This document shows, one piece after another, positions 1 through 64,000 of a stretch of DNA of 64,000 nucleotides. The position numbers and the translations under genes were made by a program. The stretch is from a virus, in the UHGV virus genome UHGV-1351569; one strand, written 5' to 3'. The notes under the pieces are model-generated. The model had not been told where the DNA came from. It made no database searches and saw nothing but the letters and a program-made list of their open reading frames with translations. Numbering within the stretch: position 1 is the stretch's first letter; the number at the start of each line of letters is the position of its first letter.

Positions 1-123
1 GAAAATATTGATAGGGCGTATAAAGGTTTACCTCCTATTCAACCCAAGAAATCGATTATCGTTGAATTTTTAAAAGCTCGTAAAGCTAAAGTATGTCCTG
101 TTATTGAATATAAGGCTGAATGA
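1..123 (+). CDS. 3' end of an upstream gene running off the window start (partial)
   Basis: Open frame from nt 1 to TGA at 121-123; stop overlaps the next ATG (ATGA junction). Confidence 0.4.
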   Translation, partial: ENIDRAYKGLPPIQPKKSIIVEFLKARKAKVCPVIEYKAE

Positions 124-1133
124 TGAAAACAGTAATGAAAAGCTATTTTGGTAGTCATCTTTATGGAACTTCTACCCCAGAATCTGATGTAGATTTTAAA
201 GAAATCTTTGTTCCTCCTGCTCGCGATATTCTTATCGGAAATGTCAAAGAGCATATGAGTAAAAACACTAACAACACATCATCTAAAAACACTAAAGATG
301 ATATTGACCATGAACTATACAGTCTTAAGTATTTCTTTAAATTAGCAGCAGATGGTGAAACCGTAGCATTGGATATGCTCCACACTCCACCTGAGCTAGT
401 GGTTAAATCTGATTTACCTGATGTATGGAAATTTATCCAAGACAATCGTTCACGGTTTTATACAACTAACATGAAATCCTATTTAGGATATGTCCGCAAG
501 CAAGCTTCTAAATACGGTGTCAAGGGTTCTCGTTTGGCCGCATTACGTGATGTATTGAAAGTAGTTAATCAAATCCCTGAGCAATGGGTTGATTACCAAG
601 AAGACGGCTCCATTAAGCAGCGTCGCACTAAAGTTGAAGATATTAAGCATCGTCTTCCAGAGAACGAATTCTGTGAATGGGTATTCCATAATCATGAGAA
701 AACAGGTCCACAAACGTTCTACACTGTGTTGGGTCGTAAATATCAAACAACGCTTTCTCTTATTGAGCTTAAGCAGTCACTGAATAAATTAGATGCTGAA
801 TACGGCGAACGTGCTCGTAAGGCTGAAGCGAATGAGGGCATCGACTGGAAAGCTCTGAGTCATGCTTGTCGTGGTGGACTCCAACTATTGGAAATTTACA
901 AAACTGGTGACTTAGTCTATCCACTTCAAGACGCTCCATTTATTCTCGACGTGAAGTTGGGTAAACATCCATTTAAAACTGTTCAAGAGTTTTTGGAAGA
1001 TGTGGTCGATCAAGTAGAAGCAGCATCCATTGAAGCTTCTAAGAACGGTATGCAGCAAAAAGTAGACATGGGTTTCTGGGATGACTTCCTTGAGAGGGTT
1101 TATCTTGAAAACCACCGAAGTTATTATAAATGA
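120..1133 (+). CDS. Nucleotidyltransferase-fold protein (Pol-beta superfamily motif), 337 aa, function unknown
   Basis: N-terminal GSHLYGTSTPESDVDF matches the G-S-x(9-13)-D-x-D minimal nucleotidyltransferase signature; hairpin terminator follows. Confidence 0.65.
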   Translation: MMKTVMKSYFGSHLYGTSTPESDVDFKEIFVPPARDILIGNVKEHMSKNTNNTSSKNTKDDIDHELYSLKYFFKLAADGETVALDMLHTPPELVVKSDLPDVWKFIQDNRSRFYTTNMKSYLGYVRKQASKYGVKGSRLAALRDVLKVVNQIPEQWVDYQEDGSIKQRRTKVEDIKHRLPENEFCEWVFHNHEKTGPQTFYTVLGRKYQTTLSLIELKQSLNKLDAEYGERARKAEANEGIDWKALSHACRGGLQLLEIYKTGDLVYPLQDAPFILDVKLGKHPFKTVQEFLEDVVDQVEAASIEASKNGMQQKVDMGFWDDFLERVYLENHRSYYK

Positions 1134-1135
1134 TA

Positions 1136-1159
1136 GGGAGCCTTCGGGCTCCCTTTTTT
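1136..1159 (+). terminator. Intrinsic terminator hairpin (GGGAGCC-TTCG-GGCTCCC) plus T6
   Basis: Perfect 7-bp GC stem, UUCG tetraloop, T-run. Confidence 0.7.
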
Positions 1160-1183
1160 ATTTCAAAATTTTTTCACAAAACG

Positions 1184-1213
1184 GTTTACAAGCATAAAGC
1201 TTTATGGTACTAT
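1184..1213 (+). promoter_or_regulatory. T4-type early promoter (GTTTAC ... TGGTACTAT), cassette copy A
   Basis: GTTTACA -35, about 17 bp spacer, extended -10 TGGTACTAT; preceded by AT-rich TTTTTTCACAAAAC UP-like element. Confidence 0.6.
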
Positions 1214-1247
1214 ACAACTATCAACTGATACGGATTTGGAGAATAAA

Positions 1248-1994
1248 ATGAAAACTGTAACTATCAATAAGGGTATCTACTTCGGTAAAGAAATCTCTGG
1301 AACTTTTGAGCTCTTAGGCGAATGGTTCCCAGATAATGCTCCGGTAGATGCACAAGGAGATGGTAAAGTTTTTGTTGAAATTGACGGTAAACGTCGCGGT
1401 GTTTGGGTTTACAAATCAGATATTTCATATGATGGTGTAAAAGTTGAAGAAGTTAAAGAATCGTATGAAGATATGAAAACCCGCATTAATAAAAGATTTA
1501 ATGTTATGGGAATGATGACGAATGGTATTATTAATGGAAATATTCGTTCATTGATTATCTCTGGTGCAGCAGGTATTGGTAAAACGTATTCTTTAGATAA
1601 AGCTTTAAATAAAGCAAATGATATTGGATACATTGAATATAAAAGCATTAATGGTAAAATCTCTGGTATTGGTCTTTATGAGCAGCTTTGGAATAATCGT
1701 GAAGAGAATTCTGTCCTTTTGATTGATGATGTGGATGTTTTCTCTGATATGGACATTCTTAATCTTCTAAAAGCTGCTCTGGACACTGGAGAGACCCGTA
1801 AAGTCTGCTGGAGCACGGCGTCTTCTTACTTAGAAGAAAAAGGCATTGAGCGTGAGTTTGAATTTAAAGGAACGATTGTTTTTATCACAAACGTTGACAT
1901 TGACCGCGAATTAGACCGTGGTACTAAACTTGCCCCCACACTTACAAGCATTAGTGTCCCGCTCGGTTTATTTGGATTTAGGCGTTCACACTAA
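1248..1994 (+). CDS. P-loop ATPase, N-terminal part (Walker A GAAGIGKT, Walker B LLIDDVD); frame ends shortly after a C5 run
   Basis: ORF track 1236..1994 with ATG at 1248 behind a GGAG RBS; Walker motifs read directly from the translation. Confidence 0.65.
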   Translation: MKTVTINKGIYFGKEISGTFELLGEWFPDNAPVDAQGDGKVFVEIDGKRRGVWVYKSDISYDGVKVEEVKESYEDMKTRINKRFNVMGMMTNGIINGNIRSLIISGAAGIGKTYSLDKALNKANDIGYIEYKSINGKISGIGLYEQLWNNREENSVLLIDDVDVFSDMDILNLLKAALDTGETRKVCWSTASSYLEEKGIEREFEFKGTIVFITNVDIDRELDRGTKLAPTLTSISVPLGLFGFRRSH

Positions 1995-2217
1995 TGAAGA
2001 AATTATGGTCAGGGTTGAAGATGTTATTCTTTCAACTGACATGATGCAAAAGCGCGGTCTTTCTGATGAAGAAACTTATAAAGCATTATCATGGATGAAA
2101 GTTAATGTTAATCGTTTACGCAATGTTTCACTGCGTACTGCTCTTTATCTTGCTGACTTTATTATGACCGACAAAAACGGTTGGGAAGAAATTGCTGAGG
2201 TTACTCTTCTGAAATAA
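1918..2217 (+). CDS. Probable C-terminal continuation of the ATPase in the +1 frame (frameshifted gene or pseudogene)
   Basis: 99-codon open frame overlapping the 3' end of the previous ORF, no separate ATG or RBS; frames switch around CCCCC at about 1933-1937. Confidence 0.45.
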   Translation: MVLNLPPHLQALVSRSVYLDLGVHTNEEIMVRVEDVILSTDMMQKRGLSDEETYKALSWMKVNVNRLRNVSLRTALYLADFIMTDKNGWEEIAEVTLLK

Positions 2218-2306
2218 TTCATAAGAGGACTTCTATGACAAAAAGGCAGTTCAGAAATAGATTATATGGACTGCCATTAAAAAGATGACTAGAATTAAAC
2301 TGGTGA

Positions 2307-2621
2307 ATGGAGGTAATGATGTTATACTCAAAGGCTCGTGAAATTTACGAAACTAAAATTAAAGAAGCAGTATTTCAGTTCGCAACAACGATGCGATGGA
2401 CAAATGATTGGGAGTATTCAAAAAATCATAAGAAGCCCATGGTGACAAGAAAGGCTCATATGTTAGTGTTAATAGACCGTGAGCAGATTAAAGCCCGAGA
2501 AGCCCTCCAGAATCATAAAAAGGCTGCCTTTGAATGGTTTATGGATAACACTGCTCCTGAGACTAAGAAAGCAGTGAGCGCCTGGTTCAGTGGAAAAAAT
2601 TGTGAAAGAAGTTTCTTTTAG
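2307..2621 (+). CDS. Hypothetical early protein (about 101-104 aa)
   Basis: ORF track; GGAGG RBS upstream of in-frame ATGs at 2316/2319. Confidence 0.55.
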   Translation: MEVMMLYSKAREIYETKIKEAVFQFATTMRWTNDWEYSKNHKKPMVTRKAHMLVLIDREQIKAREALQNHKKAAFEWFMDNTAPETKKAVSAWFSGKNCERSFF

Positions 2622-2623
2622 TG

Positions 2624-2653
2624 GTTTACAAGACTGTTCCTCTGTGGTACTAT
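2624..2653 (+). promoter_or_regulatory. T4-type early promoter, cassette copy D
   Basis: GTTTACA, spacer, TGGTACTAT; identical leader ...ATCAACTACGGAGGAACAGAAAATG. Confidence 0.6.
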
Positions 2654-2681
2654 ACAACTATCAACTACGGAGGAACAGAAA

Positions 2682-3209
2682 ATGAACGCTAAAGATATTT
2701 TCAACTTGGTAAATTACAACGATGGTAAATTTAAATCTGAAGCACAAAGCAAGTTCTTTAACGACATCTCAATCGGAGGTGAAATTACTGTTGATGGAGG
2801 ACAAATTTACAAATCCCGTTGGAATTGGATCGTTATTATCGATGAGATTGGTATTGTAGAAATTTACAAGAATACGAATAAAAATCGTACATTACACTGG
2901 TCTCGTGATACTAATGAACAGTACAAAAAGGATAAAGCATCTAAATTATCTCGTGTAACTCAAGAAGATATTGAGTTCATCAAGAAAGATATTTTAATGT
3001 ATGATAACTTAATTGCTGAAGAGCAAGCTGTTATTGATAAATTTGACGAGATTAAAGCTTCTCGTGAAATTCCTGATTTTATGAAAGAATCAGTAAATGA
3101 ACGATACTCTCTCATTTCAGAGCGTATTGAAACTTACAAAAAGCAAAGAGCTGAACGCCAAAATACTCTTCGGAAGTTTGAAGAACGGTTAAAGACGGTA
3201 CTCGCATAA
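2682..3209 (+). CDS. Hypothetical protein, 175 aa
   Basis: ORF track; GGAGG RBS 7 nt upstream of ATG. Confidence 0.65.
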   Translation: MNAKDIFNLVNYNDGKFKSEAQSKFFNDISIGGEITVDGGQIYKSRWNWIVIIDEIGIVEIYKNTNKNRTLHWSRDTNEQYKKDKASKLSRVTQEDIEFIKKDILMYDNLIAEEQAVIDKFDEIKASREIPDFMKESVNERYSLISERIETYKKQRAERQNTLRKFEERLKTVLA

Positions 3210-3264
3210 CCGCTTTATACCAAGGATGGTATAATGGTTCTAAGCCCTTTTAATTGAGATTGTT

Positions 3265-3669
3265 ATGAAACAGTTGATAATTAAAAGATTGAATTTATTG
3301 ATATGTTGTTTATGTATAGTAATTGCATATGGTTATTACGCAATTAATGATTATATGCATTATAAAGATTATGATGTTACTGTAGTTAATACCTTTACAG
3401 GAACTCAAGGAAAGGGGTCTAGTTTATCGTTTATTGCTGTATATGAACTCAAAGACGGTTATAGATTTAGCGAATATATTTCACCAGAGATGTATTCATC
3501 AATAGAAAAAGGCGATAATATTACTGTAAGTTTACGTCCTTTCGACGTAAAACAGACATTGTTTGATAATATTGTTTGGTTCTTTGGAATGGTATTAGTT
3601 CAATCTGTATGCGGTGCTTATATAGTCTTTTCCATCATATTCTGCATATTTAGTAAAATTGAAAATTGA
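3265..3669 (+). CDS. Hypothetical membrane protein, 134 aa (N- and C-terminal hydrophobic segments)
   Basis: ORF track; hydrophobic stretches LLICCLCIVIAYGYYAI and IVWFFGMVLVQSVCGAYIVFSIIFCIF. Confidence 0.6.
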   Translation: MKQLIIKRLNLLICCLCIVIAYGYYAINDYMHYKDYDVTVVNTFTGTQGKGSSLSFIAVYELKDGYRFSEYISPEMYSSIEKGDNITVSLRPFDVKQTLFDNIVWFFGMVLVQSVCGAYIVFSIIFCIFSKIEN

Positions 3670-3680
3670 GTGAGGAAAAT

Positions 3681-4568
3681 ATGTCAGTAGTAATTAATAA
3701 TGTCAATGCAGTAATTAAATCTTTAGTTAATAAAAAATTGAATGAATGGACTGTACTTCGTCGTGGAGAGCCAGATAAATTTTTTCATAGATTTAACCCA
3801 ACTTTGGATTTGAATGTTATTGACAGAGATGTTCATGCTGAAATTTTAGATAAATTTAAAGTTGATATTGGGTTTGGATTAGATAAACATTTACAACGAA
3901 CAAACGGGTCTGGAATGGGTTTATCTAATCGCATCATGAAAGCCCTTAATAAAATTGGAGCGTTGTCTCGTATTAATGCGAGTGAAATCCTTCGTAATTA
4001 TAATAAAGGATATGACCTTTATGGTCGACTAATGCCAAAATTATCATTCGATCAAATGATTGCGGATTTGTGGGAAAATCAACGACGATTATTAGCATTG
4101 GGAGCTCGATTAGCTAAAGGTCTAGATAAACAAATGATTTTTAAGACCAATAATACAGAAGACCTTAAATGCTTTAAATTTAGTATTCGTGGCGATGATT
4201 ATTACATCAGAACTCGCTCCACAGATTATGTCAATATGGGCCATCATCTCTGTTTAGCTTTTGAAGTTTTAAAAGAAGCTGGAACATTAGAATATACGTC
4301 TGGTACTAAATGCCCGATTGGTTCAAATTGTATTTTGATTTATCGCCCGGATGAATCCAGTTCAACTAAATTGCCTACGAAACCTGTACCAGTTCGTAGT
4401 AATGAAAAACATTCTGAACAAATTGATTATTTTAATAAGCAAATTGAAGAGCTGAATATTTCTATTCAACAGTATGACGATGAAATTTTCAGACTATCTG
4501 GATTGAGTAGTAAAGCTAAATCTGAGCGTGAAAAGTTAATTAAAATTGTCGATTTACTTAAATCTTAA
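3681..4568 (+). CDS. Member 1 of a tandem array of proteins with a C-terminal coiled-coil tail (295 aa)
   Basis: ORF track 3666..4568; start moved to ATG 3681 behind TGAGGAAAAT; C-terminal heptad-like segment QIEELNISIQQYDDEIFRL...EREKLIKIVDLLKS. Confidence 0.65.
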   Translation: MSVVINNVNAVIKSLVNKKLNEWTVLRRGEPDKFFHRFNPTLDLNVIDRDVHAEILDKFKVDIGFGLDKHLQRTNGSGMGLSNRIMKALNKIGALSRINASEILRNYNKGYDLYGRLMPKLSFDQMIADLWENQRRLLALGARLAKGLDKQMIFKTNNTEDLKCFKFSIRGDDYYIRTRSTDYVNMGHHLCLAFEVLKEAGTLEYTSGTKCPIGSNCILIYRPDESSSTKLPTKPVPVRSNEKHSEQIDYFNKQIEELNISIQQYDDEIFRLSGLSSKAKSEREKLIKIVDLLKS

Positions 4569-4576
4569 GGAACACC

Positions 4577-5605
4577 ATGAAAACTCGTTCTCAAATTGAA
4601 GATATGGTTCGTAACGCCAGCTATACTCGTGATGTTATGACATTTTTGTGCCAAAATAATTTAGACCCTGATAAAGTTAATCGTGTTATTCATCACTTTA
4701 AGTATACGAATAGCAGTGAATGGGTGCGTAATTTTAGTAAAGCGGGGTATATTACACAAATGACTGCTCGTGAGCAGCTCACCGATTTCTGTAAAACTAT
4801 TGATTATAAAAATCCTCTATTTGTTCAAGGCGTTGGTCAAAGTAAGGTCGATTTATCAACAGGATTTTTTAATCCAAATCATTATCGTATTGAATGGAGA
4901 TTTATTGCTCTATTCCGTAAACAATTAAAGCAAATTTTGTCTACTGCTAGTCGATTAAAAGGTTCTGATATTAACTTAAAGAATCTGAAATTTGATGGTT
5001 ATACTCTTCAGATGGAAGTAAGACCATTAAAAGAAAATAACAGAACTGCACGAATTAGCTTTAAACCTAATACAAAAAATTCTCTTTCAATTTGCGAATG
5101 CCTTAAATCGCAGTTGACAGAAGCATTTAAGTATATGGATGTTGTTGCTGCTGTTCAGTCTAAGATTTCACAACATTTCGAACGATTTAAATTAGACACA
5201 ACAACATATGAACTTGATATGATCGTTTCATTTAAATATGAATTTTTGAGAAAGGACGAAGTTACACAAGAGAAAAAGCAAGAAGTGCAAGATAACTTAA
5301 ATTTAAATTTATCCAATTACTCATCAAACGATCCTAAATTTTGGATGTATAGTTCAGGTAATAAGGATGCATGGAAATTCAATAAAGTGAATTTTCTTCC
5401 TGTTGAAAATCCGAGTCTTAAACCTGTTGAAAAATGGCATGCAGATGCGATTGAGAAGTCTATCAAGGCAGTAGATGATGAACTCGTTAAAGCAACTAAT
5501 GAAGTGCTAGAAGCTGAAAAGATGCTAGAAAAAGCTCAAGAAAAAGTCAAAAATCTCACGAAGCAACGTTCTAAACTGAACAATGCACTAAATGCACTGA
5601 ACTAG
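4577..5605 (+). CDS. Member 2 of the coiled-coil-tailed array (342 aa)
   Basis: ORF track; C-terminal coiled-coil-like tail ...LEAEKMLEKAQEKVKNLTKQRSKLNNALNALN. Confidence 0.65.
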   Translation: MKTRSQIEDMVRNASYTRDVMTFLCQNNLDPDKVNRVIHHFKYTNSSEWVRNFSKAGYITQMTAREQLTDFCKTIDYKNPLFVQGVGQSKVDLSTGFFNPNHYRIEWRFIALFRKQLKQILSTASRLKGSDINLKNLKFDGYTLQMEVRPLKENNRTARISFKPNTKNSLSICECLKSQLTEAFKYMDVVAAVQSKISQHFERFKLDTTTYELDMIVSFKYEFLRKDEVTQEKKQEVQDNLNLNLSNYSSNDPKFWMYSSGNKDAWKFNKVNFLPVENPSLKPVEKWHADAIEKSIKAVDDELVKATNEVLEAEKMLEKAQEKVKNLTKQRSKLNNALNALN

Positions 5606-5634
5606 TTTACTTTACCACAGGGATGTGGTATAAT
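5605..5634 (+). promoter_or_regulatory. T4-type early promoter (GTTTAC ... TGGTATAAT)
   Basis: Consensus -35 GTTTAC and extended -10 TGGTATAAT with 17-bp spacing, starting right after the preceding stop codon. Confidence 0.65.
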
Positions 5635-5662
5635 GTTCTTACTTTCTACTGAGGAGATTAAT

Positions 5663-6664
5663 ATGACTCGTAACGAATATATCAAATCATTCAATAGCGT
5701 TATTGATGATAAAGCTATACCGATGTTTGGCCAAAATAGCGTTCTTTCTATTATCAATCAATGGCTCAATAGTGTTGATGCAAGTATTGTTTCTTCTACT
5801 AAATTTATTCATGAAATTCGTAAAATTTCTAGCCGTGTAGATAAAGATGTTATCAAGAAAACCTTTAAAGAGTCTCGTCTTCTTTCATATTTGGTTAATC
5901 GGGATATTCTTGGTAATTTTGGGAAAGAAATTAAACGAACCAAAGATGTAGTAGGATATAATTGGTTCGGTGATGTTAATTCTTATCATCTTAATAATAA
6001 AGAAGACCCTGAGAATATTTTTACTCGTCGTTGGATTAGTAATTTCAGACTTTTCAAAGGACAGATTCTAAAATCAGCTTCTAAATTATGTTATGGCGAT
6101 TATCGTCAAATTCATCCTTTGGCTTCTGATATGATTATCATAAAAGAATATGAACTTGATAAAAATAAAGTATCTATTTTTGTGAATTATGGATTTTTTA
6201 CACCAGAAACTAACCAAAAGAATATTAATAAATTTTTCTCAATTGCTAGCACTATAACTCGTCAATTAGAGACCGCATTACTTTGTATGGAAACAGTAGA
6301 AAATATTCATACATATCCTTTTAAGAATATATGCGGATGGGAAGGATATAAAATTGTAATTAGTCTTCGTGAAGTGAAATGTGCTTATTCACCTACTGAT
6401 AAAGAAATTTATCAACAAAAATGTGAGGAAATTGTGAATACTCCTAAAGAAGAAACTACCCTTGAGGAACTAATGGAATGTCTTGATGATTCACCTGAAC
6501 CGGTAGAAATTCGTCCAGAAGTTATTGCATTAGAAAAAGCTTATAAAGAAGTTCTAGAAATTTCTAATAAAGCGCAGAAAGAATATGAGCAGGCTAAAAG
6601 GATTTGGGAAGAATCTGTTAATCGTCTTGATCGTCTGGAACAAGCTTTACAGTTAATTAAGTAA
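5663..6664 (+). CDS. Member 3 of the coiled-coil-tailed array (333 aa)
   Basis: ORF track 5633..6664; the 5633 ATG lies inside the promoter -10, so start moved to ATG 5663 behind GAGGAG; C-terminal tail ...QKEYEQAKRIWEESVNRLDRLEQALQLIK. Confidence 0.65.
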   Translation: MTRNEYIKSFNSVIDDKAIPMFGQNSVLSIINQWLNSVDASIVSSTKFIHEIRKISSRVDKDVIKKTFKESRLLSYLVNRDILGNFGKEIKRTKDVVGYNWFGDVNSYHLNNKEDPENIFTRRWISNFRLFKGQILKSASKLCYGDYRQIHPLASDMIIIKEYELDKNKVSIFVNYGFFTPETNQKNINKFFSIASTITRQLETALLCMETVENIHTYPFKNICGWEGYKIVISLREVKCAYSPTDKEIYQQKCEEIVNTPKEETTLEELMECLDDSPEPVEIRPEVIALEKAYKEVLEISNKAQKEYEQAKRIWEESVNRLDRLEQALQLIK

Positions 6665-6716
6665 TTTAAAGCCAAGGATGGCTCGGAGTATAAACTATTA
6701 ACCAAGTGAGAAGAAC

Positions 6717-7643
6717 ATGAAAACTCGTAAACATTATATTGATTATTTTGACAGTCTTATTACTAAACATCGTAATTATCAGATAGGACACAGAGCAGTA
6801 ATCAATAATATTCTTCGTGATTTTTTAGACTATATTGGATGGGAAAACCATATTTGTAAAGATACACAAAATGCGTATTCACATTCTCTTGGTTCTTTGC
6901 TCGAGTGGTTCAAACGTTCCCGATTACTATCTTCTGTGATAGCTGTTAATAATGTTAAAAAATTTATGTATCCAAGCTACATTGAGACTAATGTATCAAA
7001 TGCTAGTGTTGTTACATTTAATATTATTAACGACGTGAAAAGAACTTATTTAGAAGAATGGTTTTCTAAAGATAGTAAAGAAAAATTTGCCAGTGAGTTT
7101 TCACACGAATTTAATAATAATGTGAATATGCTTTTTAAGCATTCTCGTAGACTGTTTTGTCATGGCGATGACCGTACTATTAATGTAAATGTAAAAGATT
7201 GGGTTACGGCTAAATTCATTCCATCATCACAGAATGGACCATTTGAATTGTCAATTATTGTTTGTGCTCCGCATGAAATATATAAAAATATTCCATATAT
7301 GAAACCATGTGAAGCTAATAAACATAATAAAACGATTCGTTCTTTGACTTATAATCTTCGTACGTTATTGTCTAAAATGGACGTAGTTGAATCCTTTGAT
7401 GATAATACGAATTATGGTCTTTCACTATTTGAAACTAAAGTTGTTATTAAGTTAAAGGACCCTAGTAAATTTAAACCTACGCCAAAGCCCAATCGTGGGA
7501 ATGATACTATGAAAGAAGAACGCGAATATCTCAGTGCTCGTTTGATTGAAGTTGAAAAACAGATTGAAGAGCATACTAAAGTTATTAAGGCTTTAACTGC
7601 CAAAGCAAATGGTTTACGTGATGCTATTGAGGTACTGAAATGA
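6717..7643 (+). CDS. Member 4 of the coiled-coil-tailed array (308 aa)
   Basis: ORF track; C-terminal tail ...[42 protein letters not shown]. Confidence 0.65.
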   Translation: MKTRKHYIDYFDSLITKHRNYQIGHRAVINNILRDFLDYIGWENHICKDTQNAYSHSLGSLLEWFKRSRLLSSVIAVNNVKKFMYPSYIETNVSNASVVTFNIINDVKRTYLEEWFSKDSKEKFASEFSHEFNNNVNMLFKHSRRLFCHGDDRTINVNVKDWVTAKFIPSSQNGPFELSIIVCAPHEIYKNIPYMKPCEANKHNKTIRSLTYNLRTLLSKMDVVESFDDNTNYGLSLFETKVVIKLKDPSKFKPTPKPNRGNDTMKEEREYLSARLIEVEKQIEEHTKVIKALTAKANGLRDAIEVLK

Positions 7644-7957
7644 AAAAGCGTTTATTAGAAGATATTGCAGCTTCAAGTAATTCCAGTCTAATTAAAATTA
7701 TTATGGCTGGTGAAGAAGACGATCTGGAAATGCGTGGAAAGATTCATGGTTGTGACGATTTAGATTTTAAACCTCCAGCTTGGGATGCCATTATGGCTAT
7801 GGTTGAACGTCGCGAAAGGGCTTCTAAAAGCGTTCCTAATTGTCCTGAATGCGGTACTGAACAGGTTCAATTAGTCCATTGGCAGACTAGTAATCTTCGT
7901 TATAAATGCCGTCATTGCAAACACCGATTTAACCGAGAAGAAAATGACCAAGCGTAA
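7640..7957 (+). CDS. Hypothetical protein with C-terminal zinc-ribbon (CPECG...CRHCKH), 105 aa
   Basis: ORF track; ATGA overlap with upstream stop; two CxxC pairs. Confidence 0.6.
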
Positions 7958-8171
7958 AGAATATATGGAGATTGCTGAAAAGGCAGTACGTGAATTAGCA
8001 ATAGCATATTATAATGAACATGGTAAATTTCCTGATAGATACAGCGTGCTTAAATCTGCTTTAACTCGTTCATATAAAAATATGCTATCAGAAGTAAGTG
8101 ATATTATTACAAACATAAAGAACAAACGGGCCAAAGTCTTGATTACGACGAGACTTTTAAACAAGTACTAG
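7944..8171 (+). CDS. Hypothetical protein, 75 aa
   Basis: ORF track; overlaps upstream gene end. Confidence 0.5.
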
Positions 8172-8186
8172 GAATTAAGGAATAAT

Positions 8187-8450
8187 ATGTTTAAAGTATA
8201 TGGTTATGATAGCAACATCCATAAATGTGTGTATTGCGATAATGCAAAACGTCTTTTGACTGTGAAGAAACAGCCGTTTGAATTTATCAATATTATGCCG
8301 GAAAAAGGTGTTTTTGATGATGAGAAAATCGCTGAGCTTCTGACGAAACTAGGTCGTGATACTCAAATTGGTTTGACAATGCCACAAGTATTTGCTCCTG
8401 ATGGAAGTCATATTGGCGGATTTGACCAATTGCGGGAATACTTTAAATGA
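8187..8450 (+). CDS. nrdC: Glutaredoxin/thioredoxin NrdC (87 aa)
   Basis: Sequence MFKVYGYDSNIHKCVYCDNAKRLL... with CVYC active site matches recalled T4 NrdC; length 87 aa. Confidence 0.9.
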   Translation: MFKVYGYDSNIHKCVYCDNAKRLLTVKKQPFEFINIMPEKGVFDDEKIAELLTKLGRDTQIGLTMPQVFAPDGSHIGGFDQLREYFK

Positions 8451-8662
8451 TGCTCGAAGGAACTGATTATATCCATGACTACCGCGGAAGCGCGGTATAT
8501 GTAGGTGATGAGGTTGCAGTTTATTACGGGTATGGAACTTTGATGACAGCAAAGGTTATTCAAATTAAAAATAACCGTGCTAAACTCGAAGTTTATTATT
8601 CTAATGGTGAAAAGTCTATTTCTAAGTGGAAATACGGCGATTGCATGGTCAAACTGGGGTAA
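8447..8662 (+). CDS. Hypothetical protein, 71 aa
   Basis: ORF track; ATGA overlap with nrdC stop. Confidence 0.5.
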   Translation: MMLEGTDYIHDYRGSAVYVGDEVAVYYGYGTLMTAKVIQIKNNRAKLEVYYSNGEKSISKWKYGDCMVKLG

Positions 8663-8664
8663 AT

Positions 8665-8835
8665 ATGATTTACGATATTAATGTAGCAAGAGCTCCGTCA
8701 ATGGTTACTATTCCAGCTGAAGAATTAGATCGTCTTCAGAAAATTGAAGAGCTTCTTTGGGAAATTGAATCTGATTTGCCATCAGGACTAGAATCCTGGA
8801 TTGATTATGAAGAACTTAATAAATTGCGAAATTAA
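8665..8835 (+). CDS. Hypothetical small protein (about 56 aa)
   Basis: ORF track 8626..8835; in-frame ATG at 8665 right after the upstream stop. Confidence 0.4.
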   Translation: MIYDINVARAPSMVTIPAEELDRLQKIEELLWEIESDLPSGLESWIDYEELNKLRN

Positions 8836-8845
8836 TTGGTGAAAA

Positions 8846-9166
8846 ATGAATATTGAAAATAAATTAGATGTTGATGCAGTTCTGAGCGAAATCATCGAAG
8901 ACCATGATGCATTTTCAGAAAATTATGATTTCGATTTTTCGGATTATCTTAAACCTGTCGAAATAGAAGACTGGGTGCAAGATGGTAAATGCCAATATCG
9001 TCAGTGTGTTTATTTTAGTCCAAAACATAACGTTCATGTGTCTGTAAATGAATCTCGTTCAGGTTCTTACCATTCTGACTGGTATTATGCAGTTCCGACT
9101 GTTGAACTAGTCGAGCCCCGTGAACGTGTAGTAACTCAGACAGTACGAGAATGGATTACGCTATAA
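8846..9166 (+). CDS. Hypothetical acidic protein, 106 aa
   Basis: ORF track. Confidence 0.55.
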   Translation: MNIENKLDVDAVLSEIIEDHDAFSENYDFDFSDYLKPVEIEDWVQDGKCQYRQCVYFSPKHNVHVSVNESRSGSYHSDWYYAVPTVELVEPRERVVTQTVREWITL

Positions 9167-9219
9167 AACCTTGGTGGGCGGCTAGATGGGAAACAGTAGA
9201 GCCAGAGCCGGAAGAACCG

Positions 9220-9249
9220 GTTTACACTGATGAAGAAACAGTATATAAT
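9220..9249 (+). promoter_or_regulatory. T4-type early promoter (GTTTAC ... TATATAAT)
   Basis: GTTTACA and TATAAT 17 bp apart in a non-coding gap. Confidence 0.5.
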
Positions 9250-9289
9250 GAACCAACAATAAATGACTTAATTGATATGGAGATGGGAC

Positions 9290-9736
9290 ATGATTACAGT
9301 AGATAAGTGGTTTAGAATTAATCGTGCTGATAAAGGGCTGTGTAATTACTGGCCGGAACTTAGTGCAGGTACTGTCTTTAAAGTTCGTGAACTTGCAAAA
9401 GAATGCGAAGATGATATAGAACCTGATACTGGAATTATTGAAATTGAACTTTCTGATGGAAAGATTATTAACATCTATGATAAGCCAATTACATATTGGT
9501 GCTTGTGGAATACCGAATCAGTAGAAAATGGCGAAATTGAAGAAGTTGTAGAACGAGTTGATCAAGCTATTCATAAACCTAAAGCCGCTTTTCAAGGTGA
9601 ACGCATTTCATATGCATTATCTAAATCGGCGTTGAAAAAAGATATTGATGATTACGAAGGAAATTTAATGCAAGCCGCGGCAGAATATATTGAATGGCTT
9701 GAAACTCAAATTTCTTTTTCTGACCGAGCGTTTTAA
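9290..9736 (+). CDS. Hypothetical protein (about 148 aa); by position possibly the pin homolog
   Basis: ORF track 9272..9736 (TTG); in-frame ATG 9290 behind a GGAG RBS; the name is a positional guess only. Confidence 0.5.
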   Translation: MITVDKWFRINRADKGLCNYWPELSAGTVFKVRELAKECEDDIEPDTGIIEIELSDGKIINIYDKPITYWCLWNTESVENGEIEEVVERVDQAIHKPKAAFQGERISYALSKSALKKDIDDYEGNLMQAAAEYIEWLETQISFSDRAF

Positions 9737-9912
9737 TGAAAACCGAATTAATTTATACTGAAAAGTTAAATGGTGGTAAGGTTTGGAAACTTTTTATTAA
9801 AGGAAGTCCTACTGACCCTAATATGACCACTTGTATAGGAACTTATTCTCGTCCTACTAAAAAGATGATTCGACAATATAAGCGATTGCATCGAATGTTT
9901 TACAATACTTGA
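9736..9912 (+). CDS. Hypothetical small protein, 58 aa
   Basis: ATG overlapping upstream TAA (TAATG); open frame to TGA at 9910-9912; not in ORF track (below 60 aa). Confidence 0.35.
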   Translation: MKTELIYTEKLNGGKVWKLFIKGSPTDPNMTTCIGTYSRPTKKMIRQYKRLHRMFYNT

Positions 9913-9916
9913 AAAT

Positions 9917-9948
9917 AATAAATACCCTTATCTATTCAAGGTAAGGGT
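9917..9948 (+). promoter_or_regulatory. Late-promoter-like AATAAATA box plus hairpin (ACCCTTA/TAAGGGT) that sequesters the gene 49 RBS
   Basis: Perfect 7-bp inverted repeat at 9924-9930 and 9942-9948 whose 3' arm holds the SD (TAAGGG) 6 nt before the ATG at 9954. Confidence 0.45.
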
Positions 9949-9953
9949 TTATT

Positions 9954-10427
9954 ATGTTATTGACTGGCAAATTATATAAAGAAGAAAAACAGAAATTTTA
10001 TGATGCGCAAAACGGTAAATGCTTAATTTGCCAACGAGAACTAAATCCTGATGTTCAAGCTAATCACCTTGACCATGACCATGAATTAAATGGACCAAAA
10101 GCAGGAAAGGTACGTGGATTGCTCTGTAATCTCTGTAATGCTGCAGAAGGTCAAATGAAGCATAAATTCAATCGTTCTGGCTTAAAGGGACAAGGTGTTG
10201 ATTATCTTGAATGGCTAGAAAATTTACTTACTTATTTAAAATCCGATTACACCCAAAATAATATTCACCCTAACTTCGTTGGAGATAAATCAAAGGAATT
10301 TTCTCGTTTAGGAAAAGAGGAAATGATGGCTGAGATGCTTCAAAGAGGATTTGAATATAATGAATCTGACACTAAAACACAATTAATAGCTTCATTTAAG
10401 AAGCAGCTTAGAAAGAGTTTAAAATGA
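9954..10427 (+). CDS. 49: Recombination endonuclease VII (Holliday junction resolvase), 157 aa
   Basis: MLLTGKLYKEEKQKFYDAQNGKCLICQ...HLDHDHELNG matches recalled T4 gp49; length identical. Confidence 0.9.
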   Translation: MLLTGKLYKEEKQKFYDAQNGKCLICQRELNPDVQANHLDHDHELNGPKAGKVRGLLCNLCNAAEGQMKHKFNRSGLKGQGVDYLEWLENLLTYLKSDYTQNNIHPNFVGDKSKEFSRLGKEEMMAEMLQRGFEYNESDTKTQLIASFKKQLRKSLK

Positions 10428-13286
10428 CAATTGAAAAAGAAATTGAAGGATTGATTCATAAAACTAATAAAGACCTTTTAAACGAGAATGCTAATAAAGA
10501 TTCTCGTGTTTTTCCAACTCAACGGGACCTTATGGCTGGTATTGTGTCTAAACACATTGCCAAAAATATGGTCCCGTCTTTTATTATGAAAGCGCATGAA
10601 AGCGGAATTATCCATTTCCATGATATTGATTATTCCCCTGCTCTTCCATTTACTAATTGCTGTTTAGTAGATTTAAAAGGAATGCTTGAAAACGGATTTA
10701 AGCTCGGTAATGCACAGATTGAAACTCCTAAATCAATCGGCGTTGCTACTGCAATTATGGCACAAATTACTGCACAGGTTGCTTCCCACCAATATGGCGG
10801 AACGACTTTTGCGAATGTAGATAAAGTACTTTCTCCTTATGTTAAACGCACCTATGCAAAACATATTGAGGATGCAGAAAAATGGCAAATCGCTGATGCG
10901 TTGAATTATGCTCAATCCAAAACAGAAAAAGATGTCTATGATGCATTCCAGGCGTATGAGTTAATTTAATTCAGGCTCATGTAAAACCGGTCTAAACGGG
11001 GAACCTCTCTAGTAGACAATCCCGTGCTAAATGTTCTTTTGAACTAAATGCCTAACGACTAACCGTGATGAATGTAGCGGTGTAGAATAGAAGCTAATGC
11101 TATTCGAAACGGCCGGCATCGAAAGATGAAGATATAGTCTAATCTGCATGGCGACATGCAGCAGTCATCTTGTATAAATAAGATTATCTTATGAATACGA
11201 GGTGAAACAATGAAATGGATAAAAAGACGTTGTACTAAAATAAAAGATAAAGACGCATTTACATACTTAGTTAAGTTTTCTAATGGCGACATTTATATCG
11301 GTTATAAAAAAGTTAGAACAATTAAAAACAAGCCCACAAACTGGAAAACTTACACAACGTCATCTAAGTATATAAATGAACGCTTAAAAACTGATACACC
11401 TACTAAATGGATAATTTTAAAAACATTTGATAGTTATAAAGACGCATTAAAACATGAAGAAGAGGTCATACGTAAATATTTTTATAGCAAAAAATGTTTA
11501 AATAAATCCATAGGCGGTAAAAAGTTTTATAAGCATCCGGATACTGAAGAACATATTCAAAAATTAAGAGATGCTCATAAGGGTAAAGTGTTATCCGAAT
11601 CTCATAAAAACAATATAAAATCTTCTGTAGCTGAATATTATGCTAAAAACGGAAGATCTAAGGAACATGTGCAAAATAATATCAATAGTCGAAAAAGTAA
11701 AAAACAAGTATCGATAAAGCTTAAAAATAAAACTTTTAGAAGTTTTAAAAAAGCGGCGGAATATTTAAATTGCACTGAAAGTGAAGTCGAAACTCATCCT
11801 CTTGTTTTGAGTATTAAGACTACTATTCATAAAGTTCCTGAATATGTGGTTGTTGACGGTATTAAGTATACGTCTTATATAGAAGCAGCTAAAGCGCTAA
11901 ATTTTCATCCTAGCACTATAAAAGAACGTTGCGTATCTATGGACTATCCAAATTTTGTTGTTTCATATAAACGGGCATGAATTTGCGACTCATGCCGAAT
12001 ATAATGATGAAGTAAATACACTTTTCAGCTCTAATGGACAAACGCCTTTTGTAACAATTACGTTTGGTACGGGAACTGACTGGACTGAACGAATGATTCA
12101 GAAAGCAATTCTGAAAAATCGTATTAAAGGTCTTGGTCGCGATGGGATAACTCCTATTTTCCCTAAGCTTGTTATGTTCGTTGAAGAAGGTGTTAATCTT
12201 TATAAAGATGACCCGAACTATGATATTAAACAGCTTGCTCTAGAGTGCGCAAGCAAAAGAATGTATCCTGACATCATTTCGGCTAAGAACAATAAAGCTA
12301 TCACCGGTTCATCTATTCCTGTTTCTCCAATGGGTTGCCGCAGTTTCTTGAGCGTATGGAAAGATTCGACTGGTAATGAAATTCTTGATGGACGTAATAA
12401 TCTTGGCGTTGTAACACTGAATCTTCCTCGCATCGCGTTAGATTCTTATATTGGAACACAGTTCAATGAACAGAAATTTGCCGAATTGTTCAATGAACGA
12501 ATGGATTTATGTTTTGAAGCTTTGATGTGTAGAATTAGTTCCTTAAAAGGAGTTAAAGCGACTGTTGCTCCTATTCTTTATCAAGAAGGTGCATTCGGGG
12601 TTCGTCTTAAACCAGATGACGACATAATTGAGTTATTTAAAAACGGTAGAAGTTCAGTGTCTTTGGGATACATTGGTATTCACGAATTGAATATTCTTGT
12701 CGGTCGTGATATTGGGCAGGAAATTTTGACTAAAATGAATGCTCATCTTAAGCAGTGGACTGAAAGAACCGGTTTTGCTTTTAGTTTGTATTCTACACCT
12801 GCTGAAAACCTGTGCTATCGCTTCTGTAAACTTGATACCGAAAAATATGGAAGTGTAAAGGATGTTACTGATAAAGGCTGGTACACTAACAGTTTCCATG
12901 TTTCAGTAGAAGAAAATATCACTCCGTTTGAAAAGATTTCTCGTGAAGCGCCATATCATTTCATTGCGACAGGTGGTCACATTTCTTATGTTGAACTTCC
13001 TGATATGAAAAATAACTTAAAAGGTCTTGAGGCTGTATGGGATTATGCTGCACAACATTTAGATTATTTTGGCGTTAACATGCCAGTAGATAAATGTTTT
13101 ACGTGTGGAAGTACCCATGAAATGACTCCTACTGAAAACGGGTTTGTTTGTTCTATTTGTGGAGAAACTGATCCTAAAAAGATGAACACAATAAGAAGAA
13201 CTTGTGGTTATTTGGGAAATCCGAACGAACGTGGATTTAATCTTGGCAAAAATAAAGAAATCATGCATAGGGTTAAACACCAATGA
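10424..13286 (+). CDS. nrdD: Anaerobic ribonucleotide reductase NrdD, interrupted by a group I intron (exon 1 10424..about 10961, exon 2 about 11995..13286)
   Basis: Exon 1 (181 codons) and exon 2 (C-terminal about 430 codons) match recalled T4 NrdD; frame breaks with TAA at 10967; splice points are inferred from the recalled 1033-nt T4 intron length. Confidence 0.8.
11173..11180 (+). promoter_or_regulatory. Late promoter box TATAAATA upstream of the intron ORF
   Basis: Exact TATAAATA about 30 nt upstream of the endonuclease ATG. Confidence 0.45.
11210..11980 (+). CDS. Intron-encoded GIY-YIG homing endonuclease (I-TevII-like), 256 aa
   Basis: N-terminal YLVKFSNGDIYIGYKK (GIY...YIG motif); sits inside the nrdD intron as I-TevII does in T4. 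Confidence 0.8.
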   Translation: MKWIKRRCTKIKDKDAFTYLVKFSNGDIYIGYKKVRTIKNKPTNWKTYTTSSKYINERLKTDTPTKWIILKTFDSYKDALKHEEEVIRKYFYSKKCLNKSIGGKKFYKHPDTEEHIQKLRDAHKGKVLSESHKNNIKSSVAEYYAKNGRSKEHVQNNINSRKSKKQVSIKLKNKTFRSFKKAAEYLNCTESEVETHPLVLSIKTTIHKVPEYVVVDGIKYTSYIEAAKALNFHPSTIKERCVSMDYPNFVVSYKRA

Positions 13287-13753
13287 ATTATGATAGATTT
13301 TATCCTTGCGATTTTGTGAATGGCCCTGGATGCAGGGTCGTTCTTTTCGTTACAGGTTGTTTGCATAAATGTGAAGGGTGTTATAATAAATCAACATGGA
13401 ATGCTAGAAATGGCGTTCCATTCACTGGTGAAACACTAGAACAATTAATTGAATGTTTGAATAATGATTATATAGAAGGATTAACTATAACTGGAGGTGA
13501 CCCTCTTTATCCTGATAACCGAGATGTTATTCATTGCATTGTTCAAACAGTAAAAAATCTTTATCCGAATAAAAGCATTTGGTTGTGGACCGGATATAAG
13601 TTTGAGGATATTAAACAACTAGAAATGCTTAAATATGTTGATGTTATTATTGATGGGAAGTATGAGAAAAATCTTCCGACCAAAAAGCTGTGGCGAGGAT
13701 CAGATAATCAGCGACTTTGGTCAAATACCGATGGGGTGTGGAAACATGATTAA
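13283..13753 (+). CDS. nrdG: Anaerobic RNR activating protein NrdG (radical SAM), 156 aa
   Basis: CDFVNGPGCRVVLFVTGCLHKCEGC cysteine cluster; length and position match T4 NrdG. Confidence 0.85.
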   Translation: MNYDRFYPCDFVNGPGCRVVLFVTGCLHKCEGCYNKSTWNARNGVPFTGETLEQLIECLNNDYIEGLTITGGDPLYPDNRDVIHCIVQTVKNLYPNKSIWLWTGYKFEDIKQLEMLKYVDVIIDGKYEKNLPTKKLWRGSDNQRLWSNTDGVWKHD

Positions 13754-13867
13754 ATTGAATTATATTATGGACACTATAAATGATATGATTTTTCATTTTG
13801 GTCCAGAATTTTATTCGCAATATAGTTTAGTGCTTATCAATGCTTGGTTAATCAATTAAGGGTAAAT

Positions 13868-14080
13868 ATGTATAAATTTCGTAAAGGTTTAGCTGATTTT
13901 CTTACAACCGTAACGTTCTTTTTGTTTATGGCAGTTGGTGCTATTTTTCTTATTCCTTTTATTGCTATATTTTTCGTGATTAGCTTAATTTCTCCAGAAA
14001 AAGGCTTATCTTCTAGCGAATTCAATGAGCGTCTGGATAAAATTACTAACAAGCTTAATGCTGCTCTTAGTAAGGAATAG
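13868..14080 (+). CDS. Hypothetical small membrane protein (about 70 aa)
   Basis: ORF track 13844..14080; ATG 13868 behind AAGGG; hydrophobic core FFLFMAVGAIFLIPFIAIFFVISLI. Confidence 0.5.
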   Translation: MYKFRKGLADFLTTVTFFLFMAVGAIFLIPFIAIFFVISLISPEKGLSSSEFNERLDKITNKLNAALSKE

Positions 14081-14082
14081 TT

Positions 14083-14391
14083 GTGAAACAAAACAAGATT
14101 GAAGTCTATGGAATTCCAGATGAAGTAGGTCGTTGTCCTGGATGTCAATCAGTTACAAAACTTTTAAAGGAGCTCAATGCTCCTTTTACTTTCTATAAAG
14201 TTCTTACAAATAATGGTAAGATTGAGTATGATCGTCCACTGATTGTATCTCTTGCTAAACGAGCTGGATTCGCATCTCTTAGCATTCGTTATCCAGTCAT
14301 TTTCATCAATGATTCTAGACAAAAGAACATTAAACACTTCAAAGAAACTCTCATTTCACTTGGATATGATAGAGATATCATAGAAGACTAA
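14083..14391 (+). CDS. nrdH: Glutaredoxin-like protein NrdH, 102 aa
   Basis: CPGC redox motif; position between nrdG and gene 55 as in T4; apparent GTG start behind AAGGA. Confidence 0.7.
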   Translation: MKQNKIEVYGIPDEVGRCPGCQSVTKLLKELNAPFTFYKVLTNNGKIEYDRPLIVSLAKRAGFASLSIRYPVIFINDSRQKNIKHFKETLISLGYDRDIIED

Positions 14392-14394
14392 GAC

Positions 14395-14415
14395 GGGCCC
14401 TCTGGGCCTTTCTTT
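14395..14415 (+). terminator. Hairpin (GGCCC-tct-GGGCC) followed by a T-rich run
   Basis: Inverted repeat directly after the nrdH stop. Confidence 0.45.
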
Positions 14416-14489
14416 CTCACATTCTGTATATTACCATTCTAAGCTATCGTTCCCTTCTTATCGTTCCCTAAAATAATTTTCACAAAGTT

Positions 14490-14519
14490 GTTTACAAGAA
14501 GTTCAAACTGTGGTATTAT
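14490..14519 (+). promoter_or_regulatory. T4-type early promoter (GTTTAC ... TGGTATTAT)
   Basis: Consensus elements with UP-like AATAATTTTCACAAAG upstream. Confidence 0.6.
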
Positions 14520-14549
14520 TAACATATGAATTGCCTTTGAGGAATTGAT

Positions 14550-14726
14550 ATGGTTGATAAAGAGATTAAAAGGGATCAGTATTATCGTGTTAACGGACAT
14601 ATTGTTATTGTTACAGCAGTAGATGATCTAGATGTTCATTATACTGTACTTAAATGGAACAAACGCATGATTTGTGATCGTGCTGTATTTAGTTCAGTTG
14701 CTAAGGAAATTAAACTCCATGGGTAA
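14550..14726 (+). CDS. Hypothetical small protein, 58 aa
   Basis: ATG to TAA open frame read from sequence; below the ORF-track size cutoff. Confidence 0.35.
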   Translation: MVDKEIKRDQYYRVNGHIVIVTAVDDLDVHYTVLKWNKRMICDRAVFSSVAKEIKLHG

Positions 14727-14940
14727 AACGTATCGTCGTAAAGATTTAAAAGTACGTGATTATGACTATTTCGGAAAGCGTAAAGCTCCTGATGGTGTAA
14801 GTCATAAAGATATGGTTGAAAACATTTTTCGCTCTGATAAATGGCGTAGAATGAAAGGCATTGATTCAGAAGTTAAAGATGAGTTAAATCGTCAATTGCG
14901 TGGTGAAGTAAGAAAGTTGAAAAAAATCAGTTTACATTGA
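14719..14940 (+). CDS. Hypothetical basic protein (about 73 aa)
   Basis: ORF track 14674..14940; in-frame ATG at 14719. Confidence 0.5.
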   Translation: MGKTYRRKDLKVRDYDYFGKRKAPDGVSHKDMVENIFRSDKWRRMKGIDSEVKDELNRQLRGEVRKLKKISLH

Positions 14941-15152
14941 CGATGATTTTGATTACAATACTTCTCAACGAGTTGCTAAGCGTAAATCAAACGAGTGCTA
15001 TCGTTACAGCTGAGGAAAATATGAATATCAAACGCATGCTTTTTAAACAAGGATTATACACTTTAAATATTGCTCCAAAAGGCGATACGACCAAGTGGTC
15101 AGTAAATGACTGGATTAAATTCATTGATGAAAACGGTAACTGGAAAATTTAA
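14937..15152 (+). CDS. Hypothetical small protein (start may be ATG 15021 behind TGAGGAAAAT)
   Basis: ORF track; strong RBS before the internal ATG at 15021. Confidence 0.4.
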   Translation: MTMILITILLNELLSVNQTSAIVTAEENMNIKRMLFKQGLYTLNIAPKGDTTKWSVNDWIKFIDENGNWKI

Positions 15153-15353
15153 ATGAATCCTGAATCTAAATTATCACAACGAATTGCCGAAGCTCGTCGT
15201 CAGTTCTTTGAAAATATGATAGCCCAAGGTATTGATGACGAAGTTTTTCTGAACTGGTTTTGGAATCACAAATATTCAAAATGCGCAGGAGCAATATTAA
15301 TATCAGCTGCAATGATGTACGAAGGCTGGAAGGGTGCCAAACGGTTTAGCTAA
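15153..15353 (+). CDS. Hypothetical protein, 66 aa
   Basis: ORF track; followed by terminator hairpin. Confidence 0.5.
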   Translation: MNPESKLSQRIAEARRQFFENMIAQGIDDEVFLNWFWNHKYSKCAGAILISAAMMYEGWKGAKRFS

Positions 15354-15370
15354 GGGCTTCGGCCCTTTTT
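15353..15370 (+). terminator. Terminator hairpin AGGGC-TTCG-GCCCT plus T5
   Basis: GC stem, UUCG loop, T-run. Confidence 0.65.
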
Positions 15371-15405
15371 GGATAATAAAATTTTAACGTAATTGAGGAT
15401 AATGT

Positions 15406-15732
15406 ATGACTATTCAAATTAAAAACGCCATCAATTCTTATGCATATGATAAAGTAGTTTCTTTGCTAGAAAAAGGCGATATTGTAACTCCTCAAATTTT
15501 GGATAAATGGGAAAAAGAGCTTCATCAGACGATGAAACAGAATGATCAGAAAATTGGACGCAATACTGTCCGTGAATTGTTGGTTCAATATATCTTGTCA
15601 GAATTTGATGTTAAAGCTTTTGGCGTAGAATCTAAAGCTTATCAAAAGCATGAAATTTCTGATAAAACTATTCGTCGTATGAAAAATCAACGCAAGAAAA
15701 AATTTGCTGATCTGAAAATTACTAAGGCATAA
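15406..15732 (+). CDS. Hypothetical protein, 108 aa
   Basis: ORF track; GAGGATAATGTATG RBS. Confidence 0.55.
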   Translation: MTIQIKNAINSYAYDKVVSLLEKGDIVTPQILDKWEKELHQTMKQNDQKIGRNTVRELLVQYILSEFDVKAFGVESKAYQKHEISDKTIRRMKNQRKKKFADLKITKA

Positions 15733-15734
15733 TT

Positions 15735-15950
15735 ATGAATGAAGCTCTTATTAACGATTTACGTCTTGCTGGGTATGAAGTAAATACAAATGGCATTGGT
15801 TTAACTCAAATTGAAGGAAACGGATTCATCCTTGAGTATGAATTTAGCCAATGGTGGTTATACGCTAATTACGGCGAATTGATTGAATACGTTGACCAAT
15901 TTGATTCACTAGATGCAGCTCTCGAAGCGGCTAAGTTGATGAATGTATGA
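15735..15950 (+). CDS. Hypothetical protein, 71 aa
   Basis: ORF track. Confidence 0.5.
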   Translation: MNEALINDLRLAGYEVNTNGIGLTQIEGNGFILEYEFSQWWLYANYGELIEYVDQFDSLDAALEAAKLMNV

Positions 15951-16216
15951 AATTTATTAATATTTCTATTACTATTGAAAATTATGGAATTTTCTATGTT
16001 GATCAATACATGAAAATTTCATTTTTCCCAAATAAGACTGGTGTTGGATATTGGGAAAGCCATGTTTCTGAATTAAATGAAAGCGAATATGTTAGCACAC
16101 ATGAAAAGTTTTTAGACTTTTTATATCATGCTGATTTAACTAGTCATTATATAGATATTCATGAATTTAAAAAGATGATGGAGAAAGTATTCCAAGCATA
16201 CTGTTTACTTAGATAA
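15947..16216 (+). CDS. Hypothetical protein, 89 aa
   Basis: ORF track; ATGA overlap. Confidence 0.5.
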   Translation: MKFINISITIENYGIFYVDQYMKISFFPNKTGVGYWESHVSELNESEYVSTHEKFLDFLYHADLTSHYIDIHEFKKMMEKVFQAYCLLR

Positions 16217-16227
16217 CTGATATCCTC

Positions 16228-16257
16228 TATGCTTTAAGATAGATCTTCAAATATTAT
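16228..16257 (+). promoter_or_regulatory. Putative middle promoter (MotA box TATGCTTTA about 12 bp upstream of TATTAT)
   Basis: MotA-box-like TGCTTTA centred near -30 relative to a -10-like hexamer. Confidence 0.4.
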
Positions 16258-16294
16258 GATATAATAGATCTATGAATTGAGCTAAGAGGTGAAA

Positions 16295-16852
16295 ATGTCA
16301 GAAACTAAGCCTAAATATAATTACGTAAACAATAAAGAGCTTTTACAAGCTATTATTGATTGGAAAACAGAATTAGCAAATAATAAAGACCCAAATAAAG
16401 TAGTTCGTCAGAATGATACTATCGGATTAGCCATTATGCTTATTGCAGAAGGCTTATCTAAACGTTTCAACTTTTCAGGATACACCCAATCCTGGAAACA
16501 AGAAATGATTGCAGATGGTATAGAAGCTTCTATTAAGGGGCTTCATAATTTTGATGAAACGAAATATAAAAACCCACATGCGTATATAACTCAAGCTTGT
16601 TTTAATGCATTCGTCCAACGTATTAAAAAAGAACGTAAGGAAGTTGCAAAGAAATATAGTTACTTCGTTCACAATGTCTATGACAGTCGTGACGACGATA
16701 TGGTTGCGTTAGTAGATGAAACTTTTATTCAAGACATCTACGATAAAATGACGCATTACGAAGAATCAACCTATAGAACACCGGGGGCTGAAAAGAAAAG
16801 TGTTGTAGACGATTCTCCTAGTTTGGATTTTTTATATGAGGCTAACGATTAA
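16295..16852 (+). CDS. 55: Late-transcription sigma factor gp55, 185 aa
   Basis: [24 protein letters not shown]... matches recalled T4 gp55; start moved from GTG 16289 to ATG 16295. Confidence 0.9.
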
Positions 16853-17054
16853 CCTCTCCGGATTCTTGGAAGAAATACCCGAAGTTGAAGCTATTCCCTA
16901 TTTACTTAAAATGTATCTCAGGGAAGTTTTAGCTCTTGACATTGATATTGATCCAGAAAATCCGTATGATACCGCTTTTAAATCTAATGGTGTAGAATTA
17001 AACTATCGGTATCATTTAACAGATGATGATTTTTATTTTATATTAGAGAAATAA
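16836..17054 (+). CDS. Hypothetical protein, 72 aa
   Basis: ORF track; overlaps gp55 3' end. Confidence 0.45.
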
Positions 17055-17055
17055 T

Positions 17056-17373
17056 ATGACTGATAAACCCGAAATTAATGATGAAGTGGAAAAGCTTATT
17101 TCTTCTATTGAAGAAAAGAACCGTCTTGAAGCAGAAAGAAAAGCAAATAAGTTATTGTCTAAAAACAAACGCGAACTGAACCGTCTCTATAAGCACGCTC
17201 AGATTGCAGCTGAAAACAATAATTTTGCTCAATACGAATATGCTATCAAGAAAAGTCGGGATATTCTAAAACAGCCATATAACGATGAACTCATTAGTAT
17301 TCTTTGGAAGACTACTAGATCGCAGATTGAGGATATGATTGATGCTTACACGCGTAAAATTCAAGCGTCTTAA
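17056..17373 (+). CDS. Hypothetical protein, 105 aa
   Basis: ORF track. Confidence 0.55.
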   Translation: MTDKPEINDEVEKLISSIEEKNRLEAERKANKLLSKNKRELNRLYKHAQIAAENNNFAQYEYAIKKSRDILKQPYNDELISILWKTTRSQIEDMIDAYTRKIQAS

Positions 17374-17545
17374 AATTAATGCAGGATTTACTGAATCTTT
17401 GAATGGTCATCTTTGCGTGAAAATTTCTGAAAAGGAATACCATGATAGTTCAATTAAAGAAGTTAATCCTCCTATTGTAAGAGCAGACCCTAATATGAAA
17501 GTGTGGGTTGATTCCTATCAAGTCAAAAAATGGTGGCAACTGTGA
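17339..17545 (+). CDS. Hypothetical protein, 68 aa
   Basis: ORF track. Confidence 0.4.
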   Translation: MMLTRVKFKRLKINAGFTESLNGHLCVKISEKEYHDSSIKEVNPPIVRADPNMKVWVDSYQVKKWWQL

Positions 17546-17548
17546 AAG

Positions 17549-17722
17549 ATGAACACCCAGACTTCTGAAATAGATTATAATAAAATTCGTTCCTCTAAAG
17601 TAGAAATGATGAGACGCTTTAAAGAGTCTCATGATAAAGCTAAAGCAGAAGGAACTATAACATATAAGCGTATAAAATTTAGAAGCTCTAATGAGCCTCT
17701 GTATGGTGTATTATGCGGATAG
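17549..17722 (+). CDS. Hypothetical small protein, 57 aa
   Basis: ATG to TAG open frame read from sequence; below the ORF-track cutoff. Confidence 0.4.
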   Translation: MNTQTSEIDYNKIRSSKVEMMRRFKESHDKAKAEGTITYKRIKFRSSNEPLYGVLCG

Positions 17723-17735
17723 GAGCTTCGGCTCC
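17722..17735 (+). terminator. Hairpin GGAGC-TTCG-GCTCC
   Basis: GC stem with UUCG loop; weak T-run. Confidence 0.45.
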
Positions 17736-17740
17736 TATAT

Positions 17741-17764
17741 TGCTTTACAAATTTTTGGTAAAAT
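17741..17764 (+). promoter_or_regulatory. Putative middle promoter (MotA box TTGCTTTA, -10 TAAAAT)
   Basis: TGCTTTA 11 bp upstream of a -10-like hexamer before alpha-gt. Confidence 0.4.
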
Positions 17765-17788
17765 AAACCAAAACAATGAGGATATTAA

Positions 17789-18991
17789 ATGAAAGTATGC
17801 ATTTTTATGGCTCGAGGTCTTGAAGGTTGCGGTGTAACTAAATTTTCTCTTGAGCAACGTGATTGGTTTATTAAAAACGGTCATGAAGTAACTTTAGTTT
17901 ATGCTAAAGATAAATCATTTACCCGTAATTGCGCGCATGATTATAAATCATTTTCAATTCCGGTTTTATTGGCAAAAGAATACGATAAAACACTTAAGCT
18001 GGTAAATGATTGTGATATTCTAATTATCAATTCAGTTCCTGCTACTTCAGTCGAAGAAGACACTATTAATAACTATAAAAAAATTATTGATAACATTAAA
18101 CCTTCGGTTCGTGTTGTAGTTTATCAACATGACCATTCTTCTCTTTCTTTGCGTCGAAATTTGGGATTAGAAGAAACTGTTCGCCGAGCTGATGTTATTT
18201 TTAGTCATTCTGATAATGGTGATTTTAATAAAGTTCTGATGAAAGAATGGTATCCAGAAACTGTTTCACTGTTTGATGATATTGAAGAAGCACCGACCGT
18301 ATACAACTTTCAGCCTCCTATGGATATTGCGAAGGTTCGATCAACCTACTGGAAAGATGTTTCTGAAATTAACATGAATATCAACCGTTGGATTGGTCGT
18401 ACGACTACATGGAAAGGTTTTTATCAGATGTTTGATTTTCACGAAAAACATCTTAAACCTGCAGGACTAAGTACTATTATGGAAGGTCTGGAACGTTCTC
18501 CAGCGTTCATTCCTATTAAAGAAAAAGGAATTCCATACGAGTATTATCGTCTTCATCAAGTAGACCAAATTAAAATTGCTCCTAATTTGCCAACGCAAAT
18601 TCTTGACCGTTATGTAAATAGCGAAATGCTTGAACGCATGAGTAAATCCGGATTTGGTTATCAGCTGAGTAAATTAGATAAAAAATATCTACAACGTTCT
18701 TTAGAATATACTCATCTCGAGCTTGGTGCATGTGGAACAATTCCAGTATTTTGGAAATCTACTGGCGAAAATTTAAAATTCCGTGTTGATAATACTCCGT
18801 TAATTTCTCATGATAGCGGTATCGTTTGGTTTGATGAAAATGACATGGAATCAACATTTGAGCGTATTAAAGAACTGTCATCTGACCGAGCTCTTTATGA
18901 CCGTGAACGCGAAAAAGCTTATGAATTTTTGTATCAGCATCAAGATTCAAGCTTCTGCTTTAAAGAACAGTTTGACATTATTACAAAATAA
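17789..18991 (+). CDS. agt: DNA alpha-glucosyltransferase, 400 aa
   Basis: Length and position (between 55 and 47) match T4 alpha-gt; GAGGA RBS. Confidence 0.85.
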   Translation: MKVCIFMARGLEGCGVTKFSLEQRDWFIKNGHEVTLVYAKDKSFTRNCAHDYKSFSIPVLLAKEYDKTLKLVNDCDILIINSVPATSVEEDTINNYKKIIDNIKPSVRVVVYQHDHSSLSLRRNLGLEETVRRADVIFSHSDNGDFNKVLMKEWYPETVSLFDDIEEAPTVYNFQPPMDIAKVRSTYWKDVSEINMNINRWIGRTTTWKGFYQMFDFHEKHLKPAGLSTIMEGLERSPAFIPIKEKGIPYEYYRLHQVDQIKIAPNLPTQILDRYVNSEMLERMSKSGFGYQLSKLDKKYLQRSLEYTHLELGACGTIPVFWKSTGENLKFRVDNTPLISHDSGIVWFDENDMESTFERIKELSSDRALYDREREKAYEFLYQHQDSSFCFKEQFDIITK

Positions 18992-19007
18992 AGGGCTTCG
19001 GCCCTTT
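18992..19007 (+). terminator. Terminator hairpin AGGGC-TTCG-GCCCT
   Basis: Directly after the alpha-gt stop. Confidence 0.6.
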
Positions 19008-19030
19008 AGCTTTATACGGAGTTTGATATA

Positions 19031-19171
19031 ATGATATTTCTTGGATATGTGATACTTTTTCTCGCATTTTATCTATTCACTAGAGCATGTTGGATTGGGT
19101 TCTTTAGCACTCCAGATGGATTTATTTCAATAATTTTATTTTGCATTTCAATGACGGTTCTTGATATATGA
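19031..19171 (+). CDS. Hypothetical small membrane protein, 46 aa
   Basis: ATG to TGA frame; hydrophobic; TGA overlaps gene 47 ATG. Confidence 0.35.
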   Translation: MIFLGYVILFLAFYLFTRACWIGFFSTPDGFISIILFCISMTVLDI

Positions 19172-20187
19172 AAATTTTAAATTTAGGTGATTGGCATTTA
19201 GGCGTTAAAGCTGATGATGAATGGATTCGCGGTATTCAAATTGATGGAATTAAGCAAGCGATAGAATATTCTAAGAAAAATGGAATTACTGTATGGATTC
19301 AATACGGTGATATTTTTGATGTACGAAAAGCGATCACGCATAAAACTATGGAGTTTGCTCGTGAGATAGTTCAAATGCTTGATGACGCTGGAATCACATT
19401 ACATACTATTGTAGGAAATCACGATCTCCACTATAAAAATGTAATGCATCCAAATGCTTCTACTGAGCTTTTGGCTAAATATCCTAATGTTAAAGTATAT
19501 GATAAGCCTACTACAGTAGATTTTGACGGATGTTTGATTGATTTAATTCCTTGGATGTGCGAAGAAAATACTGGTGAAATTCTTGAACACATCAAAACTT
19601 CATCTGCTTCTTTTTGTGTTGGTCACTGGGAACTGAATGGATTTTATTTTTATAAAGGAATGAAATCTCACGGTCTTGAACCTGATTTCCTTAAGACTTA
19701 TAAAGAGGTGTGGTCTGGTCACTTCCATACTATCTCTGAGGCTGCTAACGTCAGATATATTGGGACACCATGGACACTAACTGCAGGTGACGAGAATGAC
19801 CCTCGTGGGTTCTGGATGTTTGATACAGAAACAGAACGAATGGAATTTATTCCAAACAACACCACCTGGCATCGTCGAATTCAATATCCATTTAAGGGAA
19901 AAATTGACTATAAAGATTTTACAAATTTATCAGTACGTGTTATAGTAACTGAGGTAGACAAAAATCTAACGAAGTTCGAATCTGAACTAGAAAAAGTTGT
20001 GCATTCATTACGAGTTGTGTCAAAGATTGATAACTCTGTCGAGTCAGATGATAGTGAAGAAGTTGAAGTTCAATCTCTTCAGACGTTGATGGAAGAATAC
20101 ATTAATGCAATTCCAGACATCACTGATTCTGACCGCGAAGCACTTATTCAATATGCAAATCAGTTATATGTAGAGGCAACACAATGA
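19168..20187 (+). CDS. 47: Recombination nuclease subunit gp47 (Mre11-like phosphoesterase), 339 aa
   Basis: Phosphoesterase motifs (LGDWHLG, GNHD, GHWE/GHFH); length and position as T4 gp47. Confidence 0.9.
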   Translation: MKILNLGDWHLGVKADDEWIRGIQIDGIKQAIEYSKKNGITVWIQYGDIFDVRKAITHKTMEFAREIVQMLDDAGITLHTIVGNHDLHYKNVMHPNASTELLAKYPNVKVYDKPTTVDFDGCLIDLIPWMCEENTGEILEHIKTSSASFCVGHWELNGFYFYKGMKSHGLEPDFLKTYKEVWSGHFHTISEAANVRYIGTPWTLTAGDENDPRGFWMFDTETERMEFIPNNTTWHRRIQYPFKGKIDYKDFTNLSVRVIVTEVDKNLTKFESELEKVVHSLRVVSKIDNSVESDDSEEVEVQSLQTLMEEYINAIPDITDSDREALIQYANQLYVEATQ

Positions 20188-20447
20188 CTTTTGATGAATT
20201 TAAAAATGTTATGATGAGTCAGCATTTTGAATGTGAAGTAAAAGATGATATTGGGCATAAAGAAATTATTGAATATTGGTTTGAACCGCTAGAGGTTGAA
20301 GATAATTGTATTAAAAAGGTCACGGTCTGCACTGACTGGGCTGTATCTTTTAACTTCAACATTTTAGATAATGACACACCTAAATCATTACAAGATATGG
20401 CTGTATCTTGTATTAAGGATGCATACTGTGAAGTTTTCGACATTTGA
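20184..20447 (+). CDS. Hypothetical protein, 87 aa
   Basis: ORF track; ATGA overlap with the gene 47 stop. Confidence 0.5.
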   Translation: MTFDEFKNVMMSQHFECEVKDDIGHKEIIEYWFEPLEVEDNCIKKVTVCTDWAVSFNFNILDNDTPKSLQDMAVSCIKDAYCEVFDI

Positions 20448-20634
20448 CATTAACGATGAATTCATAGCAAATATTGATTACACCGAAGAAGATTCTAGAT
20501 ATGTTGGAATAATTTATATCACATCAAAAGCAGCACAAGGTGTTGTTTGCATGGCTGAATTTGATGAATACTTTTTAGATTATGATGATATGATAGAATG
20601 GTCTAAAAGATACATTAAAAGGAATCTTTTGTGA
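20371..20634 (+). CDS. Hypothetical protein (start uncertain; likely ATG 20419 or GTG 20428)
   Basis: ORF track; overlaps the previous ORF in another frame. Confidence 0.4.
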   Translation: MTHLNHYKIWLYLVLRMHTVKFSTFDINDEFIANIDYTEEDSRYVGIIYITSKAAQGVVCMAEFDEYFLDYDDMIEWSKRYIKRNLL

Positions 20635-22313
20635 AGAATTTTAAACTAAACCGAGTTAGGTATCAAAATATAATGTCAGTAGGTGGAAATCCTATTGACA
20701 TTCAATTAGATAAGGTTCAAAAAACTCTTATTACTGGACGAAATGGCGGTGGTAAGTCTACTATGTTAGAAGCCATCACATTTGGGCTTTTTGGCAAGCC
20801 ATTTCGTGATGTAAAGAAAGGTCAATTAATAAACAGCACAAATAAGAAAGAACTTTTAGTTGAACTGTGGATGGAATATGATGAGAAAAAGTACTATATC
20901 AAAAGAGGACAAAAACCAAACGTTTTCGAAATCACCGTTAACGGTACACGTCTTAATGAATCTGCCAGCAGTAAAGATTTCCAAGCAGAATTTGAACAGC
21001 TTATCGGAATGTCATATGCCAGTTTCAAGCAGATTGTTGTTCTTGGTACAGCAGGGTATACCCCTTTCATGGGTTTGTCGACCCCTGCACGAAGAAAGCT
21101 TGTGGAAGACCTGCTTGAGGTAGGAACATTAGCTGAAATGGATAAGCTTAATAAAGCACTAATACGTGAATTAAATTCACAAAACCAAGTGCTTGATGTT
21201 AAAAAAGATAGTATTATCCAACAAATTAAAATATATAATGATAACGTTGAACGCCAGAAAAAATTAACTGGTGATAACCTTACTCGTCTGCAGAATATGT
21301 ATGATGATTTGGCAAAAGAAGCTAGAACGTTAAAATCGGAAATAGAAGAAGCTAATGAAAGATTAGTTAATATTGTTTTGGATGAAGACCCGACTGATGC
21401 ATTTAATAAAATCGGTCAAGAAGCATTTTTGATTAAATCAAAAATTGACTCGTATAATAAAGTCATTAATATGTATCACGAAGGTGGATTATGTCCAACC
21501 TGTTTGTCACAATTAAGTTCCGGCGATAAAGTTGTTTCTAAAATTAAAGATAAAGTTTCTGAATGCACGCATTCGTTTGAACAGCTTTCAACACATCGTG
21601 ATAATTTAAAAGTTCTTGTTGATGAATACCGAGATAATATTAAAACCCAACAGTCGTTGGCGAATGATATTCGCAATAAAAAGCAATCTCTAATCACGAC
21701 TGTAGATAAAGCTAAAAAAGTTAAAGCGGCTATAGAAAAAGCATCTTCTGAGTTTATTGACCATGCTGATGAAATAGCACTGCTTCAAGAAGAACTTGAT
21801 AAAATTGTTAAGACAAAAACTAATTTAGTAATGGAAAAATACCATAGAGGAATTTTGACTGATATGCTCAAAGATTCTGGTATTAAAGGTGCTATTATTA
21901 AAAAGTACATTCCATTATTTAATAAGCAAATTAACCATTATCTTAAAATAATGGAAGCGGATTATGTGTTTACATTAGATGAAGAATTTAATGAGACAAT
22001 TAAATCCCGTGGTCGTGAAGATTTTAGTTATGCTTCATTTAGTCAAGGTGAAAAAGCACGAATTGATATTGCTCTTTTATTTACTTGGCGTGATATTGCT
22101 GAAAAAGTTTCAGGTGTTAAAATAAACACACTAATTCTTGATGAAGTTTTTGATTCAGCAACCGATGTTGAAGGTGTAAAAGCTATTTCAACTATTTTAG
22201 ATAGTTTAAAAAATACTAATGTTTTTGTTATTTCACATAGAGACCATGACCCACAGGCATATGGTCAGCATCTCCAAATGAAGAAAGTTGGTCGATTTAC
22301 TGTAATGGTTTAA
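20631..22313 (+). CDS. 46: Recombination ATPase gp46 (Rad50/SbcC-like), 560 aa
   Basis: N-terminal Walker A GRNGGGKST, central coiled-coil with CPTC zinc hook, C-terminal signature/Walker B (LILDEVFD); length as T4 gp46. Confidence 0.9.
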   Translation: MKNFKLNRVRYQNIMSVGGNPIDIQLDKVQKTLITGRNGGGKSTMLEAITFGLFGKPFRDVKKGQLINSTNKKELLVELWMEYDEKKYYIKRGQKPNVFEITVNGTRLNESASSKDFQAEFEQLIGMSYASFKQIVVLGTAGYTPFMGLSTPARRKLVEDLLEVGTLAEMDKLNKALIRELNSQNQVLDVKKDSIIQQIKIYNDNVERQKKLTGDNLTRLQNMYDDLAKEARTLKSEIEEANERLVNIVLDEDPTDAFNKIGQEAFLIKSKIDSYNKVINMYHEGGLCPTCLSQLSSGDKVVSKIKDKVSECTHSFEQLSTHRDNLKVLVDEYRDNIKTQQSLANDIRNKKQSLITTVDKAKKVKAAIEKASSEFIDHADEIALLQEELDKIVKTKTNLVMEKYHRGILTDMLKDSGIKGAIIKKYIPLFNKQINHYLKIMEADYVFTLDEEFNETIKSRGREDFSYASFSQGEKARIDIALLFTWRDIAEKVSGVKINTLILDEVFDSATDVEGVKAISTILDSLKNTNVFVISHRDHDPQAYGQHLQMKKVGRFTVMV

Positions 22314-22345
22314 TTTATTAGAGATTATGCTTTAATTTATTAGAG
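22309..22345 (+). repeat. Two 15-bp direct repeats (TTTAATTTATTAGAG) flanking a MotA box
   Basis: Identical 15-mers at 22309-22323 and 22331-22345. Confidence 0.6.
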
Positions 22346-22351
22346 TATAAT
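22328..22351 (+). promoter_or_regulatory. Putative middle promoter (MotA box TGCTTTA, 11 bp, TATAAT)
   Basis: Consensus MotA box centred near -30 of an exact TATAAT. Confidence 0.5.
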
Positions 22352-22368
22352 CTCTATGGAGGAAAAAC

Positions 22369-22557
22369 ATGGAATATTCAACTGGACAGCATCTATTAAC
22401 TATTCCTGAAATAAAACGATATATTCTGAGAAATAATTTTTCTAATGAAGAGCATATAGTTACTGAATCTATGCTTAAGAATGCATTTAAATCAGAATAT
22501 ACGAAAATAATGTCCAACAGGAATGAAGCTTGGACTGTTACTGATTATTATGACTAA
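22369..22557 (+). CDS. Hypothetical protein, 62 aa
   Basis: ORF track; GGAGG RBS. Confidence 0.55.
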   Translation: MEYSTGQHLLTIPEIKRYILRNNFSNEEHIVTESMLKNAFKSEYTKIMSNRNEAWTVTDYYD

Positions 22558-22566
22558 AGGTGTATT

Positions 22567-22956
22567 ATGACTAAAATTACTGTGAATTATACTGTTGATG
22601 TAAAAGATATTCAGCCAAAACACGTGCGTTCTGAATCAAATCCACAAAACCAAAATAAAATTCGTCGAGCATGGGTTTTGTCTCTTTCTGATAATGCAAT
22701 GGAAGTTATTCAGAACAAAATTAAATCTGCACCTGCTCGTCATGCGTATTATGAAGCTATTGATCGTGAAGTGAGTGATAAATGGATTGAACTGATGCGC
22801 AAACATACGGCAGAATCTCTAAACGCTGGTGCCAAATTTATTATGACTTCATGTGGTGAACGCCTTGAAGATGATTACTGCGGTAATGCAGATGAACGTC
22901 TAATTGTTGCTGCTCAAATTGTTGCTGAAACAATTGCTGCTGATTTTAATCGTTAA
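22567..22956 (+). CDS. rpbA: RNA polymerase binding protein RpbA, 129 aa
   Basis: Length and position (between 46 and 45) as in T4. Confidence 0.7.
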
Positions 22957-23011
22957 TTGCTTTATTAAATTAGTTATAAAATTAAATCTCATTTGAATTG
23001 AAGGAAATTAC

Positions 23012-23698
23012 ATGAAACTGTCTAAAGATACTACTGCTCTGCTTAAAAATTTCGCTACTATTAACTCTGGTATTATGCTTAAATCCGGTCAATTTATTAT
23101 GACTCGCGCAGTTAATGGTACAACTTATGCGGAAGCAAATATTTCTGACACTATTGATTTTGATGTAGCGATTTACGATTTGAACGGTTTTCTCGGTATT
23201 CTGTCTCTAGTTAATGACGATGCAGAAATTTCCCAGTCAGAAGATGGAAATATTAAAATTGCTGATGCCCGTTCAACAATTTTTTGGCCAGCAGCTGATC
23301 CGAGTACAGTAGTTGCTCCTAATAAACCAATTCCATTCCCGGTAGCATCTGTTGTTACCGAAATTAAAGCTGAAGACCTTCAACAGCTGTTGCGTGTATC
23401 TCGCGGTCTGCAGATTGATACAATTGCTATCACAGTAAAAGAAGGTAAAATTGTAATTAACGGTTTTAACAAAGTAGAAGATTCTGCTTTGACCCGTGTT
23501 AAATATTCTTTGACTCTTGGTGATTATGATGGTGAAAATACATTTAATTTCATTATCAATATGGCAAATATGAAAATGCAACCAGGAAATTATAAACTTC
23601 TTCTCTGGGCAAAAGGTAAACAAGGCGCTGCTAAATTTGAAGGTGAACATGCGAATTATGTAGTAGCTCTTGAAGCTGATTCTACCCACGATTTTTAA
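23012..23698 (+). CDS. 45: Sliding clamp gp45, 228 aa
   Basis: MKLSKDTTALLKNFATINSGIMLKSG... matches recalled T4 gp45. Confidence 0.95.
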   Translation: MKLSKDTTALLKNFATINSGIMLKSGQFIMTRAVNGTTYAEANISDTIDFDVAIYDLNGFLGILSLVNDDAEISQSEDGNIKIADARSTIFWPAADPSTVVAPNKPIPFPVASVVTEIKAEDLQQLLRVSRGLQIDTIAITVKEGKIVINGFNKVEDSALTRVKYSLTLGDYDGENTFNFIINMANMKMQPGNYKLLLWAKGKQGAAKFEGEHANYVVALEADSTHDF

Positions 23699-23701
23699 TA
23701 A

Positions 23702-23715
23702 AGGGCTTCGGCCCT
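23702..23715 (+). terminator. Hairpin AGGGC-TTCG-GCCCT
   Basis: Directly after the gene 45 stop. Confidence 0.55.
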
Positions 23716-23749
23716 TTATAATTTACACTAAAACTTGAATGAGGAAATT

Positions 23750-24709
23750 ATGATTACTGTAAATGAAAAAGAACACATTCTTGAACAGAAATATCGTCCA
23801 TCTACTATCGATGAATGTATTCTTCCCGCCTTTGATAAAGAAACCTTTAAATCTATTACAAGTAAAGGTAAAATTCCACATATTATTCTTCATTCTCCTT
23901 CTCCAGGAACAGGTAAAACAACCGTAGCAAAAGCATTGTGTCATGATGTAAATGCTGATATGATGTTTGTGAATGGATCAGACTGTAAAATTGATTTCGT
24001 TCGTGGTCCTTTGACTAATTTTGCTAGTGCAGCTTCATTTGATGGTCGTCAAAAAGTAATCGTTATTGATGAATTTGACCGTTCAGGGTTAGCAGAGTCT
24101 CAGCGACATCTTCGTTCCTTTATGGAAGCTTATAGTTCAAACTGTAGTATTATTATTACTGCTAACAATATTGATGGTATTATTAAACCGCTTCAGTCAC
24201 GCTGTCGAGTTATTACATTCGGTCAACCGACCGATGAAGATAAAATTGAAATGATGAAGCAGATGATTCGTCGATTGACTGAAATCTGCAAGCATGAAGG
24301 AATTGCTATAGCTGATATGAAAGTTGTAGCAGCTTTGGTTAAAAAGAATTTTCCTGATTTTCGTAAAACTATTGGCGAGCTCGATAGTTATTCATCTAAA
24401 GGTGTTTTGGATGCTGGTATTTTATCACTGGTTACTAACGATCGTGGTGCTATTGATGATGTTCTTGAGTCTCTCAAAAATAAAGATGTTAAACAACTCA
24501 GAGCTTTAGCACCAAAATATGCAGCTGATTATTCGTGGTTCGTAGGTAAACTTGCCGAAGAAATCTATACACGCGTAACTCCGCAAAGTATTATTCGTAT
24601 GTATGAAATTGTTGGTGAAAATAACCAGTATCATGGAATTGCGGCTAATACTGAATTACATTTAGCATATCTTTTCATTCAATTGGCATGTGAAATGCAG
24701 TGGAAGTGA
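23750..24709 (+). CDS. 44: Clamp loader large subunit gp44 (AAA+), 319 aa
   Basis: [22 protein letters not shown]...[10 protein letters not shown] matches recalled T4 gp44; start moved to ATG 23750 behind TGAGGAAATT. Confidence 0.95.
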
Positions 24710-24710
24710 T

Positions 24711-25274
24711 ATGAGCTTATTTCAAGATGATATTCAATTAAACGAGCATCAAGTTGCTTGGTATTCAAAAGATTGGACAGCTGTCCAATCCGCTGCTGAT
24801 TCTTTTAAAGAAAAAGCTGAAAATGAATTTTTTGAAATAATTGGAGCTATTAATAATAAAACTAAATGCTCTATTGCTCAAAAAGATTATTCAAAATACA
24901 TGGTTGAGAATGCATTATCACAATTTCCTGAATGCATGCCAGCTGTATATGCTATGAATTTAATTGGATCAGGTTTAAGCGATGAAGCCCATTTTAATTA
25001 CCTGATGGCTGCTGTTCCTCGGGGTAAAAGATATGGTAAATGGGCAAAACTGGTCGAAGATTCTACTGAAGTATTGATTATTAAGTTACTTGCTAGGCGG
25101 TATCAAGTTAATACAAATGATGCAATTAACTATAAATCAATTCTTACTAAAAATGGAAAACTTCCTTTAGTATTAAAAGAACTAAAAGGTTTAGTCACGG
25201 ATGATTTTTTAAAAGAAGTGACTAAGAATGTAAAAGAACAGAAACAACTCAAAAAACTAGCATTGGAATGGTAA
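24711..25274 (+). CDS. 62: Clamp loader small subunit gp62, 187 aa
   Basis: [22 protein letters not shown]... matches recalled T4 gp62; ATG 1 nt after the gene 44 TGA. Confidence 0.9.
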
Positions 25275-25275
25275 A

Positions 25276-25644
25276 ATGATTGAAATTACTCTTAAAAAAC
25301 CTGAAGATTTTCTGAAAGTAAAAGAAACTTTGACTCGTATGGGAATTGCTAATAATAAAGATAAAGTTCTGTATCAGTCCTGTCATATTCTTCAGAAAAA
25401 AGGACTATACTATATCGTTCATTTTAAAGAAATGCTTCGTATGGATGGTCGTCAAGTTGAAATGACAGAAGAAGATGAAGTTCGTCGTGATTCGATTGCA
25501 TGGTTGTTAGAAGATTGGGGACTGATTGAAATCGTTCCTGGTCAAAGAACTTTTATGAAAGATTTAACTAATAACTTCCGAGTTATTTCTTTTAAACAAA
25601 AACATGAATGGAAACTCGTTCCTAAATATACGATTGGTAATTAA
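25276..25644 (+). CDS. regA: Translational repressor RegA, 122 aa
   Basis: Length and position as T4 RegA. Confidence 0.9.
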   Translation: MIEITLKKPEDFLKVKETLTRMGIANNKDKVLYQSCHILQKKGLYYIVHFKEMLRMDGRQVEMTEEDEVRRDSIAWLLEDWGLIEIVPGQRTFMKDLTNNFRVISFKQKHEWKLVPKYTIGN

Positions 25645-25645
25645 T

Positions 25646-25867
25646 ATGACTGCTATAACTCCACAAGAATACATGGCGTCTCTTAAAGAAAAATATAATC
25701 TTTCTGCAACAGAAACACTTTTCGATTTACCAGAAAACCTTCAACTAAAATTTCAGGTAGAATTTCAAAAATTAATTCACCCAGAACAAAAACACTTTAC
25801 TGCGGTCGTTAAGTCAATTAATGCAGATGGAATGACAATTTTTCACCGACAAATAGTACTAATTTAA
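25646..25867 (+). CDS. Hypothetical protein (about 73 aa)
   Basis: ORF track 25604..25867; ATG 25646 right after the regA stop. Confidence 0.5.
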   Translation: MTAITPQEYMASLKEKYNLSATETLFDLPENLQLKFQVEFQKLIHPEQKHFTAVVKSINADGMTIFHRQIVLI

Positions 25868-25870
25868 GCA

Positions 25871-25888
25871 AGGGGCTTCGGCCCCTTA
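25871..25888 (+). terminator. Hairpin GGGGC-TTCG-GCCCC
   Basis: GC-rich stem, UUCG loop, T-rich tail. Confidence 0.6.
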
Positions 25889-25909
25889 TTTGGAGTATAA
25901 TATATCAAG

Positions 25910-25927
25910 AGCCTAATAACTCGGGCT
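25910..25927 (+). promoter_or_regulatory. gp43 translational operator hairpin (AGCCU-AAUAACUC-GGGCU) just upstream of the gene 43 RBS
   Basis: 5-bp stem with 8-nt loop AAUAACUC 8-10 nt before SD AAGGA, matching the classic T4 DNA polymerase autoregulatory RNA site. Confidence 0.65.
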
Positions 25928-25945
25928 ATAAACTAAGGAATATCT

Positions 25946-28642
25946 ATGAAAGAATTTTATATCTCTATCGAAACAGTCGGAAATAACATTGTTGAACGTT
26001 ATATTGATGAAAACGGAAAGGAACGTACTCGTGAAGTAGAATATCTTCCGACTATGTTTAGACATTGTAAGGAAGAGTCAAAATACAAAGACATCTATGG
26101 TAAAAATTGTGCTCCTCAAAAATTTCCATCAATGAAAGATGCACGAGATTGGATGAAGCGGATGGAAGACATCGGTCTCGAAGCTCTCGGTATGAACGAT
26201 TTTAAACTCGCTTATATCAGTGATACATATGGTTCAGAAATTGTTTATGACCGAAAATTTGTTCGTGTAGCTAACTGTGACATTGAGGTTACTGGTGATA
26301 AATTTCCTGACCCAATGAAAGCAGAATATGAAATTGATGCTATCACTCATTATGATTCAATTGACGATCGTTTTTATGTTTTCGACCTTTTGAATTCAAT
26401 GTACGGTTCAGTATCAAAATGGGATGCAAAGTTAGCTGCTAAGCTTGACTGTGAAGGTGGTGATGAAGTTCCTCAAGAAATTCTTGACCGAGTAATTTAT
26501 ATGCCATTTGATAATGAGCGTGATATGCTCATGGAATATATTAATCTCTGGGAACAGAAACGACCTGCTATTTTTACTGGTTGGAATATTGAGGGATTTG
26601 ACGTTCCGTATATCATGAATCGTGTTAAAATGATTCTAGGCGAACGCAGTATGAAACGTTTCTCTCCAATCGGTCGAGTAAAATCTAAACTAATTCAAAA
26701 TATGTACGGCAGCAAAGAAATTTATTCTATTGATGGCGTATCTATTCTTGATTATTTAGATTTGTACAAGAAATTCGCTTTTACTAATTTGCCGTCATTC
26801 TCTTTGGAATCAGTTGCTCAACATGAAACCAAAAAAGGTAAATTGCCGTACGATGGTCCTATTAATAAACTTCGTGAGACTAATCATCAACGATACATTA
26901 GTTATAACATCATTGACGTAGAATCAGTTCAAGCAATTGATAAAATTCGTGGGTTTATCGATCTAGTTTTAAGTATGTCTTATTACGCTAAAATGCCTTT
27001 TTCTGGTGTAATGAGTCCTATTAAAACTTGGGATGCTATTATTTTTAACTCGTTGAAAGGTGAACATAAGGTTATTCCTCAACAAGGTTCGCACGTTAAG
27101 CAGAGTTTTCCAGGCGCATTTGTGTTTGAACCTAAACCGATTGCTCGTCGATACATTATGAGTTTTGACTTGACGTCTCTGTATCCTAGCATTATTCGTC
27201 AGGTTAACATTAGTCCTGAGACTATTCGTGGACAGTTCAAAGTTCATCCAATTCATGAATATATCGCAGGAACAGCTCCTAAGCCAAGTGATGAATATTC
27301 TTGTTCTCCGAATGGATGGATGTATGATAAGCACCAAGAAGGTATTATTCCAAAGGAAATCGCTAAAGTATTTTTCCAGCGTAAAGACTGGAAAAAGAAA
27401 ATGTTCGCGGAAGAAATGAATGCCGAAGCTATTAAAAAGATTATTATGAAAGGTGCAGGGTCTTGCTCAACTAAACCAGAAGTTGAACGATATGTTAAGT
27501 TCAATGATGATTTCTTAAACGAATTATCGAATTACACCGAATCTGTTCTTAATAGTCTGATCGAAGAATGTGAAAAAGCAGCTACACTTGCTAACACAAA
27601 TCAGCTGAACCGTAAAATTCTTATCAACAGTCTTTATGGTGCTCTTGGTAATATTCATTTCCGTTACTATGATTTGCGAAATGCTACTGCTATCACAATT
27701 TTTGGTCAAGTCGGTATTCAGTGGATTGCTCGTAAAATTAATGAATATCTGAATAAAGTATGCGGAACTAATGGTGAAGATTTCATCGCAGCAGGTGATA
27801 CTGATTCAGTATATGTTTGTGTAGATAAAGTTATTGAAAAAGTAGGTCTTGACCGCTTTAAAGAACAAAATGATTTAGTTGAATTCATGAATCAGTTTGG
27901 TAAGAAAAAGATGGAACCTATGATTGATGTTGCATATCGTGAGTTATGTGATTATATGAATAACCGCGAGCATCTGATGCATATGGACCGTGAAGCTATT
28001 TCTTGCCCTCCGCTTGGTTCAAAGGGTGTTGGTGGATTTTGGAAAGCGAAAAAACGTTATGCTCTGAACGTTTATGATATGGAAGATAAGCGATTTGCTG
28101 AACCGCATCTAAAAATCATGGGTATGGAAACTCAGCAGAGTTCAACGCCAAAAGCAGTACAAGAAGCTCTCGAAGAAAGTATTCGTCGCATTCTTCAGGA
28201 AGGCGAAGAGTCTGTCCAAGAATACTATAAGAACTTTGAGAAAGAATATCGTCAACTTGATTATAAAGTTATTGCTGAAGTAAAAACTGCGAACGATATA
28301 GCGAAATATGATGATAAAGGTTGGCCAGGGTTTAAATGCCCGTTCCATATTCGTGGTGTACTAACTTATCGTCGAGCTGTTAGTGGTTTAGGTGTAGCTC
28401 CAATTTTGGATGGAAATAAGGTAATGGTTCTTCCGTTACGTGAGGGAAATCCATTTGGTGACAAGTGCATTGCTTGGCCATCGGGTACGGAACTTCCAAA
28501 AGAAATTCGTTCTGACGTACTGTCTTGGATTGACTACTCAACTTTGTTCCAAAAATCGTTTGTTAAACCACTTGCGGGCATGTGTGAATCGGCAGGTATG
28601 GACTATGAGGAAAAAGCTTCGTTAGACTTCCTGTTTAGCTGA
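25946..28642 (+). CDS. 43: DNA polymerase gp43 (family B), 898 aa
   Basis: MKEFYISIETVGNNIVERYIDENGKER... matches recalled T4 gp43 along its length; exonuclease and polymerase motifs (DTDS) present. Confidence 0.97.
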   Translation: MKEFYISIETVGNNIVERYIDENGKERTREVEYLPTMFRHCKEESKYKDIYGKNCAPQKFPSMKDARDWMKRMEDIGLEALGMNDFKLAYISDTYGSEIVYDRKFVRVANCDIEVTGDKFPDPMKAEYEIDAITHYDSIDDRFYVFDLLNSMYGSVSKWDAKLAAKLDCEGGDEVPQEILDRVIYMPFDNERDMLMEYINLWEQKRPAIFTGWNIEGFDVPYIMNRVKMILGERSMKRFSPIGRVKSKLIQNMYGSKEIYSIDGVSILDYLDLYKKFAFTNLPSFSLESVAQHETKKGKLPYDGPINKLRETNHQRYISYNIIDVESVQAIDKIRGFIDLVLSMSYYAKMPFSGVMSPIKTWDAIIFNSLKGEHKVIPQQGSHVKQSFPGAFVFEPKPIARRYIMSFDLTSLYPSIIRQVNISPETIRGQFKVHPIHEYIAGTAPKPSDEYSCSPNGWMYDKHQEGIIPKEIAKVFFQRKDWKKKMFAEEMNAEAIKKIIMKGAGSCSTKPEVERYVKFNDDFLNELSNYTESVLNSLIEECEKAATLANTNQLNRKILINSLYGALGNIHFRYYDLRNATAITIFGQVGIQWIARKINEYLNKVCGTNGEDFIAAGDTDSVYVCVDKVIEKVGLDRFKEQNDLVEFMNQFGKKKMEPMIDVAYRELCDYMNNREHLMHMDREAISCPPLGSKGVGGFWKAKKRYALNVYDMEDKRFAEPHLKIMGMETQQSSTPKAVQEALEESIRRILQEGEESVQEYYKNFEKEYRQLDYKVIAEVKTANDIAKYDDKGWPGFKCPFHIRGVLTYRRAVSGLGVAPILDGNKVMVLPLREGNPFGDKCIAWPSGTELPKEIRSDVLSWIDYSTLFQKSFVKPLAGMCESAGMDYEEKASLDFLFS

Positions 28643-28655
28643 TAGAATAAATCTA

Positions 28656-28676
28656 GGGACCTCCGGGTCCCTTTTT
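28656..28676 (+). terminator. Terminator hairpin GGGACC-TCCG-GGTCCC plus T5
   Basis: Directly after the gene 43 stop. Confidence 0.65.
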
Positions 28677-28759
28677 CATATAAGTAATATAAATCTATAC
28701 TTATGAAAAAGAGATGATTCTGGACCTTTTGGATTCATTAAAAATTTTTTCACAAAACT

Positions 28760-28789
28760 GTTTACATCTCTGTTCTTCCATGGTACTAT
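28760..28789 (+). promoter_or_regulatory. T4-type early promoter, cassette copy C
   Basis: GTTTACA ... TGGTACTAT with the same leader as copy D. Confidence 0.6.
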
Positions 28790-28817
28790 ACAACTATCAA
28801 CTACGGAGGAACAGAAA

Positions 28818-29069
28818 ATGAAAAATATTCAAACTAATTTTATTCAAAATTTAAAAGTTGTTAACGCAGAAAAAGCGAATAAACTTTTTAAAGTTAAAGA
28901 ATTTGAAAATGAAGGTAACACTTACGGTATTATAGAACAAAATGGAATGGTGACTGGATTAGAAATTTATAATGGTAAAGGAAAATTTCAGTCACAGCCA
29001 ATTTCTGTTATGGGTGTAAGAAAAGGAATTAAAACTGAAGATGCTTTAAAGTTATTTGTTAAGTTTTAA
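28818..29069 (+). CDS. Hypothetical protein, 83 aa
   Basis: ORF track; GGAGG RBS. Confidence 0.6.
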   Translation: MKNIQTNFIQNLKVVNAEKANKLFKVKEFENEGNTYGIIEQNGMVTGLEIYNGKGKFQSQPISVMGVRKGIKTEDALKLFVKF

Positions 29070-29081
29070 GAGGAAATTATT

Positions 29082-29462
29082 ATGAAAATCGCTATTTTGG
29101 TTATTGCATTAGGTCTTACTGGTTGTGTAGCTCAAGGACCGGTAGTAAATCAGTCTGATGTAGGAAAAATTGTAAACTGTTCAAGCAAGTTTTATAATCC
29201 TAATGTCAAGTGTTATAAAGAAGCTCCAAAACAGACAGTAGAACAAATGCAGGCGAATTTTGACGAAGCTATTCGTCCAGATGAATCTGCTCAAGCATAT
29301 CGTAATTCGGATGTAATTACACGCGAAGAAAAAATTGAAAACTACTGCGCAGAACTTTGGGCAAATTGGGCTAATAATTACCAATGGCGTACTGGTAAAA
29401 ATGCTCCGATGGAGTATGTAGTGAATTCTTATAATTCATGTGTAAAAAATTTGACTAAGTGA
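29082..29462 (+). CDS. Putative lipoprotein, 126 aa (signal MKIAILVIALGLTGC)
   Basis: Lipobox-like LTGC after a hydrophobic signal peptide. Confidence 0.6.
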   Translation: MKIAILVIALGLTGCVAQGPVVNQSDVGKIVNCSSKFYNPNVKCYKEAPKQTVEQMQANFDEAIRPDESAQAYRNSDVITREEKIENYCAELWANWANNYQWRTGKNAPMEYVVNSYNSCVKNLTK

Positions 29463-29469
29463 GGAAAAC

Positions 29470-29721
29470 ATGGAAACTTTAGTAGCAGGTTCAATTTTTA
29501 TGGTTTTAGTTTCAGGTGTGTTGGCTATTATTATATACATGCTTCCATGGTTTATCGCCTTGATGCGTGGGTCAAAATCGACAGTAGGAATCTTTTTCAC
29601 ATCTTTACTGTTTAACTGGTCAATTATTGGTTGGTTTATTACATTTATTTGGTCAATTGCAGGTGAAACTAAAAAGTCTGCACAGCCAAATCAGGTAATT
29701 ATCATCAGAGAGAAGGAATGA
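29470..29721 (+). CDS. imm: Immunity to superinfection membrane protein Imm, 83 aa
   Basis: Two hydrophobic helices; length and position (between 43 and 42) as T4 Imm. Confidence 0.8.
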   Translation: METLVAGSIFMVLVSGVLAIIIYMLPWFIALMRGSKSTVGIFFTSLLFNWSIIGWFITFIWSIAGETKKSAQPNQVIIIREKE

Positions 29722-29867
29722 AAAGCAAAATTATAACAGTGTTGCTTTTAATCTTGATGATTATAATAAGTATATACTATAGTGTAACGGTTCCTCTTAT
29801 GATTCCAACTATTATTTTAGGTTGGGGTTTATTACTGTTACAAGTTAAATATGAATGTATCAATTGA
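29718..29867 (+). CDS. Hypothetical small membrane protein, 49 aa
   Basis: ATG overlapping the imm TGA; hydrophobic; below the ORF-track cutoff. Confidence 0.35.
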   Translation: MKSKIITVLLLILMIIISIYYSVTVPLMIPTIILGWGLLLLQVKYECIN

Positions 29868-29874
29868 GGTTTAA

Positions 29875-30615
29875 ATGATTAGTGACTCTATGACAGTTGA
29901 AGAAATCCGTCTTCATTTGGGACTTGCATTAAAAGAAAAAGATTTCGTAGTTGATAAAACTGGCGTTAAAACTATTGAAATTATTGGCGCATCATTTGTA
30001 GCAGATGAACCGTTTATTTTTGGCGCTCTTAATGATGAATACATTCAGCGTGAACTTGAATGGTATAAATCTAAAAGCTTGTTCGTTAAAGATATTCCAG
30101 GTGAAACACCGAAGATTTGGCAACAAGTAGCATCTTCTAAAGGTGAAATTAACTCGAATTATGGTTGGGCTATCTGGTCAGAAGATAACTATGCCCAGTA
30201 TGATATGTGTTTAGCTGAACTTGGTCAAAATCCTGATTCTCGACGTGGTATCATGATTTATACTCGTCCATCCATGCAATTTGACTACAATAAAGATGGC
30301 ATGTCAGATTTCATGTGTACTAATACAGTACAGTACCTGATTCGTGATAAGAAAGTCAATGCAGTAGTAAGCATGCGCTCAAATGATGTGGTCTTCGGAT
30401 TCCGTAATGATTATGCATGGCAAAAATACGTATTAGATAAATTAGTATCTGATTTGAATGCAGGCGATTCAACTCGTCAGTATAAAGCAGGTTCTATTAT
30501 ATGGAATGTTGGAAGTCTTCATGTATATTCTCGTCATTTTTACTTGGTTGATCATTGGTGGAATACTGGCGAAACTCATATTGTGAAAAAAGATTATAAC
30601 GGTGAGTGGAAATGA
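29875..30615 (+). CDS. 42: dCMP hydroxymethylase gp42, 246 aa
   Basis: Thymidylate-synthase-like fold sequence matching recalled T4 gp42. Confidence 0.9.
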   Translation: MISDSMTVEEIRLHLGLALKEKDFVVDKTGVKTIEIIGASFVADEPFIFGALNDEYIQRELEWYKSKSLFVKDIPGETPKIWQQVASSKGEINSNYGWAIWSEDNYAQYDMCLAELGQNPDSRRGIMIYTRPSMQFDYNKDGMSDFMCTNTVQYLIRDKKVNAVVSMRSNDVVFGFRNDYAWQKYVLDKLVSDLNAGDSTRQYKAGSIIWNVGSLHVYSRHFYLVDHWWNTGETHIVKKDYNGEWK

Positions 30616-31454
30616 TTCAATTCGTAATTCCAAGCTATCAACGCGTAGGGGCAGTTTCTGCCCTTGATATGTTTCCGACTGATTATGAACCTCATATTGT
30701 AGTACGTGAACACGAAGAAAAAGCTTATTATGACGCTTACGGGTCTAGGGCTAAAATTATAACTATTCCTGATGATGTAAACGGAATTGCCGGTACTCGT
30801 AAAGCAATTACTGATATGTATGCAGGTCAACGAATCTGGATGATTGACGATGATACTACTATTCGTATGAGTTCAATGCGAAAAAGAGATGATCGTCGTT
30901 GTGTAGATAAAGTCAATCAATTGACTCGTGAACAGTTCTATGAATTGATTCAATATGTTGAGGATGCCATGGATTGTGGGTATTATCATGGCCATGCTCG
31001 TCTACCTATTTTTAAAATTACTTCATCTTGGGGTAATTATCGTGAAAATTCATATGGATTCACGAATACATGGTATGACCTCGGAAAACTTACTACAGAA
31101 CAAATTGGGTATGGAAAAATTGATTTATGCGAAGATATGTATGCATTTCTCAATTTAATTAATCAAGGTTATCCGCATTTGGCCTTGTTCAAATATCTGG
31201 TTGTATCTGGAAAAGCACAAGCTCCTGGCGGGTGTAGTTCAATTCGTAGTAATTCTAAACATAATAGAGCGCTTGAGCAAATCAATAGAGAGTTTCCAGA
31301 GCAAGCTCGTTGGAAAACTTCTAATATTGAAAAACGAAAATCGTTGGGTGAAGAAGACGAGCCATTAAAGGTTCTTCGTATGTGTGTTTCGCGTAAAGAA
31401 AAATCAGAAGCATTTCATAAGTTTAATGCTATTCATCCAATAGCAGTTGATTAA
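30612..31454 (+). CDS. GT-A-fold glycosyltransferase (DxD motif) in the beta-gt slot; probably a T2/T6-type beta-alpha-glucosyltransferase
   Basis: VIPSYQR and WMIDDDTT (DxD) motifs typical of GT-A; unlike the recalled T4 beta-gt sequence (MKIAIINMGNN...); ATG overlaps the gene 42 TGA. Confidence 0.6.
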   Translation: MIQFVIPSYQRVGAVSALDMFPTDYEPHIVVREHEEKAYYDAYGSRAKIITIPDDVNGIAGTRKAITDMYAGQRIWMIDDDTTIRMSSMRKRDDRRCVDKVNQLTREQFYELIQYVEDAMDCGYYHGHARLPIFKITSSWGNYRENSYGFTNTWYDLGKLTTEQIGYGKIDLCEDMYAFLNLINQGYPHLALFKYLVVSGKAQAPGGCSSIRSNSKHNRALEQINREFPEQARWKTSNIEKRKSLGEEDEPLKVLRMCVSRKEKSEAFHKFNAIHPIAVD

Positions 31455-31479
31455 TGCCTAAATTTATTGTGTTATAATT
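31453..31479 (+). promoter_or_regulatory. Putative middle promoter upstream of uvsX (MotA-box-like ATGCCTAAA, TATAAT)
   Basis: Imperfect MotA box 12 bp upstream of an exact TATAAT. Confidence 0.3.
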
Positions 31480-31531
31480 ACCCTATCTTTAACCAGTGAG
31501 GAAAATATAATGATGCCTATGGAAAAAATGA

Positions 31532-32713
31532 ATGTCTATTGCAGATTTAAAATCCCGTTTGATTAAAGCTTCCACTTCTAAAATGACTGCTGAACTGACT
31601 ACATCTAAATTCTTTAATGAAAAGGATGTAATCCGTACAAAAATCCCAATGCTTAATATCGCTATTTCAGGTGCGATTGACGGTGGTATGCAGTCTGGTT
31701 TAACCATTTTTGCAGGTCCTTCTAAACACTTTAAATCAAATATGTCTTTGACTATGGTTGCGGCGTATTTGAACAAATATCCTGACGCGGTATGTCTATT
31801 CTATGATAGCGAATTTGGTATTACACCAGCTTATTTGCGATCCATGGGAGTTGACCCGGAACGAGTAATTCATACACCAATTCAGTCAGTTGAACAGCTG
31901 AAAATTGATATGGTGAATCAGCTTGAAGCTATTGAGCGTGGTGAAAAAGTTATTGTATTCATCGACTCAATCGGTAATATGGCTTCTAAGAAAGAAACGG
32001 AAGATGCCTTGAATGAAAAATCTGTGGCAGATATGACTCGTGCTAAATCACTGAAGTCATTATTCCGTATTGTTACTCCTTATTTTAGTATTAAAAACAT
32101 TCCATGTGTTGCGGTTAACCATACAATTGAAACAATTGAAATGTTTAGTAAAACCGTGATGACAGGTGGTACAGGCGTAATGTATTCGGCTGATACTGTA
32201 TTCATTATCGGTAAGCGCCAGATTAAAGATGGTTCTGATCTTCAGGGGTATCAATTTGTTCTAAATGTAGAAAAATCTCGTACCGTTAAAGAAAAAAGTA
32301 AATTCTTTATTGATGTTAAATTTGATGGTGGTATCGATCCTTATTCTGGATTGCTAGATATGGCTCTAGAATTAGGATTTGTAGTAAAACCTAAGAATGG
32401 TTGGTATGCTCGTGAATTTCTTGATGAAGAAACCGGCGAGATGATTCGCGAAGAAAAATCTTGGCGTGCAAAAGATACCAACTGCACTACATTCTGGGGT
32501 CCTTTATTTAAGCATCAACCATTCCGAGATGCTATTAAACGTGCTTATCAGTTAGGTGCTATTGATAGTAATGAAATTGTTGAAGCTGAAGTTGACGAAT
32601 TGATTAACTCAAAGGTTGAAAAATTTAAATCTCCAGAAAGTAAAAGTAAATCAGCAGCTGATTTAGAAACTGACCTAGAACAGTTAAGTGATATGGAAGA
32701 ATTTAATGAATAA
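31532..32713 (+). CDS. uvsX: Recombinase UvsX (RecA/Rad51 family), 393 aa
   Basis: ...DLKSRLIKASTSK...GPSKHFKSN... matches recalled T4 UvsX. Confidence 0.92.
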   Translation: MSIADLKSRLIKASTSKMTAELTTSKFFNEKDVIRTKIPMLNIAISGAIDGGMQSGLTIFAGPSKHFKSNMSLTMVAAYLNKYPDAVCLFYDSEFGITPAYLRSMGVDPERVIHTPIQSVEQLKIDMVNQLEAIERGEKVIVFIDSIGNMASKKETEDALNEKSVADMTRAKSLKSLFRIVTPYFSIKNIPCVAVNHTIETIEMFSKTVMTGGTGVMYSADTVFIIGKRQIKDGSDLQGYQFVLNVEKSRTVKEKSKFFIDVKFDGGIDPYSGLLDMALELGFVVKPKNGWYAREFLDEETGEMIREEKSWRAKDTNCTTFWGPLFKHQPFRDAIKRAYQLGAIDSNEIVEAEVDELINSKVEKFKSPESKSKSAADLETDLEQLSDMEEFNE

Positions 32714-33050
32714 AGATGATTTAGATTTAGATCTAGAAATTATCGATGAATCCCCCTCTTCGGAGGGGGAAGAAGAAAGAAAAGAACGTCTTTTTAATGA
32801 ATCTCTTAAGATAATTAAATCTGCCATGGAAAATGTTATCCAGGAGATTGTCATTAAACTAGAAGATGGTTCTACACATATAGTGTATGTAACTAAACTG
32901 GATTGGGTTGATGGAAAGGTTGTAATGGACTTTGCTGTTCTTGACCAAGAAAGAAAAGCTGAGTTAGCTCCTCATGTAGAAAAATGTATTACAATGCAAC
33001 TACAAGATGCATTTAATAAAAGGTCAAAGAAAAAATTTAAATTCTTTTAA
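32688..33050 (+). CDS. 40: gp40-position protein (head vertex assembly chaperone in T4), 120 aa
   Basis: Position between uvsX and 41; acidic N-terminus; name by synteny only. Confidence 0.55.
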   Translation: MIWKNLMNKDDLDLDLEIIDESPSSEGEEERKERLFNESLKIIKSAMENVIQEIVIKLEDGSTHIVYVTKLDWVDGKVVMDFAVLDQERKAELAPHVEKCITMQLQDAFNKRSKKKFKFF

Positions 33051-33059
33051 GGAGTAAGT

Positions 33060-34487
33060 GTGGTAGAAATTATTCTTTCTCATCTCATATTTGATCAAGC
33101 TTATTTTTCAAAAGTTTGGCCATATATGGATTCAGAATATTTTGAAAGTGGTCCAGCTAAAAATACATTCAAATTAATTAAATCTCATGTCAATGAGTAT
33201 CATAGCGTTCCATCTATTAATGCGTTAAATGTTGCATTAGAAAATAGTTCATTTACTGAAACAGAATATTCTGGTGTAAAAACACTTATTTCAAAACTGG
33301 CTGATTCTCCGGAAGACCACAGCTGGTTAGTAAAAGAAACAGAAAAATATGTTCAGCAAAGGGCGATGTTTAATGCTACGTCTAAAATAATCGAAATTCA
33401 AACTAATGCTGAGCTTCCTCCGGAAAAACGAAATAAGAAAATGCCAGATGTAGGTGCTATTCCTGACATCATGCGCCAAGCATTATCAATTTCATTTGAT
33501 AGCTACGTTGGTCATGATTGGATGGATGACTACGAAGCACGTTGGCTATCTTATATGAATAAAGCTCGTAAGGTTCCATTTAAACTCAAAATTCTAAATA
33601 AAATTACTAAAGGCGGAGCTGAAACTGGAACACTGAACGTTTTAATGGCTGGTGTTAACGTTGGTAAGTCATTAGGATTGTGTTCATTGGCAGCAGATTA
33701 TTTGCAGCTCGGACACAATGTTCTTTACATTTCCATGGAAATGGCAGAAGAAGTCTGTGCTAAGCGTATTGACGCTAATATGCTCGATGTTTCTCTTGAT
33801 GACATTGATGATGGGCATATTTCTTACGCTGAATATAAAGGAAAAATGGAAAAATGGCGTGAGAAATCTACTCTCGGTCGTTTAATCGTTAAACAGTATC
33901 CTACTGGTGGAGCAGACGCTAATACATTTCGTTCTCTTTTGAACGAATTGAAGCTCAAGAAGAATTTTGTTCCAACAATCATTATTGTTGACTATCTGGG
34001 TATTTGTAAATCTTGCCGCATCAGAGTTTATTCAGAAAATAGTTACACAACTGTTAAAGCTATCGCAGAAGAATTACGTGCTCTGGCTGTTGAAACCGAA
34101 ACTGTTCTTTGGACCGCAGCACAGGTTGGTAAACAAGCTTGGGATTCTTCTGATGTTAACATGAGCGATATTGCAGAATCTGCCGGTCTTCCAGCAACAG
34201 CCGATTTTATGCTTGCGGTCATTGAAACCGAGGAGCTAGCAGCTGCTGAACAACAACTAATTAAGCAAATCAAATCACGATATGGCGATAAGAATAAGTG
34301 GAATAAGTTTTTGATGGGTGTTCAAAAAGGAAATCAGAAATGGGTAGAAATTGAACAAGATTCTACTCCAACTGAAGTGAACGAAGTAGCAGGTTCACAA
34401 CAGATTCAGGCTGAGCAGAATCGCTATCAAAGAAATGAATCTACTCGAGCCCAGTTAGATGCTTTGGCGAATGAATTAAAATTTTAG
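33060..34487 (+). CDS. 41: Replicative DNA helicase gp41 (DnaB-like), 475 aa
   Basis: MVEIILSHLIFDQAYFSKVWPYMD... matches recalled T4 gp41; GTG start. Confidence 0.92.
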   Translation: MVEIILSHLIFDQAYFSKVWPYMDSEYFESGPAKNTFKLIKSHVNEYHSVPSINALNVALENSSFTETEYSGVKTLISKLADSPEDHSWLVKETEKYVQQRAMFNATSKIIEIQTNAELPPEKRNKKMPDVGAIPDIMRQALSISFDSYVGHDWMDDYEARWLSYMNKARKVPFKLKILNKITKGGAETGTLNVLMAGVNVGKSLGLCSLAADYLQLGHNVLYISMEMAEEVCAKRIDANMLDVSLDDIDDGHISYAEYKGKMEKWREKSTLGRLIVKQYPTGGADANTFRSLLNELKLKKNFVPTIIIVDYLGICKSCRIRVYSENSYTTVKAIAEELRALAVETETVLWTAAQVGKQAWDSSDVNMSDIAESAGLPATADFMLAVIETEELAAAEQQLIKQIKSRYGDKNKWNKFLMGVQKGNQKWVEIEQDSTPTEVNEVAGSQQIQAEQNRYQRNESTRAQLDALANELKF

Positions 34488-34516
34488 TTTACAAGCTGAC
34501 GAGACTATGGTATAGT
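34487..34516 (+). promoter_or_regulatory. T4-type early promoter (GTTTAC ... TGGTATAGT)
   Basis: Starts at the gene 41 stop codon. Confidence 0.55.
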
Positions 34517-34545
34517 AGTCTTGTTGGTTAAATGAGGAGATTGTT

Positions 34546-34728
34546 ATGGAATTGGTAAAGGTAGTTTTTATGGGGTGGTTTAAGAATGAAAGCATGTTTA
34601 CTAAAGAAACCACAATGATGAAAGATGACGTTCAATGGGCTACTACTCAGTATGCTGAAGTTAATAAAGCGCTAGTTAAAGCTTTCATTGATGACAAAAA
34701 AGTATGCGAAGTGGATTGCCGAGGATAA
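34546..34728 (+). CDS. dmd: Dmd antitoxin (inhibitor of the host RnlA/LsoA RNase toxins), 60 aa
   Basis: MELVKVVFMGWFKNESMFTKE...KKVCEVDCRG matches recalled T4 Dmd. Confidence 0.85.
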   Translation: MELVKVVFMGWFKNESMFTKETTMMKDDVQWATTQYAEVNKALVKAFIDDKKVCEVDCRG

Positions 34729-34729
34729 T

Positions 34730-34987
34730 ATGCATATCGTTTTATTTAAACCTACTCCGTATAACGTCAGGAAAAATACTCAATTCAAAGCACTTATTGC
34801 AGATACGTGGGAATTGGTGTTAGATATTCCAGCAGAAGAAAGTCCTCCATTTGGTCGAGTGGAATTTATTAAGTTTGCTGTGCGCCCTACGAAGCGACAG
34901 ATTCGCCAATGCAAAAGATACTTTCGTAAAATCGTCAAGTTAGAGAAACAGTTTGTAACATGTGATTACGCAGAAGTTTTAAAATAA
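34730..34987 (+). CDS. Hypothetical protein (about 85 aa)
   Basis: ORF track 34688..34987; ATG 34730 behind GAGGA. Confidence 0.5.
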   Translation: MHIVLFKPTPYNVRKNTQFKALIADTWELVLDIPAEESPPFGRVEFIKFAVRPTKRQIRQCKRYFRKIVKLEKQFVTCDYAEVLK

Positions 34988-35045
34988 CTGTTTACTTTTG
35001 TTGAAAATTGAGATACTATAAACATAAACTACTGAGGAGATTATC

Positions 35046-35339
35046 ATGAAAAAATTTATCTTTGCTGCAATTTTTGCTTTATCTTCTTGCGCTGCTCAGC
35101 CTGCTATGGCGGGTTATGACAAAGATTTGTGTGAATGGTCTATGACCGCAGATCAGACTGAAGTTGAAACTCAAATTGAAGCGGATATTATGAATATCGT
35201 TGAGCGTGATCGTCCTGAAATGAAAGCTGAAGTGCAAAAACAGCTTAAGTCTGGTGGTGTAATGCAGTATAATTACGTTCTGTATTGTGATAAAAACTTC
35301 AATAATAAAAATATCATCGCTGAAGTGGTAGGTGAGTAA
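35046..35339 (+). CDS. sp: Spackle periplasmic protein Sp, 97 aa
   Basis: Signal peptide MKKFIFAAIFALSSCAAQPAMA; length and position as T4 sp. Confidence 0.75.
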   Translation: MKKFIFAAIFALSSCAAQPAMAGYDKDLCEWSMTADQTEVETQIEADIMNIVERDRPEMKAEVQKQLKSGGVMQYNYVLYCDKNFNNKNIIAEVVGE

Positions 35340-35351
35340 ATAGAGGTTAGT

Positions 35352-35708
35352 ATGTATAGTTCTGAATTTTCATATTTAAAAATGGAAAAAATTTCATACG
35401 ATTTTATAGATGAAAAGGTTTATTATAGTTTCCATGAACCACGTTTTAACAGTGAAGTCGGTTTTATTGTAGTAAAAGATAATTTCATTTTAAAAATATA
35501 TTCGGCATTAAAGGATTTTCACTACGAAAATATTAACCTAAAATTTGATAAAGAAAACGTTCATAATTGTGCAGTAACAATTACAGGAAATAAAGGTACA
35601 TGTGTTATGCTATCTGATGAAATTAATGATTTGTTAAATGATGTAGAAAAGGTTGCTGTTCCATCAATTGATGACCAAATTTTTAACGCTTTTATGAATA
35701 GAGGTTAA
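35352..35708 (+). CDS. Hypothetical protein, 118 aa
   Basis: ORF track. Confidence 0.5.
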   Translation: MYSSEFSYLKMEKISYDFIDEKVYYSFHEPRFNSEVGFIVVKDNFILKIYSALKDFHYENINLKFDKENVHNCAVTITGNKGTCVMLSDEINDLLNDVEKVAVPSIDDQIFNAFMNRG

Positions 35709-35709
35709 T

Positions 35710-35874
35710 ATGAAAACATATAAAGAATTTATTAAAGAAGATGTGGTAGCTGGAGATTCAGGTGGTAATCCTGAAAATATCTCTACTGGAACAACAACAG
35801 GTGCTGTAGTAAATAAAGGTCCTGAACAGATTCCTAAAAAGAAAAAAGAGGAATCTAAAGAAAAAGAAGAGTAA
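35710..35874 (+). CDS. Hypothetical small protein, 54 aa (Lys/Glu-rich tail)
   Basis: ATG to TAA frame between the previous ORF and gene 61. Confidence 0.4.
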   Translation: MKTYKEFIKEDVVAGDSGGNPENISTGTTTGAVVNKGPEQIPKKKKEESKEKEE

Positions 35875-35876
35875 AA

Positions 35877-36905
35877 ATGTCATCAATACCTTGGATTGAT
35901 AATGAGTTTGCATACCGTGCATTGGCTCATTTACCTAAATTCACACAAGTAAATAATAGTTCAACTTTTAAATTGCGGTTTAGATGCCCTGTTTGTGGAG
36001 ATTCAAAAACCGACCAAAATAAAGCTCGTGGATGGTATTACGGTGATAATAATGAAGGAAATATTCATTGTTATAACTGTAACTATCATGCACCAATCGG
36101 AATATATTTAAAGGAGTTTGAACCTGATTTATATCGTGAGTATATCTTTGAAATAAGAAAAGAAAAAGGTAAAAGTCGTCCAGTAGAAAAACCTAAAGAA
36201 CTTCCTAAGCGACCTGAGAAGAAAATAATTAAATCTCTTCCGTCATGTGTTAGATTAGATAAACTGGCGGAAGACCATCCAATTATAAAATATGTAAAAG
36301 CTCGTTGTATTCCAAAGGATAAATGGAAATATCTTTGGTTTACAACCGAATGGCCTAAATTAGTTAATAGTATAGCACCGGGAACATACAAAAAGGAAAT
36401 ACCTGAGCCTCGTCTTGTTATTCCAATTTATAATGCTAATGGAAAAGCTGAGTCTTTTCAAGGCCGTGCGTTAAAGAAAGATGCTCCTCAAAAATATATC
36501 ACCATCAAAGCTTATCCTGAGGCAACAAAAATCTATGGAGTCGAACGAGTCAAAGATGGTGATGTATATGTTCTAGAAGGACCTATAGATTCACTTTTTA
36601 TTGAAAATGGTATAGCTATTACAGGTGGTCAATTAGACCTAGAAATTGTTCCATTTAAAGATAGACGTGTATGGGTTTTAGATAATGAACCTCGTCATCC
36701 TGACACTATTAAACGAATGACTAAATTAGTTGATGCAGGAGAAAGGGTTATGTTTTGGGATAAATCTCCCTGGAAATCAAAAGATGTTAATGATATGATT
36801 AGAAAGGAAGGTGCAACCCCTGAACAAATTATGGAATATATGAAAAATAATATTGCCCAGGGGTTAATGGCTAAAATGCGGCTATCTAAATATGCCAAGA
36901 TTTAA
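35877..36905 (+). CDS. 61: DNA primase gp61, 342 aa
   Basis: N-terminal zinc ribbon CPVCGDS...CYNC and TOPRIM-like core; length as T4 gp61. Confidence 0.9.
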   Translation: MSSIPWIDNEFAYRALAHLPKFTQVNNSSTFKLRFRCPVCGDSKTDQNKARGWYYGDNNEGNIHCYNCNYHAPIGIYLKEFEPDLYREYIFEIRKEKGKSRPVEKPKELPKRPEKKIIKSLPSCVRLDKLAEDHPIIKYVKARCIPKDKWKYLWFTTEWPKLVNSIAPGTYKKEIPEPRLVIPIYNANGKAESFQGRALKKDAPQKYITIKAYPEATKIYGVERVKDGDVYVLEGPIDSLFIENGIAITGGQLDLEIVPFKDRRVWVLDNEPRHPDTIKRMTKLVDAGERVMFWDKSPWKSKDVNDMIRKEGATPEQIMEYMKNNIAQGLMAKMRLSKYAKI

Positions 36906-37102
36906 ATTAACCCAACCAAAGCAAATGCTAAATCTACGAATGTATCAAGAGTAACTACTGGAATATTAATACCATGCGCAATAGCTACTGGCGATAAAAC
37001 AAAATTCCAAAGTAAAATTCCTATCATAGCAGAAATAGTAAAAGCTATACGTTTTTTATTACCTTTGATGGCATTAACAAGTGCCATTAATTTTTGTACC
37101 AT
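36902..37102 (-). CDS. Antisense-oriented small hydrophobic protein, 66 aa
   Basis: Complement-strand ORF with a near-perfect SD (AAGGAGG) 4 nt upstream of the ATG; predicted membrane helices; sits in the 61-56 intergenic gap. Confidence 0.5.
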   Translation of the reverse strand: MVQKLMALVNAIKGNKKRIAFTISAMIGILLWNFVLSPVAIAHGINIPVVTLDTFVDLAFALVGLI

Positions 37103-37115
37103 ATGTCCTCCTTAT

Positions 37116-37139
37116 TGCTTTATATATTTATTGTATAAT
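37116..37139 (+). promoter_or_regulatory. Putative middle promoter for gene 56 (MotA box TGCTTTA, 11 bp, TATAAT)
   Basis: Consensus MotA box and exact -10. Confidence 0.5.
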
Positions 37140-37173
37140 TAATCTACTAACCCATGAATTGAAAGGAAAAATA

Positions 37174-37692
37174 ATGGCTTACTTTAACGAATGTTCACAA
37201 CTGATTGAAGGCGCTGATAAAGCTCAAAATGAATATTGGGATATTCTCGGCGATGAAAAAGACCCACTACAGGTTATGCTTGATATGCAGAAATCTCTGC
37301 AGGTTCGTTTAGCTAAAGATAAACCTGAATATAACCGTCATCCTGATGATTTGGCTACCGCAGGTGAAGTTGTTGATTGGCTGCGCAATCAGAAAGATTA
37401 TATTGACGATGAATTCCGTGAACTTCTGACTTCTCTTGGTGGTATGAGTAATGGTGAAAAAGACGCATCTGCTGTATGGAAACCTTGGAAGTCGCAGCAT
37501 GGTGAACGTCGTGAAACTCTGATTACTGATTTGTCTCCGCAAGACCAGTTAGAAATTAAATTTGAAATGATTGATATTCTTCATTTCGTTCTGAACATGT
37601 TCCAAGGTCTCGGTCTTACGGCTGAAGAAATCTTTAAACTTTATTATCTAAAAAATGCTGAAAACTTCGCTCGTCAAGACAGAGGTTATTAA
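37174..37692 (+). CDS. 56: dCTPase/dCDPase gp56, 172 aa
   Basis: MAYFNECSQLIEGADKAQNEYWDILGDEKDPLQVMLDMQ... matches recalled T4 gp56; the ORF track extends upstream but the RBS supports ATG 37174. Confidence 0.9.
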   Translation: MAYFNECSQLIEGADKAQNEYWDILGDEKDPLQVMLDMQKSLQVRLAKDKPEYNRHPDDLATAGEVVDWLRNQKDYIDDEFRELLTSLGGMSNGEKDASAVWKPWKSQHGERRETLITDLSPQDQLEIKFEMIDILHFVLNMFQGLGLTAEEIFKLYYLKNAENFARQDRGY

Positions 37693-37736
37693 TGGCTCGT
37701 TTATTTAAACGACGACTTAAAAGCCGCGAGAATTAT

Positions 37737-37744
37737 TATAAATA
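37737..37744 (+). promoter_or_regulatory. Late promoter TATAAATA for soc
   Basis: Exact late-promoter octamer about 30 nt upstream of the soc ATG. Confidence 0.6.
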
Positions 37745-37774
37745 ATCATGTAATTTAAATAAAAGGAGAATTAC

Positions 37775-38020
37775 ATGGCTAGTACTCGCGGTTATGTTAA
37801 TATCAAAACGTTTGAGCAGAAATTAGATGGAAATAAGAAAATTGAAGGAAAGGAAATTTCTGTAGCTTTCCCTCTTTATTCTGACGTTCACAAAATTTCT
37901 GGCGCTCATTACCAGACATTCCCTTCAGAAAAAGCAGCATATACTACTGTATATGAAGAAAATCAACGCGCTGCGTGGATTGCTGCAAACGAAGATTTGT
38001 GGAAAGTAACTGGTGAATAA
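37775..38020 (+). CDS. soc: Small outer capsid protein Soc, 81 aa
   Basis: MASTRGYVNIKTFEQKLDGNKKIEGKEISVAFPLYSDVHKISGAHYQTFPSEKAAYTT... matches recalled T4 Soc. Confidence 0.92.
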   Translation: MASTRGYVNIKTFEQKLDGNKKIEGKEISVAFPLYSDVHKISGAHYQTFPSEKAAYTTVYEENQRAAWIAANEDLWKVTGE

Positions 38021-38026
38021 ATTCAG

Positions 38027-38050
38027 GGACTCCTTCGGGAGTCCTTTTTT
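38027..38050 (+). terminator. Terminator hairpin GGACTCC-TTCG-GGAGTCC plus T6
   Basis: Strong intrinsic terminator after soc. Confidence 0.7.
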
Positions 38051-38060
38051 CATTTTACCG

Positions 38061-38090
38061 GTTTACTTTCCACAATGAGTATGGTATAAT
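38061..38090 (+). promoter_or_regulatory. T4-type early promoter (GTTTAC ... TGGTATAAT)
   Basis: Consensus elements. Confidence 0.6.
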
Positions 38091-38116
38091 AGAATTATCT
38101 TATAGAGGAGAGCACT

Positions 38117-38329
38117 ATGTTAAATCGTTGGATTAAACCAAATGAAGACCTCCAGAAGGTTCTTGATAAAGCTATCTCTGATAAATGGGGTATGAAAAGC
38201 TGGGATTGTGATGTCGTCACGCATTCATTCATGATGCATGCAGATGGTTCAGTCGAGTTCAATGCTGAAATGCGATACACTGACTGGGGTGGATTTCAAA
38301 GAGTCGAATTTCAAAGAGGCTTTTTGTAA
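38117..38329 (+). CDS. Hypothetical protein, 70 aa
   Basis: ORF track; GAGGAG RBS. Confidence 0.55.
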   Translation: MLNRWIKPNEDLQKVLDKAISDKWGMKSWDCDVVTHSFMMHADGSVEFNAEMRYTDWGGFQRVEFQRGFL

Positions 38330-38670
38330 TGTTTATCTTTAATTGGTTTAAAAGTTTCTTTACGGATTTTTTCTCTACAGCTCCTGGAGAAGGTGTAGTT
38401 CCTATTTCAAACGACTACCTTCCTTTAACTGTAGTTGAATATGTTTATATGGGAGATGGAACAGTAGAAGCAGTTACTATGACTTATGAAGAAGCCCAGG
38501 AATATTATAAAAATCCTTGGCGCTGGTCAACACCTACTACATCATCTAATGCACAGAATACACAGTCTAGTTCTGATTCATATGACACTAATGTTCCTGT
38601 TCATGTATGGACGGGCGATTCGTGTGGAAGTTCTTGTGATTCTAGTTGTTCATCTACATCTTGCGATTGA
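38329..38670 (+). CDS. Hypothetical protein with Ser/Cys-rich C-terminus ([17 protein letters not shown]), 113 aa
   Basis: ORF track; low-complexity Cys/Ser tail. Confidence 0.5.
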
Positions 38671-38678
38671 GGAAAATT

Positions 38679-39164
38679 ATGGAAGCGATTTTGTTTGAAA
38701 TGTATATTAGCAGTAATAGTATGTCGTTTGCTAAAGATGTTCCAATTACAGTAGCAGTAATGATTGATAAGGGTTATTGTGACCCAATGTATCTCGTAGA
38801 AAATTTCGTTTCAATGCCAGTTCCAGAAGATGCTGAAATAAAACTTAAAAAGATTGGTATCATTGAAACTGTACCAAATATTCCGTTTAGAGCAATTGAA
38901 GCATTTACTAAATCCGAATACATTAATGTTAGCGCAGAACAATATAATGATAAGCCTTTATCTTTTTATTCGTACGATTCACTATATAGTTGGAAAATAG
39001 ATAAAGGAAATAAATTTATAATTGCAAGTGAAGATGCTTTATCATACTTTATTTCTTCTGTATGGAATAGTTTACATCCAAATTTGCTAAAAATTCATGA
39101 ATTTGATGATGCTCCTACTGTTGTTTTAGGTAAAACAAATGAAAGTTCTGAAGAAAATGTTTGA
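38679..39164 (+). CDS. Hypothetical protein (about 161 aa)
   Basis: ORF track 38646..39164; ATG 38679 behind GAGGAAAATT. Confidence 0.55.
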
Positions 39165-39342
39165 ATGGTTCAATAGACCAAACTCAATGTATATTGATGA
39201 TGGTTGGGTTGAACAAGCAAATAAAGAAATGCAGAACGAATCAGAAGAATGGATGAAATCAATGATTAGTGCTGAGAAAGAAAAGAAATTAGAGCGCTCA
39301 GCGCTTAAATTGATGAGAGACATCTATGGGGATAAATCATGA
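39139..39342 (+). CDS. Hypothetical protein, 67 aa
   Basis: ORF track. Confidence 0.45.
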
Positions 39343-39503
39343 ACAAAGATATGACGTTAGAAGAGGCAAAGGCTAAAGCAAATGAAGCATTGGATTTGCT
39401 TCTTAAAATCGGTAGTAAAATGATGGAAGAAAATGAGAAATACATTCAGGAAAACAAAATTCCTGACGGTCCATTAGTAGGCAAAAGGAAATCACATGAT
39501 TGA
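39339..39503 (+). CDS. Hypothetical small protein, 54 aa
   Basis: ATGA overlap with the upstream stop; open to TGA; below the ORF-track cutoff. Confidence 0.35.
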
Positions 39504-39966
39504 AGTAGCAAAACATTATTCAATAGAATTTATGTCCAAAGAAGGTAAATCAGTAAATACACTTGATAAAAAATGCTCATTAATTATTCCTTTAGCAGAA
39601 AATCCGGATTTTTTAATTAAAGATATAAAAGAAAGAAAATATCCAGAAAATGTTATTCTAATTATAAAGCATACTGAAGATATTTTGCAGAATACAGATT
39701 CACCATTTTCTTCTTCTGAAGCTTTAACTATTAAAGGCTATAAAAGAGCTCACGAATATGGTCTTTTTGACATGTTTGAAGACGATAAAGTTAAATTAGC
39801 GAGTCAACCTTCTAAAAGTAAAACATTCATTATTGAAGATATTAAAGATATAAATGCATTTGTTAGGATGGTCTGGGCTCATTTTGATGTTGGACTACGC
39901 TGGAGAATGTCCGAAGAAGAAAGAAAGATTATTGAAGCTAATCGTCACTTTGGTTTTTATCGCTAG
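39496..39966 (+). CDS. Hypothetical protein, 156 aa
   Basis: ORF track. Confidence 0.55.
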
Positions 39967-39974
39967 GAATTAAT

Positions 39975-40157
39975 ATGGATTTATTTGAGATGTTAGAAGA
40001 TAATCATTCTACGAATATCCAGAATGATTCTAGTGATTATAAGAAAGAGTACCGTATAGTATTACAGAATTATGGAATTGAAGCCCCAGATGCTCTTCTA
40101 GAAGAACTAGCTTCATACCATCTTGACCCTCCGCCCTGGGCTCCCTGGGCAAAATAA
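39975..40157 (+). CDS. Hypothetical protein, 60 aa
   Basis: ORF track. Confidence 0.45.
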   Translation: MDLFEMLEDNHSTNIQNDSSDYKKEYRIVLQNYGIEAPDALLEELASYHLDPPPWAPWAK

Positions 40158-40167
40158 TTCAAAAAGT

Positions 40168-40198
40168 TGTTTACTTTCCTTCCTAACAATGATATGAT
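40168..40198 (+). promoter_or_regulatory. T4-type early promoter (GTTTAC ... TATGAT)
   Basis: GTTTACT with a -10-like hexamer 18 bp downstream. Confidence 0.45.
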
Positions 40199-40224
40199 AG
40201 CTTCTGAAGTATACGGAGGCTATC

Positions 40225-40848
40225 ATGATTATTAATCCTGCAGATGTTGAACAGTTATCTATAAAAGCTGAAAGCGTTGATTTTCAATATGATATGTATA
40301 AAAAAGTCTGTGAAAAATTTACTGACTTTGAGCAGTCTGTTCTTTGGCAATGTATGGAAGCCAAAAAGAATGAAGCTCTCCATCGGCAGTTGAATAAAAT
40401 CGTTAAAAAGCATTTAACTAAATCACCTTATCAGCTATATCGTGGTATATCAAAATCGACAAAAGAACTCATTAAAGATTTACAAGTTGGAGAAGTGTTT
40501 TCAACGAACAGAGTAGATTCATTTACTACTAGTTTGCATACAGCGTGTTCTTTTTCTTATGCTGAATATTTCACTGAAATAGTACTTCGCTTAAAAACTG
40601 ATAAAGCTTTTAATTACTCTGACCATATCAGCGATATTATACTTTCTTCTCCTAATACTGAGTTTAAGTATACATATGAAGATACTGATGGATTAGATTC
40701 AGAGCGTACTGATAACTTAATGATGATTGTACGTGAACAAGAATGGATGATTCCAATTGGAAAGTATAAAATAACTTCTATTTCAAAAGAAAAATTACAC
40801 GATTCATTTGGAACATTTAAAGTGTATGATATTGAGGTAGTTGAATGA
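40225..40848 (+). CDS. modB: ADP-ribosyltransferase ModB-like, 207 aa
   Basis: ART motifs (LYRG arginine, STS-like FSTNRVDSFTTS, EQEWMIP catalytic Glu); length as T4 ModB. Confidence 0.7.
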   Translation: MIINPADVEQLSIKAESVDFQYDMYKKVCEKFTDFEQSVLWQCMEAKKNEALHRQLNKIVKKHLTKSPYQLYRGISKSTKELIKDLQVGEVFSTNRVDSFTTSLHTACSFSYAEYFTEIVLRLKTDKAFNYSDHISDIILSSPNTEFKYTYEDTDGLDSERTDNLMMIVREQEWMIPIGKYKITSISKEKLHDSFGTFKVYDIEVVE

Positions 40849-41447
40849 AATATTCAGCAATGCAATTAAAAGATTTTAAAATCAAATCAATGGATGCATC
40901 GGTGCGTGCTTCTATTCGTGAAGAATTACTTTCTGAAGGATTTAATTTATCTGAAATTGAACTTTTAATTCATTGTATTACTAATAAGCCAGACGACCAC
41001 TCTTGGTTAAATGAAATAATCAAATCTCGTTTGGTTCCAAACGATAAACCTCTTTGGAGAGGTGTTCCAGTTGAGACTAAGCAGGTGTTAAATCAAGGAA
41101 TTGATATTATTACATTTGATAAAGTAGTATCAGCTTCATATGATAAAAATATAGCTCTACATTTTGCTTCTGGTTTAGAGTATAACACACAAGTTATTTT
41201 TGAATTCAAAGCTCCTATGGTATTTAATTTCCAGGAGTATGCTATAAAAGCTCTACGTTGTAAAGAATATAGTCCGAGTTTTAAGTTTCCGGATAGCCAT
41301 CGCTATCGTAATATGGAATTAGTTTCAGATGAACAAGAAGTAATGATACCAGCTGGAAGTGTATTTAGAATTGCAGATAGATATGAGTATAAAAAGTATT
41401 CAACATACACTATCTATACTCTTGATTTTGAAGGATTTAATCTATAA
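40845..41447 (+). CDS. modA: ADP-ribosyltransferase ModA-like, 200 aa
   Basis: Paralog of the previous gene (LWRG, EQEVMIP); length as T4 ModA. Confidence 0.7.
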   Translation: MKYSAMQLKDFKIKSMDASVRASIREELLSEGFNLSEIELLIHCITNKPDDHSWLNEIIKSRLVPNDKPLWRGVPVETKQVLNQGIDIITFDKVVSASYDKNIALHFASGLEYNTQVIFEFKAPMVFNFQEYAIKALRCKEYSPSFKFPDSHRYRNMELVSDEQEVMIPAGSVFRIADRYEYKKYSTYTIYTLDFEGFNL

Positions 41448-41504
41448 TGGAAGGACTTAGATTCATTATACCATGAAATTTTTAAAGCATTTTTACATAA
41501 AGTT

Positions 41505-41534
41505 GTTTACAAGTTAAGGTAAAAATGTTATAGT
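41505..41534 (+). promoter_or_regulatory. T4-type early promoter (GTTTAC ... TGTTATAGT)
   Basis: 17-bp spacing. Confidence 0.5.
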
Positions 41535-41563
41535 ATAAGTAGTTAACCGTTCGTGAGAAAAAT

Positions 41564-42310
41564 ATGAAACTGTCTAATAATCAAATTCGTAAAATTACAC
41601 GTCGTCTAGAGCATACTCAGGCATCAGCTAAAAGACGTTCTAAAGATTTTAACTTAGACTTCAATTACATTAAGAACATTTTAGATCAGAAAGTTTGCGC
41701 TTACTCAGGAGAACCTTTTGATAATCGTATTGAAGGAGAGAAATTATCGTTAGAACGTTTTGATAATAACGTTGGATATATTAAAGGGAATGTTATTGCA
41801 GTAAAGAAAAAGTATAATACATTTCGTTCTGATTATACTTTAGAAGAGTTGATTGAAAAGCGTGATTTATTTGCTTTGCGAATTGGTCGTTCATCTGCGA
41901 AAAAAGTTCATAAACTAAATTTAGATGAAAAGAAATGGGCTAAAATCAAAAAGACTTATAATCAAATTAAATCTATACAGAAAAAACGTGAAAACCGAAT
42001 TGAGCACATTTCTCAGCTTTCTAAATCAAAACAAACTTCTGACGTTAAGCTAACGATTATAGCACTTAAAGCTCGTATTGATGGTTCTCGTATAGCAGAA
42101 GGCGCTGAAGTTGTTAAATTGAACGTTCTTCTTAAAGGCTCGGATTGGAAAACCGTGAAAAAGTTGTCAGAAGCAGAAATGCAATATGATATGTGTGATA
42201 AAATTATTCAAGGTGTAGAGCGGTATCAAAACTTGTCTTTTATTGATAAACTTAAACTGAAAAGAGGATACCCGCTAAATTGTTCAATTTTTAAACTTAT
42301 CCGAGGATAA
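41564..42310 (+). CDS. Hypothetical protein, 248 aa (by position possibly Srd)
   Basis: ORF track; basic N-terminus; the name is a positional guess only. Confidence 0.55.
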   Translation: MKLSNNQIRKITRRLEHTQASAKRRSKDFNLDFNYIKNILDQKVCAYSGEPFDNRIEGEKLSLERFDNNVGYIKGNVIAVKKKYNTFRSDYTLEELIEKRDLFALRIGRSSAKKVHKLNLDEKKWAKIKKTYNQIKSIQKKRENRIEHISQLSKSKQTSDVKLTIIALKARIDGSRIAEGAEVVKLNVLLKGSDWKTVKKLSEAEMQYDMCDKIIQGVERYQNLSFIDKLKLKRGYPLNCSIFKLIRG

Positions 42311-42311
42311 T

Positions 42312-42623
42312 ATGTTTTATGTATATGCGATAGTGTATAGAGATAAAGATGGATTTGCGGTGCCTGTTCCTCTTGATGAACATCGTCCTGCTGTATTTTT
42401 TGAAAGGGAGATTGCTGATAAAGTATTTACAACTCTTAAAGAGCAGTATCGACTAGCTTTAGGTATGGGAATTCCGAGATTAGTTGAGACTCCACGCAAG
42501 TTTTGGTTTAATAAAATAGAAGTTAAACACGTTAAGCCTGATGTAGACACACAAAGATTATATCGGCGAATTTTAGATACTGGGCGTATTGTTAGTATAC
42601 CAATTGCAGGGAATTTACGATGA
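42312..42623 (+). CDS. Hypothetical protein, 103 aa
   Basis: ORF track; ATGA overlap with dda. Confidence 0.5.
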   Translation: MFYVYAIVYRDKDGFAVPVPLDEHRPAVFFEREIADKVFTTLKEQYRLALGMGIPRLVETPRKFWFNKIEVKHVKPDVDTQRLYRRILDTGRIVSIPIAGNLR

Positions 42624-43939
42624 CATTTGATGATTTGACCGAAGGCCAGAAAAATGCCTTTAACATCGTTATGAGGGCTATCAAAGAAAAGAAACATCAT
42701 GTAACTATTAATGGACCTGCTGGTACTGGTAAGACTACTCTTACTAAGTTCATCATTGAAGCTTTAATATCTACGGGCGAAACTGGAATTATTTTAGCAG
42801 CTCCTACACATGCAGCTAAAAAGATTCTTTCAAAACTATCAGGGAAAGAAGCGAGTACTATTCACAGTATTCTTAAAATTAACCCAGTAACATACGAAGA
42901 AAACGTTCTTTTTGAACAAAAAGAAGTACCAGATTTAGCTAAATGCAGGGTATTAATTTGCGACGAAGTGTCAATGTATGATAGAAAGCTATTTAAAATT
43001 CTGCTTTCAACTATCCCGCCGTGGTGTACTATAATTGGAATAGGTGATAATAAGCAAATTAGACCTGTTGACCCAGGAGAAAATACTGCTTATATCAGTC
43101 CATTCTTTACACACAAAGATTTTTATCAGTGTGAACTTACTGAAGTTAAACGTAGTAATGCTCCTATTATTGATGTAGCTACTGATGTTCGCAACGGTAA
43201 GTGGATTTATGATAAAATTGTTGACGGGCATGGAGTACGTGGATTTACTGGTGATACCGCTTTACGCGATTTTATGGTAAATTATTTTTCAATCGTCAAA
43301 TCGCTAGATGATTTGTTTGAAAATCGTGTAATGGCATTTACGAATAAATCCGTTGACAAGTTAAATAGCATTATTCGCAAAAAGATTTTTGAAACTGATA
43401 AAGATTTTATCGTTGGTGAAATTATTGTAATGCAGGAACCATTAATTAAAACATATAAAATTGATGGAAAGCCTGTGTCAGAAATTATTTTTAATAACGG
43501 ACAATTAGTTCGTATTATAGAAGCAGAGTATACATCAACGTTTGTTAAAGCTCGTGGTGTTCCTGGAGAATATCTAATTCGTCATTGGGATTTAACAGTA
43601 GAAACTTACGGCGATGATGAATATTATCGTGAAAAGATTAAAATAATTTCGTCTGATGAAGAGCTGTATAAGTTTAACTTATTTTTAGGTAAAACGGCAG
43701 AAACTTATAAAAATTGGAATAAAGGTGGAAAAGCTCCGTGGAGTGATTTTTGGGATGCTAAATCACAGTTTAGTAAAGTGAAAGCACTTCCTGCATCAAC
43801 ATTCCATAAAGCTCAGGGTATGTCTGTAGACCGTGCTTTCATTTATACGCCTTGTATTCATTATGCAGATGCTGAATTGGCCCAACAACTTCTTTATGTT
43901 GGTGTTACCCGTGGTCGTTATGATGTGTTTTATGTGTGA
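42620..43939 (+). CDS. dda: DNA helicase Dda (SF1B), 439 aa
   Basis: MTFDDLTEGQKNAFNIVM...INGPAGTGKTT... near-identical to recalled T4 Dda. Confidence 0.97.
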   Translation: MTFDDLTEGQKNAFNIVMRAIKEKKHHVTINGPAGTGKTTLTKFIIEALISTGETGIILAAPTHAAKKILSKLSGKEASTIHSILKINPVTYEENVLFEQKEVPDLAKCRVLICDEVSMYDRKLFKILLSTIPPWCTIIGIGDNKQIRPVDPGENTAYISPFFTHKDFYQCELTEVKRSNAPIIDVATDVRNGKWIYDKIVDGHGVRGFTGDTALRDFMVNYFSIVKSLDDLFENRVMAFTNKSVDKLNSIIRKKIFETDKDFIVGEIIVMQEPLIKTYKIDGKPVSEIIFNNGQLVRIIEAEYTSTFVKARGVPGEYLIRHWDLTVETYGDDEYYREKIKIISSDEELYKFNLFLGKTAETYKNWNKGGKAPWSDFWDAKSQFSKVKALPASTFHKAQGMSVDRAFIYTPCIHYADAELAQQLLYVGVTRGRYDVFYV

Positions 43940-43945
43940 GGCTAT

Positions 43946-44206
43946 ATGATTAACATCAATTCAAAATATTTAAATCGTCTAATAGATGGTATAAAGAAGC
44001 ATACTGATAAGCAAGATAATCTCAGTGTTATGGTAACAGGAGCTGAGCTCCTTTATAAGCTTAATCTTATAAGTGATACTATACTAGCAATTAAACGAAT
44101 TGAAAAACAATCATATCATAGTAATACAGACACTGTAATTGCATTAGATGAAAGTGTCTGTAAATTACTAATTAAATTTGAGGAAGCTATTCGTGGAAAT
44201 AACTAA
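43946..44206 (+). CDS. Hypothetical small protein, 86 aa (first of three tandem small ORFs)
   Basis: ORF track; GAGG RBS. Confidence 0.5.
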   Translation: MININSKYLNRLIDGIKKHTDKQDNLSVMVTGAELLYKLNLISDTILAIKRIEKQSYHSNTDTVIALDESVCKLLIKFEEAIRGNN

Positions 44207-44438
44207 AGACCAGTTTTATCTGCTTCAAGATAAAGTGAGCGAAATTTATGAAATAGCTTATAGTAAAAATCGCAAAAACGTGAAAATTGAATCGGGCAAA
44301 TTAATGCTTCAATTGGAAGAAATTGAACGAGATTTGATTGCATTAGAATTCTTTTGCGGTGAAGTGAAAACTGTTACAATCAGTGATTATGTTTTAGGTG
44401 AAATTAGCCATCTTTATAAGGCGGTTATTAATGATTGA
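44178..44438 (+). CDS. Hypothetical small protein (second of three; start likely GTG 44193)
   Basis: ORF track; shares C-terminal pattern (LEEIxxDI...I.DY.LG.I) with the next ORF. Confidence 0.45.
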   Translation: MRKLFVEITKDQFYLLQDKVSEIYEIAYSKNRKNVKIESGKLMLQLEEIERDLIALEFFCGEVKTVTISDYVLGEISHLYKAVIND

Positions 44439-44673
44439 ATTAAGTTTGCAGCAGTTTAAATCTCTTATGACAAATGTTAAAGCTGTCATTCAAGAAAATT
44501 CGGGACCTGATAATGTTACTATTCGCGAAAAAGCTTTAAAGATAGTATACAGTCTTGAAGAGATACAAAAAGATATTGAATCTATGGCAAAATTTATTGA
44601 TGAGCCCATTAATAAAGTTTATATCCAAGATTATACTGTAGGTCAAATTCGCGATTTAGCGAGGAAAATTTAA
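44431..44673 (+). CDS. Hypothetical small protein (about 80 aa), third of three
   Basis: ORF track 44398..44673; ATG 44431 behind AAGGCGG. Confidence 0.5.
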   Translation: MIELSLQQFKSLMTNVKAVIQENSGPDNVTIREKALKIVYSLEEIQKDIESMAKFIDEPINKVYIQDYTVGQIRDLARKI

Positions 44674-45356
44674 TGTTTGATTTTATTATAGATTTTGAAA
44701 CAATGGGAAACGGTGAAAAGGCAGCTGTTATTGATTTGGCTGTTATTGCCTTTGACCCTAATCCAGAAGTAGTTGAAACATTTGATGAATTAGTTTCACG
44801 CGGCATTAAAATCAAGTTTGATTTAAAAAGCCAAAAAGGACATCGTCTTTTTACTAAAAGCACTATCGAATGGTGGAAAAATCAGTCTCCTGAAGCTCGA
44901 AAAAATATTGCACCATCAGATGAAGATGTAAGCACTATCGATGGTATTGCAAAATTTAATGATTACATCAATGCACATAACATTGATCCTTGGAAATCTC
45001 AAGGCTGGTGTCGTGGAATGTCGTTTGATTTTCCAATTTTAGTCGATCTCATTCGCGATATTCAACGTCTTAATGGCGTTTCTGAGAATGAGCTTGACAC
45101 ATTTAAGTTAGAACCATGTAAATTCTGGAATCAGCGTGATATTCGTACCAGAATTGAAGCACTTTTGCTTGTTCGTGATATGACCACATGTCCTCTTCCA
45201 AAGGGAACTTTAGATGGATTCGTTGCACATGATTCTATTCATGACTGTGCGAAAGACATTCTGATGATGAAGTATGCTTTGCGATATGCTATGGGTCTTG
45301 AAGATGCTCCATCAGAGGAAGAGTGCGATCCTCTGTCTCTTCCAACAAAACGATAA
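44673..45356 (+). CDS. dexA: Exonuclease A (DnaQ-like 3'-5' exonuclease) DexA, 227 aa
   Basis: DEDD-type motif FDFIIDFETMG; length and position as T4 DexA. Confidence 0.9.
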   Translation: MFDFIIDFETMGNGEKAAVIDLAVIAFDPNPEVVETFDELVSRGIKIKFDLKSQKGHRLFTKSTIEWWKNQSPEARKNIAPSDEDVSTIDGIAKFNDYINAHNIDPWKSQGWCRGMSFDFPILVDLIRDIQRLNGVSENELDTFKLEPCKFWNQRDIRTRIEALLLVRDMTTCPLPKGTLDGFVAHDSIHDCAKDILMMKYALRYAMGLEDAPSEEECDPLSLPTKR

Positions 45357-45362
45357 AAAGTT

Positions 45363-45392
45363 GTTTACTTCCTCGGTTAGTTGTGGTATTAT
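45363..45392 (+). promoter_or_regulatory. T4-type early promoter (GTTTAC ... TGGTATTAT)
   Basis: Consensus elements right after the dexA stop. Confidence 0.55.
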
Positions 45393-45419
45393 AATACCAT
45401 AGCTACTGAGGATAATAAA

Positions 45420-45917
45420 ATGAAAATTTATCGTGTTGAATCATCGTTTAGTATTCTTGATTATGAAGATGCTATAACAATACGTCGAAATCTTTGTGTT
45501 CAAATAACACCGTACAGGAGTATAATAGATTCATGGAGCGAAGAGTGGCTATTACACGTAGGTTATGACAGACCTAATTTTATGCATCATAACGATAATA
45601 AAAGAATTCCTTTACCACACGAAGATAAACTATTAGTTAAAAACGCTAATATAGTAATTAATACTAAGTTCAAGAAAGATTATGTTGGAGTAGAATATCA
45701 TATTCCAGGATGGTTTATAGCTCTTTATCATTTTGCTTTCGCTAGTGAATATGATATGATGAGATGGTTCACACGAGAAGAGCGGGAAGAATTATCTTCT
45801 AAAGGATTTTATCTCGCTGTATACGAAGTTCCTGAAGATGAAGTTATCATTGGCGGGCACCAAGTAATGTTCCGCAAATCGCATGCTGAACTCATAGATT
45901 TTATTGAAATGAGATAA
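45420..45917 (+). CDS. Hypothetical protein (about 165 aa)
   Basis: ORF track 45381..45917; ATG 45420 behind GAGGATAATAAA. Confidence 0.55.
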   Translation: MKIYRVESSFSILDYEDAITIRRNLCVQITPYRSIIDSWSEEWLLHVGYDRPNFMHHNDNKRIPLPHEDKLLVKNANIVINTKFKKDYVGVEYHIPGWFIALYHFAFASEYDMMRWFTREEREELSSKGFYLAVYEVPEDEVIIGGHQVMFRKSHAELIDFIEMR

Positions 45918-45919
45918 TT

Positions 45920-46459
45920 ATGAAATTTAATTATAATCCTGAATACACACCAAATCCGGTAGCTAAACTGATTGATTTTGATGTTGTAAGCACTTATGTA
46001 TGCCCTGTTAAACCACTGGAAATTAAGGAACCTACTATGACTACCGCTATTGAAATCGGCAAAATCTACAAACTGGCTGAAACTGAAATTAAAACTACTG
46101 AACTAAATTTGGGTTATAAAGCATTGACTAATGTTTTTGGTGAAGGCGAGTTTGTGGTTAAAAGCTTTTCAAAAAGTAACTGGCATGATAAGAATAAAGC
46201 TTACGTGATTCGAGTGCACCGTTTAGATAATGATGAAGTAATTAAAACTATAGTTTTTGAAGCAGAGTTCATCCTCTTTCAAGAATGCGATCCTACTGAC
46301 CTTCTAACTCGTGCGGTAGCTATCAAGACTCCATTTATTTCGGTCTGTGGTTGGGTAACAGACCAATGGATTGAAGATGGTGTTGAACTTCTGAACGTTG
46401 TTCATGCAGGTGATTTTAGTGTAGTACCTCGTAGTGCGGTGGTAGCTATTTTAAATTAA
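45920..46459 (+). CDS. Hypothetical protein, 179 aa; paralog of the next gene
   Basis: Shares C-terminal block CGW(V)TDQW(I)EDGVEL(L)NVV with 46536..47024. Confidence 0.6.
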   Translation: MKFNYNPEYTPNPVAKLIDFDVVSTYVCPVKPLEIKEPTMTTAIEIGKIYKLAETEIKTTELNLGYKALTNVFGEGEFVVKSFSKSNWHDKNKAYVIRVHRLDNDEVIKTIVFEAEFILFQECDPTDLLTRAVAIKTPFISVCGWVTDQWIEDGVELLNVVHAGDFSVVPRSAVVAILN

Positions 46460-46462
46460 TAG

Positions 46463-46497
46463 TTTACAAACTCTTGGGACCAGAGTATAATGGTCCC
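46463..46497 (+). promoter_or_regulatory. T4-type early promoter (GTTTAC ... TATAAT) with the -10 embedded in an inverted repeat GGGACC/GGTCCC
   Basis: GTTTACA, 17-bp spacer, TATAAT; 6-bp inverted repeat flanks the -10. Confidence 0.5.
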
Positions 46498-46535
46498 GTG
46501 GAGTATAAAATCTTTTTAACAAGTGAGAGATAACT

Positions 46536-47024
46536 ATGATTATTAATATTGGTGAAATTGCTCGTGTATCTGATAAATCCCGTTCTAAAGCAGCAGGAAA
46601 ATTGGTTGAAATTGTAAGCATTCAGCTTAAACACGGTGTTAAAGATGAAGATTCTGAAGTAAAAGTGCGTATCATTCCTAAAGATGGAAAGTCTAAACCT
46701 CAGTTTGGCTATGTTCGTGCGAAATTTCTTGAGTCTGCGTTTTTGAAAGCTGTTCCTGCTAAAGGAATTAAAACGATTGATACTTCGCATGTAGGTGTAG
46801 ACTTTAAGTGGAAACTCGGTCAATCTATTAAGTTCATTGCTCCTTGTGAATTTAAATTCATCCCAGATGATGGAAAGGCTGTTTATACTCGTGCTATGTG
46901 TGGATACATTACCGATCAATGGGTAGAAGACGGTGTTAAGTTGTACAACGTGGTATTTTTAGGAACATACAAAGTCATTCCTGAAAGTTGGATTAAACAC
47001 TATAGAAATGCGCTCTATGCATAA
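46536..47024 (+). CDS. Hypothetical protein, 162 aa (by length/position possibly MotB-like)
   Basis: ORF track; paralogous C-terminal block CGYITDQWVEDGVKLYNVV. Confidence 0.6.
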   Translation: MIINIGEIARVSDKSRSKAAGKLVEIVSIQLKHGVKDEDSEVKVRIIPKDGKSKPQFGYVRAKFLESAFLKAVPAKGIKTIDTSHVGVDFKWKLGQSIKFIAPCEFKFIPDDGKAVYTRAMCGYITDQWVEDGVKLYNVVFLGTYKVIPESWIKHYRNALYA

Positions 47025-47048
47025 AATTTAAAATTTTTTCATAAAACT

Positions 47049-47078
47049 ATATACATCAGTAGTTGATTATGGTACTAT
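47049..47078 (+). promoter_or_regulatory. Early promoter, cassette copy G (degenerate -35, TGGTACTAT)
   Basis: Same -10/leader module as copies A and F. Confidence 0.45.
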
Positions 47079-47121
47079 ATCAATATCAACTACTGATACA
47101 GAAAACAACTTGGAGAATAAA

Positions 47122-47391
47122 ATGGAAAACTTAATTATCATCGAACAATCTTTCAACGATTATGGTATGGCTTACGGTTATCGTGCGATAATGGAAGATT
47201 CTCGTGGATGTGTTATCGATATTGCTGAATGTAAAGATTTACTGCAGCTTTTGAAGATTGTTCGCAAAAATTGGGATTGTGAAAACATTAAAGTTCGTGT
47301 TGTAACGGAAGAAGAAACTATTTTTCATGATGTAAAATTTGCCAAAGGTGCTGCTACTCTTCTGAAACGCATCGCTCCACTGTTCAATTAA
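47122..47391 (+). CDS. Hypothetical protein (about 89 aa)
   Basis: ORF track 47110..47391; ATG 47122 behind the shared TGGAGAATAAA leader. Confidence 0.55.
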   Translation: MENLIIIEQSFNDYGMAYGYRAIMEDSRGCVIDIAECKDLLQLLKIVRKNWDCENIKVRVVTEEETIFHDVKFAKGAATLLKRIAPLFN

Positions 47392-47404
47392 TGAGGAAAT
47401 TGTA

Positions 47405-47620
47405 ATGAAACGTAAAATTGTTCAGAATTGCACTAATGACGAATTTGAAGATGTATTATTCGATCCAGATTTGGTAGTAGTTCAAAAGGAACACACTGCT
47501 AAGTTTACTCACTTGACTTCGGTTTATGTGTATGAAAAGGTTGGTGATAAACAACCAATTTACGGTGTATTCCGTGAAATCACCGAAGACGGTACAACTT
47601 ACTGGAAGGAAATTTATTAA
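47405..47620 (+). CDS. Hypothetical protein, 71 aa
   Basis: ORF track; TGAGGAAATTGTA RBS. Confidence 0.5.
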
Positions 47621-48039
47621 TGGCTATTAAATTTGAAGTTAATAAATGGTATCAATTTAAAAATAAACAAGCTCAAGAAAATTTTATTAAAGACCATACT
47701 GATAACGGAATCTATGCGCGGCGTTTAGGTATGGAACCTTTTAAAATTTTAGATGTTGACTATTACGGGCGTCCTACTAAAATTGTGACATCTACTGGCA
47801 TAGTTGGATATTCATCACGAGGTACAGTCATTGACGAAAACTTTATCTGGCTTTGTACTAACGAAGCTGGGTTCTTTGATGAAGTGGAAAATCCATACCA
47901 AGCAGCTGAAGAGCAAGAGCAGGAAGAGCAAGAACAAATAGAAGATTTCACAGAATTTCCTGCCATGAAAGTTACTATTGAAAATAATGAACAGGCATGG
48001 TCCTTGTATCAGATGTTGAAAGCACACTTTAAGGAATAA
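47620..48039 (+). CDS. Hypothetical protein, 139 aa, with acidic [10 protein letters not shown] stretch
   Basis: ORF track; ATG overlaps the upstream TAA. Confidence 0.55.
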
Positions 48040-48041
48040 TT

Positions 48042-48218
48042 ATGCCAATGTATGATTATAAATGCCAATCCGAAGATTGCGGGCATGAATATGAAAAAAT
48101 TAAAAAGATTTCTGAACGAGAAAATGATGTTTGCCCTAAATGTCATCGTCTGTCTATTCGTCGGCCTTCTGCTCCTAAGCATGTGAATGGTGGATTTTAC
48201 GACTTACTTAAAGGGTAA
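48042..48218 (+). CDS. Small zinc-ribbon protein, 58 aa (CxxC...CxxC)
   Basis: MPMYDYKCQSEDCGH...CPKCHRLS; AAGGA RBS; below the ORF-track cutoff. Confidence 0.45.
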   Translation: MPMYDYKCQSEDCGHEYEKIKKISERENDVCPKCHRLSIRRPSAPKHVNGGFYDLLKG

Positions 48219-48220
48219 TT

Positions 48221-48505
48221 ATGTTTAAAATCGGTAAGAAATATCGCATTCGCGAAGGTGAAGAAAAGAAATATCTATCTTCTGCTATTTATAGGAATGG
48301 TTCTATTAATGCCGTAATATCTACAAGCGAATTTATCGTTGAAGATATGAAAGGTCATAACGTTACAATGATTAGTACAGCAACTAGCAGAAATGCTGGA
48401 AAAATTCTTCACAGTCTTCGGAGTGAAGTTTTAATTTATGATGAAGAATTTGACTTCTTCGAAGAAGTTCCCGAAGATTTTGATTTGAATGTACTATCAC
48501 TATGA
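48221..48505 (+). CDS. Hypothetical protein, 94 aa
   Basis: ORF track. Confidence 0.5.
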   Translation: MFKIGKKYRIREGEEKKYLSSAIYRNGSINAVISTSEFIVEDMKGHNVTMISTATSRNAGKILHSLRSEVLIYDEEFDFFEEVPEDFDLNVLSL

Positions 48506-48598
48506 AATCTGGTGACCCTCTTTCTTTTACAGTTAAAGATGAAAGAAGTCGTTTAAGAATTATTAGTCTCCTTCAAGCCATTAAATTTGAGTGAAATT

Positions 48599-48859
48599 AT
48601 GAAATATGTTAATCGTTCTATCGCGGCATTAGTATTAGCAGTGTCTTTAGCAGGATGTACTGATGCTGATAATGCAACCAAAGTTTTGTCTTCAAGTGGT
48701 TTTACTAATATTGAAATCACTGGATATAATTGGTTCGGTTGCTCTGAAAATGATTTCCAGCATACTGGATTTCGTGCTATTGGACCTACCGGACAGAAAG
48801 TAGAAGGAACAGTATGTTCTGGTCTATTCTTCAAGGATTCGACTATCCGTTTTAAATAA
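48599..48859 (+). CDS. Putative lipoprotein (about 86 aa), signal MKYVNRSIAALVLAVSLAGC
   Basis: ORF track 48587..48859; lipobox LAGC. Confidence 0.55.
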   Translation: MKYVNRSIAALVLAVSLAGCTDADNATKVLSSSGFTNIEITGYNWFGCSENDFQHTGFRAIGPTGQKVEGTVCSGLFFKDSTIRFK

Positions 48860-48876
48860 AAGGCCTTCGGGCCTTT
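48860..48876 (+). terminator. Hairpin AGGCC-TTCG-GGCCT
   Basis: Directly after the lipoprotein stop. Confidence 0.55.
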
Positions 48877-48928
48877 AGCTTTATGATTACCGGAGTATAA
48901 TATTCCCGAAACCAAACGAGGATAAGTG

Positions 48929-50746
48929 ATGATTAAGAATGAAATTAAAATTCTGAGCGATATTGAACATATCAAAAAGCGTAGCGGCATGTACATTGGT
49001 TCTTCTGCTAATGAAATGCATGAGCGCTTTCTGTTTGGTAAATGGGAAAGTGTTCAGTATGTACCTGGTCTTGTTAAGCTTATTGATGAAATTATCGATA
49101 ACTCAGTAGATGAAGGTATTCGTACTAAGTTTAAATTCGCGAATAAAATTAATGTTACTATTAAAAACAATCAAGTAACAGTTGAAGATAACGGTCGTGG
49201 TATTCCACAAGCGATGGTTAAAACACCTACTGGTGAAGAAATTCCTGGTCCTGTTGCCGCCTGGACTATTCCAAAAGCAGGTGGTAACTTTGGTGATGAT
49301 AAAGAACGCGTCACTGGCGGTATGAACGGTGTTGGTTCTAGTTTAACTAACATTTTTTCTGTGATGTTTGTCGGTGAAACTGGTGATGGTCAAAATAATA
49401 TTGTAGTTCGTTGTTCAAATGGCATGGAAAATAAATCGTGGGAAGATATTCCTGGAAAATGGAAAGGAACTCGCGTTACTTTCATTCCTGATTTTATGTC
49501 ATTTGAAACTAATGAGCTATCTCAGGTTTATCTTGACATTACACTAGATCGTCTCCAGACACTTGCAGTAGTTTATCCTGATATTCAATTTACCTTTAAT
49601 GGTAAAAAGGTTCAGGGTAATTTTAAGAAATATGCACGTCAATATGATGAGCATGCTATCGTTCAAGAACAAGAAAACTGTTCTATTGCGGTCGGTCGTT
49701 CACCTGATGGTTTTCGTCAATTAACGTACGTCAATAACATTCATACTAAGAATGGTGGCCATCATATTGACTGTGTTATGGATGATATTTGTGAAGACCT
49801 TATTCCACAAATCAAACGCAAGTTCAAAATTGATGTAACTAAAGCACGTGTTAAAGAATGTTTGACTATCGTTATGTTTGTTCGTGATATGAAAAACATG
49901 CGATTTGATTCTCAAACTAAAGAGCGTTTGACTTCTCCATTTGGTGAAATTCGCAGTCATATTCAGCTTGATGCTAAAAAGATTTCACGTGCTATTCTAA
50001 ATAATGAAGCAATTTTAATGCCAATTATTGAAGCTGCCTTGGCTCGTAAATTGGCGGCAGAAAAAGCAGCAGAAACTAAAGCAGCTAAAAAGGCTTCTAA
50101 AGCTAAGGTTCATAAACATATTAAAGCGAATCTTTGTGGTAAAGATGCTGACACTACTCTTTTCTTGACTGAGGGTGATTCTGCTATCGGATATCTTATT
50201 GATGTTCGTGATAAAGAACTTCATGGTGGTTATCCATTACGTGGTAAAGTTCTCAACAGTTGGGGTATGTCATATGCTGATATGCTTAAAAACAAAGAAC
50301 TGTTTGATATTTGCGCAATCACTGGATTAGTTCTTGGTGAAAAAGCCGAAAACTTGAATTATCATAATATCGCAATTATGACCGATGCTGACCACGATGG
50401 TCTAGGAAGCATTTATCCTTCTCTGCTCGGATTTTTTAGTAATTGGCCAGAATTGTTTGAACAAGGAAGAATTCGCTTTGTCAAAACTCCTGTAATCATC
50501 GCTCAGGTCGGTAAAAAACAAGAATGGTTTTATACAGTCGCTGAATATGAGAGTGCCAAAGATGCTCTACCTAAACATAGCATCCGTTATATTAAAGGAC
50601 TTGGCTCTTTGGAAAAATCTGAATATCGTGAGATGATTCAAAACCCAGTATATGATGTTGTTAAACTTCCTGAGAACTGGAAAGAGCTTTTTGAAATGCT
50701 CATGGGAGATAATGCTGACCTTCGTAAAGAATGGATGAGCCAGTAG
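48929..50746 (+). CDS. 39: DNA topoisomerase II large subunit (GyrB-like ATPase plus TOPRIM), unsplit, about 605 aa
   Basis: MIKNEIKILSDIEHIKKRSGMYIGS... matches recalled T4 gp39 N-terminus; a single continuous frame includes the C-terminal part that T4 encodes separately as gene 60. Confidence 0.9.
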   Translation: MIKNEIKILSDIEHIKKRSGMYIGSSANEMHERFLFGKWESVQYVPGLVKLIDEIIDNSVDEGIRTKFKFANKINVTIKNNQVTVEDNGRGIPQAMVKTPTGEEIPGPVAAWTIPKAGGNFGDDKERVTGGMNGVGSSLTNIFSVMFVGETGDGQNNIVVRCSNGMENKSWEDIPGKWKGTRVTFIPDFMSFETNELSQVYLDITLDRLQTLAVVYPDIQFTFNGKKVQGNFKKYARQYDEHAIVQEQENCSIAVGRSPDGFRQLTYVNNIHTKNGGHHIDCVMDDICEDLIPQIKRKFKIDVTKARVKECLTIVMFVRDMKNMRFDSQTKERLTSPFGEIRSHIQLDAKKISRAILNNEAILMPIIEAALARKLAAEKAAETKAAKKASKAKVHKHIKANLCGKDADTTLFLTEGDSAIGYLIDVRDKELHGGYPLRGKVLNSWGMSYADMLKNKELFDICAITGLVLGEKAENLNYHNIAIMTDADHDGLGSIYPSLLGFFSNWPELFEQGRIRFVKTPVIIAQVGKKQEWFYTVAEYESAKDALPKHSIRYIKGLGSLEKSEYREMIQNPVYDVVKLPENWKELFEMLMGDNADLRKEWMSQ

Positions 50747-50775
50747 TTTACTTTACCACAAGGATGTGGTATAAT
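50746..50775 (+). promoter_or_regulatory. T4-type early promoter (GTTTAC ... TGGTATAAT)
   Basis: Near-identical to the promoter at 5605. Confidence 0.6.
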
Positions 50776-50800
50776 TAATTGGGCAAATGAGGATATTGAA

Positions 50801-51004
50801 ATGAAATCATATAAAGTAAATTTAGAACTTTTTGATAAAGCAGTTCATCGAGAATATAGAATCATTCAACGCTTTTTCGATATGGGAGAAGCCGAAGAGT
50901 TTAAAAACCGCTTTAAGGATATTAGAGATAAAATTCAATCCGACACTGCAACTAAAGATGAACTACTAGAAGTTGCTGAAGTTATTAAACGCAATATGAA
51001 TTAA
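50801..51004 (+). CDS. Hypothetical protein, 67 aa
   Basis: ORF track; GAGGA RBS. Confidence 0.55.
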
Positions 51005-51014
51005 TGAGGAAATT

Positions 51015-53192
51015 ATGATTATCACCACTGAAAAAGAAACAATTCTTGGTAATGGTTCTAAATCAAAAGCATTTAGCATCACAGCATCTCCTAAAGTATT
51101 TAAAATTCTGTCATCTGATTTGTATACAAACAAGATTCGCGCAGTAGTCCGCGAATTGATTACCAACATGATTGATGCCCATGCTCTCAATGGAAATCCT
51201 GAAAAATTTATCATTCAAGTTCCAGGACGATTAGATCCGCGATTTGTTTGCCGAGATTTTGGTCCGGGTATGAGCGATTTTGATATTCAAGGTGATGATA
51301 ATTCTCCTGGGTTGTATAATTCATACTTTAGTTCATCTAAAGCCGAATCTAACGATTTCATTGGTGGATTTGGTTTAGGTTCTAAATCTCCGTTTAGTTA
51401 TACTGATACGTTTAGTATTACTTCGTACCATAAAGGTGAAATTCGTGGTTATGTAGCTTACATGGATGGTGATGGTCCACAGATTAAACCTACATTCGTA
51501 AAAGAAATGGGTCCAGACGATAAAACTGGTATTGAAATCGTAGTTCCAGTTGAAGAAAAAGACTTTAGAAACTTTGCTTATGAAGTTTCTTATATCATGC
51601 GACCATTCAAAGATTTGGCTATCATTAATGGTCTTGACCGTGAAATTGATTATTTTCCGGATTTTGATGACTATTACGGTGTAAATCCAGAAAGATACTG
51701 GCCAGATCGTGGTGGATTGTATGCTATCTATGGCGGTATTGTTTATCCTATTGATGGTGTTATTAGAGACCGTAACTGGTTAAGCATCCGCAATGAAGTG
51801 AATTATATTAAGTTTCCAATGGGTTCACTTGATATTGCTCCATCGCGTGAGGCTCTTTCACTGGACGATCGTACTCGTAAAAATATTATTGAGCGCGTTA
51901 AAGAGCTTAGTGAGCGGGCATTCAATGAAGATGTAAAACGATTTAAAGAATCTACATCTCCTCGTCATACATATCGTGAATTGATGAAAATGGGATATTC
52001 TGCTCGAGATTATATGATTAGCAATTCAGTCAAATTCACGACTAAAAATCTGTCATATAAAAAGATGCAGAGCATGTTTGAACCTGACAGTAAGTTATGC
52101 AATGCAGGGGTTGTGTATGAAGTAAATCTTGACCCTCGACTGAAACGCATTAAACAAAGTCATGAAACTTCAGCCGTTGCGTCAAGCTATCGTCTGTTTG
52201 GTATTAATACGACAAAAATTAATATTGTTATTGATAATACTAAAAATCGTGTTAATATTGTCCGTGGATTAGCACGTGCATTAGATGATAGTGAATTTAA
52301 TAACACCTTAAATATTCATCACAATGAGCGGCTTCTGTTTATTAATCCAGAAGTAGAATCGCAGATTGATTTGCTTCCTGATATTATGGCAATGTTTGAA
52401 AGTGATGAAGTTAACATTCATTATTTGTCAGAAATTGAAGCTTTAGTTAAAAGTTATATTCCAAAGGCAGTAAAAAGTACAGCTCCTCGTCCTAAAGCTG
52501 CTACTGCATTTAAGTTTGAAATTAAAGACGGGCGCTGGGAAAAAGAGGAATTGTTTACACTTACGTCAGAAGCAGATGAAATTACTGGTTATGTAGCATA
52601 CATGCATCGTTCTGATATTTTCTCTATGGATGGTACTACATCGCTTTGTCATCCATCTATGAATATTTTGATTCGTATGGCTAATCTTATTGGCATTAAT
52701 GAATTTTATGTTATTCGTCCGCTTTTACAGAAAAAGGTAAAAGAACTTGGTCAGTGCCAATGTATTTTTGAAACTTTGCGTGATTTATATGTAGATGCTT
52801 TTGATGATGTAGATTATGATAAGTATGTAGGTTATTCAAGTTCAGCTAAACGATATATTGATAAAATTATCAAGTATCCTGAGTTAGATTTTATGATGAA
52901 GTACTTCAGTGTAGATGAAGTTTCTGAAGAATATACACGACTCGCTAATATGGTTAGTTCATTACAGGGTGTATATTTCAACGGTGGAAAAGATACCATC
53001 GGTCATGACATCTGGACAGTAACTAATCTTTTTGATGTATTATCAAATAATGCTTCAAAAAATAGTGATAAAATGGTTGCTGAGTTTACCAAGAAATTCC
53101 GTATTGTTTCCGACTTCATCGGTTATCGCAGCTCTTTAAGTGATGATGAAGTTTCTCAAATCGCTAAAACTATGAAGGCCCTTGCGGCCTAA
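51015..53192 (+). CDS. rIIA: rIIA protein, 725 aa
   Basis: Exact T4 rIIA length; N-terminal ATPase-like region; followed by rIIB. Confidence 0.9.
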
Positions 53193-53203
53193 TAAGGAAA
53201 ATT

Positions 53204-54142
53204 ATGTACAATATTAAATGCCTGACCAAAAACGAACAAGCTGAAATTGTCAAACTGTATTCAAGTGGTAATTATACCCAGCAGGAATTGGCTGATTGGC
53301 AAGGTGTATCGGTGGACACAATCCGTCGTGTTTTGAAAAATGCTGAAGAAGCTGAGCGTTCCAAAGTTACCATTAGCGGTGACATTACAGTTGAAGTTAA
53401 GAGTGATGTAGCCATTGCTCCAGTTGCTAAATCTGACATTATTTGGAATGCATCTAAAAAATTCATTTCAATTACTGTTGATGGCGTAACTTATAACGCA
53501 ACTCCTAATACTCATTCAAACTTCCAGGAAATTCTTAATCTGCTTGTTGCAGATAAATTGGAAGAAGCAGCGCAAAAAATTAATGTTCGCCGCGCTGTTG
53601 AAAAATATATTTCTGGTGATGTTCGAATTGAAGGTGGAAGCTTGTTCTATCAAAACATTGAATTACGGTCTGGTTTAGTTGATCGTATTCTCGATTCGAT
53701 GGAAAAAGGCGAAAACTTTGAATTTTATTTTCCGTTCTTGGAAAATCTGTTGGAAAACCCGAGCCAAAAAGCGGTATCTCGACTCTTTGATTTCTTGGTA
53801 GCAAACGATATTGAAATTACAGAAGACGGTTACTTCTATGCTTGGAAAGTAGTTCGCAGTAATTACTTTGACTGCCATTCAAATACTTTTGATAACAGTC
53901 CTGGTAAAGTAGTTAAAATGCCACGTACTCGTGTGAATGACGATGATACACAAACTTGTTCTCGTGGTCTGCATGTGTGTTCTAAATCTTATATTCGTCA
54001 CTTTGGCAGTTCAACCAGTCGAGTTGTAAAAGTTAAAGTACATCCTCGCGATGTAGTATCAATTCCGATTGATTACAACGATGCTAAAATGCGTACTTGC
54101 CAATACGAAGTAGTTGAAGACGTTACTGAACAATTTAAATAA
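53204..54142 (+). CDS. rIIB: rIIB protein, 312 aa
   Basis: Exact T4 rIIB length; adjacent to rIIA. Confidence 0.85.
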   Translation: MYNIKCLTKNEQAEIVKLYSSGNYTQQELADWQGVSVDTIRRVLKNAEEAERSKVTISGDITVEVKSDVAIAPVAKSDIIWNASKKFISITVDGVTYNATPNTHSNFQEILNLLVADKLEEAAQKINVRRAVEKYISGDVRIEGGSLFYQNIELRSGLVDRILDSMEKGENFEFYFPFLENLLENPSQKAVSRLFDFLVANDIEITEDGYFYAWKVVRSNYFDCHSNTFDNSPGKVVKMPRTRVNDDDTQTCSRGLHVCSKSYIRHFGSSTSRVVKVKVHPRDVVSIPIDYNDAKMRTCQYEVVEDVTEQFK

Positions 54143-54157
54143 GGGCTTCGGCCCTTA
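54142..54157 (+). terminator. Hairpin AGGGC-TTCG-GCCCT
   Basis: Directly after rIIB. Confidence 0.55.
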
Positions 54158-54170
54158 ACTAAGGAAAATT

Positions 54171-54365
54171 ATGTTAGGTTATCAAGCACGAGTAAAAGAA
54201 GAATACGATCAATTAATGCTCAAAATTAATGCACTGAGCAAATTTTTAGAAAGCACAAAGTTTCTAACGATTAATGAAGTTGAGCAAGAATTGCTGCTTT
54301 CACAATTCATCTCAATGAAATCTTACGCAGATTGTTTAGAAAAAAGAATTGCACAATTCAAATAA
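54171..54365 (+). CDS. Hypothetical protein, 64 aa
   Basis: ORF track; AAGGA RBS. Confidence 0.5.
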   Translation: MLGYQARVKEEYDQLMLKINALSKFLESTKFLTINEVEQELLLSQFISMKSYADCLEKRIAQFK

Positions 54366-54369
54366 AATA

Positions 54370-54388
54370 AGGGGCTTCGGCCCTTTTG
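54370..54388 (+). terminator. Hairpin GGGGC-TTCG-GCCC plus T4
   Basis: GC stem, UUCG loop. Confidence 0.55.
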
Positions 54389-54452
54389 TTTTAAGGAAAA
54401 ATTATGATTTATTGTATGAATATCAGTGATTCCGACGTAAAAGGAAAGTTTA

Positions 54453-55010
54453 ATGCAGAAAACGAATCCGGGTTTACAGAGACTATTTCAGATTCCGACA
54501 TTTACCCTATCGAACAGTGACTTGACTAGTGAAATGAAGGTCAAAATTGCTGATACAGCAAGATACTCTTTAAAACAAAACCCGAACCAGGATAAAGCAG
54601 AAGTTATTGAAAGATGTCGTATCGCGGTGTACGCAGAGTTTTTTGTAGCAGATTGGCTAAGCGGGTATGTTAACAAAGGCCAAGAGGATGTTAATGACCC
54701 GTATACATACGCATGGGATGTATTGGCGCATCCAAGATATTGCGGGCTTCGTGTAGAAGTTAAGACACACCAAACTGACTCACGTTGGATTTCGGTAACA
54801 ACCGGATGCAGCGGAGAGTATCCATACGGTTCTGGAATAAATCTAGGGCCCATTCTGAATCACCAAGTCGCTGACTGTATAATTATATTCAACACTAAAG
54901 AAATTCATCCAGGTGTCATCCAGTACACTCCGAAGTTCATCGGTGATAGAGAAGACCTTCGTAAAGTTGTAAGAAAAAGCAACTACAACGGATGGTATCT
55001 TTCCATTTAA
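54453..55010 (+). CDS. denB: Endonuclease IV DenB-position protein, 185 aa
   Basis: Length and position (between rIIB and ndd) as T4 denB; name by synteny. Confidence 0.65.
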   Translation: MQKTNPGLQRLFQIPTFTLSNSDLTSEMKVKIADTARYSLKQNPNQDKAEVIERCRIAVYAEFFVADWLSGYVNKGQEDVNDPYTYAWDVLAHPRYCGLRVEVKTHQTDSRWISVTTGCSGEYPYGSGINLGPILNHQVADCIIIFNTKEIHPGVIQYTPKFIGDREDLRKVVRKSNYNGWYLSI

Positions 55011-55027
55011 AAAAATTTCACAAAACA

Positions 55028-55057
55028 GTTTACATACCACAAGGACTGTGGTACTAT
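55028..55057 (+). promoter_or_regulatory. T4-type early promoter, cassette copy F
   Basis: GTTTACA ... TGGTACTAT with the same leader as copy A. Confidence 0.6.
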
Positions 55058-55091
55058 ATAACTATCAACTGATACGGATTTGGAGAATAAA

Positions 55092-55298
55092 ATGTTTACT
55101 ACAGCTGAATTAAAACGAGCAAAAGCTAAGAAAGGGCAAGGAAAATATAAAGCTGAATTAGTTAAAGAACTTCAGTTTGCTGAGGCTGAATTGAATTCAA
55201 TGATTATTCAAAATGCTCCAGAAACTGAAATTGCTCTTAAACGTATTGCGAATAAGTGTCTTCGTGATGCAATCGTCGATCTTTTAGCGGATTATTGA
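55092..55298 (+). CDS. Hypothetical protein (about 68 aa)
   Basis: ORF track 55080..55298; ATG 55092 behind the shared leader. Confidence 0.5.
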   Translation: MFTTAELKRAKAKKGQGKYKAELVKELQFAEAELNSMIIQNAPETEIALKRIANKCLRDAIVDLLADY

Positions 55299-55303
55299 GT
55301 AAA

Positions 55304-55567
55304 ATGAAATTTAAATTTTATTACGCTAAACATAAAATAACTGATGAGTTTGTGTCAGTTGAATATTCTAGCGATGATGAAGGTATGATTTATACTCGCT
55401 TAGGGTTATCGCACTGGGAGTCTGATACGCCTTATTTTTCAACTCCTGAAGAAATTACACGTTTAGTTAATGGTCATATGAATGACCACTGGAATGTAAT
55501 TCTTTCAGATAGTCTTAAAGCGGCTATTAATAGTAATGAAATGAAAATCGCTGAGATTGAACTATGA
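55304..55567 (+). CDS. Hypothetical protein (about 87 aa)
   Basis: ORF track 55295..55567; ATG 55304. Confidence 0.5.
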   Translation: MKFKFYYAKHKITDEFVSVEYSSDDEGMIYTRLGLSHWESDTPYFSTPEEITRLVNGHMNDHWNVILSDSLKAAINSNEMKIAEIEL

Positions 55568-55753
55568 GTTCATTATGGTGGTGTTTTGTTTGGTTAATTA
55601 GTATTCCATTGATTTGTTTAGTATTTACTTTTGTGATGAGGTTATTATGAAAATTTTGAATTCTGTACTTATTGCTTGTGCATGGTGGGTTGCACAGGTT
55701 TCAGCGGTAGTAGTTGGTATTCACATTTATTACGAATATTTTTAAAAAAGTTG

Positions 55754-55782
55754 TTTACAAGACTGTTCTTCCGTGGTACTAT
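55754..55782 (+). promoter_or_regulatory. T4-type early promoter, cassette copy E
   Basis: GTTTACA ... TGGTACTAT with the same leader as copies C and D. Confidence 0.6.
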
Positions 55783-55810
55783 TACCCTATCAACTACGGA
55801 GGAACAGAAA

Positions 55811-55924
55811 ATGAAAAAGATTGTTAAAGCTATATGGAATGTAGTTATAATACTAATAGTTTTGAGTATATTCCCAATCGTTTTAATGATTGATGTATTA
55901 AACGTTTACTTTGGATTTATGTGA
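55811..55924 (+). CDS. Small membrane peptide, 37 aa
   Basis: ATG behind the shared GGAGGAACAGAAA leader; hydrophobic (IWNVVIILIVLSIFPIVLMI); the track ORF 55676..55924 starts inside the promoter. Confidence 0.4.
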   Translation: MKKIVKAIWNVVIILIVLSIFPIVLMIDVLNVYFGFM

Positions 55925-55931
55925 GGAAAAT

Positions 55932-56129
55932 ATGAAGCGTAAACGCAGTGCTTTTACATTTATTGAATGGTTTTTCGATAATATTTTTCCGGCTTTATTC
56001 ATTTTCATGCTGATTTTTGCCTTAGGTTCAGTTGTAGTTGGAATCTATTTGATGGCGGTAGTCGGAATGGATATTCATCAAAATGGTTTAAAATCCGTAG
56101 TTGAAACAATTTGGAATGGTGTAAAATAA
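55932..56129 (+). CDS. Small membrane protein (about 65 aa)
   Basis: ORF track 55911..56129; ATG 55932 behind TGAGGAAAAT; hydrophobic core. Confidence 0.45.
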   Translation: MKRKRSAFTFIEWFFDNIFPALFIFMLIFALGSVVVGIYLMAVVGMDIHQNGLKSVVETIWNGVK

Positions 56130-56244
56130 TGAATTTACTAAACATTTGGTTTTATATTCTCATGTTTTACATTGGCGCAAATTTTCCATATTGGATGGGA
56201 TGGTCAACAACTGCATTTGGATTTTATACTCCTTGAGGTGAATT

Positions 56245-56460
56245 ATGAAAAGTTTTAAAGATGTAAAAGTTGGTGAAATTTTCTGTTTAGATAATGGTGA
56301 TCAGTTAATTCGTATTTCACCTCTTAAGAGCACTAGCGAGAAAATGACAGTTAACGCTACTTTAGCAAATAACAGCAATGAACGTTTCTGTATTGAAAAT
56401 GATACTGAAACTTATACTGTAGAAGAGTTCTGGGAATTGAGCGTCGACTGCGACGATTAA
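56245..56460 (+). CDS. Hypothetical protein, 71 aa
   Basis: ORF track; GAGG RBS. Confidence 0.45.
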   Translation: MKSFKDVKVGEIFCLDNGDQLIRISPLKSTSEKMTVNATLANNSNERFCIENDTETYTVEEFWELSVDCDD

Positions 56461-56520
56461 TTTATCGGCCGTATGTATTCATGCGGCCTTGGAGTAGAAA
56501 ATAATTTAGAGGAAATTAAA

Positions 56521-56979
56521 ATGAAATATATGACTGTTACTGATCTGAATAATGCAGGCGCAACTGTTATTGGTACAATCAAGGGCGGTGAATGGGTTTT
56601 TGGAACTCCGCATAAAGACATTTTGTCTAACCCTGGATTTTACTTTTTAGTGAGTAAATTAGATGGTCGTCCATTTGGTAGTCGATGTGTATCTGCACGA
56701 TTTTATGTAGGTAATCAACGTTCTAAGCAAGGATTCAGCGCAGTTCTAAGTCATATTCGTCAGCGTCGGTCTCAGCTTGCGCGTACTATTGCAAATAACA
56801 ATGTTCCATACACAGTATTTTATTTGCCTGCTTCTAAGATGAAACCTCTGACGACGGGATTTGGAAAAGGTCAGTTAGCTTTGGCGTTTACTCGTAATCA
56901 TCATTCTGAATATCAAACACTTGAAGAAATGAACCGTATGTTGGCTGATAACTTTAAATTTGTTTTGCAGGCATATTAA
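56521..56979 (+). CDS. ndd: Nucleoid disruption protein Ndd, 152 aa
   Basis: [25 protein letters not shown]... matches recalled T4 Ndd; the track ORF starts further upstream. Confidence 0.8.
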
Positions 56980-57059
56980 TGAGTAATTTCCATAACGAAC
57001 ACGTGATGCAGTTCTATCGTAACAATCTTAAAACTAAAGGCATCTTCGGACGCCAGTGA
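56979..57059 (+). CDS. stp: Stp peptide (26 aa)
   Basis: [26 protein letters not shown] matches recalled T4 Stp; ATG overlaps the ndd TAA. Confidence 0.75.
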
Positions 57060-57066
57060 GGAAAAT

Positions 57067-57222
57067 ATGAATATTGCAAAACTATTAGGAGTTATTTCAT
57101 TTATTTGTTGGATAGTAGCATGTGTTTTAACTATCTGTATAGATGCTAGCAGTGTGTTTTCACAAGCTTTAGCCCAGGGTATGTGTGCATATTTAACATT
57201 TGTGCTGTTATCTAATGATTAA
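57067..57222 (+). CDS. ac: Small membrane protein (51 aa), likely Ac (acridine sensitivity)
   Basis: TGAGGAAAATATG start; hydrophobic; size and position as T4 ac. Confidence 0.55.
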   Translation: MNIAKLLGVISFICWIVACVLTICIDASSVFSQALAQGMCAYLTFVLLSND

Positions 57223-57355
57223 GAAAATCTTGGGCTATTCATTAGCCCTTGCTACTTTATTGGTAGCACTATATTATGGAGTAATGTTCGGATTAATTCA
57301 AGTCGTGCTTTTCATTTCTGATGTTATTATGGCACTACATTCACTAGTATGGTAA
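57215..57355 (+). CDS. Small hydrophobic peptide, 46 aa
   Basis: ATG to TAA frame overlapping the ac stop and gene 52 start region. Confidence 0.3.
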   Translation: MIKKILGYSLALATLLVALYYGVMFGLIQVVLFISDVIMALHSLVW

Positions 57356-57359
57356 ATTT

Positions 57360-58688
57360 ATGCAACTGAATAATCGTGATTTAAAAAGTATCATTGATAA
57401 TGAAGCATTGGCTTATGCTATGTACACGGTTGAAAATCGTGCTATTCCAAATATGATTGATGGATTTAAGCCAGTCCAACGATTTGTTATTGCTCGAGCT
57501 CTTGATTTGGCGCGAGGAAATAAAGATAAGTTTCACAAACTCGCTTCTATTGCAGGTGGTGTAGCTGACCTTGGATATCATCATGGTGAAAACTCTGCAC
57601 AAGATGCGGGGGCTTTGATGGCTAACACTTGGAATAATAACTTTCCTTTGTTAGATGGTCAAGGAAACTTTGGTTCTCGTACCGTTCAAAAAGCAGCAGC
57701 AAGTCGTTATATTTTTGCTCGTGTAAGTAAAAATTTCTATAACGTATATAAAGATACTGAATATGCTCCGGTACATCAAGATAAAGAACACATTCCGCCT
57801 GCTTTCTATTTGCCTATTATTCCTACCGTTCTTCTTAATGGTGTTTCCGGTATTGCAACTGGTTATGCAACTTACATTCTTCCTCATAGCGTTTCTTCTG
57901 TTAAGAAAGCTGTACTACAAGCTCTTCAAGGAAAGAAAGTAACTAAACCGAAGGTAGAATTCCCAGAATTTCGCGGTGAAGTCGTTGAAATTGACGGTCA
58001 ATATGAAATTCGTGGAACGTACAAGTTTACTTCACGAACCCAAATGCATATCACTGAGATTCCGTATAAGTATGATCGTGAAACTTACGTGAGTAAAATC
58101 TTAGACCCGCTTGAAGATAAAGGCTTCATTACGTGGGATGATGCTTGTGGTGAGCATGGCTTTGGCTTTAAAGTTAAATTCCGCAAAGAATATTCTTTGA
58201 GTGATAATGAAGAAGAACGCCATGCAAAAATCATGAAAGACTTCGGGTTGATTGAGCGTCGTTCCCAAAATATTACAGTCATCAACGAGAAAGGAAAACT
58301 GCAAGTTTACGATAACGTAGTTGATTTAATCAAAGACTTCGTTGAAGTTCGTAAAACTTATGTTCAAAAACGAATTGATAACAAAATCAAAGAAACTGAA
58401 TCAGCATTTCGTTTAGCCTTTGCCAAGGCACATTTCATTAAGAAAGTAATTTCAGGTGAAATCGTTGTACAGGGTAAAACTCGCAAAGAACTGACCGAAG
58501 AACTTTCTAAAATTGATATGTATTCTTCTTATGTTGATAAACTAGTCGGAATGAATATTTTTCATATGACTTCCGATGAAGCAAAGAAACTTGCTGAAGA
58601 AGCTAAAGCTAAGAAAGAAGAAAACGAATATTGGAAAACTACTGATGTAGTTACAGAATACACCAAAGATTTAGAGGAAATCAAATGA
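57360..58688 (+). CDS. 52: DNA topoisomerase II medium subunit gp52 (GyrA-like), 442 aa
   Basis: GyrA-like N-terminus (NMIDGFKPVQRFV...), active-site Tyr region; exact T4 gp52 length. Confidence 0.9.
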   Translation: MQLNNRDLKSIIDNEALAYAMYTVENRAIPNMIDGFKPVQRFVIARALDLARGNKDKFHKLASIAGGVADLGYHHGENSAQDAGALMANTWNNNFPLLDGQGNFGSRTVQKAAASRYIFARVSKNFYNVYKDTEYAPVHQDKEHIPPAFYLPIIPTVLLNGVSGIATGYATYILPHSVSSVKKAVLQALQGKKVTKPKVEFPEFRGEVVEIDGQYEIRGTYKFTSRTQMHITEIPYKYDRETYVSKILDPLEDKGFITWDDACGEHGFGFKVKFRKEYSLSDNEEERHAKIMKDFGLIERRSQNITVINEKGKLQVYDNVVDLIKDFVEVRKTYVQKRIDNKIKETESAFRLAFAKAHFIKKVISGEIVVQGKTRKELTEELSKIDMYSSYVDKLVGMNIFHMTSDEAKKLAEEAKAKKEENEYWKTTDVVTEYTKDLEEIK

Positions 58689-58834
58689 GTCCATTCATAG
58701 GTATTACAAGCGCTGCATTAGTATCTGGTAGCATTTTACTGGCGGGTTTAGGCGTTGTTCCAGCTGTAGCAGGAGGTCTTCTTGCGTTCGGAATTCAACG
58801 TGTTATCATGACAGTTATCACAGTCATGCAGTAA
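58685..58834 (+). CDS. Small membrane peptide, 49 aa
   Basis: ATGA overlap with the gene 52 stop; Gly/Ala-rich hydrophobic. Confidence 0.4.
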   Translation: MSPFIGITSAALVSGSILLAGLGVVPAVAGGLLAFGIQRVIMTVITVMQ

Positions 58835-58840
58835 TTTTAG

Positions 58841-58866
58841 GGAGAGCTGAGGCTCTCCCTTTTTTA
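58841..58866 (+). terminator. Terminator hairpin GGGAGAGC-TGAG-GCTCTCCC plus T6
   Basis: 8-bp stem; same flanking sequence as the terminator at 1136. Confidence 0.7.
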
Positions 58867-58892
58867 TTTCAAAAAATTTTTTCACAAAACGG

Positions 58893-58922
58893 TTTACAAC
58901 CAAAGCATACTGTGGTACTATA
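58893..58922 (+). promoter_or_regulatory. T4-type early promoter, cassette copy B
   Basis: TTTTTTCACAAAACGGTTTACA ... TGGTACTAT, nearly identical to copy A. Confidence 0.6.
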
Positions 58923-58962
58923 CAACTATCAACTACTGATACAGAATTACGGAGATTAGAAA

Positions 58963-59598
58963 ATGTCTAAAGTAACTTACATCATCAAAGCTTCTAACGA
59001 TGTTCTGAATGAAAAAACTGCTGCGATTTTAATTACCATTGCTAAGAAAGATTTCATTACAGCTGCAGAAGTTCGTGAGGTGCATCCAGATTTAGGTAAT
59101 GCAGTAGTTAATAGTAATATTGGGGTATTGATTAAAAAAGGCCTGGTGGAGAAATCTGGTGATGGATTAATCATTACTGGTGAAGCTCAGGATATTATTT
59201 CAAATGCAGCAACTTTATACGCACAGGAAAACGCTCCGGAACTGCTGAAAAAACGAGCAACCCGTAAAGCTCGCGAGATTACTTCTGATATGGAAGAAGA
59301 TAAAGACTTCATGTTAAAACTTTTAGATGAAAATGGATTTGTTCTTAAAAAGGTTGAAACTTATCGTAGTAACTATCTTGCTATTTTAGAAAAACGCACT
59401 CACGGAATTCGTAATTTTGAAATTAACAACAATGGAAATATGCGAATTTTTGGATACAAAATGATGGAACATCATATTCAGAAATTTACTGATATCGGAA
59501 TGTCATGTAAAATCGCTAAAAACGGTAATGTGTATCTTGACATTAAACGCTCGGCAGAAAACATTGAAGCAGTAATCACCGTAGCATCTGAACTGTGA
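58963..59598 (+). CDS. motA: Middle-transcription activator MotA, 211 aa
   Basis: Exact T4 MotA length; position between 52 and asiA. Confidence 0.85.
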   Translation: MSKVTYIIKASNDVLNEKTAAILITIAKKDFITAAEVREVHPDLGNAVVNSNIGVLIKKGLVEKSGDGLIITGEAQDIISNAATLYAQENAPELLKKRATRKAREITSDMEEDKDFMLKLLDENGFVLKKVETYRSNYLAILEKRTHGIRNFEINNNGNMRIFGYKMMEHHIQKFTDIGMSCKIAKNGNVYLDIKRSAENIEAVITVASEL

Positions 59599-59608
59599 GG
59601 AATAAATA

Positions 59609-59938
59609 ATGAACAAGTTAGAAATTGTTAATGAACTTCGCCGTTGTGCAGAACCTACTCAAGAGGGTTGGGACATCTGGTATCATGGAGCTTATCTTGG
59701 AACTATCGTAAAGATTAAGACTGGTAAATACATGATTATTCGTGAAAGTAAAGATGCTCCAGTAGGTATTCGCAATAATTTTATGGCAGCGATAAGTTCA
59801 TTTACGGATGCAGCTTACGAAATTTACCTTGCTGATTATAAAGAATTCCAGGAATCTCAACCAGTTATTCGCTCAATTGGTGTTAACAAAGCTCAACAGA
59901 AAACTTTGTGGCAGCGTATTAAAGGATGGTTTAAATGA
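59609..59938 (+). CDS. Hypothetical protein, 109 aa
   Basis: ORF track; GAGGAATAAATA RBS. Confidence 0.55.
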
Positions 59939-60396
59939 AAACTTTTAAAGAACGTTTAGCTCTGTTAGATAAAGCTTTGTCACGTGAGACTCCAGAAAGT
60001 CTGGCTGCTAAATTAGCTTCTTACAGTGGTGAATACACAGAACAAAATGTTTTAGATGAAGTTCCTGAAATTTGTTGGCAGACTGCGTACTGGGATGAAA
60101 ACCAAAAGTATCAACGACGGATTGTCTGTGCAGCCAACCGTTTTAAATTAAAAGATGGACGAACTCTTATCATTCCAGGTGCTCGTCATTATTCTAAAGA
60201 TATGGCAGAAGTTTTAGATGTAGTTAAACCTCAATTAGTCACTCAACAAGTTTGTGATGATGACCAAGGGTTTATTGACCAATATAGTAATTATTGGACA
60301 CGTGAAGAAGCAATGATTATTGCAACTTACGCTGGACAAGTACGTATTGAACGTGGTGGTAGTGAAAAAGAACTTTATTCTGAGGACCTTTACTAA
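59935..60396 (+). CDS. Hypothetical protein, 153 aa
   Basis: ORF track; ATGA overlap. Confidence 0.55.
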
Positions 60397-60692
60397 TGAA
60401 TATTAAAAAGTTTCAAATTGATGGAATTATGAATCAAATACAGGCATTGGAATATGCCAATAAAATGATGTCAACTAATTGGGGAATTTATGCCAATGAA
60501 CCGGCATTTCAGTTTTGTGATATGGAATTCGCCAAAAAGCTCGTAGGAAAAGATTATGTATGCCCATTTAGTTCTCCGGTAAATGGAATGCTAAAACCTG
60601 CTTTACGCGATCTTTATATTGCGATGAACGAAGAAATGATAAAAGAATTAAAACGTCAACTGAAGGTGATTCAATTTGGCCAGGGAAATTAA
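60396..60692 (+). CDS. Hypothetical protein, 98 aa
   Basis: ORF track. Confidence 0.5.
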   Translation: MNIKKFQIDGIMNQIQALEYANKMMSTNWGIYANEPAFQFCDMEFAKKLVGKDYVCPFSSPVNGMLKPALRDLYIAMNEEMIKELKRQLKVIQFGQGN

Positions 60693-60894
60693 TTCAAAAT
60701 CCGATTATTTTAATTCTCTCAATGATAAAGATAAAAATCTAATACGGCATTTTATTGTTGAGATGGGATATACTGACACACGTGATTTAAGAGAACATAT
60801 ATTTGAATGTGGTGTAGCTAAAAAGTTTTCATTCACATGCAAATGTTTAAGAGAGGTAATTCAGCACTATGAACAATTTAGTCGCAAAACATAA
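60676..60894 (+). CDS. Hypothetical protein, 72 aa
   Basis: ORF track. Confidence 0.45.
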   Translation: MAREINSKSDYFNSLNDKDKNLIRHFIVEMGYTDTRDLREHIFECGVAKKFSFTCKCLREVIQHYEQFSRKT

Positions 60895-60977
60895 TTTTAA
60901 TAAAGCTTCTGTTCATAAGGATAAGAAGAAAGCGTTTAAAGAATCTAATCGCAAACAGAAACATAAGGGGAAGGTCT

Positions 60978-61256
60978 ATGATTATTGATTCTCAATCTGT
61001 GGTTCAATACACAATTAAAATTGATATTCTAGAAAAGCTATATAAGTTTCTACCAAATTTATACCACTCAATTGTTAATGAATTAGTTGAAGAACTACAT
61101 CTCGAGAATAATGATTTCTTGGTTGGAACTTATAAAGACCTCTCAAAAGCAGGATATTTTTACGTAATTCCAGCTCCAGGAAAAAGTATTGATGATGTAT
61201 TAAAAATTATAATGATTTATGTCCATGATTACGAAATTGAAGATTATTTTGAATGA
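60978..61256 (+). CDS. arn: Probable Arn (anti-restriction nuclease, McrBC inhibitor in T4), 92 aa
   Basis: Length (92 aa) and position just upstream of asiA as in T4; acidic protein. Confidence 0.55.
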   Translation: MIIDSQSVVQYTIKIDILEKLYKFLPNLYHSIVNELVEELHLENNDFLVGTYKDLSKAGYFYVIPAPGKSIDDVLKIIMIYVHDYEIEDYFE

Positions 61257-61405
61257 GTCATAATCTTGAAAAGGTAATCGAGCATAATGTAGCTCAGGAA
61301 CGCGAGTCGTTCAAGGAATTCGTAGAAAAAATTTTTGAAGAAAATAACACAGACCAGTTTACAAATCAAGCGTCTGATGATATTATAACAAAGTCAACTA
61401 ATTGA
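61253..61405 (+). CDS. Hypothetical small protein, 50 aa
   Basis: ATGA overlap with the arn stop; below the ORF-track cutoff. Confidence 0.35.
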   Translation: MSHNLEKVIEHNVAQERESFKEFVEKIFEENNTDQFTNQASDDIITKSTN

Positions 61406-61417
61406 GTGGTATAGTTA

Positions 61418-61690
61418 ATGAATAAAAACATTGATACAGTTCGTGAAATTATTACTGTTGCGTCTATTTTGATTAAATTTTCCAGAGAAGATATTGTTGA
61501 GAATCGTGCTAATTTTATTGCATTTCTGAATGAGATTGGAGTAACACATGAAGGCAGAAAGTTAAACCAGAATTCATTCCGTAAAATTGTTTCTGAATTA
61601 ACTCAAGAAGATAAGAAAACCCTCATCGACGAATTCAACGAGGGTTTTGAGGGTGTATATCGATATCTAGAGATGTATACAAACAAATAA
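61418..61690 (+). CDS. asiA: Anti-sigma-70 factor AsiA, 90 aa
   Basis: MNKNIDTVREIITVASILIKFSREDIVENRANFIAFLNEIGVTHEGRKLNQNSFRKIVSELTQEDKKTLIDEFNEGFEGVYRYLEMYTNK matches recalled T4 AsiA. Confidence 0.92.
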   Translation: MNKNIDTVREIITVASILIKFSREDIVENRANFIAFLNEIGVTHEGRKLNQNSFRKIVSELTQEDKKTLIDEFNEGFEGVYRYLEMYTNK

Positions 61691-62347
61691 TTATTTAGCC
61701 CTTCCTAATATTCTGGCCGCCTGAGCACATATTGATTCAAGGCGGTCATTACTTATATGATCATTTCTATACCAGTACATGGTTATCGTTCCAGCATAGA
61801 TATTATCCAAATTAAAATATGGACAACTGTACATGTAGTTTATTTCGGGAGTAGGCTTTTTAGTTGGTAAAAAAGCAAATTTTGAGTTGGAATAATAATG
61901 ACGTCCATTTAAATGAACTGTATATTCATCCATAGTTTTATCAACAGGATATCCTCCAAGTGATTTTTCACTTATTGTTGAAGGTAATTTTCCTTCGTAT
62001 GCTATAATATCAACAAAATAGTTTAAGTTTTTAGGGCGGAAAGAATATACCGCACTAAAGTCTGCCTCAGATGATATATGAACTATCTGGAGTTGTTCCA
62101 GGGCGACAGATTCAAAGCGTGCATTTCTTTCCTTTTCAATAATTTCACTGTATGTTTCATACTTTGATTGCTTATAGTACTCAAAGAAACTATCTCCCCT
62201 ATACCAAACAATCGCCATCATAAATAAAAGAATTACGACAGCTACCCGGGAAGCAAGAACTTTCCCGGTAGCGTTATCTTTGAACAAGCGATCTAGAACA
62301 CCAAACAGAATATCAGAGGGCGAAAATGATATTCTAGGTGCTGCCAT
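61691..62347 (-). CDS. t: Holin T, 218 aa
   Basis: MAAPRISFSPSDILFGVLDRLFKDNATGKVLASR... matches recalled T4 holin; strong AAGGAGG RBS; single TM segment. Confidence 0.92.
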   Translation of the reverse strand: MAAPRISFSPSDILFGVLDRLFKDNATGKVLASRVAVVILLFMMAIVWYRGDSFFEYYKQSKYETYSEIIEKERNARFESVALEQLQIVHISSEADFSAVYSFRPKNLNYFVDIIAYEGKLPSTISEKSLGGYPVDKTMDEYTVHLNGRHYYSNSKFAFLPTKKPTPEINYMYSCPYFNLDNIYAGTITMYWYRNDHISNDRLESICAQAARILGRAK

Positions 62348-62378
62348 AGACCCTCCTTTTAAGGATATTTATTCAAAA

Positions 62379-63185
62379 TTATACTCTTGGACCATATATT
62401 GCTCCAACATTTTGCCATGTTGGAGCAGACCCTATGACAGCATAACCAGCAGCTCCGCCGGCACCGACTTTGAGTACTTTACCTCCGTCATACCAGGCAT
62501 TTTGCCCATTTGCGCCAGCATCACCACCCTGGCCAGAGTGAGCATTACCATAATTATAACCACCTCCTGGGCCATCATAAGAAGCTGCGCCGCCGGAATA
62601 ACCTCCGCCTCCTCCTGGGCCAAATGGTCTTCCTCCACCACCACCAATATCTTGCCAATTTGCACCAGAGTGAGGACGATAAGCGATACCGCCTCCACCT
62701 CCACCTCCACCGCAAATTACTCCACCGTTATTAATTCTTAATCGTCCACCGATGTCATTTTGAATACAATGACCACCTTGTTGACCATTACCATCTCCGC
62801 CAGAATGAGTCCATCCACCTTGTCCACCTCTACCCCACATATGGACGCCTCCACCAATATTCAATTGAACATATTCATTAGGTGTATCTCCATACATAAA
62901 GAATAAAGGAACGTCTCTAGAATATGATACCAAATTTCCGGTAATATTAAACACTATAGGTGCACTACCTGCCTCAAAACATCTATCTCGGAACCATTGA
63001 CCATTGAAGTTATGGTCCGCTCCAAGGGTGTGAATTACTTCAACAGATCGACCTATCATATTACTCATCCAGAACGGAATGCCCATTCTTAATCGTTGGG
63101 CCGCACCACCCATCCAATTTTGTCCTGTATTAACTACTGCAGACCATCCTACCCACGGTCCTTCAACTGCCATATAAACCTCCAA
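62379..63185 (-). CDS. 38: gp38 tail-fibre adhesin, T2/T6 type with glycine-rich motifs, 268 aa
   Basis: Poly-Gly blocks ([27 protein letters not shown]) separated by variable segments; sits between t and 37. Confidence 0.75.
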
Positions 63186-63200
63186 GGGGCCGAAGCCCCT
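63186..63200 (-). terminator. Hairpin GGGGC-TTCG-GCCCC between gene 37 and gene 38 (function uncertain)
   Basis: Stable hairpin 2 nt upstream of the gene 38 RBS; may stabilise or attenuate the transcript. Confidence 0.35.
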
Positions 63201-63204
63201 CTTA

Positions 63205-64000
63205 TTATTTTAACAATGATTTAACTAATGCTTTAAGTTCTTCAATTTCTGATTTAAGTTCCGCAATTTCTGCAGTATGCTCATTGATTGCAGCTGTATT
63301 TAAACCAATTACACCGTTATAGTTCAAACGAAGTAAAGCTTCGCCATCAGGGTCACCTTCAACTAATTCAGGTAAAATAGCTTGAACTTCTTGAGCTATC
63401 AAACCTGCGTTAGGTTCCCATTTCTGATTGCCTTCTTCATCTAGGCCTCGCTTCTGCATATAAGTGTAACCGTTAATTTTAGAAAGCTTCTGAGAAGCAT
63501 TTTCAAATTTAACAAGGTCTTTTTTAACGCGAATATCAGAACGGACATAAACATCACGGACAAACGTTGAATAACTATCATTTGCCTGAACGAGATGCCC
63601 ATGAGAAACGATAGCTCTTCCAGTTTCTGTCCAAAAAGCACCGGTTGAATCCCAAAGCCCAGGATGAGATTGATAGCCTGCTCCCCAGTTTGCAATATGT
63701 ATACCATTGGCAACCATATTGATTCGGCCGTCACCACCATGAACTAATCCAGTATCATTATCACCAATAACAAGACATGGTCCAGTCCACACCGGGTCAC
63801 CACCGCCAGCTGATAGTCTTGCTCCAGTTTGAACCATATTAGGAGCATACAGAACTCCATTGTGGTGGAATTCATAGATAGCTTGCGGATCGCTAGCATT
63901 TTCCTGGTTACCAACACGGATAATAGCCTGAGCCCATTGGTTAGTGGTACGGCGCATACCAAAATCTACGCCTGATACGTATCCTTCGTTAGTAATGACA
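63205..64000 (-). CDS. 37: Long tail fibre distal subunit gp37, C-terminal part (partial; continues beyond the window)
   Basis: Frame stays open to the window edge upstream of the first Met; C-terminus has an intramolecular-chaperone-like motif ([10 protein letters not shown]...) and terminal coiled coil. Confidence 0.8.

Follow-up and report, generated by a model that had tools for sequence, protein, structure and literature searches.

A probable self-splicing group I intron within the nrdD gene of a T4-like phage, an apparent sister of the T4 sunY intron

The nrdD gene lies in two pieces in the window, the 64-kb stretch of DNA that was analysed, and the locus raises the question of what separates them and where the interruption ends. 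A sequence-only reading had proposed a group I intron ending at G11994. Our analysis indicates that nrdD of this T4-like phage is very probably split by a 1045-nt group I intron, self-splicing and mobile, which occupies the T4 nrdD (sunY) site, has the same layout as the T4 intron and is a sister of it. The kind of element is already known, an intron in nrdD at this site being a textbook feature of T4. The parts of the gene are as follows.

10424–10961, plus strand: nrdD exon 1, open reading frame of 179 codons, ending with the U that begins the junction Tyr codon
10962–12006, plus strand: group I intron, 1045 nt, with bounds from intron-less alleles, T4 homology and the ungapped 605-aa product
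12007–13286, plus strand: nrdD exon 2, starting with the AU that completes the Tyr codon, followed by 425 codons and a stop codon

Exon 1 matches positions 1–141 of the Pfam NRDD profile (E = 1.4e-40) and is 96.5% identical to exon 1 of T4; its frame stays open past the splice site and stops within the intron, at 10969. Exon 2 matches NRDD positions 145–562 and contains the Gly_radical domain. The 5' splice site proposed earlier, after U10961, fits the P1 helix, with a U·G pair at the cleavage site. The 3' splice site was misplaced by 12 nt. When 10962–12006 is removed, the flanking sequence matches intron-less alleles from 622 phage records without gaps over 500/500 nt. Neither T4 nor any of these 622 alleles has the 12 nt that follow G11994 and run to G12006; in alignment they correspond to the final 10 nt of the T4 intron. 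In three intron-less alleles that were read directly, the junction is TATGAAT followed by ATGAAGTAAAT, and the annotated two-piece CDS of T4 needs the homologous junction. The insertion site common to both introns reads UAUGAGU/AUGAAGU, the slash marking the point of insertion. The spliced NrdD has 605 residues, is identical to T4 NrdD at 601/605 positions in an ungapped alignment and reads AYE-Y-EVNTLF across the junction. Homology with the T4 intron, the gap-free intron-less alleles and the ungapped product together place the 3' splice site after G12006 and not after G11994, and since the flanking bases differ there is no sliding ambiguity at either bound.

As judged from this structure, splicing would join U10961 to A12007, restoring the Tyr codon (U/AU) and the 605-aa NrdD. 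A Tyr codon therefore replaces the Ser codon formerly assigned to the junction, and a length of 1045 nt replaces 1033 nt, a value which is correct for the T4 intron itself but not for the present allele. The earlier 3' boundary, length and junction codon had been forced to fit the T4 length. The inspected deposited genomes that carry this lineage (45 records in all) are annotated with two separate nrdD fragments. The nrdD CDS annotation here should read join(10424..10961,12007..13286), encoding a 605-aa protein, and the matter is mostly one of correcting annotation.

The group I assignment was borne out by a covariance-model search, in which Rfam RF00028 scored 75.4 bits over 10930–11161, where the gathering threshold is 50 (E = 2.5e-17), with the model covered in full (1–253). 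The elements of the ribozyme, all on the plus strand, are listed below.

10956–11161: ribozyme core (Rfam RF00028), with the same helices in minimum-energy folds of the window and of T4
10956–10961/10975–10980: P1, exon AUGAGU with intron GCUCAU, including U10961·G10975
10987–10992/11111–11116: P3, core helix
10996–11001/11020–11025: P4, core helix
P5 and P6: core helices, given without coordinates
11033–11036/11041–11044: P6a, core helix
11057–11061/11135–11139: P7, core helix
11062–11066/11077–11081: P7.1, core helix
11085–11090/11100–11105: P7.2, core helix
11117–11120/11125–11128: P8, core helix
11144–11150/11155–11161: P9, core helix
11974–11996: 3'-terminal hairpin (P9.2-like), GGCAUGA/UCAUGCC, −10.1 kcal/mol
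12004–12006: P9.0 partner AU and terminal G12006, the AU pairing with AU 11142–11143 in J7/9 as read from the sequence

The compact P1–P9 core, from which P2 is absent, fills the first ~200 nt of the intron, with the endonuclease gene placed 3' of P9. Pairs were compared with T4 helix by helix between independently folded sequences. Of 62 pairs in this comparison of just two lineages, about 18 were changed on both sides, three on one side and none was broken; three apparent double changes in P5 were discounted as a register artefact. A six-intron MAFFT alignment misaligned P7.1, P7.2 and P8 for T4 and td, and formal covariation counting on it was dropped. The compensatory changes without broken pairs show that the ribozyme is conserved. 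Self-splicing is predicted from group I membership, as judged by the core, P1, the terminal G and compensatory change.

A short 3' domain consisting of the P9.2-like hairpin, P9.0 and G12006 closes the intron. The hairpin holds both the endonuclease stop codon and G11994, and T4 has a hairpin at the matching place with four both-sided changes. For P9.0, a concept taken from Michel et al. (1990), J7/9 of T4 carries AA and its terminal G follows UU, one pair being changed on both sides. As read from the sequence, P10 could form between 12008–12011 plus 12013–12017 and 10970–10973 plus 10964–10968, with nine of 11 positions paired.

Beyond the core lies the open reading frame with the GDIYIGY motif that had been reported previously.

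11210–11980, plus strand: gene for a 256-aa I-TevII-like homing endonuclease of the GIY-YIG type, with a NUMOD1 module

The gene is intact and full length and is predicted to encode a GIY-YIG homing enzyme. The protein is 56% identical to T4 I-TevII from end to end (256 versus 258 aa; E = 2e-100). The match to the Pfam family PF19835 (SegE_GIY-YIG) is marginal, at 25.6 bits against a cut-off of 25, but is backed by the identity to I-TevII, which is an active GIY-YIG enzyme (PMC2988022). NUMOD1 scored 25.1 bits (cut-off 22.8) and the homing endonuclease group PHROG 314 was matched at 3e-29, while NCBIfam gave no family for the protein and phmmer found no relative among PDB sequences, even at E = 10. 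The GIY-YIG identity proposed earlier thus holds at the level of the family, although GDIYIGY contains only the second motif (YIG, residues 29–31); the first is FTY here (residues 17–19), as in I-TevII. A three-way MAFFT alignment that included I-TevI misaligned the N-terminal motif, and the catalytic residues were placed by spacing only. By this means, Glu83 and Asn98 are candidate equivalents of Glu75 and Asn90 of I-TevI, with the same 15-residue spacing. Because of the N-terminal misalignment, the equivalent of the catalytic arginine was left unplaced. Relative to the common form, the present copy carries two private substitutions, F35V and I242V; residue 35 is also Phe in I-TevII.

The region just upstream of this gene carries the following elements.

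11165–11205, plus strand: hairpin hiding the ribosome binding site, with GAGG 11199–11202 paired with 11165–11175
11173–11180, plus strand: late-promoter box TATAAATA, an exact match inside the hairpin, aligning with the T4 I-TevII box
11185–11206, plus strand: homing-site-like sequence, 17/22 bases like the intron-less nrdD homing site

The exact late-promoter box noted earlier is present, and such sites are depleted rather than common, three occurring in the 64-kb window where 10.1 would be expected; mapping of the T4 promoters is summarised in PMC2988022. The hairpin has a ΔG of −17.3 kcal/mol (z = −5.2, with 0/200 shuffles as good), compared with −15.5 (z = −4.0) for its T4 homologue, and both hairpin and late box are conserved between the two introns. 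An RNA that begins at 11186 is practically without structure (−1.3), and folding predicts the hairpin solely for transcripts with an upstream start. Control of this type by hairpin and late promoter has been described for T4 (PMC2988022). By analogy, the endonuclease gene would be silent in early and middle nrdD transcripts, in which its ribosome binding site would be paired, and would be translated late from transcripts started at TATAAATA within the hairpin. The resemblance to the homing site was reached by only three of 2000 shuffles. The same resemblance in T4, where it amounts to 15/22 bases, is attributed to Loizos et al. in PMC3984707, and the sequence has been proposed as an operator (PMC2988022).

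The distribution of the element independently supports the view that it moves, or did so until recently. In six phages of Tequatrovirus and Mosigvirus the intron is 99.3–99.5% identical, whereas the exons are 93–97% identical (3–7% differing) and gene 49 is 82–97% identical. Such near identity among phages with diverged exons indicates probable recent homing of the lineage. In the proposed mechanism, which the near-identical copies support, the enzyme would cut intron-less nrdD in co-infecting phages and repair would copy the intron in. The T4 type occurs in 24 listed records, and no intermediates between it and the present lineage were found in 50,697 phage records. Of nrdD introns, only those of T4 and U5 are mentioned in the open-access papers that were found.

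The 3' end and the fact of splicing itself can each be read differently. An intron of 1033 nt (10962–11994) spliced after G11994 would create the Ser codon and an NrdD with four extra residues (SEYND for Y), a reading that we consider very improbable. It has in its favour the length of the T4 intron and some pairing: AU precedes G11994, as it does the true terminal G, so that P9.0 is possible, and the CCGAAU that follows can make five of six pairs with 10969–10974. On RNA pairing alone, these interactions leave room for occasional use of G11994. However, P10 is longer for G12006, G11994 is itself paired within the 3'-terminal hairpin, and the 12 nt that would be retained are those missing from all 622 intron-less alleles and alignable with the end of the T4 intron. 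We translated this junction (609 aa; AYE-SEYND-EVNTLF) and rejected it after comparison with T4 and the intron-less alleles; its four extra residues occur in no homologue and are exactly those left unaligned by the Pfam NRDD profile. Equally, nrdD might not be spliced at all but be expressed in pieces, as two polypeptides with a free-standing endonuclease gene between them. The two separate CDSs in the inspected records would suit such an arrangement, translation of the second piece could begin at the in-frame TTG at 11955 and a gene in pieces is known from nrdA of Aeromonas phage Aeh1. We regard this as scarcely credible here. Exactly between the two pieces stands a complete group I core, P1, P7 and a terminal G included, and precise excision restores the conserved uninterrupted sequence. 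Moreover, compensatory change keeps the ribozyme helices, which would not be selected without splicing, and the homologous T4 intron is established as self-splicing (PMC2988022).

A third possibility, which we judge unlikely though not negligible, is that the intron splices but the present copy is no longer mobile and is simply inherited, its endonuclease being inactive (through F35V or I242V, for example) or not expressed. Apart from these two private substitutions, decay of such genes has precedent. The copies in phages F1 and 236Ecol005PP are frameshifted, matching in two pieces, that of U5 matches only residues 41–256 of the present endonuclease, and decay has been reported for T-even intron endonuclease genes, T4 I-TevIII carrying a large deletion (PMC2988022). 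Against loss of mobility in the present copy, the reading frame keeps its full length, F35V and I242V are conservative changes, promoter, hairpin and ribosome binding site have all stayed intact and the lineage as a whole bears the signature of recent spread. The reading that we prefer is thus a self-splicing intron, 10962–12006, that is mobile.

The core of this intron contains a segment of td type.

10991–11061, plus strand: td-identical segment, 71/71 identical to an ORF-less td intron, covering P4, P5, P6, P6a and the 5' strand of P7

The match was found by blastn to the td intron of phage HMD-9; the same segment is 72% identical to the T4 nrdD intron. With this 71-nt stretch, the ribozyme is, to all appearances, a mosaic. 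A broader interpretation, which we offer tentatively and consider less likely than not, is that the element represents a second, uncharacterised nrdD intron lineage whose ribozyme was built in nature as paralogous phage introns exchanged domains, its P4–P6 block being identical to that of an ORF-less td intron and its P7.1–P7.2 block closest to a terminase intron of an Aeromonas phage. This lineage would be sweeping through Tequatrovirus and Mosigvirus, its endonuclease may have shifted its recognition or cleavage on the same target and core exchange between td and nrdD introns may be a route by which the td ORF is lost.

With this element, a classic model intron gains a natural sister. Covariation between the two lineages supports the secondary structure of sunY, P9.0 and the 3' hairpin included. 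They also offer two diverged endonucleases directed at a single target, and the mosaic core is field evidence for ribozyme domain exchange between introns. The current understanding of group I intron homing is unchanged.

Comparison with other named systems places the element as follows. In nrdA and mobE of Aeromonas phage Aeh1 the annotation is alike, with two reductase CDSs and an endonuclease gene between them. According to the account of Friedrich et al. given in PMC10448857, Aeh1 nrdA has no ribozyme and the two polypeptides assemble, in contrast to the present locus, which has a complete group I core and whose exons are restored exactly. The td intron (in T4 and T6 with I-TevI, and ORF-less in phages such as HMD-9) belongs to the same structural subgroup with P7.1 and P7.2, and its GIY-YIG endonuclease is under the same late-promoter and hairpin control (PMC2988022). 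The td intron of T6 shares 42 and 17 identical bases with the segment on either side of its ORF. However, td is a different host gene, its ORF lies in the P6a loop and not after P9, the P1 and P7.1–P9 regions differ and I-TevI is only 23% identical to the present protein in alignment.

The closest system is the T4 nrdD (sunY) intron with I-TevII, an enzyme that cuts 13–15 nt downstream of the insertion site. This intron shares the identical insertion site and the same order of parts, starting at the 5' end with a core that lacks P2, followed after P9 by the ORF and then by the 3' hairpin, P9.0 and a terminal G. Its late-promoter box likewise lies in a hairpin masking the ribosome binding site, a homing-site-like sequence likewise stands just upstream of the ORF and its GIY-YIG/NUMOD endonuclease is of nearly the same length (258 aa versus 256 aa here). 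The two introns differ in length (1033 versus 1045 nt), with a 9-nt insertion in the hairpin loop, and in the core, where P4–P6 are of td type here and P7.1–P7.2 are of yet another type. Over the 98% of the length that aligns they share 66% DNA identity (~73% in the core). As judged by this value and by the 56% identity of the endonucleases, the present element is a diverged sister lineage of the T4 nrdD intron and not the T4 intron itself.

In the window, which derives from a T4-like phage, nrdD lies between gene 49 (endonuclease VII, 9954-10427) and nrdG (13283-13753), an order common to T4 and to hundreds of Tequatrovirus and Mosigvirus genomes. No identical deposited record was found for 10400-13300, the best match being 97.8%. 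We note that the start of nrdG overlaps the stop of nrdD (13283-13290) and that nrdD is followed neither by a mobC endonuclease gene, as in T4, nor by segH, as in HY03. Across the 64 kb, a single Rfam family exceeded its cut-off, the group I intron (10930-11161; 75.4 bits, E 2.5e-17; gathering score 50), and its surroundings are as follows.

Features of the interrupted gene
5' of the intron: nrdD exon 1, Pfam NRDD positions 1-141
11210-11980: endonuclease ORF, 256 aa, Pfam SegE_GIY-YIG and NUMOD1, with a PHROG homing-endonuclease match
3' of the intron: nrdD exon 2, Pfam NRDD positions 145-562 and the glycyl-radical domain

The element is real and of a well-understood kind. The sequence-only reading, which had described a group I intron with a 256-aa GIY-YIG ORF between two nrdD exons, was right in kind, but one of its two boundaries, its intron length and its junction codon were mistaken. 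Its 5' splice site, after U10961, is correct: in P1, exon AUGAGU (10956-10961) pairs with intron GCUCAU (10975-10980), and the cleavage site falls at the pair U10961.G10975. Exon 1 ends (10958-10961; 447-450 in the intron-less alleles L003-L005) in GAG-U in the window and T4 and in GAA-U in the three intron-less alleles; this exon G forms a P1 pair with C10976, so the synonymous base goes with the presence of the intron.

The 3' splice site is another matter. The annotated two-piece CDS of T4 nrdD spans 2851 nt for 606 codons, and the T4 intron is therefore 1033 nt long. If a U must precede the 5' site and the intron must end in G, one placement remains, ...AUGAGU|UAACG...ACAUUG|AUGAAGU, which yields AYE-Y-EVNTLF. 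The homologous position in the window (...AUAAUG|AUGAAGU) follows G12006. With 10962-12006 removed, a 500 nt query aligns to 622 phage records across 80% or more of its length, the full-length matches listed being single pieces of identical length, and direct reading of the three intron-less alleles gives TATGAAT|ATGAAGTAAAT. Excision of 10962-12006 gives a NrdD of 605 aa which aligns gap-free with that of T4 (601/605 identical). On T4 homology, the intron-less alleles and the gap-free product together, the intron is assigned to 10962-12006 (1045 nt), with tyrosine (U|AU) as the predicted junction codon.

The earlier placement after G11994, with T4's length of 1033 nt and a serine codon at the junction, does not hold, and the comparison with intron-less alleles which had been proposed as a check contradicts it in favor of G12006. 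A junction after G11994 translates to 609 aa with SEYND replacing the tyrosine, and is ruled out by T4 and the intron-less alleles; this G sits in the 3' strand of a 3'-terminal hairpin (GGCAUGA 11974-11980 with UCAUGCC 11990-11996, -10.1 kcal/mol). RNA pairing alone is insufficient for choosing between the sites because both have P9.0 and some P10 potential: AU precedes each G and can pair with AU 11142-11143 in J7/9, and P10 could form 5/6 pairs for G11994 and 9/11 for G12006. In our view it is the genetic evidence that decides.

Folded separately to minimum energy, the core of the window intron and that of T4 gave the same helices (P1, P3, P4, P5, P6, P6a, P7.1, P7.2, P8 and P9), with P7 (GACUA 11057-11061 and UAGUC 11135-11139) placed by hand. 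Of 62 pairs compared helix by helix, P9.0 and the 3' hairpin among them, about 18 carry changes on both sides yet remain paired, three carry a change on one side only, and no pair is lost; the P5 entries reflect a register artefact and were counted as unchanged. P9.0 contributes one both-sided change, T4 having AA (J7/9) with UU before the terminal G and the window AU with AU. These counts are strong evidence that the RNA structure is under selection, including the 3' domain to G12006. They also bear on whether nrdD is simply a gene in pieces, without splicing. The six public records of this lineage that we inspected (L002, L013-L017) all list nrdD as two separate CDSs, none joined and none with an annotated intron; the usual start of the second CDS is an in-frame TTG within the endonuclease gene (equivalent to window 11955), and the SA20RB record labels the P9 hairpin as a rho-independent terminator. 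We reject the gene-in-pieces reading because a complete, conserved ribozyme is present.

Judged by its closest relatives, the intron's ribozyme is a mosaic.

Closest relatives by intron position
1-29: T4 nrdD intron (79%)
30-100 (window 10991-11061): ORF-less td intron of phage HMD-9 (L007:1501-1571), 71/71 identical
101-149 (window 11062-11110), P7.1-P7.2: group I intron of the Aeromonas phage 2L372X terminase gene (L006), 88%
150-204: nrdD introns of T4 and of Justusliebigvirus PD114 and M2929 (all 82%)

The 71 consecutive td-identical bases cover P4, P5, P6, P6a and the 5' strand of P7, and are only 72% identical to the T4 nrdD intron; T6 td keeps 42 and 17 of them on either side of its I-TevI ORF. 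The P7.1-P7.2 block, at 67% to T4 nrdD and 53% to td, is a second sign of a mosaic core. The introns of PD114 (L008) and pEC-M2929-1AR.1 (L009) are ORF-less group I introns of related core at another nrdD site, after about 289 codons, and in Vibrio phage F96 (L010) nrdD is split into several pieces, accompanied by genes for HNH endonucleases.

The exact late-promoter box reported before the endonuclease ORF is present, TATAAATA at 11173-11180. Counting both strands, the window has only three copies (11173, 37737 and 48286) against 10.1 expected from shuffles, every one of which held at least three; any one copy is thus unlikely to be mere background, and the scarcity would fit avoidance of stray late promoters. 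A hairpin (11165-11175 with 11195-11205; -17.3 kcal/mol, z -5.2) spans GAGG 11199-11202, whereas RNA starting at 11186 is unfolded (-1.3). The homologous T4 hairpin (-15.5, z -4.0) has TATAAATA at the same place, the window loop differing by a 9-nt insertion. In T4 the late promoter was mapped by primer extension and a hairpin model of late-only translation described (PMC2988022); given this conservation, the model may extend to the window. The 22 nt just 5' of the ORF start (11185-11206, TATCTTATGAATACGAGGTGAA) agree with the homing site of intron-less alleles, AAGCTTATGAAT|ATGAAGTAAA, at 17/22 positions, a likeness reached in 3/2000 shuffles, and the ORF starts 13 nt past the pseudo insertion point. 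The T4 equivalent (15/22) has been interpreted as a remnant left by an invading endonuclease gene (Loizos et al., as summarised in PMC3984707) and as a possible operator (PMC2988022).

Identity was measured region by region for six phages carrying the same intron lineage.

Identity to the window
Intron: 99.3-99.5% (ribozyme core 99.5-100%)
Exon 1: 92.8-97.0%
Exon 2: 93.0-96.9%
Gene 49 3' end (10100-10423), three Mosigvirus phages: about 82%

Exon 2 starts, in five of the six, with 100 nt of 97-98% identity, against 92-97% over the following 300 nt, as would fit co-conversion around an exon 2 cleavage site. Overall, this is how a lineage recently spread horizontally by homing would be expected to look, but it is not proof that this copy is active.

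The window intron is 66% identical to that of T4 across 98% of its length (core about 73%), and its endonuclease shares 56% identity with I-TevII end to end. A tblastn search of 50,697 phage records gave two groups, 45 records with at least 95% identity to the window endonuclease (closest, 99.2%) and 24 listed records at 55-57%, including T4, RB55, RB59, PST and U5, with nothing intermediate. F35V (11312-11314) and I242V (11933-11935) are private to the window relative to the form common to other phages; Phe35 is also found in T4 I-TevII. From these identities we regard the window intron as a sister lineage, homologous to the T4 nrdD intron but not T4's own, and by analogy the element would work like that intron with I-TevII.

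Follow-up and report, generated by a model that had tools for sequence, protein, structure and literature searches.

The gene at positions 30612–31454 (+ strand) of the window, the 64-kb stretch of phage DNA analysed here, very probably encodes the Tequatrovirus beta-alpha-glucosyltransferase (ggt or ba-gt, a TAGT-family enzyme with EC 2.4.1.28-type activity), which makes gentiobiosyl-hmC; we put the probability of this reading at about 93%. It is based on orthology, synteny, fold, motif conservation and the accompanying pathway genes, with the activity taken from the literature. The predicted reaction of the window enzyme is the conversion of UDP-glucose and alpha-glucosyl-hmC DNA to beta-1,6-glucosyl-alpha-glucosyl-hmC DNA.

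The reading frame is intact and runs from ATG at 30612 to TAA at 31452–31454, which bears out the 280-aa ORF between genes 42 and uvsX described in the first-pass annotation. A mechanical ORF list places the start further upstream, at GTG 30606 (282 aa); ATG 30612 is the annotated ggt start in T2, Solly, REP1 and BGP. This ATG shares an ATGA overlap with the TGA stop of gene 42. Both neighbours named in that annotation are confirmed by Pfam: gene 42 (dCMP hydroxymethylase; 29875–30615, +) matches Thymidylat_synt and is further identified by synteny and by the annotation of T2, T4 and T6, and the downstream recombinase gene uvsX (31532–32713, +) matches T4_UVSX_C and RecA. The local order is 43, an 83-aa ORF, imm.1, imm, a 49-aa ORF, 42, ggt, uvsX, 40 and 41, and the synteny 43/imm.1/imm/42/ggt/uvsX/40/41 is the same in T2 and T6. 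A sigma-70 promoter scan of 29400–31700 returned 14 sites against 10.7 ± 3.2 expected, which is chance level; no ggt promoter is therefore claimed, and coupling to gene 42 is the simpler account of ggt expression. Within codons 12–19 of ggt lies a GC-rich hairpin, GGGGCAG ttt CTGCCC (30646–30666, +), which stands out in so AT-rich a genome and is unchanged in T2 and T6; as a terminator-like match it is at chance level (1 versus 0.7 expected).

Two small ORFs upstream deserve mention in their own right. The 83-aa ORF (28818–29069, +), between 43 and imm.1, matches PHROG 18567 (unknown function; E=7e-52) and sits in a 274-bp stretch (28808–29081) that has no T4 counterpart and is present in T2 as 'RB51ORF048'. 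The strongly hydrophobic 49-aa ORF (29718–29867, +) fills the gap between imm and 42, overlaps the imm stop and matches PHROG 3610 (E=5e-26). BGP has an annotated copy; the T2, T4 and T6 records examined do not, although T4 conserves the underlying DNA.

Over residues 1–275, the ggt product matches PHROG 842, 'beta-glucosyl-HMC-alpha-glucosyltransferase' (E=6.4e-89). Its only Pfam match is to TAGT (PF20691; 38.9 bits against a gathering cutoff of 27.5, E=1e-9), which covers profile positions 2–205 of 205 and ggt residues 3–207; none of ggt, alpha-gt and gp56 is represented by an NCBIfam model. Megablast found ggt in 475 phage records, each covering at least 80% of the gene, almost all of them Tequatrovirus of Escherichia, Shigella, Yersinia and Salmonella. 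The best DNA matches are 98.1–98.5% identical, and all T2 records are among them (T2 ggt, 98.3%).

The comparison with the T2 and T6 enzymes that the first-pass annotation had called for reveals full-length orthology to both. T2 ggt (AYD82639.1) is identical at 278/280 residues, differing by R11H and P251S (H11 and S251 in T2), and lies in the same gene order, likewise overlapping gene 42 at an ATGA. The T6 ba-gt, or TAGT (YP_010067197.1; AXN58083.1), occupies the same slot and is ~99% identical where comparable; four positions differ, Y40N, D55G and R106H among them. Closest of all is the glucosyl transferase of vB_Eco_Solly (CAJ1578263.1; OY720021.1), which lies in the same slot between 42 and uvsX and is identical at 280/280 residues. 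Together with PHROG 842, the T2 and Solly matches support the proposal of a T2/T6-style enzyme for the second glucose. The Solly and window ggt genes are just 98.1% identical as DNA, so Solly is a different phage isolate. The window phage as T2, T6 or Solly itself was likewise rejected, as its ggt DNA is 98.1–98.5% identical to the best records; over its first 25 kb, the window does not exceed ~97% identity to any record listed.

A different specificity, such as direct glycosylation of bare hmC, use of another nucleotide sugar or formation of another linkage, is worth weighing because the TAGT family is broad and mostly uncharacterised, and many of its members either neighbour TET/JBP-like oxygenases or occur in phages on their own (PMC13216743). 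A solitary TAGT homologue is carried by 288 of 753 GT-encoding phage genomes (PMC13216743); such solitary genes, in phages with neither alpha-gt nor beta-gt, imply that other substrates exist within the family, and the modest Pfam score of the window protein (E=1e-9) likewise points to a diverse family. However, the T2, T6 and Solly enzymes have known products and are 99–100% identical to the window protein, a level at which no change of specificity is expected, and we regard this alternative as highly improbable beside a gentiobiosyl-forming ggt.

The homologue collection was built in two steps: a single-sequence search gave 11 proteins, too shallow a set for structure prediction, and a profile search was therefore used, which gave 51, of which 46 were aligned. 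These 46 TAGT homologues reach down to about 13–25% identity. I6, R11, R63, D79, D80 and D81 are invariant in all of them. Both motifs reported from the first reading of the sequence were recovered. VIPSYQR, the N-terminal strand motif, spans residues 5–11 (30624–30644, +), with I6 and R11 conserved in 46/46 sequences, P7 in 44/46 and Y9 in 42/46. WMIDDDTT spans residues 76–83 (nt 30837–30860) and contains the DDD (D79–D81; 30846–30854, +; codons GAC GAT GAT), a DxD-type nucleotide-sugar/metal-binding motif at the end of strand 74–78 that is invariant in 46/46. The motifs are not chance features, as I6, R11, R63 and D79-D80-D81 are invariant in the 46 homologues.

A sequence search of the PDB found no related chain, the best hit (E ~1.6–2) being an unrelated PNPOx-like protein, and the fold was therefore examined on a predicted model. 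The AlphaFold model built from the 46-homologue alignment has a mean pLDDT of 93.2 and a pTM of 0.91, with a core of alternating beta strands and alpha helices. Residues 3–7 form the first beta strand, and strand 74–78 precedes the DDD. According to the model and the alignment, the DDD thus follows a core beta strand, as in GT-A enzymes. The predicted fold is a single Rossmann-like alpha/beta/alpha nucleotide-binding domain, like that of solved GT-A structures, and together with the invariant DDD it agrees with the GT-A assignment made at first reading; a GT-A fold of TAGT has been described independently (PMC13216743). From GT-A enzymology, we infer that the DDD would have a catalytic role. 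Analogy with GT2 enzymes likewise suggests a DxD/metal mechanism and inverting chemistry; no structure of a family member has been solved.

In T4, the slot between 42 and uvsX holds a different gene. In a blastn comparison with T4, ~97% identity extends to 30597, 18 nt short of the gene 42 terminus; it restarts at 31544, just within uvsX. The intervening 30598–31543 is an exchangeable cassette without T4 DNA homology, and 946 bp with ggt here stand against 1941 bp with beta-gt and segA in T4, a clean cassette difference. The ggt protein has no BLASTP similarity to T4 beta-gt (best E=2.2), in keeping with the lack of resemblance originally noted, and a tblastn search with T4 beta-gt, which covered the 64-kb window of the genome, found no homologue (best E=1.4). 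A T4-type beta-gt identity (GT63, PF09198, GT-B) for ggt was rejected on the BLASTP and tblastn results and on TAGT being the sole Pfam match. The description of ggt as occupying the beta-gt slot holds for position, given the breakpoints at 30597 and 31544; the frequencies that it implies do not hold, ggt being the usual occupant. T4-type beta-gt DNA occurs in 29 phage records, mostly T4 itself or T4-like laboratory phages, and alpha-gt is matched in 504. The combination of alpha-gt with TAGT is the common Tequatrovirus state, and the alpha-gt with beta-gt of T4 is a rarity (475 records with ggt in this slot versus 29 with T4-type beta-gt DNA).

The homing-endonuclease gene segA, present in T4 (extract numbering 1571–2236), is absent between ggt and uvsX (31455–31531). 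As beta-gt and segA together make up the T4 cassette, the homing endonuclease may have spread or maintained the T4 version. By eye, the same intergenic region contains an extended -10, TGTTATAAT (31470–31478, +), and a MotA-box-like TGCCTAA (31455–31461, +) correctly spaced upstream of it. The stretch 31455–31478 resembles a T4-type middle promoter that would serve uvsX; lacking a -35 hexamer, it was passed over by the generic sigma-70 scan.

Database names for these glucosyltransferase and gene 42 entries are unreliable. In RB55 and RB59 (KM607002/KM607003), the T4-type beta-gt is mislabelled 'beta-glucosyl-HMC-alpha-glucosyl-transferase'; the T2 record LC348380 gives ggt the gene name 'b-gt'; and several RefSeq records name gene 42 (dCMP hydroxymethylase) 'thymidylate synthase'.

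The genes that would supply the acceptor are also present in the window. The DNA alpha-glucosyltransferase gene alpha-gt (GT-B; 17789–18991, +) is where it had been placed and matches Pfam AGT (PF11440) with E=2.4e-236. A gp56-like dCTPase/dUTPase gene (37081–37692, +, with a putative start) matches PHROG 173, nucleoside triphosphate pyrophosphohydrolase (E=3e-46), and directly follows the gene-61 primase, as in T4. Hence alpha-gt and the hmC pathway, represented by gene 42 and the gp56-like gene, co-occur with ggt. In the proposed scheme, gp56 would keep dCTP out of phage DNA and gp42 would supply hmdCMP, so that the DNA is built with 5-hydroxymethylcytosine. Alpha-gt would then glucosylate, in alpha linkage, some two-thirds to three-quarters of the hmC. 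The ggt enzyme would bind UDP-glucose through the invariant DDD and a divalent cation and add a second glucose onto the first in beta-1,6 linkage, with inversion of configuration, to yield gentiobiosyl-hmC. The second sugar would conceal alpha-glucosyl-hmC from defences that read the monoglucosyl base (Brig1 glycosylase, BapA glucosidase).

Several other features of this region were observed. The gap between primase 61 and gp56 (36905–37081) is too small for a dam gene. Further along, ORFs of 172 aa (38646–39164, +; E=9e-62) and 156 aa (39496–39966, +; E=4e-53) each match PHROG 1234, the Mrh transcription-modulator family, and downstream of this pair are two ADP-ribosyltransferase paralogues (40225–41447, ModA/ModB-like), Srd and Dda.

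The product of the T2/T6 enzyme is established: it adds glucose onto alpha-glucosylated hmC to form gentiobiosyl (beta-1,6-glucosyl-alpha-glucosyl) hmC, which accounts for 5% of T2 cytosines and 72% of those of T6 (PMC6024577; PMC13216743; PMC11078745). Deletion of ggt from T6 leaves DNA with alpha-glucosyl-hmC only (PMC11078745; bioRxiv 10.64898/2026.02.25.707755). [quoted passage not shown] Because the window phage shares its ggt protein exactly with Solly and its alpha-gt at 398/400 residues (99.5%), its DNA is predicted to be T6/Solly-like, with ~1/3 bare hmC, ~2/3 gentiobiosyl-hmC and little monoglucosyl-hmC.

Sequence identity alone does not set the level of diglucosylation, since the T2 gene, 99% identical, yields ~5% gentiobiosyl-hmC, and EL, BGP and Geo, whose protein is 97.5% identical (seven substitutions in the BGP enzyme), reach just ~40%. 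On these grounds, the window enzyme could be of the T2/T6 type and still work at a low, T2-like level, leaving mostly alpha-monoglucosyl-hmC and a few percent gentiobiosyl-hmC. We consider this unlikely, as the protein is identical to that of the high-gentiobiosyl Solly, the alpha-gt differs at only 2/400 residues and the T2-private R11H at an invariant arginine is missing from the window protein. The T6/Solly-like composition is the prediction that we retain.

Codon 11 is CGC (Arg; 30642–30644) in the window and CAT (His; extract numbering 4031–4033) in T2, where histidine replaces the arginine that is invariant in 46/46 TAGT homologues. A tblastn search with the N-terminal 30-mer of T2 found the exact peptide in only 8 of 682 matching records (seven T2 and SV76). 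It is possible, if rather doubtful, that the level of diglucosylation can be read from the ggt allele, with R11H causing the ~5% of T2 and R11 alleles giving 40–72%. If so, the window phage would be of the 'high' type, and the 60-year-old difference between T2 and T6 would receive a one-residue explanation.

Both public T6 genome records, which are independent of each other, bear a lesion at a family-invariant ggt site, and the window gene is intact at both. In MH550421 (extract numbering 4924–4980, minus strand), Q10 is changed to a TAG amber codon (window 30639–30641); because of this stop at codon 10, the CDS is annotated from Met20 (261 aa) and the first strand is lost. In AP018814/NC_054907 (YP_010067197.1; extract numbering 201–1040), (GAT)3 is shortened in frame to (GAT)2, which leaves DD for the invariant DDD in a protein of 279 aa. 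YP_010067197.1 is the reference 'T6 TAGT' used in PMC13216743. Such lesions are odd for the classic heavily diglucosylated phage and may reflect stock-specific loss or tolerated variation. They indicate that laboratory stocks can tolerate damage to ggt, and the window ORF might by extension be an inactive remnant that is poorly or not expressed. We give this very little credence, as the ORF is full-length with all family-invariant residues intact and is coupled to gene 42 by the ATGA, as in T2, Solly, REP1 and BGP.

The second glucose alters modification-dependent defence, as had been anticipated. In vitro, Brig1 glycosylase can degrade T6 delta-ba-gt DNA, and loss of the gene also raises the sensitivity of the phage to Brig1 (PMC11078745); the mutant DNA is also a substrate of the BapA glucosidase, whereas gentiobiosyl-hmC is not (bioRxiv 10.64898/2026.02.25.707755). 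GmrSD is reported to target both monoglucosyl isomers and the gentiobiosyl base (PMC13216743); GmrSD-type enzymes still act on the final product. The same claim extended to CRISPR nucleases is an extrapolation: the literature documents an effect of the second glucose for glycosylases, a glucosidase and type IV enzymes, with no evidence found for a specific effect on CRISPR sensitivity. The predicted DNA of the window phage, with gentiobiosyl-hmC, bare hmC and no beta-glucosyl-hmC, bears on the defences able to strike it. The unglucosylated third would be open to McrBC-type enzymes and the glucosylated DNA to GmrSD/BrxU-type enzymes; Brig1 would be confined to the interval preceding addition of the second glucose, and BapA/Brig3 would be blocked by gentiobiose. 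The composition would also matter for the handling of this DNA with restriction enzymes in the laboratory. The gene, its position and role, its GT-A fold and these defence consequences are already known from papers published from 2018 to 2026; the result is mainly the correct annotation of the standard second glucosyltransferase of Tequatrovirus, and it opens no new question.

Compared with known glycosyltransferases, ggt shares the motifs of the PF20691 TAGT (TET-associated glycosyltransferase) family, and the T-even subgroup has an additional C-terminal ~70 residues (208–280) beyond the family profile. GT2-type GT-A enzymes (WrtF 9omh, AvpGT 9jma, TarS 5tze and SpsA 1h7l) are just 8–16% identical to it and act on lipid, glycan or protein, whereas the acceptor of ggt is a sugar on duplex DNA. 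T4 beta-gt (NP_049658.1) resembles ggt in lying between 42 and uvsX and in using UDP-glucose to attach glucose to phage DNA through a beta-glucosidic bond. In contrast to ggt, it has a GT-B fold, and its acceptor is bare hmC rather than alpha-glucosyl-hmC.

Follow-up and report, generated by a model that had tools for sequence, protein, structure and literature searches.

A conserved antisense gene next to primase gene 61 of T4-like phages, probably expressed late and predicted to encode a small inner-membrane protein

The interval between genes 61 and 56

The window analysed here, 64,000 nucleotides of the virus genome UHGV-1351569, is a segment of a T4-type (Tequatrovirus) genome in which genes 41, dmd, 61.4, sp, a 61.2-like ORF, 61.1, 61, 56 and soc follow one another in this order, all on the + strand. 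Between the primase gene 61 and gene 56 lies a 66-codon ORF with an ATG start on the - strand (36902-37102), the strand of the holin gene t and opposite in polarity to 41, 61 and 56. The genes and elements of the locus, taken from the sequence and the ORF listing, are as follows.

33060-34487, + strand: gene 41
34546-35874, + strand: genes 61.1-61.5, between 41 and 61
35877-36905, + strand: gene 61 (DNA primase), convergent neighbour of the small ORF
36902-36905, both strands: TTAA, in which the stop codons of gene 61 (+) and the small ORF (-) overlap
36902-37102, - strand: protein-coding gene of 66 aa, peptide MVQKLMALVNAIKGNKKRIAFTISAMIGILLWNFVLSPVAIAHGINIPVVTLDTFVDLAFALVGLI; member of PHROG 2024, equivalent to RB32ORF030w and RB69ORF029w
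37065-37100, + strand: terminator-like 11-bp hairpin with a TTTTT run for gene 61 transcripts, within codons 5-13 of the small ORF
37107-37113, - strand: Shine-Dalgarno sequence AAGGAGG, separated by 4 nt (ACAT) from the ATG at 37102-37100
37116-37139, + strand: middle (MotA-dependent) promoter of gene 56, with MotA box TGCTTTA at 37116-37122 and -10 element TATAAT at 37134-37139
37125-37132, - strand: T4 late-promoter-like box AATAAATA, 22 nt before the ATG; the variant of TATAAATA with A at -13
37174-37692, + strand: gene 56 (dCTPase/dUTPase), divergent neighbour of the small ORF here
37775-38020, + strand: soc

An earlier note on this DNA, made from its letters alone, had described the frame and its peptide exactly as we find them, running against the + strand genes, with AAGGAGG 4 nt ahead of the ATG and a ribosome binding site abutting the MotA box of the gene 56 promoter in a divergent layout. 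These descriptions are borne out. The MotA box begins 2 nt past the ribosome binding site and is separated from TATAAT by an 11-nt spacer; the same T4-type middle promoter before gene 56 is independently annotated in OL960581, and an analogous promoter precedes gene 56 in T4. The late-type box of the small ORF (- strand) sits within the spacer of this middle promoter (+ strand), the two sharing DNA, an arrangement that is not conserved because T4 has dam at that place. No sigma-70-type promoter was found within 200 nt upstream of the small ORF on its own strand.

The same note stated that T4 carries additional genes in the 61-56 interval, and suggested that the locus may differ from the reference. 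The statement was mistaken with respect to genes 61.1-61.5, which lie between 41 and 61 and are present here. The suspected difference is real but has another cause: the T4 interval holds dam, which is absent anywhere in the 64,000-nt window (as is segF after 56), while the ORF itself is present in T4, with four conservative differences over the same 66 residues, in the 309-bp gap between 61 and dam. The dam-less junction is shared by relatives, with 323 of the 530 related records that have a DNA match covering at least 80% of a junction-spanning query.

The T4 copy is left unannotated in the reference record NC_000866.4, and likewise in the T4 records KJ477684 and KJ477686; one newer T4 record labels it a hypothetical protein. 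A published T4 time course counted reads only on the features of NC_000866.4, the small ORF not being among them. Because that record omits the ORF, T4 omics studies that count reads on its annotation have never measured it.

Family, synteny and selection on the reading frame

In hundreds of T4-like genomes the small ORF is already known as a hypothetical-protein annotation, a point missed by the earlier note. The protein is 100% identical to annotated YP_010066617.1 and to proteins of IME340 and others, and it matches PHROG 2024, listed as of unknown function, with E=3.3e-31 over residues 2-66, aligned to positions 1-65 of the 65-position profile; the family is also hit by each of the 12 representatives compared, which come from 8 genera. 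By tblastn the peptide is found in 693 phage records; its identity is 90-100% within Tequatrovirus and falls to about 55% for Mosigvirus (RB69) and about 48% for Gaprivervirus. The frame is intact in every relative examined. Weaker searches add homologues in Dhaka-, Marfa-, Jiaoda-, Gelderland- and Moonvirus; the frame is open in at least seven genera of Tevenvirinae and in the unplaced genus Marfavirus. A profile search of 1.84 billion representative proteins returned only six matches, all of them obvious family members, with no bridge to a known family; IMG/VR contributed only five near-identical loci, and no paralogue turned up when the rest of the window was scanned with the family profile.

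The position of the gene is likewise constant. In every locus examined the small ORF and gene 61 converge at their 3' ends, and the 4-nt stop overlap seen here recurs in RB69, copy 2 of VR25, S16, UGJNEcP3 and P545; KpV477 has an 18-nt gap and a GC hairpin between the two genes instead. The far side of the small ORF varies among loci, being occupied by gene 56 directly, by dam, by a homing endonuclease or by unrelated ORFs. VR25 carries two tandem paralogues; Dhaka- and Marfavirus retain only the second type, which in SP18 and TH40 has decayed.

An open 66-codon frame would arise at random in about 1% of frames at the base composition of the window. Conservation of the frame is the stronger argument for a gene than its length, judging from the comparison of 12 loci from 8 genera, in all of which the frame and its ATG start are kept and (A)AGGAG(G) is retained at -10 to -13 (12 of 12). 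By the Nei-Gojobori method, dN/dS lies at 0.07-0.2 inside Tequatrovirus and at about 0.15-0.45 in comparisons of different genera, where synonymous sites are saturated, and the deficit of non-synonymous changes is significant in binomial tests (P from 2e-4 to 9e-6). Distribution, family membership, substitution pattern and translation signals together mark the small ORF as a real gene maintained by selection. The T4 reference record misses a gene under clear purifying selection. As a gene prediction the small ORF adds nothing new; what deserves attention is the gap in the T4 annotation, together with the conserved late-promoter box described below.

Orientation and the late-promoter-type box

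The early and middle transcripts of T4 share one polarity, while late transcripts run either way (PMC2988020). The small ORF thus has an orientation found among T4 late genes, and a conserved box of the late-promoter type stands upstream of it; both points escaped the earlier note. Transcription from the box is predicted to start near 37119, giving a leader of about 17 nt. The box was compared across eight lineages:

window / RB51 type: AATAAATA
T4 type: GATAAATA
RB69: AATAAATA
Gaprivervirus: CATAAATA
Dhakavirus: TATAAATA, the exact consensus
Marfavirus: TATAAATA, the exact consensus
KpV477: AATAAATA
S16: ATTAAATA

A box of the TATAAATA type ends 14-22 nt before the ATG in all eight, in flanking DNA whose bases cannot be aligned, and the chance of finding ATAAATA in that zone is 0.3-2% per lineage. 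Among T4 late promoters, 32 of the 50 listed are perfect and nine have A at -13 (PMC2988020), a position that Nolan et al. describe as poorly conserved (PMC1524935). At this position T4 has G and Gaprivervirus has C, for neither of which did we find a measured activity in the literature. The boxes of Gaprivervirus (16 nt) and S16 (14 nt) are so near the ATG that a transcript would begin at or just before the Shine-Dalgarno sequence. The G and C at -13 and these short distances count against the late reading.

Within the window we count 7 copies of WATAAATA, where 24±5 would be expected, and a single SATAAATA, where 14±4 would be; from this we conclude that the late-promoter core is strongly avoided. 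The ATAAATA heptamer is depleted about five-fold, and most of its copies stand 18-30 nt before an ORF start. The distances from the WATAAATA copies to the ORF starts that they precede are as follows.

small ORF: 22 nt
gene 49: 29 nt
soc: 30 nt
holin gene t (61691-62347, - strand): 18 nt, as AATAAATA plus AAAGGAGG
256-aa ORF: 29 nt
the remaining two copies: no ORF within promoter range

Three of the six copies other than that of the small ORF thus precede known late genes (49, soc and holin t). Given a polarity opposite to that of 41, 61 and 56, the box and the strong Shine-Dalgarno sequence, the small ORF is best read as a late gene, and on these sequence features it is probably expressed late. 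The predicted gp55-type late-promoter box is then the ordinary explanation of its reverse orientation.

The box was without annotation in the GenBank records examined, our literature searches did not find it described, and none of the 31 RB69 late promoters in the HMM-based list of Nolan et al. stands before RB69ORF029w, which counts against the late reading. It is thus conserved across eight genera and unmarked both in those records and in that list. Literature searches covering the ORF names, the peptide sequence and T4 Ribo-seq or transcription start site maps returned nothing on the small ORF.

The predicted protein and its possible roles

The earlier note had described a hydrophobic, two-helix-like peptide. 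Hydrophobicity is evident (GRAVY 1.25; the best 19-residue segment, 23-41, has a mean hydropathy of 2.0), but of the two helices only one transmembrane segment is clear, at about 19-42. For RB69ORF029w, Nolan et al. (2006) predicted one transmembrane segment, 21-41 (PMC1524935 supplement). The second hydrophobic segment is 18 residues long and contains two Asp; in the Jiaoda/Gelderland subtypes its length is only about 14, which makes a second membrane span doubtful. All five K/R residues lie at positions 4-18, clustered at 13-18, and D53 and D57 are the sole acidic residues. AlphaFold2, working from a shallow alignment, places helices at 2-14, 16-42 and 52-63 (mean pLDDT 75). Prediction accordingly gives a product whose N-terminal region is basic, with one clear helix through the membrane and a hydrophobic tail at the C-terminus. 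W32, N33, P38, G44 and P48 are invariant across subfamilies and A40 nearly so; N33, A40 and G44 fall on one helix face and form a polar residue with a small-xxx-small motif, a pattern that in membrane proteins suggests helix-helix association.

Searches of Pfam, NCBIfam, PADLOC and PDB sequences identified no relative of the family. Matches to a P-type ATPase (E=0.04) and to NqrE (E=0.03) were set aside as transmembrane-helix noise. In a Foldseek comparison with viral models, the hits were the family itself, which UniProt labels 'Holin', and two unnamed 63-aa proteins of other T4-like phages (E about 0.1-0.2), which are uninformative on function.

From these observations we consider it likely that T-even-type phages (Tevenvirinae) have in the small ORF a genuine, conserved accessory gene, most likely expressed only late and encoding a 66-residue inner-membrane protein. 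We envisage the following sequence of events. With replication under way, RNA polymerase carrying gp55 and gp33, and loaded through the gp45 clamp, would start at the AATAAATA box around 37119, and the resulting mRNA, with its short leader and perfect AAGGAGG, would be translated efficiently. The basic cluster K13-R18 would stay in the cytoplasm and residues from about 19 to 42 would span the membrane, with the HG-x3-P turn and the last 18 residues, hydrophobic and acidic, placed in the periplasmic leaflet or at it. The face formed by N33 and A40xxxG44, beside W32 and the kink at P38, may then mediate helix-helix association of the protein with itself or with a membrane partner, through which it could modulate a late membrane event. 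Our first guess for that event is the timing of lysis, or the integrity of the envelope near the holin/spanin machinery. The best functional guess we can offer is a protein of the inner membrane that acts late on when lysis occurs or on the state of the envelope, and we hold it with low confidence. Against it, classical T4 r (rapid-lysis) genetics is not known to have placed a locus at this site.

A broader proposal can be made only tentatively, and we see it as a long shot: that this late inner-membrane protein, which all the enterobacterial Tevenvirinae genera examined have kept, belongs unrecognised to a late T4 membrane process, either as a partner of the holin, lysis-inhibition or spanin proteins or as a guard against membrane-acting abortive infection, and that its late transcript may in addition antagonise primase mRNA through their obligatory convergent overlap. 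If true, the best-studied lytic phage would contain an unrecognised late membrane component. The small ORF is one of few candidate late, membrane-located T-even proteins without an assigned role.

The protein could instead be a membrane exclusion or counter-defence factor which, rather than acting in lysis, blocks the entry of superinfecting DNA or neutralises a membrane-acting abortive-infection effector. Its early-strand neighbours dmd, 61.4, sp and 61.2, which are exclusion or anti-defence genes, would suit such a role, as would the restriction of the family to one phage subfamily and the duplication and decay of paralogues in Gaprivervirus, which are typical of arms-race genes. Late timing, however, suits superinfection exclusion poorly, and in its strict synteny and strong purifying selection across genera the gene resembles a housekeeping accessory gene more than a counter-defence gene in fast evolution. 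Moreover, the family shows no similarity to Imm, and none of the 12 members compared hits a PADLOC model at E<=1; we regard this role as unlikely.

A holin- or pinholin-type lysis protein, forming membrane lesions late in infection, would also be small and hydrophobic with one or two helices and predicted late expression; one UniRef/BFVD entry names a 63-aa variant 'Holin', and the conserved Asn and AxxxG of the transmembrane helix are compatible with oligomerisation. The sequence nevertheless ends ...AFALVGLI, with no charged residue after D57 and thus no charged cytoplasmic C-terminal tail. Since M6 is not conserved, the M1/M6 pair gives no dual-start motif, and for the same reason the idea of a lambda-like dual start (M1...K4...M6) was abandoned. 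The family matches no Pfam or NCBIfam holin family and has no profile similarity to the phage's own holin T (61691-62347). In T4 genetics, loss of t alone abolishes lysis, which also counts against this reading. Lacking a charged C-terminal tail and a conserved dual start, in a phage that has its own holin, the protein is not filed here as a holin, a role we judge quite improbable.

It is also conceivable that RNA is the main product and the peptide secondary, with a late clockwise transcript, antisense to the 3' end and 3' UTR of gene 61, shutting down primase mRNA. Since the stop codons overlap in TTAA, the transcripts of the small ORF and gene 61 must overlap. The terminator-like hairpin at 37065-37100 (-12.4 kcal/mol, z = -3.2), where OL960581 annotates a rho-independent terminator, lies inside codons 5-13, so gene 61 transcripts that reach it carry a 3' UTR antisense to almost the whole small ORF. 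A strong hairpin farther downstream, inside gene 61 (arms 36815-36865), would also fit an RNA function. Against this, purifying selection acts on the protein sequence and not on the RNA, and the GC hairpin between the two genes of KpV477 would limit the overlap; RNA and protein roles are in any case not mutually exclusive. That RNA is the main product seems to us very improbable.

Finally, we give almost no credence to an untranslated ORF, open only since its DNA is constrained as the gene 61 3' UTR and terminator and as the promoter of the downstream gene: the + strand hairpin within codons 5-13, the gene 56 middle promoter abutting the ribosome binding site and the missing T4 reference annotation would all agree with it, but substitutions concentrate at synonymous sites of the frame, amino-acid motifs are invariant where nucleotides are not, and the ORF, its Shine-Dalgarno sequence and its ATG persist in genera that have another downstream neighbour and hence another promoter. 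The hairpin, moreover, is present only in Tequatrovirus, and RB69 and Gaprivervirus keep the ORF without it; it therefore does not explain conservation of the ORF, and was dropped as its cause.

The reading we prefer, a late gene for a small inner-membrane protein, can be set beside several known systems. With PHROG 2024, RB32ORF030w and RB69ORF029w, hypothetical proteins of T4-like phages, the small ORF shares family and position, with no difference. T4 Imm (83 aa; 29470-29721 here) is, like the predicted product, a small inner-membrane protein of the same phage; unlike the small ORF, imm is an early gene on the other strand whose product has two clear transmembrane helices, and hhalign gives a probability of 0.7% for a match between Imm and the small-ORF family, indicating no relation. 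Class II holins, pinholin S21 and lambda S resemble the protein in size, in hydrophobicity, in its predicted late expression and in a polar residue with small-xxx-small, whereas it differs from them in having no charged tail, no dual start and no sequence or profile similarity. In gene arrangement the small ORF parallels T4 late genes located in early regions. Late expression of soc, gene 49 and holin t is experimentally established, whereas that of the small ORF is deduced from sequence only; all of them have a TATAAATA-type box 18-30 nt upstream, and holin t shares with the small ORF, on the same strand, an identical layout of AATAAATA, AAGGAGG and ATG.

Late-promoter cores and the holin t control

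When both strands of the whole window were scanned for ATAAATA, the late-promoter core, the motif proved about five-fold rarer than expected, with 7 copies of WATAAATA observed against 24 ± 5 expected and 1 copy of SATAAATA against 14 ± 4. Matches to the core lie at 9917, 11173, 37125, 37737, 48286, 59601, 62219 and 62366. The majority of these remaining copies stand 18-30 nt upstream of gene starts (49, a 256-aa ORF, the 66-codon small ORF between genes 61 and 56, soc and holin t), and no ORF was found at promoter distance from the copies at 48286 (-), 59601 (+) and 62219 (+).

The layout of holin t served as an internal control.

61691-62347, - strand: holin gene t, with its box at 62366-62373

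Here the box, AATAAATA, is located 18 nt upstream of the ATG and is accompanied by the Shine-Dalgarno sequence AAAGGAGG, an arrangement of box, Shine-Dalgarno and ATG identical to that of the small ORF.

Hairpins around the 3' end of gene 61

37065-37100, + strand: terminator-like 11-bp hairpin followed by a T-run (z = -3.2)
36815-36865: long hairpin with arms AACCCCTGAACAA / TTGCCCAGGGGTT, within the gene 61 coding sequence at its 3' end

The first hairpin, which is limited to Tequatrovirus, is situated 160 nt past the gene 61 stop, within the 5' portion of the small ORF's coding sequence. The second is downstream of the small ORF on that ORF's strand, and could terminate or stabilize either transcript.

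The small ORF and its surroundings in T4 and relatives

The conserved 66-aa ORF is present in T4 (NC_000866.4, 17738-17938, +; 3239-3439 in our extracted T4 locus) and is unannotated in that reference record, as it is in KJ477684 and KJ477686; in a further T4 record, OZ209057.1, it is listed as a hypothetical protein. In the Gaprivervirus VR25 it occurs as two tandem paralogues (1495-1692 and 1701-1901 of the VR25 locus). The copy nearer gene 61 is of the type that Dhaka- and Marfavirus carry as their sole version; in SP18 (locus 1693-1804) and TH40 (locus about 1700-1810) it has decayed and only fragments remain.

Two T4 genes, dam (which in T4 separates 61 from 56) and segF (which separates 56 from soc), are missing from the window (36905-37174 and 37692-37775, respectively); T4 Dam as a tblastn query found no match in the window, and the dam-less junction is common to ~60% of related records. 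The gp61.2 position also differs.

35352-35708, + strand: 118-aa ORF replacing T4 gp61.2, corresponding to RB32ORF033c ("similar to gp61.2")

While T4 gp61.2 has 208 aa, the window contains the 118-aa ORF alone at that place, and RB51 possesses genes for both.

Follow-up and report, generated by a model that had tools for sequence, protein, structure and literature searches.

The locus examined here raises two questions, namely how two neighbouring early genes of a T4-like phage are related to one another and what is done by an inverted repeat that overlaps the promoter lying between them. The DNA analysed (hereafter the window) is a 64 kb stretch of a Tequatrovirus genome which is 97.6% identical at the DNA level to Shigella phage CM8 and was matched by 645 phage records. 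The segment of interest reads motB.2, motB.1 and motB, keeping the T4 gene order dexA, motB.2, motB.1, motB, and both locus and gene order are as described for T4 MotB and MotB.1 (Patterson-West et al. 2018, PMC6070864; Viruses 2021 13:84, PMC7827196; Kim et al. 2025, PMC12152347). Open reading frames of 179 and 162 amino acids stand on either side of the promoter on the + strand (Table 1). For motB.2, the mechanically called open reading frame begins at a TTG (45381) that falls within a promoter, and for this reason ATG 45420 is preferred as the likely start codon.

Concerning the proteins, the initial annotation had suggested that one of the two might be MotB, and this is borne out for the downstream gene, whose product matches PF17613 along its full length (358.7 bits for a gathering cut-off of 25, profile positions 1-162 of 162, E 4e-108) and is about 93% identical to T4 MotB. 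MotB has two domains, an N-terminal KOW/SH3-like barrel and a C-terminal beta domain, and in T4 it is an early protein that binds DNA tightly and non-specifically and co-purifies with H-NS (PMC6070864; PMC7827196). The upstream product is a partial member of the same family, aligned with profile positions 120-153 only at 34.2 bits. The conserved C-terminal block on which a paralogous pair had been proposed is present in both proteins as CGWVTDQWIEDGVELLNVV and CGYITDQWVEDGVKLYNVV, and the similarity is significant by BLASTP (18/32 identical, E 2e-12) as well as by hhalign of the MotB.1 variant against MotB (37 columns, probability 98.5%, E 1.8e-15). Outside this block, neither BLASTP nor profile-profile comparison aligned the two proteins, so the similar upstream segments that had also been claimed find no support. 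The pair is related through the common block but not along the whole protein, and whole-protein paralogy is ruled out by the restriction of the hhalign alignment to 37 columns. Judged from these alignments, the relation is that of a common C-terminal module, some 37 to 55 residues long, carried on unrelated N-terminal domains. This relationship has already been published for T4 itself, where MotB and MotB.1 were described as having a common C-terminal domain and differing N-terminal domains, probably through duplication, with both genes found in 40 other phages (PMC7827196, 2021).

The upstream gene is a MotB.1 variant in which the small MotB-type C-terminal beta module is joined to a different, exchangeable N-terminal module. 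Its C-terminal domain is closer to T4 MotB.1 than to MotB, with hhalign aligning the last 78 residues only, from residue 103, to T4 MotB.1 (78 columns, E 1.4e-34). DNA homology to T4 ends at 45905 and restarts at 46347, with none between 45920 and 46346, and in terms of DNA the gene's N-terminal portion is a cassette swapped relative to T4. The right junction of this swap lies inside the coding block, at 46347, and not at the promoter cassette, which means that not every shuffle here runs through the cassette. Published models of the T4 MotB.1 N-terminal domain are LSm-like and place it in a family with GoF and Frd.2. The N-terminal domain of the protein in the window differs in sequence from that of T4, and hhalign found no similarity between this protein and either the T4 MotB.1 N-terminal domain or GoF. 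A weak profile match was obtained between the N-terminal module and a free-standing open reading frame of 94 amino acids at 48221-48505 (hhalign, 75 columns, probability 87.8%, E 3.3e-6), and the AF2 model of the whole variant was too poor for a fold search (pLDDT 53). Phage PST carries a counterpart of 180 amino acids annotated as MotB.1, and a motB.1-type gene stands directly upstream of motB in the related loci whose upstream flank is included. The variant probably belongs to the group with 'another distinct NTD' (PMC7827196).

Table 1. Features of the motB.2-motB.1-motB segment, with positions in the window.
Feature	Position	Strand	Basis or remark
motB.2 early-type promoter, TTTACT-17-TATTAT (45364-45392), with 12-bp hairpin round the -10 (45378-45405)	45364-45405	+	Promoter and hairpin scans
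motB.2-like gene	45420-45917	+	phrog_1106, function not assigned; T4 gene order
motB.1-type gene, 179 aa	45920-46459	+	phrog_2333, E 4.6e-81; PF17613 at residues 141-174 only
N-terminal module of MotB.1 variant, residues 44-123	46049-46288	+	Without T4 DNA match; resembles ORF 48221-48505
Shared C-terminal block in MotB.1, residues 141-177, predicted beta strands	46340-46450	+	BLASTP, hhalign, AF2
motB early-type promoter: -35 (G)TTTACA (46463-46468), 17-bp spacer, -10 TATAAT (46486-46491)	46463-46491	+	11/12 consensus
Extended RNA stem, spacer ACUCU predicted to pair with downstream GGAGU	46470-46504	+	-19.7 kcal/mol, z -5.3
Core hairpin GGGACCA-GAGTATAA-TGGTCCC	46476-46497	+	Arms 46476-46482 and 46491-46497; covariation
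Candidate RegB site GGAGTATAAAA	46500-46510	+	10/11 match to strong consensus GGAGRAYARAA
motB Shine-Dalgarno GAGAGA	46525-46530	+	Read from sequence; conserved in all loci
motB, 162 aa	46536-47024	+	Pfam PF17613
Shared C-terminal block in MotB, residues 119-155, last four strands of C-terminal beta domain	46890-47000	+	BLASTP, hhalign

The promoter proposed between the two genes, GTTTACA followed after a 17-bp spacer by TATAAT, is confirmed as the best sigma-70-type match among the 4.2 kb scanned (11/12), and at consensus level the intergenic element reads as an early-type promoter. An AT-rich stretch, TATTTTAAATTAATA, lies upstream of it, the promoter and inverted repeat are identical in sequence in T4, and transcription of motB is predicted to start at about 46498-46500. 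In the literature searched, neither a mapped T4 start site nor a terminator at motB was found. Two further promoter candidates were rejected, namely a late promoter at TATAAAAT (46504-46511), which does not match TATAAATA and is not kept by the other clades, and another sigma-70 promoter with TATAAA at 46504 as its -10, which has no -35 at the proper distance.

The inverted repeat, described in the initial annotation as 6 bp long and enclosing the -10, is real and one base longer, with a 7-bp core and an 8-nt loop, which holds only the TATAA of the -10; the last T of the hexamer opens the 3' arm. Pairing of the spacer with sequence downstream would extend the stem to 13 bp. This lower stem is likewise predicted in two other clades, and the RNA folds of the three clades have energies between -17 and -20 kcal/mol and z-scores between -4 and -6, the changes in the lower-stem pairing being one-sided only. 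Any start site that this -10 could serve falls downstream of the 5' arm, which occupies -16 to -10, and consequently the hairpin can form only in read-through RNA (or single-stranded DNA). A hairpin in the 5' leader of the motB mRNA, as had also been suggested, is ruled out by this geometry. A search of 45200-47300 against Rfam, on both strands and with E up to 1, gave no match.

Comparison of about 35 related loci, comprising 11 distinct variants from roughly three clades of related sequences, so that independent covariation events are few, showed that all 87 of the 87 stem cells are paired and that five of the eight stem pairs are altered on both sides. Controls slid along the sequence pair at 32-46%, compared with the 100% observed, and the observed covariation score was reached by none of 500 shuffles. 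By clade, the arms read GGGACCA/TGGTCCC, GGGGTCA/TGACCCC and GAGAGCCA/TGGCTCTC. In a third clade the spacer holds another hairpin, of 6 bp, that shows compensatory change of its own (CATCCA/TGGATG as against CAACCA/TGGTTG), and in one variant of this clade (L029) the loop is closed by an A·C. The imperfect pairs, about eight in number, are every one G·T (G·U) on the + strand, with no A·C among them. The repeat is thus retained in relatives with compensatory changes, which favours function; on this comparative evidence the hairpin is under selection and is non-random because of the covariation, and the restriction of imperfect pairs to G·U points to the sense strand, so that the selected structure most likely acts in RNA. 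G·T mismatches are tolerated in single-stranded DNA too, and a hairpin in + strand DNA is compatible with the same pattern.

Read-through RNA carrying the hairpin would need a source upstream, and the motB.2 promoter is the likely one. There, a hairpin again surrounds the -10, and GGATAATAAAATG, which comprises the motB.2 Shine-Dalgarno and start codon, then follows. The relatives vary too little at this second hairpin for a covariation signal, and the annotation of phage ASO78A places a T4 early promoter with an overlapping terminator at the equivalent site. More widely, 5 of the 17 strict early-promoter matches in the window have a hairpin with a stem of 7 bp or longer between -35 and +12, as opposed to a background of 3.2% (p 1.5e-4).

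The motB hairpin is itself annotated as a rho-independent terminator in GenBank MZ726795 (phage ASO78A; WebGeSTer, TransTermHP). It resembles such terminators in being GC-rich, intergenic and placed after a stop codon, but differs in having no U-run immediately after the stem, which is followed by GUGGAGUAUAAAAUCUUUUU; TCTTTTT starts 13 nt past the core stem. A consensus terminator scan did not call the hairpin, which together with the missing U-tract next to the stem led us to reject a canonical intrinsic terminator. Since, in addition, the other clades do not keep the T-run seen in the T4-type sequence, efficient intrinsic termination at the hairpin is doubtful.

A precedent is offered by promoter-early stem-loops (PeSLs), which combine a promoter, a terminator or attenuator and a recombination joint (Arbiol et al. 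2010, PMC2839356; Comeau et al. 2014, PMC4122927), and for which the authors report stem-loops that overlap the -10, the occurrence of G-T pairs, activity as a terminator and recombination taking place at the cassette (PMC2839356; PMC4122927). The element class and its proposed roles are thus already published. The present site shares with them an AT-rich tract and an early promoter fitting, as a consensus match only, the PST/T4 sequence TTTACW-N17-TAYWAT, a stem-loop with G-T pairs overlapping the -10 (one of five published positions), a Shine-Dalgarno and start codon at the 3' end, and a position in a plastic early region beside indels and replacements, the neighbouring open reading frame 47110-47391, for instance, being present or absent depending on the relative. 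It differs in that PST/T4 stem-loops were described just upstream of the promoter, whereas here the stem-loop lies round the -10, as in phi1/RB49, and in that the GGAG/A-rich segment of the cassette is not the working Shine-Dalgarno, a second one, GAGAGA, standing 25 nt further on. From these sequence features, the intergenic element is rather probably a composite PeSL-type cassette made up of AT-rich tract, sigma-70-type promoter, -10 stem-loop and GGAG/A-rich leader.

Overall, a motB.2-motB.1-motB segment with a PeSL-type hairpin cassette between motB.1 and motB is the best explanation, at a probability of roughly 0.6. Under this reading, the motB mRNA would start at the motB promoter, just 3' of the hairpin, and the hairpin would form only in sense RNA coming from the upstream promoter at 45364. 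It would most likely attenuate read-through or stabilise the 3' end of the motB.2-motB.1 message, and in doing so could insulate the two transcription units. The conserved cassette may also double as a homologous joint for the exchange of neighbouring gene modules. In favour of such a joint, one and the same cassette is found behind three upstream sequences that differ from one another, the junction falling at the -35, in one related locus (L034) it is attached to an RB51-type motB with the crossover within GGAGTATAAA|TC, and the leader GGAGTATAAA..TAAC.AAGTGAGA also stands ahead of an unrelated gene at 6717.

It has to be considered whether the stem-loop is chiefly a recombination signal, a structure or homology patch for PeSL crossover or mini-circles with little role in expression. 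Mosaic junctions do lie at the cassette, as read from the aligned relatives, both at its -35 edge and just 3' of the hairpin. The leader cassette is present a second time, at 6685. Furthermore, a crossover was mapped by Arbiol et al. to the loop of a PeSL (PMC2839356). However, exchange by homology requires conservation and not complementarity, so the compensatory changes and the G·T-only asymmetry would go unexplained, and the N-terminal swap in motB.1 has one of its junctions in coding sequence. A signal mainly for recombination is unlikely for these reasons, although it fares best among the alternatives.

Less probable still is a switch set by promoter of origin, in which read-through RNA would hide a GGAG RegB site and RNA from the motB promoter would expose it, as GGAGUAUAAAA at +3 to +6. 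RegB with S1 would then cut the motB-promoter RNA, the 5' triphosphate would be replaced by a 5' hydroxyl and the cut RNA would decay fast through PNK and RNase G/E; in read-through RNA, the full 13-bp stem would also cap the motB.2-motB.1 message. The strong RegB cleavage consensus is GG*AGRAYARAA, and RNA secondary structure protects from RegB (PMC3014915). GGAG(A/T)ATAAA, a 10/11 match, is conserved in most relatives, and GGAGAATAAAC in relatives also scores 10/11. By prediction, the candidate is base-paired when the RNA is read through and single-stranded when it starts at the motB promoter. Folds predicted for three clades have the GGAG pairing with the spacer, and in each of these clades it would occupy +3 to +7 of the transcript. 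The site resembles RegB targets in its consensus match and its place in an intergenic region of early genes, but differs in lying outside the motB translation initiation region and in its predicted pairing in read-through RNA. Against the switch, the clade with the spacer hairpin has its GGAG upstream of the -10, two loci (L010 and L017) carry GGAT and a third (L030) GGAA, and the changes in the lower stem are one-sided. The motif, enriched in the window (9 matches, 3.2 expected), is moreover common as the Shine-Dalgarno region of early cassettes, and GGAGTATAAAA looks like a possible leftover of such a region. Were the switch real, one DNA element would yield two classes of motB mRNA with differing lifetimes.

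The repeat could also be pictured as a DNA operator at which a dimeric protein shuts off or modulates the early promoter. A palindrome centred on the -10 occupies a classic repressor position, and the shut-off of T4 early promoters is incompletely understood (PMC3014915). Yet the half-sites vary between clades while complementarity stays, the asymmetric G·T variants spoil the palindrome on one strand only, the arm sequences at other early promoters are unrelated and in the third clade another hairpin sits in the spacer, all of which makes an operator very improbable. Finally, a functionless chance feature of a GC-rich spacer and discriminator would draw on the fact that, taken alone, so good a repeat is not rare (over its 64 kb, the + strand of the window has 152 hairpins with stems of 7 bp or more, about 1 per 420 nt), but it can practically be dismissed in view of the complete pairing, the five two-sided pairs, the clearly lower slid and shuffled controls and the enrichment of hairpins at early promoters.

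To summarize, the gene pair, its promoter and the hairpin are already known and ordinary for such phages, and what is added here is modest, consisting of comparative evidence that compensatory change keeps the hairpin and that its wobbles occur on the sense strand only. Compensatory change and sense-strand wobbles together would indicate a role at the RNA level in read-through transcripts, and not as a DNA operator or a 5' leader. The cassette is also seen as a joint between exchangeable gene modules. These observations may be of use in annotating transcription units and in planning deletions within the early, non-essential region of therapeutic phages of the T4 type.

The 2 kb around the motB promoter match 645 phage records, almost all from Tequatrovirus and related T4-like phages (97.6% identity in Shigella phage CM8), and annotated relatives have the gene order dexA, motB.2, motB.1, motB, (optional ORF), cef, goF. 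The 162-aa ORF matches Pfam PF17613 over its full length (E 4.2e-108) with ~93% identity to T4 MotB, which identifies it as MotB and confirms what the initial annotation had proposed for one member of the pair. In the 179-aa ORF upstream, the PF17613 match is limited to residues 141-174; the ORF otherwise belongs to phrog_2333. T4 MotB.1 aligns with its last 78 residues (E 1.4e-34), phage PST has a 180-aa counterpart named MotB.1, and a MotB.1-type C-terminal domain lies directly 5' of motB in related loci having upstream flank; by these alignments the protein is a MotB.1.

Features of the motB region and related elements (+ strand; for dexA, the optional ORF, cef and goF position only)
Feature	Position	Detail
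Second leader cassette	6669-6719	GAGCCA-AGGA-TGGCTC
Unrelated 308-aa gene	6717-7643
TGTGGTA-hairpin promoters	5606-5634, 50747-50775, 55029-55057	early-type
dexA	44673-45356
Early-type promoter before motB.2	45364-45392	own 12-bp hairpin around -10
motB.2-like	45420-45917
MotB.1 variant	45920-46459	179 aa
IDFDVVSTYVCPVKPLE motif	45968-46030	residues 17-37
motB promoter (predicted)	46463-46491	TTTACA-17-TATAAT
Hairpin 5' arm	46476-46482	GGGACCA
Hairpin 3' arm	46491-46497	TGGTCCC
motB transcript start (predicted)	~46498-46500	~7 nt after -10
U-rich AUCUUUU pairing region (predicted)	46510-46531
motB	46536-47024	162 aa
Promoter-like site	47050-47124	TATACA-17-TACTAT
Perfect 13-bp repeat	47056-47098	ATCAGTAGTTGAT/ATCAACTACTGAT
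Optional ORF	47110-47391
ORF served by TATACA site	47122-47391
cef	47405-47620
goF	47620-48039
ORF downstream of 39.2	48221-48505	94 aa, free-standing

BLASTP aligned the pair over one stretch of 32 residues (identity 56%, E 2e-12) with no similarity beyond it, profile-profile comparison of the family alignments gave 37 columns only (residues 141-177 against MotB 119-155; probability 98.5%, E 1.8e-15), and PHROG profiles lengthen the common C-terminal region to ~54-74 residues. The C-terminal block from which a duplication had been read thus holds up as significant similarity, whereas the similar upstream segments also described are not supported. This relationship is already in the literature: T4 MotB and MotB.1 have a conserved C-terminal domain in common and different N-terminal domains, duplication of either gene has been suggested as the origin of the other, and 102 homologues were sorted by distinct N-terminal domains, with both genes in 40 other phages (Viruses 2021, PMC7827196). 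A paralogous duplication beside motB in RB69 had been noted earlier (Nolan et al., 2006). Using tblastn, the shared block was found at 1687 places in 781 phage records, each genome holding one to three copies. In L003 (RB51), L016, L019, L020, L029 and L031-L035 of the collected loci, motB is followed, after only TAAGGAATTATTATG, by a third gene of the family, which encodes a MotB-like protein of 139 aa and has neither promoter nor hairpin of its own. Furthermore, motB.1 encodes 119 aa in the T4 reference (L021, NC_000866; ...TDQWIGRWR*) versus 143 aa in a resequenced T4 clone (L002, MZ375356); a one-base frame difference within the conserved block leaves the reference protein without most of the shared module.

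Homology between T4 DNA and the window covers 44301-45905, breaks off there and resumes at 46347, and the N-terminal domain of the 179-aa MotB.1 is unlike that of T4 MotB.1 in sequence. Residues 44-124 of the 179-aa protein align by hhalign with the free-standing ORF that lies downstream of 39.2 (E 3.3e-6 and probability 87.8% over 75 columns), and the N-terminal module seems to exist both alone and fused. MotB.1 variants of ~250 aa occur in L009, L015, L018 and L028, and some MotB.1 proteins carry the module in two tandem copies (pairwise E 4e-5 within L009). An additional N-terminal segment of ~80 aa in L013 and L014 has no detectable similarity to it. The short N-terminal motif IDFDVVSTYVCPVKPLE recurs (DMDLVSMYVAPVEKIE, DMDIACMYGTLVKPIE) as an interdomain linker insert in T4-type MotB.1 of other phages (L008, L003).

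The motB promoter is predicted by its consensus match (11/12), the top sigma-70-type match in 4.2 kb scanned, and fits TTTACW-N17-TAYWAT, which Comeau et al. (PMC4122927) cite as the early-promoter form of PST/T4. The 8-nt loop of the inverted repeat (GAGTATAA) contains TATAA, the first five bases of the -10 hexamer, and T4 has identical sequence throughout the motB.1-motB intergenic region. With 152 hairpins of comparable size on the + strand of the window, such structures are not rare by themselves, and conservation was therefore used as the test. Among ~35 related loci gathered for the motB upstream region there are three promoter types, with a stem-loop in each. The T4-type stem varies as GGGATCA/TGGTCCT, GGGGCCA/TGGTCCC, GGGGTCA/TGACCCC and GGGGTCG/TGGCCCC; the second-clade stem GAGAGCCA/TGGCTCTC also occurs as GAGGGCCA, as GAGAGCTA and with a T-ending 3' arm (TGGCTCTT), and RB51 has lost one base of it. 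In the third clade a 6-bp spacer stem, CATCCA-AGGA-TGGATG, with the compensatory variant CAACCA/TGGTTG, replaces the -10-wrapping hairpin. Across 11 distinct -10-wrapping variants, standard pairs fill 87/87 cells, both sides have changed in 5/8 pairs, a covariation score as high as observed arose in 0/500 shuffles, and pairing falls to 32-46% when the partner is slid by 1-3 columns. These results indicate that the repeat is under selection for complementarity; its retention with compensatory changes, in relatives checked for its loss, favours function.

Which strand carries the structure is suggested by the imperfect pairs. Transitions from a Watson-Crick pair yield G·T and A·C types equally often, yet all of the ~8 cases, read on the + strand, are G·T or T·G, which would be C·A mismatches on the opposite strand, and none is A·C (roughly p 0.004 by our own estimate, if events are independent). 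This asymmetry points to selection on the sense strand. For each of the three -10-wrapping sequence types, RNA folds of the element reach -17 to -20 kcal/mol (z-scores between -4 and -6), and the antisense fold is weaker at -15.5 kcal/mol. A lower stem is predicted as well, in which spacer CUCU (second clade: CUUU) pairs with GGAG downstream, and the U-rich AUCUUUU is predicted to pair with the motB Shine-Dalgarno GAGAGAU. Given the predicted start, the 5' arm would not be transcribed from the motB promoter; this geometry excludes the proposed hairpin at the transcript 5' end, and both arms are present only in RNA arriving from upstream, the closest source being the early-type promoter before motB.2.

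In its layout this architecture is a published promoter-early stem-loop (PeSL). In the intergenic cassettes of phi1/RB49, a strong sigma-70-like promoter is accompanied by an AT-rich tract, a Shine-Dalgarno with start codon and a stem-loop that mostly lies between -35 and -10 or over -10 (G-T pairs marked); one stem-loop cut reporter expression as strongly as the rrnB T1 terminator, and crossovers within the cassette gave indels and mini-circles (Arbiol et al., 2010, PMC2839356). The class was later extended to PST/T4 (Comeau et al., 2014, PMC4122927). Of the 17 strict early-promoter matches in the window, 5 hold a hairpin of 7 bp or more between -35 and +12, versus 3.2% of random positions (p 1.5e-4). 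The TATACA site is an additional case: its -10 lies within the 17-nt loop of the 13-bp repeat, with a Shine-Dalgarno region exactly matching the RegB consensus downstream (GGAGAATAAAATG); the ORF it serves is missing from T4 and several relatives. Three other early-type promoters have the spacer hairpin TACCACA-(4-5 nt)-TGTGGTA, its 3' arm extending into the extended -10, and the promoters at 1185 and 55029 have a near-identical leader, ACTATCAACTGATACGGATTTGGAGAATAAAATG. The GenBank record of phage ASO78A (MZ726795) annotates the motB hairpin as a rho-independent terminator and labels its motB.2 promoter a T4 early promoter with an overlapping terminator. Classic termination at motB is doubtful because no U-tract follows the stem and a nearby T-run is not conserved in relatives.

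In the view that we hold most likely, at a probability of about 0.6, motB mRNA would start at this promoter, the hairpin in sense read-through RNA would act as attenuator or 3'-end stabiliser and set the motB.2-motB.1 unit apart from motB, and the conserved cassette would in addition provide the homology at which modules are exchanged. The T4-type cassette lies downstream of three different sequences (...VVAILN*, ...VINVRVS*, and a deletion variant without motB.2 and motB.1), similarity beginning at -35, and in L034 an RB51-type motB follows a T4-type cassette, with the changeover within GGAGTATAAA|TC. The window has two copies of the leader GGAGTATAAA..TAAC.AAGTGAGA, one ahead of motB and the other ahead of the unrelated gene at 6717, each with a hairpin directly 5'; none is expected by chance. 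The second cassette continues into GGAGTATAAACTATTAACCAAGTGAGA and ATG, and its hairpin is similar to the one found in the spacer of the third motB promoter type. The deletion variant (L023, metagenome contig Ga0079226_10038823, 1160-1240) has naturally lost window 45453-46450, an 11-codon motB.2 stub being joined 12 nt upstream of the motB -35, and this places two promoter-hairpin cassettes ~90 nt apart. That the hairpin is mainly recombinational is a minor possibility. The right junction of the MotB.1 N-terminal swap, inside the conserved coding block at 46347, speaks against a universal joint role.

The sequence that directly follows the hairpin, GGAGTATAAAA (other clades: GGAGAATAAAC), agrees at 10/11 positions with the strong RegB consensus GGAGRAYARAA given in PMC3014915, according to which secondary structure also protects against this endoribonuclease. 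The window has 9 matches to this motif class versus 3.2 expected, five of them ~18-25 nt downstream of an early -10; four of these five are Shine-Dalgarno regions directly before ATG, the exception being the motB copy, which is followed by ATC, with the working Shine-Dalgarno GAGAGA 25 nt further on. The motB element may be a cassette leftover, a RegB site, or both. Though attractive, a RegB switch set by the promoter of origin is unlikely, as some relatives have not retained GGAG and changes in the lower stem are one-sided only. An inverted repeat serving as protein operator is very improbable, its half-sites changing between relatives and its wobble pairs being strand-asymmetric, and a chance repeat is scarcely credible beside the covariation.

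The initial annotation was largely correct overall. The protein pair and the promoter-hairpin were both already described for T4 and relatives, and what the present analysis adds for the motB promoter hairpin is its covariation and the evidence pointing to the sense strand.
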